Source: Raphidiopsis brookii D9
GTDB taxonomy: Bacteria > Cyanobacteriota > Cyanobacteriia > Cyanobacteriales > Nostocaceae
DNA: 32,000 bases
Direction: 5' to 3'
Assembly (NCBI GenBank): GCA_000175855.1
Contig: ACYB01000035.1
Coordinates: 450,001-482,000, forward strand
Below the pieces are notes generated by a model. The model had not been told where the DNA came from, did no database searches, and saw only the letters and a program-made list of their open reading frames with translations. Within the stretch, counting starts at the first letter, position 1; the number at the start of each line of letters is the position of its first letter. Below, piece by piece: positions 1-32,000 of the stretch. A program made the position numbers and the translations under genes.

Positions 1-2
1 TA

Positions 3-665
3 GCCCTTTTTGCTCCTGCTATAGGTTTGCTAATTGGTGCTATTTTGGGTCTTTTGGATATGCTGTTTGATTACTTAGGAATATCAGCATTAACACAAAG
101 TGTTTTGATAGTCATCATCTGGATAGGGATCACAGGAGGTTTACATTTAGATGGTGCTATGGATACTGCTGATGGTTTAGCAGTGACTGATCCCCAAAGA
201 AGATTAGAAGTCATGGCCGATAGTGCTACGGGTGCTTTTGGTGTCATGGCAGCTCTGGCTATTTTACTGATAAAAATGGCTGCTTTGACAGATATTTCCC
301 AAAATCGCTTTTTTCTTCTAATGGTTGCTTGTGGTTGGGGAAGGTGGGGACAGCAATTGGCTATTTTTCAATATCCCTATCTTAAATCTACTGGTAAGGG
401 AGCATTTCATAAACAGGCCATTCGTCATCAGATGGATTTATTACCTAGTTGGGTTTTGCTTTTGGGTTTTACCTTACTCATTTGGGCTTTTAACCAAGGT
501 AACTTTGTTTTGGTTATATTTACCCTAATTATTGGCAATATTATCTCCTTTATTGTTCCTGCATGGTTTAACCATAAACTGGGTGGACATACGGGAGACA
601 CTTATGGCGCAGTGGTTGAATGGACTGAAGCTCTCTTCCTATGCTGTATGAGTAGTTTGACATAG
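3..665 (+). CDS. cobS: Adenosylcobinamide-GDP ribazoletransferase (cobalamin synthase CobS); 5' end lies outside the window
   Basis: Multi-TM protein with the CobS-typical [12 protein letters not shown] motif and a C-terminal [10 protein letters not shown] motif. The reading frame stays open upstream of the listed TTG at 27 to the window edge (ALFAPAIG...), so the gene is truncated by the window. Confidence 0.85.
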
Positions 666-712
666 GTAAGGTAGGGGATTATTAGACATTCCCCAACCCT
701 AAACCACACATA

Positions 713-1933
713 CTATGGTGCAAGTGCATTACCACGTAATAAACTGCCAATGGTTTTGGCCGTAATTTTTAACTGGGTGATTGGATTAGCTGGAACTACG
801 GTCTTATATAAATAGCTGTCAAAAGTCAGCTTTTGGACATCCATGTCATCACACATTTCCACAAATGCTTCCCTGGTAGCATCCGAGCGGTAGAACACGG
901 TTTGTAACAGATCCAATACTTTATAGGTAAGTCCGTATTTTTTATCCCAACGCTTAATATAAAGTTTTAATTCCCTTTCACTAGGAATGCGCGCTCCACT
1001 ATTAGACACTTCCACAATGGTCTCCGCACACATTCTTCCAGACTTAGCAGCAAAGTAAATACCTTCACCTGAGGATTTGGTCACATAACCAGCAGCATCA
1101 CCCACTAAAGCAATTCGACCTACTACCCGACGTGGACGGGGATGTTCTGGTATAGGATGGGCTTCTACCTTAATAATTGTACCCCCAGCCAATTTTTCCA
1201 CTGCACGGGCCCGAATACCAGCTTGTAACTGTTTAATACTGGCTTTATTTACATGCATGGTCCCAGTACCCACAGCCACGTGGTCATACTTGGGAAAGAT
1301 CCAAGCGTAAAAATCCGTGGAAACATCATCTCCCACATACATCTCCGCTAGGTTGTTATAGTATGCCATTTTATCTTCAGGAAGACGAATTCTCTCCTGA
1401 AAGGCGATCGCATAATTATAATCCCCAGCATCCATTTCTTTAGCAACACGGGAGTTGGCACCATCTGCACCAATAATTAAATCCACCTTGAGAGTTTTGG
1501 CCACACCAACGGATCCACCCTCATTGTGATCAACATAATGAATTGTATAGGGGTCAGAATTATTATTAGGTATATCTAATTTATGCACAGTGGCATTAAT
1601 TAAGTTAGCACCCAATTTAGCGGCCCGGTTTCTTAAAAAACCATCTAGGACCTCTCTACGACACATCCCTATATATTCTTCTTGGTTAGTGAGATTGATA
1701 TCAACCTCTCGGTTAGAGGGGGAGATCATCTTCATATTGCGTACCCGACGGTCAATAATATCTGCTGGTAGATCAAACTCACTAACCATACAAAGGGGGA
1801 TAGCACCACCGCAAGGTTTAGCATTATCTAACTTACGCTCAAATAAATAAGTTTCAATCCCTGCTTTAGCTAGAGTTTCAGCAGCAGATGAACCAGCTGG
1901 GCCAGAACCCACAACAGCAACTCGTAATGTCAA
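713..1933 (-). CDS. chlP: Geranylgeranyl diphosphate / geranylgeranyl-chlorophyll reductase ChlP
   Basis: 406 aa. It has the N-terminal FAD fold VAVVGSGPAGSSAAE, the KPCGGAIP motif and LVGDAAGYVTKSSGEGIYFA. Length and sequence are typical of cyanobacterial ChlP. Confidence 0.9.
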   Translation of the reverse strand: MTLRVAVVGSGPAGSSAAETLAKAGIETYLFERKLDNAKPCGGAIPLCMVSEFDLPADIIDRRVRNMKMISPSNREVDINLTNQEEYIGMCRREVLDGFLRNRAAKLGANLINATVHKLDIPNNNSDPYTIHYVDHNEGGSVGVAKTLKVDLIIGADGANSRVAKEMDAGDYNYAIAFQERIRLPEDKMAYYNNLAEMYVGDDVSTDFYAWIFPKYDHVAVGTGTMHVNKASIKQLQAGIRARAVEKLAGGTIIKVEAHPIPEHPRPRRVVGRIALVGDAAGYVTKSSGEGIYFAAKSGRMCAETIVEVSNSGARIPSERELKLYIKRWDKKYGLTYKVLDLLQTVFYRSDATREAFVEMCDDMDVQKLTFDSYLYKTVVPANPITQLKITAKTIGSLLRGNALAP

Positions 1934-2164
1934 AGGTTTACTCCTAATCCTTCAATTTACCTAAAGAATCCTAGCACACACCTTCCCGGGTTCGACCTTT
2001 TCGCTCCTAGGTTTTCACATAATTGCAACATTCCTTCATACTTCGTCATAAATACCTAACCTCACTCCCAGCAAAATTGATTAATTGTGATATGGATTGT
2101 GTTATAAATAAATTACATTAACCCTAGTTGCAAACCGTAGATTAGTAAGAGAGGTATAAAGCCA

Positions 2165-3181
2165 GTGGGTATAGTAGTAGAGAACGTGTCTAAATACTTC
2201 GGGAGTTTTCATGCTGTTGAGGATGTGAGCTTAGAAATTGCCAGCGGATCACTAGTAGCTTTACTTGGACCCTCTGGGTCTGGCAAATCCACATTATTGC
2301 GACTAATAGCAGGACTGGAAACACCGGATCGGGGTAAAATCTTTTTGACGGGTAAAGATGCTACCTATCAGAGTGTGCAGGAAAGAAATATTGGTTTTGT
2401 CTTTCAGCACTATGCACTATTTAAACATTTAACTGTCAGACAAAATATAGCATTTGGGTTAGAAATCCGCAAGTTGGCAAAAAAGAAAATTCAGGGTAGG
2501 GTAGAACAATTACTAGATCTAGTTCAATTGAGTGGATTAGGAGAGCGTTATCCCTCCCAACTTTCTGGTGGACAAAGACAAAGAGTAGCTTTAGCAAGAG
2601 CATTAGCGGTAGAACCTAAAGTCCTACTACTAGATGAACCATTTGGAGCCCTGGATGCTAAAGTACGTAAAGACCTGCGTGCTTGGTTGCGTCGTCTCCA
2701 TGAAGAAGTTAGTGTTACCACTGTTTTTGTTACCCACGACCAAGAAGAAGCTATGGAAGTTGCCAATAAAATTGTGATCATCAATCAGGGTAGACTAGAA
2801 CAAATGGGCACCCCTGCAGAAATTTATGATCATCCTGCGTCAGCTTTTGTTATGAGTTTTATTGGTCCTGTTAACGTTTTGCCCAGCTCTGCTCAAATAT
2901 TCCAAGGTAGTGGTTTTGACTCACCTAACCCAGAAGTATTTTTACGTCCCCAAGATGTGATTATAGAAAAAGCTGGTAATGGAACCAATACACCTGCAAT
3001 AGTTCACCGTGTCATTCACCTGGGTTGGGAAGTACAAGTAGAATTGACTTTAGATGATGGACAAACTTTTACTGCCTATTTAAGTCGTGAACGATTTGAT
3101 GAATTAAGTTTAGAATTAAAAGAACGAGTGTATGTAAAACCTAAAGATGCTAAGTCTTTTCCTCTCTATTATTCAATTTGA
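2165..3181 (+). CDS. cysA: Sulfate/thiosulfate-type ABC transporter ATP-binding protein (CysA-like); GTG start
   Basis: Walker [10 protein letters not shown], signature [15 protein letters not shown], Walker [12 protein letters not shown], and a C-terminal TOBE-like regulatory domain. A GAGAGG Shine-Dalgarno-like sequence lies upstream of the GTG. Confidence 0.8.
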
Positions 3182-3196
3182 CGTGTTTTATATTGT

Positions 3197-4096
3197 TCAC
3201 TCTCCAGCATGATAGGAACTACGCACTAGAGGACCAGATCGCACGTGGCTAAACCCCATACTTGTTGCTAACTGACCTAATTGTTCAAATTCTGCTGGAT
3301 TCCAATACTTTTGGACTGGTAAATGTTCCCAAGAAGGACGCATATACTGACCTAGGGTAATTCTATCACATCCTACAGCTCGTAGGTCTAGCATGGTTTC
3401 AACTATTTCCTCTTGGGTTTCTCCATGGCCCAACATTAAACCAGACTTAGTAGGGACAGTAGCATCAATTTCCTTAACCGTTGCTAATACATTTAGAGAA
3501 CGATCGTATTTAGCGCCTCGACGCACATAGCCTGTTAACCTGCGTACTGTTTCTACATTATGATTGTAACAAGCAGGTTTAGCACGAACAACAGTGGCTA
3601 TTCTTTGCTTTTGACCTATTTCACCCACACCTGCACCACCCCAAAAATCCGGTGTTAAAACCTCGATTTGGGTTTGTGGATTAAGTAAACGAATGGCCTG
3701 CATAGTCTTGACAAAATGCCCTGATCCTGAGTCCCCTAGGTCATCACGAGCTACAGAGGTGAGTACAACATACTTCAGACCCAACAATTGTACTGCTTCA
3801 GCCACTTTTTGGGGTTCTTCTGTATCTATAGGCATAGGTGAATGGCCTTTATCTACTTGACAAAAAGCACAAGCTCTAGTGCAAGTAGGTCCCATGAGTA
3901 GAAAAGTAGCTGTTTTTTGAGAGTAGCATTCTCCCCGATTAGGACAGCGTCCTTCTTCACAAATAGTATGAATTTGCCGCTGTTTAATAATACGCTGTAC
4001 GGTGGAGATTTCACTAGCTTTACCCAGAGGACGACCTAACCAGCTAGGTAGGGGGATAATTTCTGATTTTGGTTGACTACAACCTGCACTACTCAT
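3197..4096 (-). CDS. lipA: Lipoyl synthase LipA (radical SAM)
   Basis: Auxiliary cluster motif [12 protein letters not shown], radical-SAM motif CTRACAFC, and the C-terminal RSSYHA motif. 299 aa. Confidence 0.93.
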
Positions 4097-4205
4097 ATTG
4101 CAAAATACTCCGTGTTGGTGTTAACTACTATTAATAGTTTATATTTTTATCGGTAAAAAACCGATTTATTTTCTTTTAATACCCCCTATCCATTATCCAA
4201 AAAAT

Positions 4206-4628
4206 TTACCTGCGAGTAAACTTGGTTTTTTTAGGACAATACTCAGAACAGTCTATAGCTGCTTCCGTAAGGACTATATCTGGTTTGACTGCGCACTTGA
4301 GATAATGGTTATTAGAAAAGAATTTACAGTTTTTGCAGGGGACTTGACTAACTCCATTGACAGTGAATGACATTTTCTCCTCTAAAGCAGAGCGAACTTT
4401 CTGGAGAATTAATAAAAATATTGCCCAGACCATGACCAAGCCTAAAGGACTTAAACTAATAGCTATATCAGAAATACTCAGCCACTGACTTACCCCTTGT
4501 TTTTGACCATTTTCTTGGACACTTTCCCTTTGTTTCAGTCGATAAAATGTCTGATTTGTTGCTAAACTTTCCACCTGAGTTTGTAATATATTTTTTTTAT
4601 ACATATCATTTACCTTTGGTGATAGCAT
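4206..4628 (-). CDS. Hypothetical small membrane protein with a Cys-rich C-terminal domain
   Basis: 140-aa ORF in its own intergenic slot. It has one central hydrophobic helix (LSPLGLVMVWAIFLLIL) and a C-terminal CKNC-x11-C-x16-C-x3-C pattern. The start is uncertain; the internal ATG at MYKKN is also possible. Confidence 0.5.
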   Translation of the reverse strand: MLSPKVNDMYKKNILQTQVESLATNQTFYRLKQRESVQENGQKQGVSQWLSISDIAISLSPLGLVMVWAIFLLILQKVRSALEEKMSFTVNGVSQVPCKNCKFFSNNHYLKCAVKPDIVLTEAAIDCSEYCPKKTKFTRR

Positions 4629-4881
4629 CCATCATCTTCAGGAAATTGCGTATTGCGTATAAGTTTACAAATGTTTTTCATGTTTTGATATTACCCCGAT
4701 GCAGTTTTTAAAAACCCCCATAGAAATTTTCATAATTTCATGATTTTTTCAATTATATGTTTAGCGCAATAAAAGTTCACCTATATCTTTCGATAGGTTT
4801 GATTGTAAATATCCAAATCTCTATCTTAGGAAATAACTTTACAAAAGGTGGGGACTCTCGCGTTATCATGTTGGTGGTTTT

Positions 4882-7881
4882 TCAACTGGGTGGGATTCCC
4901 TCCTCCTCAACAGGACGAATGATTGGTGGAGCGGGGGTAACTTCTGGTCTAAATATTGCTTCTAATGCCGCTTCTAAATTTTGCGCCATGACAATACGGT
5001 TCTCATAAGCTACAATCACTCTAGCTAAGGTGGGTAAACTATTTTGGGTTGCTTCCAAATAAATTGGCTCTACGTACAATAAGGATTTTTGAATGGGAAT
5101 AATTAGAAGATTGCCCTGTACTGCTTTCGATCCTTGACGATTCCATAGGGAAATTTGTTGAGAAATGATGGGATCCTGATTGATCCTAGCTTCTATTTGT
5201 TCTGGACCGTAAATCAACCTTTCTTTAGGAAAATTATATAATAGTAGCTTACCGTAGTTCTCACCGTCAGAACGTGCTGCTAACCAGGCAATTAAATTTG
5301 TTCTTTGTTTTGGCGTGTAGGGAAGTAGTAGGATAAATTCTTCAAAGGGAACACTAGGTAAACTGGTTATCAAATAATAGGGTTCAACTTGACGGGGTTC
5401 TCCGCTATAGATTTCATTGGGAATTTGCCATTGGTCTTCCCGGTTATAAAATACTTGGGGATTGATCACATGATATGTCATTAATCGTTCCGATTGTATT
5501 TTAAACAAGTCCACTGGATAGCGAACATGACTGCGGAGATTTTCAGGCATATTTATCAACGGTTGGAACATTTTAGGGAAAATTCTTGACCAAGTAGTAA
5601 TTAAAGGATCCTCTGGTTTAGCTATATAAAATCTGATGGTACCATTGTAGGCATCAATGATAACTTTTACCGAATTACGAATGTAGTTTATACCATTCTT
5701 ATTGCGATCTGAGTAAGGGTAACTACTACTAGTAGTATAGCCATCAATTACCCAATATAGATAGTTTTTACTATCTTTAATTTGTTGATCTTTATCATTC
5801 AAATTACCATCTGCTGCTACTAAATAGGGTTCGCTATCAAATCTCAAAAAAGGAGCGATCGCCTGAATTCGCTGACTAATATTACGCCTGAATAATATCT
5901 TAGTTTCTGGTAAAAAATCTCGTGTAAAAATCATTGGCCAATCTTTGAAATACATGGCAAATAACCAACGTTTCCACCCAGATCCAATAGTAATTCCCCC
6001 TTGACCATCGTAGGTATTATAAATATTATCTGCACCGCTAGGATAATCTAATTCTTTAACCCTAGTTCCGGTCATGACATGAGTATTGGAAATTTCTCCA
6101 TAATAAATTCGTGGCTCACCAATAGGTATACTCTGATCAATAGCTGCATTAGCTGTAGTTAGAGCTTTACCATTACCACTTATATCTTTGACAAAATATT
6201 CTGGCAACCCTCCAGGTGCAGCTGTATTAACAGGACTAATTGTAAATCCATAACCATGGGTGTAGACTAAACTGCGATTGACCCAAGTTTGTGCTTGGGG
6301 GGGAACAGCATCATAATCTAATTCTCGTGCAGCAATTAGGACTTGACGTTTTTCTGGAACTGTCTGTGGTTGTGTTTGAGTTTCTGTGGTAATTTCTTTT
6401 TTAATCATGTAGCGGTCAATATCCGCATCGGGAAACCGGTAATAGGGACGAATTTGCTGTAATTGACGATTAGTTTTTAAAAGTGGTTCTTGATCCCATA
6501 GTCGAATATTCCTAATAGTTAAATCATTGGCCTTTAGATCGGACCTAGTCAGGTTTTGTTGGGGGTTAAAAGTTTGAGCATCAATGGAGTCTAAATCAAA
6601 TGCTTGACGGGTAAGAGCAATAGTACGTTCTATATAGGGTTTTTCTCTTTCCAGTTCATTGGGTTGTACTACCAGATATTGCATGATGTTGGGTATCATC
6701 CAGTCAGTCAGGATTATTAATCCTGCATAAATCCCTAAGCCATAAATTGCCCATTGATGATGGGGAGATTTGCGATGCCAAAATAAACTTTGCCATAATA
6801 GGTAAAACGCTAAAATAACCGCGCCCACGCAAAGTATGGTATTAGCTGGTAACTGAAAATGCACATCGGTAAAACTAGCGCCAAAACTCACTCCCCGGGG
6901 TGAATACACCAGCTGATAGCGCCCTAACCAATAACTAAAACCTAATCCCAGCATCATCCCACCAGCTAGGGTGAATAAATGACGTTTCTGTTTCGGTGCA
7001 AACCCGGGAAATATACCCTGACTAAGACTATTGCCCGATAGTAAATAGGTAAGAGCAACTGATATGATTCCATATACACATAATCCTAAAAACCAAAAAC
7101 AGAGAATTTCTGCTACTGGTAAAGAAAATACGTAAAAGCTGATATCTTTGCCAAATAAAGGTTCGGTCTGGTTAAAAGCTGTAGGATAAAAGTATAATAA
7201 GACTGTATTCCATCTTTGACATGCTAACCAGCCAAAACCACAACTGATAATTATGGCGATCGCCCACAGCAAAAATTCCCCATACACTAAAATAGCTATC
7301 CCTATCCCTAATGCCAATATAAAATACCTAAATTGAGATATTATCCTGATTAAGATTCGGGGGATTATTTCAGATCTAAATACAATTGTCAAATCAGATA
7401 AATCATCAATTAGGGTACTTGGGTTTCGCCAGTAGCTGATGACCAATTCTCCATACCAGATTAATATTATTCCTATTAACAAGCTCAAACCCAAGGTCAA
7501 TGGTAATAACCAAATGAATTTAATTGGTTGGGTTCCAGTTTCTATGTGTTCTGGTTGATATAGTTGTGGATATTGGGGACTCAAAAACTTTTTGATTCTG
7601 GTACTTAACTTATTTTTTCCTGTAATTGCTGGATCCATCTTCAACTCTTGAGGATATTGCCACTTTTTCGCTAAGGAAAGGTTTCCCCAAAAATATATTA
7701 TGCTCGTCCCAGTAATAATCACCCAGATCATACCCTGAGTTATTAGTCGCACTAGTAAGTTGGGCAAGTAACCCACTTCCTGAAACCAAAAAATTTCTGC
7801 TCCTAAAGAGCACGCTAAGTCTAAACCCAGCCATAACCCCAGGAAAACAATAATAACTTTAACGCACCACTTCCAAAACAT
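4882..7881 (-). CDS. UPF0182-family large integral membrane protein (function unknown)
   Basis: 999 aa. The N-terminal third has about 7 TM helices, followed by a large soluble region with motifs I associate with UPF0182/COG1615 (YYGE...; YPYS; [20 protein letters not shown]). Confidence 0.75.
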
Positions 7882-7909
7882 CTACTTTCTGGGAAGAACT
7901 CTTTACATC

Positions 7910-9358
7910 CTACATTTTACTTCTGGTTTTTAAAAACTTTAGACATTCTCCCAGAAAGTTTTGGGGAATCTCTATACTCTCACCCCAGTGTTGATGTATA
8001 TAGGAAGCGTGCACATTGGGTAAATTCCATCCTTCCCATCCCATACTTTCTTCACAGTCATAACGAAAAGTATTAAATAAGGGATATGTGGTTGCACTAT
8101 TTAAACAAGAACGATGAAACTCGTGGCCATAAATATTTTTCCCCCATGGTGTAAAAAACTGTTTTCTAAAACTACTGCGCGACGATAACCTAGAGTTAGT
8201 TTTTTTATCCATTTTCGCTGATGTTGGTATTATTCCTACCATAGACCAGGGTTGATTATCAAAGTCAATGATGCTTTCACATAAATACATTAAACCTCCA
8301 CATTCTGCGATGGTTGGTATTCCGGATAAAATTATATTCTTCACCTGGTGAATTACCTGAATATTAGCCTCTAGTTCTTGAGCAAAGACTTCGGGAAAAC
8401 CACCGCCAAAATACATCCCTTGAATATTGTTAGGTAATTGATCATCATTGATAGGACTCCAAAATACTAATTCTGCTCCCAGTTCCTGTAATAGGTCTAG
8501 GTTGTCTTGATAATAGAAGTTGAAGGCTTTATCCCAGGCTACGGCAATTCTAATTTTATCATCTAATTCTTGAAAATTATTACCACTGAGTCCATTTAAA
8601 TTGCCTGGATTGCTTAATAATTTAGGCTCCTTGAACTGATTCGCTCGCAACAGTGGTAATAATAATTCCCAATCAAAACAATTATCTCCTAACTTTGCCA
8701 ACTGGTCAATCACCCTGTCTAGGGCGGTTAATTCTCCTGTGGGCACTAAACCCAAATGACGATCAGGAATGCTTATATTATCTTCCCTTTTTAATACACC
8801 AACAATAGGTAAACCAACATTTTTTAGGGAACTTTTTAATAAAGATAAATGGCGATCGCTCCCCACCCTATTCAATACCAATCCAGCAATTTTTATTCTG
8901 GGATCTAAATAACAGTAACCATGAGCAATAGCAGCTACAGAACCGGACAGACGACTACAGTCAATCACTAATATGACGGGAACATCTAACAATTTAGCTA
9001 CATGAGCGGTACTGGCAAAATCCACTGGGTAATTAATCCTATCACTTTTATTATCAATAATTAGTGACGAAGCACCTACGCCGTCGAATAAACCCATTAC
9101 TCCTTCAATCAAAGCATATTCAGATTTCTCACTGTGGAGTTTAAAGCATTTTTGAATATACTGTTCAGAGGTCAAAACTGCATCCAAATTACGACAGGGT
9201 TGATTGGTTACATATTGATGAAACATAGGATCAATATAATCTGGACCAACTTTAAAAGATTGAACACTAACTCCCTGACGACATAGGGATGATAAAAGTG
9301 AGAGTGTTACAGTAGTTTTACCCACCCCACTCCGCTCTCCAGCAATAATCACGGTCAT
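7910..9358 (-). CDS. cbiA: Cobyrinate a,c-diamide synthase (CbiA/CobB); an internal segment is out of frame (see findings)
   Basis: N-terminal P-loop IAGERSGVGKTTVT, a CobQ/CobB-type glutamine amidotransferase domain (IAECGGLMYL, GHEFHRS), 482 aa. The conserved LTLGYR motif is only readable in the +1 frame between 8199 and 8131. Confidence 0.85.
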   Translation of the reverse strand: MTVIIAGERSGVGKTTVTLSLLSSLCRQGVSVQSFKVGPDYIDPMFHQYVTNQPCRNLDAVLTSEQYIQKCFKLHSEKSEYALIEGVMGLFDGVGASSLIIDNKSDRINYPVDFASTAHVAKLLDVPVILVIDCSRLSGSVAAIAHGYCYLDPRIKIAGLVLNRVGSDRHLSLLKSSLKNVGLPIVGVLKREDNISIPDRHLGLVPTGELTALDRVIDQLAKLGDNCFDWELLLPLLRANQFKEPKLLSNPGNLNGLSGNNFQELDDKIRIAVAWDKAFNFYYQDNLDLLQELGAELVFWSPINDDQLPNNIQGMYFGGGFPEVFAQELEANIQVIHQVKNIILSGIPTIAECGGLMYLCESIIDFDNQPWSMVGIIPTSAKMDKKTNSRLSSRSSFRKQFFTPWGKNIYGHEFHRSCLNSATTYPLFNTFRYDCEESMGWEGWNLPNVHASYIHQHWGESIEIPQNFLGECLKFLKTRSKM

Positions 9359-9450
9359 GAATTTGATGATTAGATGATTAATAATCCAAAGTACTAAATT
9401 ATAATACCATTACCACTAAACTAATAAACTAATAACCACCTTATTAACAA

Positions 9451-9957
9451 ATGTACTTATATCTAATCCGTCATGGTATTGCTCAAGAACATCAATTAGA
9501 TATTAAAGACGAAGAGCGATCGCTCACTACAGAAGGTAGAAAGAAAACGGAAAAAATTGCCCAAAGACTAATCCAACTGAAATTTAAATTCGATTTAATC
9601 TTAACTAGTCCTTTAGTTCGCGCTAAACAAACGGCAGAAATTCTTATGCAGGCTGGACTGAGTTCCCAATTAGAAACTTCATTACATTTGAGCTGGGAAG
9701 GAAATGTTCACAATTGGATACAAGAATGGTTAGAACGGAGAAGACATGATCAAAAATATGACCAGCAAATTAATTTAGCATTAGTCGGACACGAACCCTG
9801 TTTAAGCAGTTGGGCGGAAATTCTTGTTTGGGGAGAAGCAAAAGAAAAACTCATCCTCAAAAAAGCAGGTATAATAGGAATAGAGGTGCCAAATAATGGC
9901 TCTATAGTGGGTCGTGGTCAAGTGTTTTGGTTGACACCCCCGAAATACCTGTTATAA
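9451..9957 (+). CDS. sixA: Phosphohistidine phosphatase SixA (histidine phosphatase superfamily)
   Basis: N-terminal LIRHGIA (RHG catalytic motif) and LVGHEP near the C-terminus. The 168-aa size is typical of SixA. Confidence 0.75.
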   Translation: MYLYLIRHGIAQEHQLDIKDEERSLTTEGRKKTEKIAQRLIQLKFKFDLILTSPLVRAKQTAEILMQAGLSSQLETSLHLSWEGNVHNWIQEWLERRRHDQKYDQQINLALVGHEPCLSSWAEILVWGEAKEKLILKKAGIIGIEVPNNGSIVGRGQVFWLTPPKYLL

Positions 9958-10072
9958 CAGTTTTTTTGAGCTTTCGCATACAATGGTTGTTAAATCAACA
10001 ACTATTAACTGTGAGGGGGGTCCCTGGTAAGTTAGCTTGTTGCTGATATTTCATAAGGTAAACGGTGTAACC

Positions 10073-11209
10073 ATGACGGTGTGCGAGTATAAGCCAGGTT
10101 TAGAGGGAATTCCTGCAGCCCAGTCTAGTATTAGTCATGTGGACGGGCAAAAGGGAGTTTTAGAGTATCGTGGCATTAAAATTGAGGAACTGGCAGCTAA
10201 AAGTACCTTCTTAGAGACTGCCTATCTCCTAATCTGGGGGAAACTACCCACTAAGGAGGAACTGGTAGACTTTGAAGAGGAGATTATCAGCCATAGACGG
10301 ATAAAATACCGTATTCGGGATATGATGAAATGCTTTCCTGAAAGCGGACATCCGATGGATGCTTTACAAGCTTCAGCAGCAGCATTAGGACTATTCTATT
10401 CTCGTCGAGATCTCCATAATCCGGTATACATCCGAGATGCAGTAGTGCGGTTAATAGCCACAATCCCCACCATGGTAGCGGCATTTCAACTAATGCGTAA
10501 GGGCAATGATCCAGTTAAACCTAGGGATGATCTGAATTATGCTGCCAACTTCTTGTACATGCTCAATGAAAAAGAGCCTGATCCCTTAGCGGCAAGAATT
10601 TTCGATGTTTGCTTAATTCTTCATGTTGAGCATACCATGAACGCATCTACTTTTAGTGCACGAGTTACGGCTTCTACACTAACCGATCCCTATGCTGTTG
10701 TAGCTAGTGCGGTAGGTACTTTGGGTGGACCATTACATGGGGGGGCTAATGAAGAAGTTATACAGATGTTAGAAGAAATTGGCTCTGTAGATAATGTTGC
10801 GCCCTATTTAGAAGACCGTCTGCAAAAAAAAGCCAAAATTATGGGGTTCGGACATCGTGTCTACAAAGTTAAAGACCCCAGGGCCACAATTCTACAAGAC
10901 CTAGCCCTACAACTATTCGATAAGTTTGGATCTGACGAATATTATGCTATTGCTCAAGAAGTAGAAAGAATCATGACCGAGAAAGTTGGTAATAAGGGAA
11001 TATATCCTAACGTTGACTTCTATTCCGGTTTAGTCTATAGGAAGATGGGCATTCCGACAGACTTGTTTACGCCCGTATTTGCGATCGCTCGTGTTGCTGG
11101 TTGGTTAGCTCACTGGAAAGAACAACTAGAGGAAAATCGCATTTTCCGTCCCACCCAGGTTTATAACGGTCTACATGGAATAGCTTACACTGCTATAGAT
11201 CAGCGTTAA
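10073..11209 (+). CDS. gltA: Citrate synthase
   Basis: Motifs GPLHGGANE, MGFGHRVYK and NVDFYSG. I place the start at the in-frame ATG at 10073 (MTVCEYKPGLEGI) rather than the TTG at 10037 given in the ORF track. Confidence 0.92.
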   Translation: MTVCEYKPGLEGIPAAQSSISHVDGQKGVLEYRGIKIEELAAKSTFLETAYLLIWGKLPTKEELVDFEEEIISHRRIKYRIRDMMKCFPESGHPMDALQASAAALGLFYSRRDLHNPVYIRDAVVRLIATIPTMVAAFQLMRKGNDPVKPRDDLNYAANFLYMLNEKEPDPLAARIFDVCLILHVEHTMNASTFSARVTASTLTDPYAVVASAVGTLGGPLHGGANEEVIQMLEEIGSVDNVAPYLEDRLQKKAKIMGFGHRVYKVKDPRATILQDLALQLFDKFGSDEYYAIAQEVERIMTEKVGNKGIYPNVDFYSGLVYRKMGIPTDLFTPVFAIARVAGWLAHWKEQLEENRIFRPTQVYNGLHGIAYTAIDQR

Positions 11210-11215
11210 TGATGA

Positions 11216-11242
11216 GGGGGGGAATCAAACCTTGTTCCCCCC
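11216..11242 (+). terminator. GC-rich hairpin just downstream of gltA (possible terminator)
   Basis: GGGGGGAA (within 11216-11224) pairs with TTCCCCCC (11235-11242) around a 10-nt loop, 7 nt after the gltA stop. There is no clear U-tract afterwards. Confidence 0.35.
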
Positions 11243-11450
11243 TTAGAACCAATCTCAATCATAAGTAGAAGTTGTTATCTGGGATCAATTGACGAAACCC
11301 ATCTAAAGATATACTAGACTCAGTAATTGGCAACAAGTCTGCCATTAGCCACCATCTCAGTTGAGATGATACACCAGTGAATTTACCTTTATTAATTTAC
11401 CTAATATTCGTAGATTTACGACAAGTTGACGACTACAAAGAGTAGCAAAA

Positions 11451-12569
11451 ATGAATGTAGGAATAGACCTCCAAGGAACTTTTATTCAATCGGTGAAGGA
11501 TTTAGGAATCCCAGCCGGGGTAGCCAAAGCTATTTGGATGCCATTGCCGATGATCTTAATGTTGATTGGGGCCACAGTAGGCGTGTTAGTTGCTACTTGG
11601 CTAGAGCGGAAGATATCCGCTGCTGTGCAGCAAAGAATTGGTCCAGAATATCAAGGTCCATTTGGTTTGCTAGTACCTGTAGCCGATGGTCTAAAACTAA
11701 TATTTAAAGAAGACATAGTACCAGCCAAAGCAGATGCCTGGTTATTCACTTTAGGACCGATTATTGTAGTAATCCCGGTATTTTTATCATTTTTGATAGT
11801 ACCGTTCGGGGAAAATATAGTCATCACTAATGTTGGTCTAGGTGTGTTTTTATGGATTGCCCTATCAAGTATTCAACCGATAGGGTTACTAATGGCTGGT
11901 TACGCATCTAATAACAAATACTCCTTGTTAGGGGGACTGCGAGCAGCAGCACAGTCCATCAGTTATGAAATACCCCTAGCATTGAGCGTTTTGGCCATAG
12001 TCATGATGTCAAATAGCTTAAGCACAATTGATATAGTCAACCAACAATCTCACCTGGGGATTTTAGGTTGGAACGTTTGGAGACAACCACTGGGTTTTAT
12101 CATCTTTTGGATTGCAGCTTTGGCGGAGTGCGAACGTTTGCCCTTTGACCTACCAGAAGCAGAGGAAGAACTAGTAGCTGGATATCAAACCGAATATGCG
12201 GGAATGAAATTCGGTTTATTTTACCTAGGTTCCTACATTAACCTCATCCTCTCCTCCCTACTAGTAGCAATTTTATACTTGGGAGGTTGGCATTTACCCA
12301 TACCAGTTAGCCTCTTAGGTCAATGGTTAGGACTGAGTGAAACCAGCTCGATTTTACAAGTCATCACAGCGGCTTTAGGTATTACCATGACAGTGTTAAA
12401 GGCTTACTTTTTGGTATTCCTAGCCATTTTAATTCGCTGGACAGTGCCCAGGGTAAGAATTGACCAGTTATTAGATTTAGGGTGGAAATTTCTACTGCCA
12501 ATTGGACTAGTCAACCTGCTGTTAACCGCAGGTCTGAAATTAGCCTTTCCCAGTGTTTTCGGTGGTTAA
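11451..12569 (+). CDS. ndhA: NAD(P)H-quinone oxidoreductase (NDH-1) subunit 1, NdhA/NuoH
   Basis: 372-aa polytopic protein with [41 protein letters not shown] and [21 protein letters not shown] motifs. Confidence 0.95.
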
Positions 12570-12603
12570 GAGTAATAATTAAGGACTACAGAAGAGATAA
12601 GCC

Positions 12604-13188
12604 ATGCTAAAGTTCCTCAAACAAGTTGGTGATTACGCCAAAGAAGCAGTACAATCGGCCCGTTATATTGGACAAGGTTTAGCAGTGACCTTTGATCACA
12701 TGCAACGGCGTCCTGTTACTGTACAATATCCCTACGAAAAATTGATTCCTGGTGAGCGATTTCGCGGTAGAATTCACTATGAATTTGATAAATGCATCGC
12801 TTGTGAGGTTTGTGTTAGGGTTTGTCCGATTAACCTACCAGTGGTGGATTGGGAAATGGACAAAGCTACTAAGAAGAAAAAGCTTAAACACTACAGCATA
12901 GACTTTGGAGTTTGTATTTTCTGCGGTAATTGTGTAGAATACTGTCCTACCAATTGTTTATCCATGACAGAAGAATACGAATTAGCCACCTACGATCGCC
13001 ACGAACTCAACTATGATAGTGTTGCGCTTGGAAGATTACCCTACAAAGTCACCAATGACCCCATGGTGACACCCCTGCGGGAACTGGTTTACCTACCGAA
13101 AGGAGTCACCGAACCCCATGGAGTTCCTGCTGATGCTCCCCGTGCTGGTTCCCTTCCACAAGACCTAGTGGAGAGTGGTCGGGAGTGA
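12604..13188 (+). CDS. ndhI: NDH-1 subunit I (NdhI), 2x[4Fe-4S] ferredoxin-type
   Basis: Two CxxCxxCxxxCP motifs ([12 protein letters not shown] and [12 protein letters not shown]). It sits immediately after ndhA. Confidence 0.95.
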
Positions 13189-13224
13189 TTGGTTATTTGT
13201 CAAATATCAAAAGGATCTAAAACA

Positions 13225-13833
13225 GTGAATTTAGGTGAAGGAGTACAATCGGTTTCATTTGGCATCTTGGGTGCAATGATGATTGGTGCAGCATTAGGTG
13301 TGGTGCTGTTCTCTAATATCGTTTATTCTGCTTTTTTGCTGGGTGGTGTGTTTATCAGCATGGCTGGACTATACCTATTGCTCAATGGGGATTTCGTAGC
13401 AGCAGCTCAAGTGTTGATTTATGTAGGAGCTATTAACGTCCTCATATTGTTTGCTATCATGTTAGTAAACAAGCGTCAAGACTTTGCTGCCATACCTAGT
13501 GCTGGTTTACGAAAAATAGTCACAGGTGTGGTTAGCTTGGGACTATTTGCCCTTTTAAGCACCATGGTGTTAGCAACACCCTGGGGTAACACCACCACAC
13601 CACCAGCAACCCAAAATTCCGTAGTTGTAATAGGTGAACACCTATTTAGTGATTTCCTACTACCCTTTGAATTGGCTTCAATCTTATTATTGATAGCCAT
13701 GGTGGGGGCAATTATTCTAGCTCGACGGGAATACCTACCAGACCAGGTTACCCCATCTGAGCTACCACAAACTATCCTCACCTTGCCAGAGCGTCCCAGG
13801 GAATTGGTATCTAGTACTGGTAATCAGGAATAA
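13225..13833 (+). CDS. ndhG: NDH-1 subunit 6 (NdhG)
   Basis: Hydrophobic protein. The VNLGEGVQSVSF... N-terminus matches the usual NdhG start (MNLAEGVQ-like), so I prefer the GTG at 13225 over the TTG at 13189, which abuts the ndhI stop. Confidence 0.9.
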   Translation: MNLGEGVQSVSFGILGAMMIGAALGVVLFSNIVYSAFLLGGVFISMAGLYLLLNGDFVAAAQVLIYVGAINVLILFAIMLVNKRQDFAAIPSAGLRKIVTGVVSLGLFALLSTMVLATPWGNTTTPPATQNSVVVIGEHLFSDFLLPFELASILLLIAMVGAIILARREYLPDQVTPSELPQTILTLPERPRELVSSTGNQE

Positions 13834-13857
13834 ATTTCCATCAGCAATTGGTCAATC

Positions 13858-14163
13858 ATGCAACTCCAATCCTTTTTATTACTTGCAGCAGCTTTGTTTT
13901 GTATTGGCATTTATGGCTTAATTACCAGTCGTAATGCCGTTCGGGTACTTATGTCCATTGAATTGTTGTTAAATGCCGTGAATCTAAATTTAATGGCATT
14001 TTCCAATTTCCTAGATTCAAATTTAATTAAAGGCCAGGTATTCACGGTTTTTGTGATTACCGTAGCAGCTGCAGAAGCAGCGGTAGGTTTAGCCATAGTT
14101 TTAACTATTTACCGTAACCGTAATACCGTTGATATGGAGCAGTTTAACCTACTCAAGTGGTAA
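13858..14163 (+). CDS. ndhE: NDH-1 subunit 4L (NdhE)
   Basis: 101-aa protein with 3 TM helices and the [11 protein letters not shown] motif. Its position after ndhG matches the canonical ndhAIGE order. Confidence 0.93.
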
Positions 14164-14169
14164 CATTGC

Positions 14170-15090
14170 GTGCAACTCAAGCAGGTAATCATTGCTTACA
14201 AAGCACGGGACTCTCAAAGTAAACGTTGGGCAGAACTCTGTGCAAAACAACTAGAGAAGCGTCATTGTCAAGTTATGGTTGGACCAAGTGGACCTAAAGA
14301 TAACCCCTACCCCGTATTTTTAGCCTCCGCTACCCAACCTATCGACCTGGCTCTAGTATTTGGTGGAGATGGCACAGTTTTAACTGGTGCTAGACATTTG
14401 GCTCCAGCTGGTATCCCCATTTTAGGGGTAAATGTGGGTGGTCATCTGGGGTTTTTAACTGAGTCCATGGATGAGTTTCAGGAACCTGAACTAGTTTGGG
14501 ATCGACTATTAGAAGATCGCTATGCCCTACAAAGACGGATGATGTTACAAGCAGCTGTTTATGAGGGACCTAGGATTAACCTGAAACCGGTAACTGAAAA
14601 CTTCCTCGCATTAAATGAGTTTTGTATTAAACCCGCTTCAGCGGATAGAATGATAACCTCAATTCTAGAGATGGAAATTGATGGAGAAGTAGTTGATCAG
14701 TATGTGGGGGATGGATTAATTGTTTCTACCCCCACTGGGTCTACTGGTTATACGGTTTCTGCCAATGGTCCAATTATGCACGATGGCATGGAGGCTATTA
14801 CCGTCACCCCCATTTGTCCTATGAGTCTTTCCAGTCGTCCTTTAGTGTTACCACCTGGTTCTGTGGTCAGTATTTGGCCCCTGGGTGATTATGATTTAAG
14901 TACCAAGTTGTGGATGGATGGAGTGTTATCCACTTCTATTTGGCCCGGTCATCGTGTGGATGTGCGCATGACTGACTGTCGGGCTAAGTTTGTTATCTTG
15001 CGGGCCAATAATTCTTATTATCAGACCCTGCGGGAGAAGTTACTTTGGGCTGGTACTAGGGTTCACTACGGTAATAACCATCATAATTAG
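14170..15090 (+). CDS. nadK: NAD+ kinase (NadK/PpnK); GTG start 6 nt after the ndhE stop
   Basis: GGDGTVL motif, NVGGHLGFLTE motif and STPTGSTGY motif. 306 aa. Confidence 0.9.
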   Translation: MQLKQVIIAYKARDSQSKRWAELCAKQLEKRHCQVMVGPSGPKDNPYPVFLASATQPIDLALVFGGDGTVLTGARHLAPAGIPILGVNVGGHLGFLTESMDEFQEPELVWDRLLEDRYALQRRMMLQAAVYEGPRINLKPVTENFLALNEFCIKPASADRMITSILEMEIDGEVVDQYVGDGLIVSTPTGSTGYTVSANGPIMHDGMEAITVTPICPMSLSSRPLVLPPGSVVSIWPLGDYDLSTKLWMDGVLSTSIWPGHRVDVRMTDCRAKFVILRANNSYYQTLREKLLWAGTRVHYGNNHHN

Positions 15091-15323
15091 GAGAAATCCC
15101 CTTGTATAGCTAGGGATCTGGTGCTGGGTAGTTTCTAACTAGAATCATACTTTCCATCGTTCACGGAGAGATAGGCGGTTATGGAGTCTCCATATCGTTC
15201 TGATATAGAATACACTTAATTATATAGGCATTCTGGAAGAATTGCCTAGGCCTAGATATTTTTATTCAGCTACTAACCCTTATATTTTTTTGATTATGAC
15301 CGAAAATTATCCTCAAGCTATCA

Positions 15324-16061
15324 ATGGCAAAAAAGTTAAAAATTCACGGTTTAGATGGTTCCATAGATGCTTATTTGGCACAACCTGTAGCAACTGGTAT
15401 CTATCCAGGAATTGTGGTCTTGCAAGAGATATTTGGCGTAAATGAACATATTCGCGATGTCACTGAACGAATTGCCCGGTTAGGGTATGTGGCCATCGCC
15501 CCTGCTCTTTTTCAACGCCAAGCACCAGGATTTGAAGCAGGATACAGCCCAGATGAAATTGAGATTGGTAGAAAATATGCTTGGTCACAAACTAAAGCTA
15601 CAGAGCTACTGGGTGATATAGGATCCAGCATTAATTATCTCAAAACCTTGGAGAATGTGCAACCAGCTAATTTTGGTTGTATAGGATTTTGCTTTGGGGG
15701 ACATGTAGCCTATTTAGCAGCCACTCTCCCGGATATTAAGGCCACAGCCTCTTTCTATGGCGCTGGAATCCCTACCCGCACCCCCGGAGGTAATCACCCT
15801 ACCCTACTGCGTACATCGGAAATTTCTGGCACTATTTATCTGTTTTTTGGCATGGAAGATGCTAGTATACCCCAGGAACAGGTAGATGAAATTGAAGATA
15901 CTTTAAAAAAACACCAGGTTCCCCATCGGATCTTTCGCTACGATGGAGCTAATCACGGATTTTTTTGCGATCACCGCGCCAGTTATAATGTTAAAGCTGC
16001 TGGTGAAGCTTGGGAACAAGTTCAACAACTGTTTAACCTACTGGTGAAAACTAATGATTGA
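15324..16061 (+). CDS. Dienelactone hydrolase family protein
   Basis: 245-aa alpha/beta hydrolase with a nucleophile-elbow Cys (GFCFGGHVA) and a C-terminal ANHGF motif, typical of the DLH family. Confidence 0.8.
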   Translation: MAKKLKIHGLDGSIDAYLAQPVATGIYPGIVVLQEIFGVNEHIRDVTERIARLGYVAIAPALFQRQAPGFEAGYSPDEIEIGRKYAWSQTKATELLGDIGSSINYLKTLENVQPANFGCIGFCFGGHVAYLAATLPDIKATASFYGAGIPTRTPGGNHPTLLRTSEISGTIYLFFGMEDASIPQEQVDEIEDTLKKHQVPHRIFRYDGANHGFFCDHRASYNVKAAGEAWEQVQQLFNLLVKTND

Positions 16062-16083
16062 TCAATAACAAACTATCTGGAAA

Positions 16084-17031
16084 TTGTCTACCATTAATCC
16101 ATTAAATATCTTGCCCTCATCTTCAAAAATCATGACTTCTCCATCTGAATCTTCTCAAATAGCTACCTCATCTTTTTCCATGGATGATTTTGCTAAGGCT
16201 TTAGAAAAACACGATTACCAATTTCAAAAAGGACAAACTGTACGCGGTAAAGTATTTCAACTTGACCATGACGGAGCCTATGTCGATATTGGTGGTAAAT
16301 CATCAGCATTCCTTCCCCGAGATGAAGCTTCTTTGAGAACAGTCACGGATTTATCGGAAATTCTTCCCCTAAATGAGGAGATGGAGTTTTTGATTATTCG
16401 TGAGCAAGATGCGGAAGGTCAAGTTACTATTTCCCGTAGACAACTGGAAATTCAGCACATTTGGGAAAAAGTTGCTCAAATGCAAGAGAATTCCCAAAGC
16501 ATCCCCGTAAGAGTTATTGGTGTGAATAAGGGTGGTGTGAATGTGGAGGTTCTTTCCCTACGTGGTTTTATTCCCAAATCCCACTTGCTCGAACGGGAAA
16601 ATCTAGAAGCTCTCAAGGGACAAACCCTTACTGTCGGTTTTTTAGAGGTGAACCGCGCTAACAAGAAGCTAATTCTTTCTCAACGATTGGCAACTCGTTC
16701 CAGTAACCTCAGTTTATTACAGACTGATCAGTTGGTCACCGGTAAGGTGACTGGGATTAAGCCATTTGGTGTGTTTGTTGATTTGGATGGGGTGAGTGCC
16801 CTACTCCATATCAAGCAAGTTAGTCAGAAATTTACTGAGTCTTTGGAAAAGGTCTTCCAAATCGGTCAGGAAATTAAGGGTATTGTTATTGATATAGATG
16901 AAAGTAAGGGGAGAGTTGCTATTTCTACCAGAAAATTGGAAAACTATCCCGGTGAGGTGTTGGAAAATTTAGCAGAAGTGATGAATTCTGCTGATGCTCG
17001 CGCTAATAGGGTTAGTAGCACTCCAGAATAG
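16084..17031 (+). CDS. 30S ribosomal protein S1-like protein (three S1 RNA-binding domains; resembles the cyanobacterial second S1 paralog)
   Basis: Repeated S1 OB-fold signatures (GQTVRGKVFQLDHDGAYVDIGGKSSAFLP; VIGVNKGGVNVEV..RGFIP; GKVTGIKPFGVFVDL.GVSALLH). The start could instead be the ATG at 16132. Confidence 0.85.
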   Translation: MSTINPLNILPSSSKIMTSPSESSQIATSSFSMDDFAKALEKHDYQFQKGQTVRGKVFQLDHDGAYVDIGGKSSAFLPRDEASLRTVTDLSEILPLNEEMEFLIIREQDAEGQVTISRRQLEIQHIWEKVAQMQENSQSIPVRVIGVNKGGVNVEVLSLRGFIPKSHLLERENLEALKGQTLTVGFLEVNRANKKLILSQRLATRSSNLSLLQTDQLVTGKVTGIKPFGVFVDLDGVSALLHIKQVSQKFTESLEKVFQIGQEIKGIVIDIDESKGRVAISTRKLENYPGEVLENLAEVMNSADARANRVSSTPE

Positions 17032-17032
17032 C

Positions 17033-17669
17033 TCATTCATTGATTGACAACAAACCAGGGGGAGGAGTAATTTCAATCCGTCTATTGGCTAAATCTACCA
17101 CAGGGACAATTTCCATGACAAAGGGAATTAAAACCGTCTTTCCCCCTAAGTTCCTATTCCAAGATGGATCACATTTTACCTCCAACAAGTCGTGTCCAGA
17201 AGGTAGTATATCCGTTACATCCCCTATCCTCTCCCCAGATTCTTGCATAAATACAGGTAGTCCTATCAAGTCTATAACGTGAAACTCTCCTGGACCTAAT
17301 TCCACGCGATCGCTTATTGGTACAAATAGTCTACCCTCCCTCAGGTTTTCCGCAGCATTGCGATCGCCTATACCATGCAGTTTAATTACATATAGATTTT
17401 TGCCTTCCACATACCGACCATGTAATAACTGTACCGGTTGAGGTGATGGTTCTCCCGGGAGCAATAACCAGCGAGTCCCCGGTTCTTCAAACCGTTCTGG
17501 AAAATCAGTCTGAGGATAAACCCGCATTTCCCCTGTTAACCCTTGAGGTGCAACGATTTTACCAATTTCGATCCAATCATCTAGGTTGGGGAATGGGAGA
17601 CTCGGATTTGTTTCCCCTTTTTTTTTGCTCTCCAGTTGCTTGTTTTCTCTTTTTATTTTCCCGCTTCAT
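17033..17669 (-). CDS. rimM: 16S rRNA processing protein RimM; the 5' region is frame-disrupted or lacks a canonical start (see findings)
   Basis: RimM/PRC-barrel sequence (RVYPQTDFPERF, FHVIDLIGL, LIPFV..IV..VDL...RIEI). The conserved N-terminal strand DDWIEIGKIVAPQGLTGE is in frame upstream of the listed ATG (17527) but has no ATG/GTG/TTG before it. The only nearby ATG (17669) is in the adjacent frame. Confidence 0.8.
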
Positions 17670-17675
17670 TGTGAC

Positions 17676-18947
17676 TTATTGATGATAAACCTCTTGAGCA
17701 ATCTTCGCCAAACGCTGCATACCAATACTAATTTCTTCATCAGTACCTGTCAAACTAATGCGTAGACATTGATGTTTGTGTTCCCAATTCTCCTCTAACC
17801 CGGGAAAGAAACTACTACCCGGTACAACTATCACACCAACCTTCTTTAACTGCTGGTAAAATTCCCAGTCACTAACGGGTAATTCCCGTAGCCATAACCA
17901 GGCAAAAATCGCTCCCTCACCCCGATGTAAAAACCATGGTAAATCCTTGGGCATTACCGCATCTAAAGTGCTTTCCAATACATCAAATTTATGCTGATAA
18001 AAAGGTCTAATCACAGTTTCCGCAATATTTGCCAGGGCCCCTGATTCTATAGCACGAGTGGCGATCGCCTGACCATATCTAGAAGAATGAATACCAGCAT
18101 TAGTTTGAAAACACTCTAATACCTGTAATAATTTTTCCTCACCGATAGCCACCCCAATTCTTTCTCCTGGCAACCCAGCTTTTGACAAACTGATACAGTG
18201 GATAATATTCTCACCAAATACGGGTTTCATTTCGGTAAAATTCAAAGCTGGGAAAGGGGGCGCATAGGCGGAATCTATTAAGACTGGTACATCATAGGGC
18301 GTGGCCAGGGCGGCAATTTTTTCCACTTCCTCATTGGTTAACACATTACCTGTAGGGTTACAGGGACGAGAAAAAATCACACAACCTGTTTCCCCAGTAA
18401 TAGAAAGCTGGGTAAAATCAGGACGATATTTAAAACGATGATTTACACCATCAACATCCAGAGTTGGTTTATAGGCAATTAAAGATTCTGGACAGATGCT
18501 GACACCACCATATCCTGTGTAGTCTGGACTGAGGGGCAAAACAATTTTTTTTAATTTACAATCCTCAGTATATCCACCATAAGCATTGGCTGCATAAAAG
18601 TAAATAGTTTGACTACCAGCGGTGACTAAAATATTACGTTCTGTCAACTGCAAGCCATAACGCTGATTGAAATCCTTAACGATAGCAGCAATAAAGGGTG
18701 CATAACCCTGAGAAGAACCATAACGACAGACAACCTCTCCATACTCAGAACTGGCTAATAAATCCGCCGTACACTCTCGCCATAATTGCTCTACTTCTGG
18801 TAGTATCAAGGGATTGCCAGCACTGAGATTATATAATACCTGCCCTTGATTTGCTCTAAGTGTTTCATTTATATCTTTCATAATTGCTCTAACGCCAGTT
18901 AAGTTAGACATTTGAGCGCCAATTTTAGTTAGGGCAGGTTTGATCAT
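17676..18947 (-). CDS. avtA: Class I/II PLP-dependent aminotransferase, valine-pyruvate transaminase (AvtA)-like
   Basis: PLP-lysine context SLSKAGLPGERIG, PCNPTGN motif, and an N-terminus (LTKIGAQMSNLTGVRAIMKDIN) that resembles the E. coli AvtA N-terminus. I prefer the start at ATG 18947 (MIKPALTK) to 19004. Confidence 0.75.
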   Translation of the reverse strand: MIKPALTKIGAQMSNLTGVRAIMKDINETLRANQGQVLYNLSAGNPLILPEVEQLWRECTADLLASSEYGEVVCRYGSSQGYAPFIAAIVKDFNQRYGLQLTERNILVTAGSQTIYFYAANAYGGYTEDCKLKKIVLPLSPDYTGYGGVSICPESLIAYKPTLDVDGVNHRFKYRPDFTQLSITGETGCVIFSRPCNPTGNVLTNEEVEKIAALATPYDVPVLIDSAYAPPFPALNFTEMKPVFGENIIHCISLSKAGLPGERIGVAIGEEKLLQVLECFQTNAGIHSSRYGQAIATRAIESGALANIAETVIRPFYQHKFDVLESTLDAVMPKDLPWFLHRGEGAIFAWLWLRELPVSDWEFYQQLKKVGVIVVPGSSFFPGLEENWEHKHQCLRISLTGTDEEISIGMQRLAKIAQEVYHQ

Positions 18948-19027
18948 AGTTGTTACAAAAGTTACAAATTTTAGGAGTTGTAGGGTGTAAGATGATGTAA
19001 CCATATCACATCCTACCTAGTTTAACA

Positions 19028-19078
19028 TTAAAAATAAAGCTCCACCCTGATTATGATGCTAAAGCACCAGGAGTGGAG
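19028..19078 (-). terminator. Intrinsic terminator downstream of the MscS-family gene
   Basis: The minus strand reads CTCCAC(T)CCTG-18 nt loop-CAGGGTGGAG, a 10-bp stem with one bulge (19078 to 19040). It is followed by CUUUAUUUUUAAUG, about 37 nt after the stop at 19115. Confidence 0.6.
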
Positions 19079-19114
19079 ATAGAAAAATTTGACAGCTTAG
19101 AAACTCCCAAAGAG

Positions 19115-20761
19115 TTAGCCAGTGTAAATATGAGCTAGTCTTAATCGTCGAATCATTTCTCGGCGCACCTCATTTTTAACCCGTTCACCACGTCGCCAAT
19201 GTTCCAGCTGGATATTATCAACGTAGAACCTGACAGCAAATTCCATGGAAGAACCTTGAATATTGGTGATTTGGACTTGTGGTTCCTTCCAAGCGGTGGA
19301 AGACTCCTTAAAGCTAGATTCTAGCCATTCGGCAAAGTTTTCCACATAATTGTCCAATCGAGTTTCCTTAACTCCTGGATTAGAAATTATCTGAAATAGT
19401 TTAGTCAGTTTAAGTTTGAGCAAATCAATTTTCTGTTCCCATTCATCAGGTAAAATCTGACGGTCTTCCATAACTAAATCTGGATCTTCTAACCAAGTGC
19501 GATACCAGATTCTCACTAAAGAGATGAGGTTTCTCTTTTGGTTAGATTCCTCTTCTAACCTAGAGCGCTGTCGTTTACCCTTGCGCTCTGTTACAATTAC
19601 CATACCCACCAGTTCCAAAATATCCATGTAAGTTTTTTGGAGAACCATTAATTCCTGCGCATCTAAACCACCTCTTTCCAGAACCTTAATTTCTTCCAGC
19701 AGTGTTTCAAATGCAGCAGCAATCTTTTTCAACTGTAGGCTAATTTCTCTGTCTAATTCTATACGGTTCCGTCCGGCCTCTTTTTTAGAAGGTTTGTTGT
19801 CCTGGGCTTCCTTCAATCCATAAAATGAATCCAAGTATCTTAGTTTATCATCAAAATCGGCTATGGTGTCTGGATGTCCAATCACAATTTCCTTCAGGAT
19901 ATTGGTTGCTAAAGCAGAATCGGCATCAATTCTCACAGCTACGGGAATTTTATAAGCATAGTGGGTTGTAGGACGACTCAAATTAGTAATACTCTGATTG
20001 CTTAGAGTCGCATTTGGTACATACTTTTCGCAATGCTCTTCAATCAGGTACAATTTGGTAACTCGAATACCGATTTCCTTGATAATTGCCAGGGAACCAT
20101 CGAAAACAATCACATCTCCGAACTCAAAAGGTGTGTCAATTAGCAAGACCAAACCACTGAAAAAATTGCTTAAAATGTCCCTGACAGCTAAACCTAATAC
20201 CAGGGTAATACTACCCAGAGCTAATCCTATTCCCGATAGGTCTACACCTAGAACAGTAAAAAATAGGGAAAAGCCAATAATATAAGTCAGAACTGGGATG
20301 AAATTCTTCAAAAGGGGTACTAAAACATCATCCCAAACCGCTTCAGTTTGTCTGGCATAGGATTTCAAGTAGACAACCACCAATTCAGTGAGTATCTGAG
20401 TAATCCAATAGGTAAATGCGGCTATAAGAAAAGCTGTAGCAAATTTTTGGATCCACTCAATTATTTCCCCAGAACTGCTAAGATTAGCTAGGGAAATCTT
20501 GAGACTACACAATACCAAAACTACGGACAGGGGAGCTTGGGAAAGACCGAGGACGAGAATCCATGTATCTTTTTCCAACTTACGGACAATAGGTCGCAGG
20601 ACATAAAAAAGTCCTAGATAAATTGCCACGGAAATTCCCGCGCACAAACCCAAAGTCAAAATGAACTTAGTCGATTGTGCACCTGTTGGCGGGATGAAAA
20701 GTGCGCCTAATACATGGTTTGTCAGCGCAGAAACTGGTAACACTGATGAAATGTGAGTCAT
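19115..20761 (-). CDS. Mechanosensitive ion channel family protein (MscS-like) with a long cytoplasmic C-terminal region
   Basis: About 5 TM helices, then the MscS pore/beta-domain signature LSNFFSGLVLLIDTPFEFGDVIVFDG. 548 aa, with a charged coiled-coil-like insert. Confidence 0.8.
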   Translation of the reverse strand: MTHISSVLPVSALTNHVLGALFIPPTGAQSTKFILTLGLCAGISVAIYLGLFYVLRPIVRKLEKDTWILVLGLSQAPLSVVLVLCSLKISLANLSSSGEIIEWIQKFATAFLIAAFTYWITQILTELVVVYLKSYARQTEAVWDDVLVPLLKNFIPVLTYIIGFSLFFTVLGVDLSGIGLALGSITLVLGLAVRDILSNFFSGLVLLIDTPFEFGDVIVFDGSLAIIKEIGIRVTKLYLIEEHCEKYVPNATLSNQSITNLSRPTTHYAYKIPVAVRIDADSALATNILKEIVIGHPDTIADFDDKLRYLDSFYGLKEAQDNKPSKKEAGRNRIELDREISLQLKKIAAAFETLLEEIKVLERGGLDAQELMVLQKTYMDILELVGMVIVTERKGKRQRSRLEEESNQKRNLISLVRIWYRTWLEDPDLVMEDRQILPDEWEQKIDLLKLKLTKLFQIISNPGVKETRLDNYVENFAEWLESSFKESSTAWKEPQVQITNIQGSSMEFAVRFYVDNIQLEHWRRGERVKNEVRREMIRRLRLAHIYTG

Positions 20762-21014
20762 CCTTGATTATTTTGCTTGGTGAGTTTCATCTTAATATAT
20801 CTATATGTGTTTGCCTTGTGAGCAAGGTAAATGTAATCCCTAGGACCTATAATAGTATGATCATTCAAGAAAATATTGATCTGATCGAAAATTAAGACTT
20901 TCTAATTTTTTATTGACACTAAATGTGTGTTAACTGATACTAACATGTTGATTAAATTCCAAAGCTATCCAGTAATTTGGTTATTAAATCACAGTTATGC
21001 AAAAATATGCGCAG

Positions 21015-21045
21015 CACTTAATAACCACTTAATAACCACTTAATA
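21015..21045. repeat. 2.8 tandem copies of the 11-mer CACTTAATAAC
   Basis: Copies at 21015-21025 and 21026-21036, plus a 9-nt partial copy at 21037-21045. The array spans the stop codon (21029-21031) of the ABC ATPase gene. Confidence 0.9.
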
Positions 21046-21781
21046 GGTTGAAAATCAACCGTTTGTAATTTTGAAATTCCCAACTTTGCTTGATTTGGTC
21101 GTATTCCTTGTCTGGTAAAACAATATTAATTTCCTGACGAATTTTGCCAGGACGGGAAGTTAGTACGTAAACACGTTGGGACAGGAAAATTGCCTCCTCC
21201 ACATCGTGGGTAATCATCAAAATTGTGGTTCCAGTTTGTTGCCAAATCTGACGCAAAAATTTCTGCATTGATTCTTTGGTTTGCACATCCAAAGCTCCAA
21301 ATGGTTCATCCATTAATAGTATTTTGGGTTGTGATGCTAATGCGCGGGCAATGGCTACTCTTTGTTTCATTCCTCCTGATAACTGCCTAGGTAAAGCTTG
21401 AGCAAATTCAGTTAAACCAACCACTTCTAAATAGTAAGAAATCGATTGTTTGCGTTTAACAGGGTCAACACCCTGTAGCTTAAGTCCAAAACCGACGTTA
21501 TCAGCAACATTCATCCAGGGATAAAGGGTATAAGTTTGAAAGACTAAACCTCGTTCCTTCCCAGGTCCTTTAACAGGAAGACCATCAACCAAAATTTCAC
21601 CAGCAGTTGGCGTATCCAGTCCAGAAATTAAGCGCAGCAGAGTTGTTTTACCTGAACCAGAAGCACCTACAGCACAAACAAACTCTCCCTGCTCAATATG
21701 TAGGTTAATGTTTTCTAGAGCGTTGAGAGTACCACGTCTAGTTTTAAATTGCTTATGTAGTTCTGAGACCTGTAAATGCAT
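21029..21781 (-). CDS. ABC transporter ATP-binding protein, NitT/TauT (nitrate/sulfonate/bicarbonate) family; last gene of the putative guanidine operon
   Basis: Walker A GASGSGKTTLL, signature LSGGMKQRVAIARAL, Walker [13 protein letters not shown]. 250 aa with no extra C-terminal domain. Confidence 0.88.
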   Translation of the reverse strand: MHLQVSELHKQFKTRRGTLNALENINLHIEQGEFVCAVGASGSGKTTLLRLISGLDTPTAGEILVDGLPVKGPGKERGLVFQTYTLYPWMNVADNVGFGLKLQGVDPVKRKQSISYYLEVVGLTEFAQALPRQLSGGMKQRVAIARALASQPKILLMDEPFGALDVQTKESMQKFLRQIWQQTGTTILMITHDVEEAIFLSQRVYVLTSRPGKIRQEINIVLPDKEYDQIKQSWEFQNYKRLIFNLLSGY

Positions 21782-21820
21782 AAATTTAAACTTTAAAGAT
21801 GTAAACTAATTTTATTTATG

Positions 21821-22612
21821 CTAATTATGAGCCCATCTACAAACCATACGATGTAGCATAACTAACAAAATGTCAATAACCACACCAATCAGACCAATGA
21901 CAATCAACCCAGCAAAAATCTCATCTGTTTTGAGGAATCTTTGAGCTACACTAATGCGTCTACCCAGTCCCTCGGTTGCAGCTACCAACTCTGCTACAAT
22001 CACTAAGTTCCAAGAAGCTGCCATATTAACTCGACAAGCATCAATGATATTCGGCACAATAAAAGGCAAAATCACTTGCAATATAATTTGATGGTTTTTA
22101 CCACCTAATGTATAAGAAGTCTCAATCAATTCTCGAGAAACAAACTTTACCGCATCCATAATCATCAGAGTATTAAAGAACACTGTACCAATAAATATCA
22201 ACAGTATTTTTGGTGTTTCTCCTAAACCGAAATACAAAATCAGCAGGGGAATAAAAGCGGGCGCAGGCATGTAGCGAAAAATACTAATAGCAGGCTCGAA
22301 TAAAGCTCGAACTACTGGAAAACTACCCATCAATACGCCCAAAGGAATAGAGATAACAGCAGCTAATAAAAACCCACCTAAAACCCGTAATAAACTAAAT
22401 CCAATATCTGTTTGCAGGTTACCGGTTGCCCACAGTTTTTGTAAAGCAGTAAGAACTGCTTGAGGGGTTGGCAAAAACAATGGTTTAACTAAACCAGAGT
22501 TGGAGACTACCAACCAAATAAAAACCGGAATAGTGATTGATAAAATCATGAACAACCAAGTTGAATTATCACCAATACCCCAGGAAACGGCGGGAGAATT
22601 ATTTTTTCTCAT
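21821..22612 (-). CDS. ABC transporter permease, NitT/TauT family
   Basis: 263 aa with about 6 TM helices and an EAA-like loop (ETSYTLGGKNHQIILQVILP), typical of BPD-type permeases in this family. Confidence 0.88.
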   Translation of the reverse strand: MRKNNSPAVSWGIGDNSTWLFMILSITIPVFIWLVVSNSGLVKPLFLPTPQAVLTALQKLWATGNLQTDIGFSLLRVLGGFLLAAVISIPLGVLMGSFPVVRALFEPAISIFRYMPAPAFIPLLILYFGLGETPKILLIFIGTVFFNTLMIMDAVKFVSRELIETSYTLGGKNHQIILQVILPFIVPNIIDACRVNMAASWNLVIVAELVAATEGLGRRISVAQRFLKTDEIFAGLIVIGLIGVVIDILLVMLHRMVCRWAHN

Positions 22613-22669
22613 TAATCCTTTGATTGTTTATGAGTTTTATGAGTTTTTGGTATACTAGATATATCCCAC

Positions 22670-23665
22670 CTATTTTTGCTTGGCAGCGTAGGCTTTAACA
22701 AAACGATCATCAAATATTTGACTAAGGTCAGGCACCTTTTTGGCAAGTTTTGCATCAACGAGAAATTTAGCAATTTCCTGAGCTGTATATTTCAATGACC
22801 CTATATTGCTATTAGAACTAAAAGCTTGCAGATTATCCTCAACACTAAAAATTTTAGTTCCTTCAGCATATTTTTTGTATTCATCAACCGTGACTCCAGC
22901 TCTTTTTGCCATGATTTCATTGCTTTTTTCTGGGTTAGCTTTAATGTAGTCTAGTGTCTCAAACCAACTATCAACTAGAGCTTGCACATCTTGAGGACGT
23001 TCTTTAATTAATTGGCGGTTCACTACCAGATGATCGGGAATGGCTCCAGGAAAATCTCGCGAACTGAACAATTCTTTACTACCAGGAAGTTCTAAAGCTT
23101 TAGTAGTAAAGGGTGCAAACACACCGACAGCATCAACCTGACCAGCAACAAATGCTGCGGATGCTGCACCAGTTTCCAAGGGTTGCAAAATAATATCATT
23201 TGAAGTCAATCCAGCCTTTTTCATACCCAGAAGTAATAAGAAATGGTCAACTGTTCCCTCTTCCACTGCTACTTTTTTTCCCTTCAAATCCGCAATGGTG
23301 TTAATACCTTCTCGGACGATAATCTTATCATTGCCAGTGGAATTATCGTTTACTAAAACAATAACTTGATCCGATCCTGCTGCTACGGAGCTAATAGTAT
23401 CATTGAGGGTTTGGCTATTGGCATCCAATTTCCCAGAATTTAAGGCATTAATTGAGTCTAAATAACCATCAAACCACTTGAGATTCACCTGTATATTATT
23501 GGCAGTAAATAGGTTTTCGTTTGCAGCTATTTGCCATGGTATCCATCCAGGCCATACACTAAAACCTACCTGGATCTCTCTACTATCTCCACCATAAGGT
23601 GTACAACTAATTGCCAGCAATAAACTGAATACAAATAGTGTGCATAGGGAAAGTAATTTTCGCAT
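22670..23665 (-). CDS. ABC transporter periplasmic substrate-binding lipoprotein (NMT1/TauA-like)
   Basis: Signal peptide with a lipobox (LLLAISC) and an NMT1/THI5-like binding-protein fold sequence (GFSVWPGW.PW, DAVGVFAPF). Its start codon directly abuts the hypB-like stop with 0-nt spacing. Confidence 0.85.
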   Translation of the reverse strand: MRKLLSLCTLFVFSLLLAISCTPYGGDSREIQVGFSVWPGWIPWQIAANENLFTANNIQVNLKWFDGYLDSINALNSGKLDANSQTLNDTISSVAAGSDQVIVLVNDNSTGNDKIIVREGINTIADLKGKKVAVEEGTVDHFLLLLGMKKAGLTSNDIILQPLETGAASAAFVAGQVDAVGVFAPFTTKALELPGSKELFSSRDFPGAIPDHLVVNRQLIKERPQDVQALVDSWFETLDYIKANPEKSNEIMAKRAGVTVDEYKKYAEGTKIFSVEDNLQAFSSNSNIGSLKYTAQEIAKFLVDAKLAKKVPDLSQIFDDRFVKAYAAKQK

Positions 23666-24367
23666 TTACTTAGTACCTTTTATATCTAAATGGTAATTTG
23701 ACTTAACCTGGGTTTTCACCCAATCACACCAAGTATCCAGTCCCTCATCAGTTTTCGCTGAGAAAGGAATAATTTTGACCCCCGGATTCATCTGTTGGAC
23801 ATTGGTCACAATCTGATTAATATCAGTGTTTAAATAGGGCGCTAAATCTATCTTGGTAATTAACAAACAGTCTGCTGCTTGAAACATAATTGGATACTTA
23901 AGAGGTTTATCTTCTCCCTCTGTGATGCTTAATAAAGCAACTTTAAAGTGTTCACCAACTTCAAATTCAGCTGGACATACTAAATTGCCAACATTTTCCA
24001 CCAAGACCAAATCTAGTTCAGTTGGATTATGTTTGTTTTCTAGTTGATGAATTCCACCAGCTACCATTTGGGAATCTAAGTGACAAGAACGACCTGTATT
24101 AATTGCAATTACCGGAACACCATATTGACGTAAGCGGTTGGCATCTAGTTCTGTGTTCATATCTCCTTCAATCACTGCAATTTTCAACTCACTTGTCAAA
24201 ACAGATAAGCTTCTTTCCAATAGACTGGTTTTACCTGCTCCCGGACTGCTCATAATATTTAGACAGGTGATACCCCAACTGTTGAAGTGGGAACGATTGT
24301 GATCTGCTCCTTCTTGGTTAGCATGAAGTAAATTAATTTCCAATGCAGCACTATAGGTTTGGTGCAT
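23666..24367 (-). CDS. hypB: HypB-family nickel-binding GTPase. In this context it is probably the guanidine hydrolase accessory protein (GhaB-like), not a hydrogenase factor
   Basis: P-loop [12 protein letters not shown], the CH metal motif (GRSCHLD) and [12 protein letters not shown], 233 aa. No hydrogenase structural genes are in the window. Confidence 0.88.
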
Positions 24368-24375
24368 AATCCTCT

Positions 24376-24732
24376 CTACTCTTTTAAACTATATTCAATC
24401 CGCTCTATTTTCAGTTCCCTACCCGAACGAATATCCTCCATGGGATGACAACAGCGCGGACAGCTATATTGCTGACCAATTTCCGGAAGGTACTCTAATT
24501 GACAGGGATGACAAAAGGCAATTAAGGGAATTTCCTTGATTACTAATTTTACTCCATCCAAAAATGTGTTACGTGTTTGTACTTGAAAGGTAAATTGCAA
24601 ACTTGCAGGTTCCACACAGGTGAACTTACCAATCATCAAATGAATTGCGGAAATACGCGGACAACCAGGCTGGGATTCCCACCATTGTTTAATAGTGATA
24701 ATTAATGCCTTGGTCATGTCAGTTTCATGCAA
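24376..24732 (-). CDS. hypA: HypA-family nickel metallochaperone (GhaA-like in this context)
   Basis: N-terminal MHE nickel-binding motif, and a zinc site of CHPC...CPRC (two CxxC). 118 aa. Confidence 0.88.
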
Positions 24733-24735
24733 GGT

Positions 24736-25914
24736 TTAACTCCAATCCACTATTGATTCTTGTCGTGTTTCCATTTCGATATAAGCAGGTTTATCTTTTC
24801 GTGGTAATTGACCAGATTTAATTAAATGTCCCATAGTGTCGCAAATAACACGAGTGGCCATAAGTGAAGTAATGTCACTAATGTCGTAAGGAGGCGACAC
24901 TTCTACTACTTCCAGTCCACAAATTGGGGCACGCTGAACAATTTTACTTAGAATGTAAAGTGCTTCCCGAGGCATAAAACCACCTGGTTCTGGCCAACCG
25001 GTTCCCGGAACAAATCCAGCATCAATACAGTCAATATCGAAACTGATATAAACACAATCTGTACCATCTAATGCTCTTTCTAGGGCAAATTCCACCGCAT
25101 AATCCAGTCCCTTTTCAACAATGTCAGTGATTGTGAGAATATTAGTAGACCGTTGGCGACAAATTTTTACCCCCTGGCGTGGTACTTGCCATCCACCAAT
25201 TCCCAACTGCACCAGATTTTGGGCAGGGGCATTTTTTATGTTGGTGGCATGGAACCATGGACAAGTGTGCATTCTTTCGTCTAGATCCGTTTCTTGTGTA
25301 TCCACATGGCGATCAAAATGAATAATACCCATTTTTTTATCTCCCAAATGTCGGCAAATACCCCTGACAGTTGGGTAGCCAATAGAGTGATCACCACCCA
25401 TAATAATGGGAAACGCACCGGAACTAAAAATGTGGGCAATTCCTTTAGAAATCTGGTCAAATGACTTCTCGTTATTAGCAGGGATGGTAAAAATATCCCC
25501 TACATCACATAGGGTAATTTGTTCTCTTAGATCTACGCCCAATTCAAAGTTATAGGGGGTATATAAAGCGGAAATTCGACGGATTCCTTGGGGTCCAAAT
25601 CTGGTTCCAGGACGGTAAGTGGTTCCAGAATCATGGGGAACTCCCACAATAGCTACGTCATATTCTCCTACTTTCCAGATATCTTCTAAATAGGGAGCCT
25701 TCAAAAAAGTATTAATTCCAGCGTAGTGAGGTAGTTCACCACGAGCAAATGTGGAAATTGTCCGATCATTAATGCTTGCTGCTGCTTCTAGTCCCAACTC
25801 TAAACTGCGAGAAACTTCTTGCTGCCAACCAGTTAATGGTAGTTGTCTTTCTAGTTCTAAGGCTTGTTGCGCTTCACTGTCGGGTCTATTCGGTTGAAAT
25901 TCGTTCATACTCAT
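24736..25914 (-). CDS. gdmH: Arginase/agmatinase-fold ureohydrolase; predicted Ni-dependent guanidine hydrolase (GdmH, Sll1077-like)
   Basis: Ureohydrolase motifs GGDHSIGYP, HFDRHVD and SFDIDCIDAGFVPGTG. At 392 aa it carries an N-terminal extension of roughly 80 aa over typical SpeB. It is the first gene behind a guanidine-I riboswitch and is followed within 3 nt by hypA-like and then hypB-like genes. An AAGGA Shine-Dalgarno sequence lies 11 nt upstream of the ATG. Confidence 0.8.
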   Translation of the reverse strand: MSMNEFQPNRPDSEAQQALELERQLPLTGWQQEVSRSLELGLEAAASINDRTISTFARGELPHYAGINTFLKAPYLEDIWKVGEYDVAIVGVPHDSGTTYRPGTRFGPQGIRRISALYTPYNFELGVDLREQITLCDVGDIFTIPANNEKSFDQISKGIAHIFSSGAFPIIMGGDHSIGYPTVRGICRHLGDKKMGIIHFDRHVDTQETDLDERMHTCPWFHATNIKNAPAQNLVQLGIGGWQVPRQGVKICRQRSTNILTITDIVEKGLDYAVEFALERALDGTDCVYISFDIDCIDAGFVPGTGWPEPGGFMPREALYILSKIVQRAPICGLEVVEVSPPYDISDITSLMATRVICDTMGHLIKSGQLPRKDKPAYIEMETRQESIVDWS

Positions 25915-25988
25915 AACATAATATCCTTAGATTGAGGATTTTGGATTTTAATTCCTAGACCCAGAATTTCCATTGGGATTGGATGTGG

Positions 25989-26052
25989 TTTAAAACCACA
26001 AAGCCCAGGAGAGCAAATACAGTGCCATGACTGCTATTTACTTCTCCCGGGC
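25989..26052 (-). terminator. Riboswitch expression platform: an intrinsic terminator whose 5' arm is the 3' conserved segment of the aptamer
   Basis: On the minus strand, GCCCGGGAGA (26052 to 26043) pairs with UCUCCUGGGC (26012 to 26003) with one G-U pair. UUUGUGGUUUUAAA follows (26002 to 25989). The overlap with the aptamer implies that ligand binding prevents termination (an ON switch). Confidence 0.6.
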
Positions 26053-26150
26053 TTTTTTCCCTCCGTGTAGTTACTCTCTAATACTAGAAAATAACTTGCC
26101 TCTCTCGGACCTGCATTTTGTTTGGTAATTAAAAACCGGAACCCTAGAGG
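26041..26150 (-). promoter_or_regulatory. Guanidine-I riboswitch aptamer (ykkC class)
   Basis: The minus strand reads CUAGGGUUCCGG (26147-26136), then GGUCCGAGAG (26111-26102), then ACACGGAGGGAAAAAAGCCCGGGAGAAG (26068-26041). These are the three conserved blocks of the ykkC/guanidine-I consensus in the right order and spacing, about 125 nt upstream of the first gene. Confidence 0.85.
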
Positions 26151-26305
26151 CTATTTGTTGATTTTTCCCACCTAACAATCTAGTTTAAAATACTAGGTGC
26201 AGGATAAATTGGTTGATGAATTCGTTATACATTTAACTGGGATAATAACATGTTAATGGTAATAAACTGTATATAAAACTACAAAATTCTCAAGAATGTT
26301 TATAC

Positions 26306-27043
26306 ATGGAAACAGAAAAGTCAGCTTTAGAGAAAATCAAGGTCATTTTAGTTGAACCTGCGGGATGTCTAAATTTGGGTTCTATAGCCAGGGTAATGAA
26401 AAACTTCGGGTTATGTGATTTAATTCTAGTCAATCCCCAGTGTGACCCTACTTCCTTAGAATCCCTAAGAATGGCAGTTCATGCTCCAGAAATATTAGAA
26501 ACCGCCCGAATAGTAGATAATTTAACCACAGCACTAGCTGGATGCGATCGCGCTATTGCTACTATAGGTAGGGATTATAATGGGGAGTTACCTATAGAAA
26601 GTCCTCGTCATGCTTTACCCTGGTTATTAGGAGAGTCGGAAAAACCAGGAGGTTTGATTTTTGGTAGGGAGGACCGGGGTTTAACTAATCAGGAAATTAA
26701 TTATGCCCAAAAACTAGTGTTTATACCCACCAGTCCGGAATATATCTCTTTAAATTTGGCTACAGCAGTATCTATCTGTTGTTATGAATTATCACAATCT
26801 CTGATGACAATGGAAACGGGGAAAATGCCCACCAGAAATATTGCTACCTTGGATATGCTTGAATCTTACTACCAAGAGTTAGAATCTTTACTGCTCTCTA
26901 TCGGTTATCTCTATCCCCACACAGCATCTAGTCGGATGGAAAAGTTCCGCCATTTGTACAATCGCAGTGAACTAACAACCACGGAAGTAGCTATGCTCAG
27001 GGGTATTTTAAAACAGGTACAATGGGCAATTAAAAATTTTTGA
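26306..27043 (+). CDS. SpoU/TrmH-family RNA 2'-O-methyltransferase, TrmJ/LasT-like (group 1)
   Basis: N-terminal IKVILVEPAGCLNLGSIARVMKNFGL, then LIFGREDRGLTNQE and SLNLATAV motifs of SPOUT methyltransferases. 245 aa. Confidence 0.8.
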   Translation: METEKSALEKIKVILVEPAGCLNLGSIARVMKNFGLCDLILVNPQCDPTSLESLRMAVHAPEILETARIVDNLTTALAGCDRAIATIGRDYNGELPIESPRHALPWLLGESEKPGGLIFGREDRGLTNQEINYAQKLVFIPTSPEYISLNLATAVSICCYELSQSLMTMETGKMPTRNIATLDMLESYYQELESLLLSIGYLYPHTASSRMEKFRHLYNRSELTTTEVAMLRGILKQVQWAIKNF

Positions 27044-27142
27044 TAAAATGTTACATGTTCGGAAATGAGGATCTAAAATAGGGGGACTATAATAAATCTG
27101 GTTTGTATTCAGTAAACACCTGGGCAATTTTAAGGAGCAGCA

Positions 27143-28714
27143 GTGTCAAAACCTAGCGACAAAATCATAACTGGGTCCGGGGACCAATCTCCCAAGATTG
27201 GTCGTCGTCATCGCAAACACAGGTCTCAAGACCACACACAAAAGACAACTGCAAAAACTGCCCAAAGGACACAATCAAAACCGGCTAAGATGCAATCTAT
27301 GGGTCTAAACTATCAACAACATGTTAAAGTATTACCCACAGGTGCCTCTAATAAGCATGAACGCAATGAAACTGATAAAGTAAGGAAATCACAACGCCTG
27401 GTAGTATCCGGTAATGTGAAACCTACTCCTAAGCTATCTAGCAAAATGACCGGGAGTAACCCCAAGGTCAAAACATTACGTGTACCCGCACATCCCAAAA
27501 AATACGCCCATCCATCCCGAAAAGCAAGGTTAAAACCAGCAGCTAATATTATTTTGTATGCCTTGCGACTGTTAATTGTGGGGGTGGGTTTGGGTGCAAT
27601 TGTGGGCACCCTATTGTCAGTGTTAGACCCGGCCAATCGAATTACCACTAACTCCATTAATCCACCTGTAACTCCAAGTTCTTCCCCCCAATCTCCCATT
27701 AATAGTTCCGGACTGGTCATATCTCGGGAAATTACCCCTCTGAAAACCACTATCGAAAACCTATCAGCAGCTAACCCTAATCTCATCCCCGGTGTGTTTA
27801 TAGTGGATATAGATTCCGGTGCATATGTGGATGTTAGTGGGAACAATAATTTCCCCGCAGCTAGTACTATTAAGATACCAGTTCTAGTGGCTTTTTTAGA
27901 GGATGTTGATAGGGGCAAAATTCGTCTCGATGAAATCTTAACTATGGAGCAAGAAATGGTAGCAGGAGGTTCTGGTAATTTAAGAACTATGCCTGTAGGT
28001 ACTAAGCTGAAATCCATTGAAGTAGCTACCAAAATGATGACTATCAGTGACAACACTGCTACAAATATGTTGATTAGTAAATTGGGAGGGAAAGAGTTAT
28101 TAAACTCCCGTTTTCGTAGTTGGGGACTAGTAAATACTGCCATTCAAAGTCCATTACCAGATTTAGAGGGTACTAATACTACCTCTCCTAAAGAGTTGGC
28201 CAGCTTAATTGCCAAAGTTAATCAGGGTGAATTAATATCCATGCGATCGCGTGATTTGATGTTGGATATTATGCGACGTACCCAAAGGGATGATTTATTA
28301 CCTGCTGGGTTAGGGGAAGGAGCGACAGCATATCATAAAACCGGTGATATTGGGACAATGTTAGCAGATGCTGGTTTGATTGATGTTCCTACGGGTAAAC
28401 GTTACATTGCTAGTATTATGGTGAAACGTCCTCATAATGAACCTGCTGCAGCAAAGTTAATCAATTCTATATCTCAAGCCACTTATTCTTATTTAAGTCA
28501 GAGTAATTTCTCCCCTGATGGTTCTACCAATAATCAACCATCAAGCAATCAAAGGTTAAATAATTCTTCCACTCCATTTACCCAACCATTTCTCCAACCT
28601 CAAGGTGGCAATTCAAATATTCCCAATGCTACAATCAACAATGCACCCCTGGGAAATTATCAGTCTCCTCTGAATAATCCCCCATATTATCCACCACAAT
28701 CTCATCCGAACTAA
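27143..28714 (+). CDS. Membrane-anchored serine hydrolase with a class-A beta-lactamase fold and low-complexity termini; GTG start
   Basis: SxxK (ASTIK), SDN (ISDNTATN) and KTG (HKTGD) motifs in the right order. The basic N-terminal roughly 130 aa is followed by one TM helix (IILYALRLLIVGVGLGAIVGTLL). The C-terminal tail is rich in N, Q and P. Confidence 0.75.
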   Translation: MSKPSDKIITGSGDQSPKIGRRHRKHRSQDHTQKTTAKTAQRTQSKPAKMQSMGLNYQQHVKVLPTGASNKHERNETDKVRKSQRLVVSGNVKPTPKLSSKMTGSNPKVKTLRVPAHPKKYAHPSRKARLKPAANIILYALRLLIVGVGLGAIVGTLLSVLDPANRITTNSINPPVTPSSSPQSPINSSGLVISREITPLKTTIENLSAANPNLIPGVFIVDIDSGAYVDVSGNNNFPAASTIKIPVLVAFLEDVDRGKIRLDEILTMEQEMVAGGSGNLRTMPVGTKLKSIEVATKMMTISDNTATNMLISKLGGKELLNSRFRSWGLVNTAIQSPLPDLEGTNTTSPKELASLIAKVNQGELISMRSRDLMLDIMRRTQRDDLLPAGLGEGATAYHKTGDIGTMLADAGLIDVPTGKRYIASIMVKRPHNEPAAAKLINSISQATYSYLSQSNFSPDGSTNNQPSSNQRLNNSSTPFTQPFLQPQGGNSNIPNATINNAPLGNYQSPLNNPPYYPPQSHPN

Positions 28715-28845
28715 CAGGGAATTATGACGTCTCCATCAATTCAATTTTTTGCGGGTCTATTTGAAGAAATCAGTAATGTAAGTTTACGTCGAGAGGTCAG
28801 GACTGTGGATCTTATGTAAATGCTGAAAAGGTAAACAGTTATAAG

Positions 28846-29418
28846 ATGGAAGTTCAGGATGAGCACCCGATCTTTAATTCTTGGGGTGGAACAGTTACAA
28901 CCTATAATGAGTTTACATTTCTGAAATGTCCTCAATGCTTTCAACCTTTCCTCACTTGTACGGAATATTGTAATGGCTCAGAGTCTTATAATGATTTTGA
29001 GTATGCTCAAGTAAAAACTTTATATCCAATATCAAATACTAGTAGCGTATATAGAGTACCTACATACATAAGAAAATCATTTCAGGAGGCTTTCTTATGT
29101 CTAAATGCCAAAGCATTTTCGGCATGTATAGCTATGTGTATAAAAACTATAGAGTCTATATGTGAGGAGCATAAAATTGAGGGTAATTCTCTAAAAGAAA
29201 AGCTGGAAATAATGAGACAGCAAGAAATTATTAATCACCATCTTTATAACTGGGCGAGTAATTTAAAACTACAGGATTTATCCTGTGACGTGGACATAAA
29301 CTTTAATCAGAATGATGCTCAACAGATAGTTGAGTTGACTGATTTAGTGATTGAGTACATTTTCAGGTACAGGAAGAATTTTGAGTTGTTTAAGAAAACA
29401 AAACTTGGTGACAAATAA
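28846..29418 (+). CDS. Hypothetical protein, DUF4145-like, with an N-terminal Cys-rich (zinc-ribbon-like) segment
   Basis: 190 aa. It has CPQC...C..YC at the N-terminus, then YP-x10-P..IRKSFQEAFLCLNAKAFSACIAMCIKTIESIC, which resembles the DUF4145 core. The gene is visibly more AT-rich than its neighbours and uses many ATA/AGA/AGG codons. Confidence 0.55.
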   Translation: MEVQDEHPIFNSWGGTVTTYNEFTFLKCPQCFQPFLTCTEYCNGSESYNDFEYAQVKTLYPISNTSSVYRVPTYIRKSFQEAFLCLNAKAFSACIAMCIKTIESICEEHKIEGNSLKEKLEIMRQQEIINHHLYNWASNLKLQDLSCDVDINFNQNDAQQIVELTDLVIEYIFRYRKNFELFKKTKLGDK

Positions 29419-29435
29419 AAATGCAACATAACAAA

Positions 29436-30044
29436 CTAGCTTTTAGGTGCTTCTATATAAGACCTATTTAAATTTATACCTTCTGCTCCCGTATAACCAG
29501 TACCAACCCATACAATAGCGCGAAATCCATCACGAATAACCTTTTCTATTGGTTCTGGATCAGTTCTGGAAGGAACAGATATTGGTTTAAGACTAATATC
29601 TCTAGTTCCCAAAATAATTTCGCCAACCACACGGGCACGACGCATGTGAAAATCGGATGTAATTAAATAAACACTTTTAATCTTTTTGTCTTGTAAATCA
29701 TCTACTATAGTAGTAAAGTTAGTTACCGTGTCTACTGCTTCATAATCTAAATGTAAACGACTTAAATTAACTCCAGCTTTTTTAAACACCTTTTTTGTGT
29801 GATCAGCTGGACTCCCACCAGTAATCCATATTGGTATGTTGGGATGTTTTTTAGCAAAATTGGCAGCAAACCTCTCTCGCTCTAAATGCTTACTTGAACC
29901 ACCTAAAACCAAAACAGCTTGTGGAATTGAAAATTGGTTCTGGACTTCTCTGTATCCCCACCAGATAAAAATTGGCAGAATAAAGAACATAATGGGCAAA
30001 GATTTACCTTTAAACAATGGCCTTTTCCGGTGTGTAAATTCCAC
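29436..30044 (-). CDS. YdcF/ElyC/SanA-type DUF218 domain protein
   Basis: N-terminal TM helix, then VLVLGG, WITGG and ITSDFHMRRA motifs characteristic of DUF218. 202 aa. Confidence 0.7.
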   Translation of the reverse strand: MEFTHRKRPLFKGKSLPIMFFILPIFIWWGYREVQNQFSIPQAVLVLGGSSKHLERERFAANFAKKHPNIPIWITGGSPADHTKKVFKKAGVNLSRLHLDYEAVDTVTNFTTIVDDLQDKKIKSVYLITSDFHMRRARVVGEIILGTRDISLKPISVPSRTDPEPIEKVIRDGFRAIVWVGTGYTGAEGINLNRSYIEAPKS

Positions 30045-30164
30045 CTCAATTGTATTTCCTCAAGAGAATTTTTGGTAACTAGGAAAAGGACTATTTTTTT
30101 TAAAAACGACTTATCCGGTCTCTAACTAGCGGTTTTGATGTATAGCCATATTTCCAGAAAGGGA

Positions 30165-31385
30165 TTAAACCTCTTCGATCAGTGCTAAAACTTGTTTGGG
30201 TAATAATTTTTCTTTAAACCAAATAATTTTGGCAGGAACATTATCCAATTTCACCCCGGATTTTTCCAGGTTCAACTTTTCAGAAATTGCCAGAATGAGG
30301 TTATGACAATTTGCTCTTTTCACCTGGGCAAATTTCTTTTTTAAATATTCCGGTTGCCAATAGCCAACAATTTCTAACAAAAAACTCCTTCCGTCAGGAT
30401 GCACAAAACGAAAGTCTGGTATGATTACACTTCCAGGGATGGGAATTAAATCTACTTCTCTTTCTAAAAACCAACCAGTTTTCATAGCATCCCATTTATC
30501 AGCGAAGGAATGGTCTAACATGCTGTCGTATGGTTTACCTTGGCGATAATGAGAGATTAGACCACATTCAGAATTTAGGGTAAATCTACTGGTTTTCCAT
30601 TCCTGGGTATATGGGTCTTTTATTTGCAAGGTGGTTGATAAACTCCATTTAGTCACATGGAGCAAAGCTGGGATCATTTTAGCTATGGATAATCCGTATC
30701 GCGTACTGGAGGTAAATAAACTTGTTGGACCATCAATGGTGATTGTGAAACCGTGGTTTCCATCACCCTCAATATAGGCCATTAACTGAAATAATTTTAG
30801 ATATCGAAATAATAATTTATATTCTCTTGGTGAATTACGGTGAGCATTTAAGATTAATTGGGTAGCTTTATAGAAAATACCTTGCACCTGGGATAAGTTA
30901 TAACGGTGTAATAGGTCTTCTGGTTTAGGAACATCAAATGCGGTGAGGATTCTATTTTCCAAGAGATCAGCATAAAGACCTTCAGCAATCTGAATTGGTA
31001 AGATTTCCCTTTGCAGTTCTTGACTAAGGTTGGCAGCAATTTGGCTAAAAATTATCTCGGTGTTTTGGGGACTAGCAACTGATCGAGCTGCTAGGGTGAA
31101 TACCTTTTCCCTTAACAGTTGTGGTTCTAGGGGACTGATAATTTCAAAATTGCAAAAACTACTTTTGAGGATGTAGCCTAAACCGCGTTTCATTCTATAG
31201 TCTGTGGTCTCACCCTCAAAATCTATAAGTTGTCTTTCCAAATATCCTTGGGTTTTTCCTAGAGCATCTTGAAAAAAGTTAATTAAATTATTTGCTAGGG
31301 CTAAATTTTTATCATCCAGTTTCAGTCTCTTGGGAATGATTTCTTCTCCGGTTTGACGATAAATCAGTAGTTCAGTCGGTAACAT
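30165..31385 (-). CDS. DUF790-family protein (Bax1-like nuclease partner of XPB helicase)
   Basis: 406 aa. The C-terminal PD-(D/E)xK-like core is IPDFRFVHPDGRSFLLEIVGYWQPEYLKKK. Its start overlaps the upstream helicase stop by 14 nt. The size and the pairing with an XPB-type helicase match the DUF790/Bax1 family as I recall it. Confidence 0.7.
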   Translation of the reverse strand: MLPTELLIYRQTGEEIIPKRLKLDDKNLALANNLINFFQDALGKTQGYLERQLIDFEGETTDYRMKRGLGYILKSSFCNFEIISPLEPQLLREKVFTLAARSVASPQNTEIIFSQIAANLSQELQREILPIQIAEGLYADLLENRILTAFDVPKPEDLLHRYNLSQVQGIFYKATQLILNAHRNSPREYKLLFRYLKLFQLMAYIEGDGNHGFTITIDGPTSLFTSSTRYGLSIAKMIPALLHVTKWSLSTTLQIKDPYTQEWKTSRFTLNSECGLISHYRQGKPYDSMLDHSFADKWDAMKTGWFLEREVDLIPIPGSVIIPDFRFVHPDGRSFLLEIVGYWQPEYLKKKFAQVKRANCHNLILAISEKLNLEKSGVKLDNVPAKIIWFKEKLLPKQVLALIEEV

Positions 31386-32000
31386 CTTTTTGATGCTTTG
31401 ATTTCGTTAATTTCTTGGTCAAGTAGTTAATTTCTGTCGGTTGGGCAACTTTTGTTTCCAGTTCTTGATTATCCCCATATACAATGCCTAATTCACCTTT
31501 TTTCCTTTTTTCCTCCGGTCTATTTCCAGAGTGTGTTTCCATACCTCTTAATCCCTTTCTTCTGATTGATGTTCCTTCTTCACTCGTATCTTCTGCTATG
31601 ACTTCATATAAAATTGCCCGTTTATTTCCTTGATTTCCTTTCCTTAAAATTCTTCCTAACCTCTGAGTATATTCCCTGATAGAACCAGTACCAGAAAGAA
31701 TAATAGCCACCGCAGCAGCAGGAACATCTACCCCCTCGTTTAAAACATGGGAAGCTACTAAGGTAGTATATGTTCCTTGCTTAAATTTGGTGAGGATTTC
31801 GTGTCTCTCTTTAACTGGGGTTTGATGGGTAATTGCAGGAATTAACAACTCCCGGGAAATACGATAAACCGTGGTGTTATCAGCTGTAAAAACCAACACC
31901 ATTTCTGGATAGTGATCAGCCAGTAAGTCAGCTAAAACTCTCATTTTCCCCTCCGTTCCCAAAGCAATCTCTTTTGCTTGTCGATGCGCTAACATAGCTC
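31372..32000 (-). CDS. XPB/Rad25/ERCC3-like SF2 DNA helicase, C-terminal part (5' end outside the window)
   Basis: Helicase C-terminal domain with motifs IV-VI (VLVFT; ERHEILTKFKQG; LVASHVLNEGVDVP; SGTGSIREYTQRLGRILRK). The frame is open to the window edge at 32000. A charged tail of about 70 aa follows motif VI. Confidence 0.8.
   Translation of the reverse strand, partial: AMLAHRQAKEIALGTEGKMRVLADLLADHYPEMVLVFTADNTTVYRISRELLIPAITHQTPVKERHEILTKFKQGTYTTLVASHVLNEGVDVPAAAVAIILSGTGSIREYTQRLGRILRKGNQGNKRAILYEVIAEDTSEEGTSIRRKGLRGMETHSGNRPEEKRKKGELGIVYGDNQELETKVAQPTEINYLTKKLTKSKHQKDVTD

Follow-up and report, generated by a model that had tools for sequence, protein, structure and literature searches.

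The proteins of six closely spaced minus-strand genes in Raphidiopsis brookii D9 carry GenBank names such as 'agmatine ureohydrolase', 'HypB', 'TauA...' and 'nitrate ABC transporter', which raises the question of whether these names conceal a single system for uptake and hydrolysis of free guanidine, as an original prediction from the DNA letters had proposed. In the window, i.e. the whole 32,000-nt stretch of DNA that was analysed, ORF calling reproduced exactly the six predicted genes (25914..21029) and their junctions of 3, 8, 0, 57 and 39 nt, in order from gdmH to gimC (Table 1). An alternative ATG start of gdmH at 25908 would give a hydrolase of 390 amino acids. A search of the 32,000-nt window found no hydrogenase, urease or tRNA genes, the first two absences having been noted in the original prediction.

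With a probability of about 90% for identity and function, the locus is orthologous to gdmH-ghaA-ghaB-gimA-gimB-gimC, the system with which cyanobacteria assimilate guanidine. The identities and order of the parts and the orthology of GdmH were obtained directly, and a chance arrangement is ruled out because of the E-values and because most of 80 related loci share the gene order. Substrate, metal and induction, which would carry over from work on Synechocystis, have to span ca. 85% identity for GdmH, and lower identity for the other proteins.

Table 1. Features of the predicted guanidine locus of R. brookii D9, in coordinates of the window.
Feature	Position	Strand	Details
gdmH, predicted Ni-dependent guanidine hydrolase, arginase fold	24736..25914	(-)	392 aa
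ghaA, HypA-type nickel metallochaperone paralog	24376..24732	(-)	118 aa, TTG start, N-terminus MHE
ghaB, HypB-type nickel GTPase paralog	23666..24367	(-)	233 aa
gimA, predicted guanidine-binding lipoprotein of ABC importer	22670..23665	(-)	331 aa
gimB, ABC importer permease	21821..22612	(-)	263 aa
gimC, ABC importer ATPase	21029..21781	(-)	250 aa
Guanidine-I riboswitch aptamer, Rfam RF00442	26042..26158	(-)	79.5 bits, gathering score 63, E 8.1e-13
Intrinsic terminator of the expression platform	25992..26053	(-)	52-nt hairpin and UUGUGGUUUU tail
Predicted NtcA binding box GTAGTTTTATATAC	26269..26282	(-)	perfect match to GTA-N8-TAC
Predicted -10 box TATTAT (TAN3T)	26242..26247	(-)	21 nt downstream of the NtcA box

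Predicted hydrolase, nickel chaperones and importer

GdmH belongs to the Arginase family (E 2.9e-77 in the protein family search) and has the complete binuclear metal-ligand motifs of that family, defined as GGDHS, DxHxD and SxDxD, in the form of GGDHS173, DRHVD201 and SFDID291. Its best match among solved structures was Sll1077 (PDB 7ESR/7OI1) with 752.7 bits (E 7.7e-226), in an alignment that is gap-free over residues 3-385 at ca. 85% identity, followed by the Nitrospira inopinata guanidinase (9FEK, 579.2 bits). The third-best match, proclavaminate amidinohydrolase, reached 163 bits, and every remaining solved match stayed at or below this score, including the guanidinobutyrate, guanidinopropionate and metformin ureohydrolases (140-157 bits) and the agmatinases (121-130 bits). 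Residue W307 (chain numbering) is the equivalent of active-site W305 of Sll1077, the GTGWPEPGG block is identical, and the cyanobacterial C-terminal extension (7OI1 residues 369-386) is present, with the alignment to 7ESR reaching residue 385. These scores bear out the prediction that the protein is a GdmH ortholog and not an agmatinase. With SpeB, the family chosen by standard annotation, it has in common its arginase fold and the motifs for the binuclear metal site; SpeB agmatinases, however, use Mn and act on agmatine, and are not known to be accompanied by a riboswitch or Ni chaperones.

Hydrolysis of guanidine, not of agmatine, and a need for Ni2+ are reported for the Synechocystis enzyme, and high specificity for guanidine is reported for the GdmH ortholog; the D9 enzyme would by analogy have the same substrate and nickel dependence. 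It is very unlikely that the true substrate of enzyme and importer is a substituted guanidine, for which methylguanidine and small guanidino acids would be examples: adjacent ureohydrolase branches do use guanidinobutyrate, guanidinopropionate or metformin, but the enzymes of those branches score far below Sll1077, the GdmH ortholog has the reported specificity, and every conserved block of the riboswitch agrees with the guanidine-I consensus.

GhaA matched the HypA family with an E-value of 5.3e-28 and TIGR00100 with 109.6 bits (cut-off 88.1), and behind its MHE N-terminus has two CxxC zinc motifs, CHPC74 and CPRC91. GhaB scored 304.1 bits against TIGR00073 (cut-off 121.2) and matched HypB structures with an E-value of 3e-48; its motifs (SPGAGKT, CH95, NVGNLVC and TKID) are those of a HypB GTPase with a CH...C nickel site. 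Both genes adjoin gdmH, not a hydrogenase cluster, in an order that is the same in nearly all of the 80 loci, ghaA lying directly 3' of gdmH. Their positions are those of ghaA and ghaB in the Synechocystis locus, as predicted, and a role of the two proteins as chaperones of GdmH would follow by analogy. In D9, a hypABCDEF cluster is reported in the literature to exist separately, and hupS, hupL and hupW to be missing.

A NitT/TauT-type binding protein, permease and ATPase are co-located with gdmH. Family searches identified GimA as an NMT1/SsuA-type binding protein (TIGR01728, 235.5 bits, cut-off 163.5), for which the second-best NCBIfam match was TIGR03427, a 'urea-carboxylase-associated' binding protein, GimB as a BPD_transp_1 permease and GimC as an ABC ATPase. 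The GimA ortholog of Synechocystis has a Kd of 97 nM for guanidine, and the nominal sulfonate transporter corresponds to gimABC, in line with its predicted reading as a guanidine importer; by analogy, guanidine would also be the ligand in D9. The guanidinium-binding site reported for Sll1080 (W59, W62, D135, F205 and D233) is fitted by type and spacing, at an offset of 21-22, by W38, W41, D113, F183 and D211 of GimA, its putative counterparts as mapped via offset and conservation and not by direct alignment. Four of these residues are invariant in 54/54 orthologs, in which position 183 is aromatic throughout. At one locus (L057), the importer is detached from gdmH and has a second riboswitch of its own, and is thus tied to guanidine independently of position.

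Taken at face value, the public annotation describes chance neighbours: a Mn-dependent agmatinase that serves polyamine synthesis, proteins for hydrogenase maturation and an importer of sulfonate or nitrate. The GenBank names agree with it, TIGR00100, TIGR00073 and TIGR01728 exceed their cut-offs, and the agmatinase equivalog model TIGR01230 is just passed (174.7 bits, cut-off 174.3). This reading is nevertheless effectively refuted by the GdmH score, the guanidine riboswitch ahead of the genes and the retention of the cluster as a block in most of the 80 loci. The guanidine affinity of the orthologous binding protein and the lack of uptake hydrogenase genes in D9, where the hyp cluster lies elsewhere, also speak against it, and we regard it as almost certainly wrong. 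That standard annotation would mislabel the genes had been foreseen.

Riboswitch, terminator and predicted promoter of the gdmH leader

The aptamer match covers the full RF00442 model (positions 1-107 of 107), and RF00442 was the only Rfam family matched in the whole window. The predicted riboswitch is real, but its upper coordinate had been placed at 26150, 8 nt short of the end of the element. A homologous riboswitch is located upstream of gdmH in 72/80 loci. Assignment to the guanidine-binding ykkC subtype 1, as opposed to subtype 2 with ligands such as ppGpp and PRPP, is indirectly supported by the downstream gdmH and by the ligand of the orthologous leader of Synechocystis, which binds guanidine with a Kd of ca. 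58 uM; in D9 this ligand is probable by analogy.

The terminator that had been predicted after the riboswitch was also found. It is composed of a hairpin (26002..26053, -30.8 kcal/mol) followed by a U-tail (25992..26001), and the hairpin overlaps the aptamer, with AGCCCGGGAGA serving both as the 5' arm of the hairpin and as the 3' strand of stem P3. This is the layout of an ON switch, in which the terminator competes with P3. A corresponding hairpin that overlaps P3 and has a U-tract was present in 59/62 loci, and the inner hairpin sequences vary among loci with pairing retained. Gene order, riboswitch and terminator are conserved in most of the 80 cyanobacterial loci.

Upstream of the aptamer, an NtcA-type promoter, defined as GTA-N8-TAC followed at ca. 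22 nt by a TAN3T -10 box, was observed, and the position of its -10 box suggests a transcription start near 26235. The promoter is conserved within the genus: loci of Cylindrospermopsis raciborskii have the NtcA box unchanged, and their -10 box reads TATCAT, which is still compatible with TAN3T. Promoters of this type occur upstream of the aptamer in 19/58 related loci, when only 0.55% of random 300-nt controls contain one (ca. 60-fold enrichment).

One transcript or two

The stop codon of ghaB and the start codon of gimA abut (TAAATG), in D9 as in C. raciborskii. In Synechocystis, in contrast, gimABC is a separate unit, TU794, and has an NtcA-dependent promoter of its own that was confirmed with a GFP reporter, and no such promoter was found upstream of gimA in the D9 locus. 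The 500 nt upstream of gimA contain a single NtcA-like site, which has one mismatch, is 447 nt away and corresponds to the background rate (ca. 8% per 300 nt), and a perfect NtcA-type promoter was found upstream of gimA in 0/53 relatives. The internal spacers of the six-gene locus had no hairpin-plus-U terminator. Since ghaB and gimA abut and gimA has no NtcA promoter, the locus looks like one riboswitch-gated transcript, and judging by this anatomy we lean slightly towards the view that it comprises all six D9 genes. Downstream of gimC, no U-tract terminator was found that would mark where the transcript ends.

It may further be, and here we are close to undecided, that the Raphidiopsis/Cylindrospermopsis importer has lost its independent NtcA promoter and been fused at TAAATG into the riboswitch-gated gdmH transcript, so that the importer would be expressed only once some guanidine is present in the cell. 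In that case induction would be autocatalytic and switch-like, reliant on leaky read-through or endogenous guanidine, and the locus would represent a known system with altered regulation, carried by a toxic bloom former unable to fix N2.

Alternatively, the locus may consist of two transcription units as in Synechocystis, with gdmH-ghaA-ghaB gated by the riboswitch and gimABC transcribed from a promoter hidden in the 3' part of ghaB, which would make import independent of intracellular guanidine. TU794 with its verified promoter speaks for this arrangement, as does the ghaB-gimA spacer of most relatives (median 108 nt), which has room for a promoter. A sigma-70 scan returned 18 sites against 17 expected and is uninformative, so a promoter inside the ghaB coding sequence remains compatible with the motif scans. 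In D9, however, the spacer is absent and the sole NtcA-like site within 500 nt is at background level, and the relatives have no perfect NtcA-type promoter before gimA, their spacers notwithstanding. Two units are thus conceivable in D9 but rather doubtful.

Proposed function and relation to known systems

On the reading of the locus as a guanidine-assimilation system, nitrogen limitation would lead NtcA to activate the promoter, ca. 75 nt upstream of the riboswitch. When guanidine is absent, the leader terminator would form with the 3' strand of P3 and transcription would halt before gdmH; when guanidine is bound, P3 would be kept in the aptamer, leaving no terminator and permitting read-through. 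GimABC, i.e. lipoprotein binding protein, permease and ATPase, would import guanidinium, GhaA and GhaB would load Ni2+ into GdmH, and GdmH would convert guanidine to urea and ammonium, from which urea could enter the urea assimilation of the organism. D9 is reported in the literature to grow on urea and to be unable to fix N2.

Instead of scavenging external nitrogen, the main role of the system could be detoxification of guanidine made in the cell, e.g. in the metabolism of arginine or guanidino compounds. D9 is a filamentous, saxitoxin-producing bloom former whose toxins bear guanidinium, GdmH shields ethylene-producing cyanobacterial strains from endogenous guanidine toxicity, and the riboswitch senses an intracellular ligand. 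An ATP-driven importer with a homolog of a high-affinity binding protein and a nitrogen-starvation promoter of the NtcA type, however, point to acquisition, the window is devoid of sxt genes, and a literature search gave no link between toxin turnover and free guanidine. Detoxification as the main role is accordingly improbable, and nitrogen scavenging is the role that we favour.

The cluster in D9 is a known system and nothing new in kind. [quoted passage not shown] The complete arrangement for sensing, import, enzyme maturation and degradation is present as predicted, but as a point of interest it is already covered by this literature. The two loci agree in the order of the six genes, in the gap-free hydrolase alignment, in the RF00442 aptamer and upstream NtcA-type promoter of gdmH, and in a similarly misleading public annotation. 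They differ in the 0-nt ghaB-gimA junction of D9, with no NtcA-type promoter motif found before gimA, and in the host, D9 being a filamentous, non-diazotrophic, saxitoxin-producing bloom former. Added here are the NtcA-type promoter of D9, the conservation across loci, the invariance of the GimA residues and the junction difference.

Two further systems are related in part. The Nitrospira inopinata operon (PDB 9FEK; PMC11410670), composed of a guanidine-I riboswitch, an APC permease and a guanidinase, likewise has a GdmH-clade enzyme behind the riboswitch and serves the use of guanidine as a nitrogen source, but has neither an ABC importer nor nearby Ni chaperones, both found in D9, and its guanidinase is without the cyanobacterial C-terminal extension. 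The guanidine carboxylase operons of proteobacteria, e.g. Raoultella and Klebsiella (PMC12186494), share with D9 a guanidine riboswitch and a NitT/TauT-type ABC importer, which in these operons is under riboswitch control, but rely on ATP-dependent carboxylation and have no HypA/HypB paralogs, whereas the D9 system is predicted to use Ni-dependent hydrolysis.

The locus opens no new kind of biology. Public annotation still carries the misleading names, and the agmatinase equivalog model was passed by only 0.4 bits. With a family model dedicated to these proteins, the annotation of hundreds of genomes would be corrected. The compact single-transcript layout, if it holds, would offer a natural contrast to the two-promoter design of Synechocystis for the engineering of guanidine-inducible expression. 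For the organism, the gene content suggests that a bloom former unable to fix N2, D9 together with its C. raciborskii relatives, carries complete and apparently intact machinery for obtaining nitrogen from free guanidine, which is of modest importance and bears on nitrogen ecology in harmful blooms.

Gene content and identity of the hydrolase

Six minus-strand ORFs, from gdmH to gimC, were called in the window with junctions of 3, 8, 0, 57 and 39 nt, in exact agreement with the ORFs, lengths and junctions of the original prediction. The same gene order, gdmH-ghaA-ghaB-gimA-gimB-gimC, was found in most of 80 cyanobacterial loci with enough flanking sequence, which are the best 80 of at least 580 relatives and include neither Synechocystis nor any Raphidiopsis representative.

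Features of the guanidine operon and its surroundings (positions within the window; families by Pfam and NCBIfam)
Feature	Position	Strand	Family or description
NtcA box	26282..26269		GTAGTTTTATATAC
NtcA-like candidate (rejected)	~26230..26190		GTATAACGAATTCA and TAGTAT
Leader segment	26183..26214	-	contains 12 extra nt in D9
Guanidine-I riboswitch	26158..26042	-	RF00442
Terminator hairpin	26053..26002		52 nt
gdmH start region	25906..25919	-	ATG AGT ATG AAC
Mini-ORF	25919..25911		ATG TTA TGA
gdmH	25914..24736	-	arginase family
ghaA	24732..24376	-	HypA
ghaB	24367..23666	-	HypB
gimA	23665..22670	-	NMT1/SsuA-type substrate-binding protein
gimB	22612..21821	-	binding-protein-dependent permease
GTA-N8-TAC palindrome in gimB	22271..22284		perfect match
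gimC	21781..21029	-	ABC ATPase
AT-rich hairpin	20978..21027	-	GGUUAUUAA...UUAAUAACC
Beta-lactamase-like gene	27143..28714	+	class-A domain, residues 217-427
Antisense ORF	27313..28143		276 aa, opposite the beta-lactamase-like gene
DUF790 gene with adjoining helicase-domain ORF	30165..31995	-	DUF790 protein 406 aa, E 8e-147

When compared with all solved structures, GdmH aligned to Sll1077 (7ESR, 7OI1) over residues 3-385 without gaps (752.7 bits, E 7.7e-226), and to 9FEK, the guanidinase of Nitrospira inopinata (PMC11410670), with 579 bits. The best match beyond these two was proclavaminate amidinohydrolase with 163 bits, and solved agmatinases scored 121-130 bits; this gap answers the question, raised in the original prediction, of whether the enzyme groups with Sll1077 or with agmatinases. 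Identity to solved guanidinases settles the fold and family of GdmH. The metal-ligand motifs of the arginase family are complete (GGDHS173, DRHVD201, SFDID291), and both the Trp lining the Sll1077 active site and the cyanobacterial C-terminal extension (features described in PMC11410670) are retained.

The five operon proteins other than the HypA-like one are letter-for-letter identical to GenBank records of R. brookii D9 (EFA72970 to EFA72975), and their names bear out literally the forecast that annotation would mislead: 'Putative agmatine ureohydrolase', 'Hydrogenase accessory protein HypB', and for the importer 'TauA, ABC-type nitrate/sulfonate/bicarbonate transport system' and 'nitrate ABC transporter ATP-binding protein'. 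GdmH matched the NCBIfam agmatinase equivalog TIGR01230 with 174.7 bits at a cut-off of 174.3, and no guanidinase model was among the NCBIfam matches. The widespread mislabelling in public records probably arises because the guanidinase ortholog narrowly passes this model as 'agmatinase'.

Where translation of gdmH begins is ambiguous: in D9 it could initiate at the first of two ATG codons (MSMNEF, 392 aa), and the gene of Cylindrospermopsis raciborskii begins at the equivalent of the second (MNEF, 390 aa). An out-of-frame mini-ORF of two codons overlaps the start codon.

GhaA (118 aa) is read from a TTG start giving an MHE N-terminus, the nickel-binding end of HypA, and carries two CxxC motifs. 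In GhaB (233 aa), the P-loop typical of HypB is present together with the CH...C nickel site and TKID. Hydrogenase, urease and tRNA genes were all absent from the 32-kb window. According to Stucken et al. 2010, hupS, hupL and hupW are missing from strain D9, and a hypABCDEF cluster lies separately at another site, so the HypA/HypB-like genes of the window are extra paralogs, like those named ghaA and ghaB in Synechocystis (PMC12704784).

The rest of the window is housekeeping: cobalamin synthesis genes, citrate synthase, NDH-1 subunits, NAD kinase, RimM, an MscS-type channel, a SpoU methylase and a class-A beta-lactamase-like protein. In the last of these, the beta-lactamase domain is preceded by a long N-terminal stretch that is basic and of low complexity, and followed by a C-terminal tail rich in Pro, Asn and Gln; the antisense ORF opposite this gene is probably spurious. 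Immediately upstream of the DUF790 gene, and sharing 14 nt with it, is an ORF that continues past the window end and encodes a helicase C-terminal domain of the ERCC3/XPB type. In C. raciborskii KL1 the corresponding region is occupied by psb28 and dprA, and the D9 segment may be a strain-specific insertion.

Riboswitch, terminator and promoter

The guanidine-I riboswitch reached 79.5 bits (threshold 63) over the full Rfam model, and was the sole Rfam family at or above gathering score in the window. The operon, with its riboswitch included, had been placed at 21029-26150; the riboswitch is indeed present and reaches 8 nt past the upper coordinate, to 26158. The leader folds into a hairpin of -30.8 kcal/mol followed by UUGUGGUUUU, and the 5′ arm of this terminator, AGCCCGGGAGA, doubles as the 3′ strand of stem P3 in the aptamer. 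Sharing of the P3 strand with a terminator is the standard ON-switch design. Among related loci, a riboswitch homolog lay upstream of gdmH in 72 of 80, and the P3-overlapping hairpin with a U-tract was found in 59/62, the inner sequences varying while the pairing was kept.

Upstream of the aptamer, a perfect NtcA box lies 21 nt from the -10 box TATTAT. The box is invariant in C. raciborskii. Of 58 relatives, 19 had an NtcA-type promoter at the same position, compared with 0.55% of random 300-nt controls. The predicted D9 promoter agrees with experiments in Synechocystis, where gdmH was shown to be under NtcA control (PMC12704784). A second NtcA-like candidate, nearer the aptamer, was rejected because it has two mismatches and because C. 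raciborskii carries a 12-nt indel that breaks its spacing. The perfect GTA-N8-TAC palindrome within gimB is most likely fortuitous, since the window holds five such sites when 6.7 are expected by chance.

In an alignment of the D9 leader with C. raciborskii-type sequences, D9 has 12 extra nt between promoter and aptamer (alignment columns 94-105), missing in three C. raciborskii-type sequences. Aptamer and terminator are nearly identical, differing by loop indels of 2 nt and 1 nt and one substitution.

Importer and transcript structure

The importer genes are orthologous to Synechocystis sll1080-1082, renamed gimABC, where the Kd of GimA for guanidine is 97 nM, gimA and gimB mutants do not grow on 0.1 mM guanidine, and the binding site of Sll1080 is formed by W59, W62, D135, F205 and D233 (PMC12704784). 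In an alignment of the D9 protein with 53 orthologs, GimA W38, W41, D113 and D211 were invariant and the F183 position was always aromatic. These five residues fit the Sll1080 site by residue type and spacing with an offset of 21-22, and are its predicted equivalent, the mapping resting on conservation and offset; Sll1080 itself did not rank within the top 120 of 4722 homologs. The GimA N-terminus, MRKLLSLCTLFVFSLLLAISC, was read by eye as a putative lipoprotein signal.

In Synechocystis, gimABC is transcribed separately from an internal NtcA promoter (PMC12704784). In D9, ghaB and gimA abut with no spacer (TAAATG), as they do in C. raciborskii KL1 and two metagenomic contigs; among relatives the median length of this spacer is 108 nt (range 3 to 1683 nt). 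The region upstream of gimA revealed no NtcA-type promoter in the window, nor a perfect-match one in any of 53 relatives, and the 57-nt and 39-nt spacers contain no terminator-like hairpin. A generic sigma-70 scan for an internal promoter was uninformative (18 sites, 17.0 expected). Owing to the 0-nt junction and the lack of both a gimA NtcA motif and spacer hairpins, the D9 operon looks, on its anatomy, like one riboswitch-gated transcript, which would be its sole departure from the Synechocystis model.

Two nucleotides past the gimC stop codon lies the long AT-rich hairpin, without a U-tract. No canonical terminator was detected in the stretch of 267 nt that precedes the next gene, which encodes the MscS-type channel.

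Other arrangements occur among the related loci. In L057 gimABC is detached and has a second guanidine-I riboswitch (1092..1202, +) ~100 nt in front of it, which ties the importer to guanidine independently. The second riboswitch of L050 (4930..4816, -) is on the opposite strand and faces away from gdmH toward another gene. Loci L037 and L038 have the rearranged order ghaA-ghaB-gimA-gimB-gimC-gdmH, and no riboswitch was detected anywhere in them. L010 and L038, MAG contigs labelled as the non-cyanobacterial Candidatus Gracilibacteria and Sphingobacterium thalpophilum, respectively, carry typical cyanobacterial gdmH clusters with 83% protein identity and are probably mis-binned contigs rather than cases of horizontal transfer.

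Relation to the described guanidine system

Sll1077 was identified as a guanidine-degrading enzyme by Wang et al. 2021 (PMC8390497), and later papers (PMC12704784, PMC12186494) credit Funck et al. 2022 with the findings that it depends on nickel, that accessory chaperones are involved and that guanidine can be the only nitrogen source for growth. In Itzenhauser et al. 2025 (PMC12704784), gdmH was reported to be widespread in cyanobacteria and often co-located with gimABC, the RF00442 element to have a Kd of ~58 uM for guanidine and to act as an expression switch in vivo, and the gdmH locus to be controlled by NtcA. The sense-import-mature-degrade arrangement has thus already been described in these studies; the assignment to a Synechocystis-type guanidine system is upheld, and the D9 locus is an unstudied ortholog of a known system. 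Raphidiopsis and Cylindrospermopsis are not mentioned by Itzenhauser et al. 2025 (PMC12704784), and our literature search turned up no study of either genus that deals with the use of guanidine.

A link of the operon to saxitoxin genes was considered and dropped, as the window holds no sxt or other guanidino-metabolite genes and no literature tying saxitoxin genes to the guanidine operon was found.

D9 is a non-diazotrophic toxic bloom former, for which nitrate, ammonium and urea support growth. The remaining interest of the locus is small, and lies in the persistent misannotation of guanidine-system proteins, in a compact regulatory layout, possibly on one transcript, and in the possible use of guanidine by a toxic bloom former without N2 fixation.
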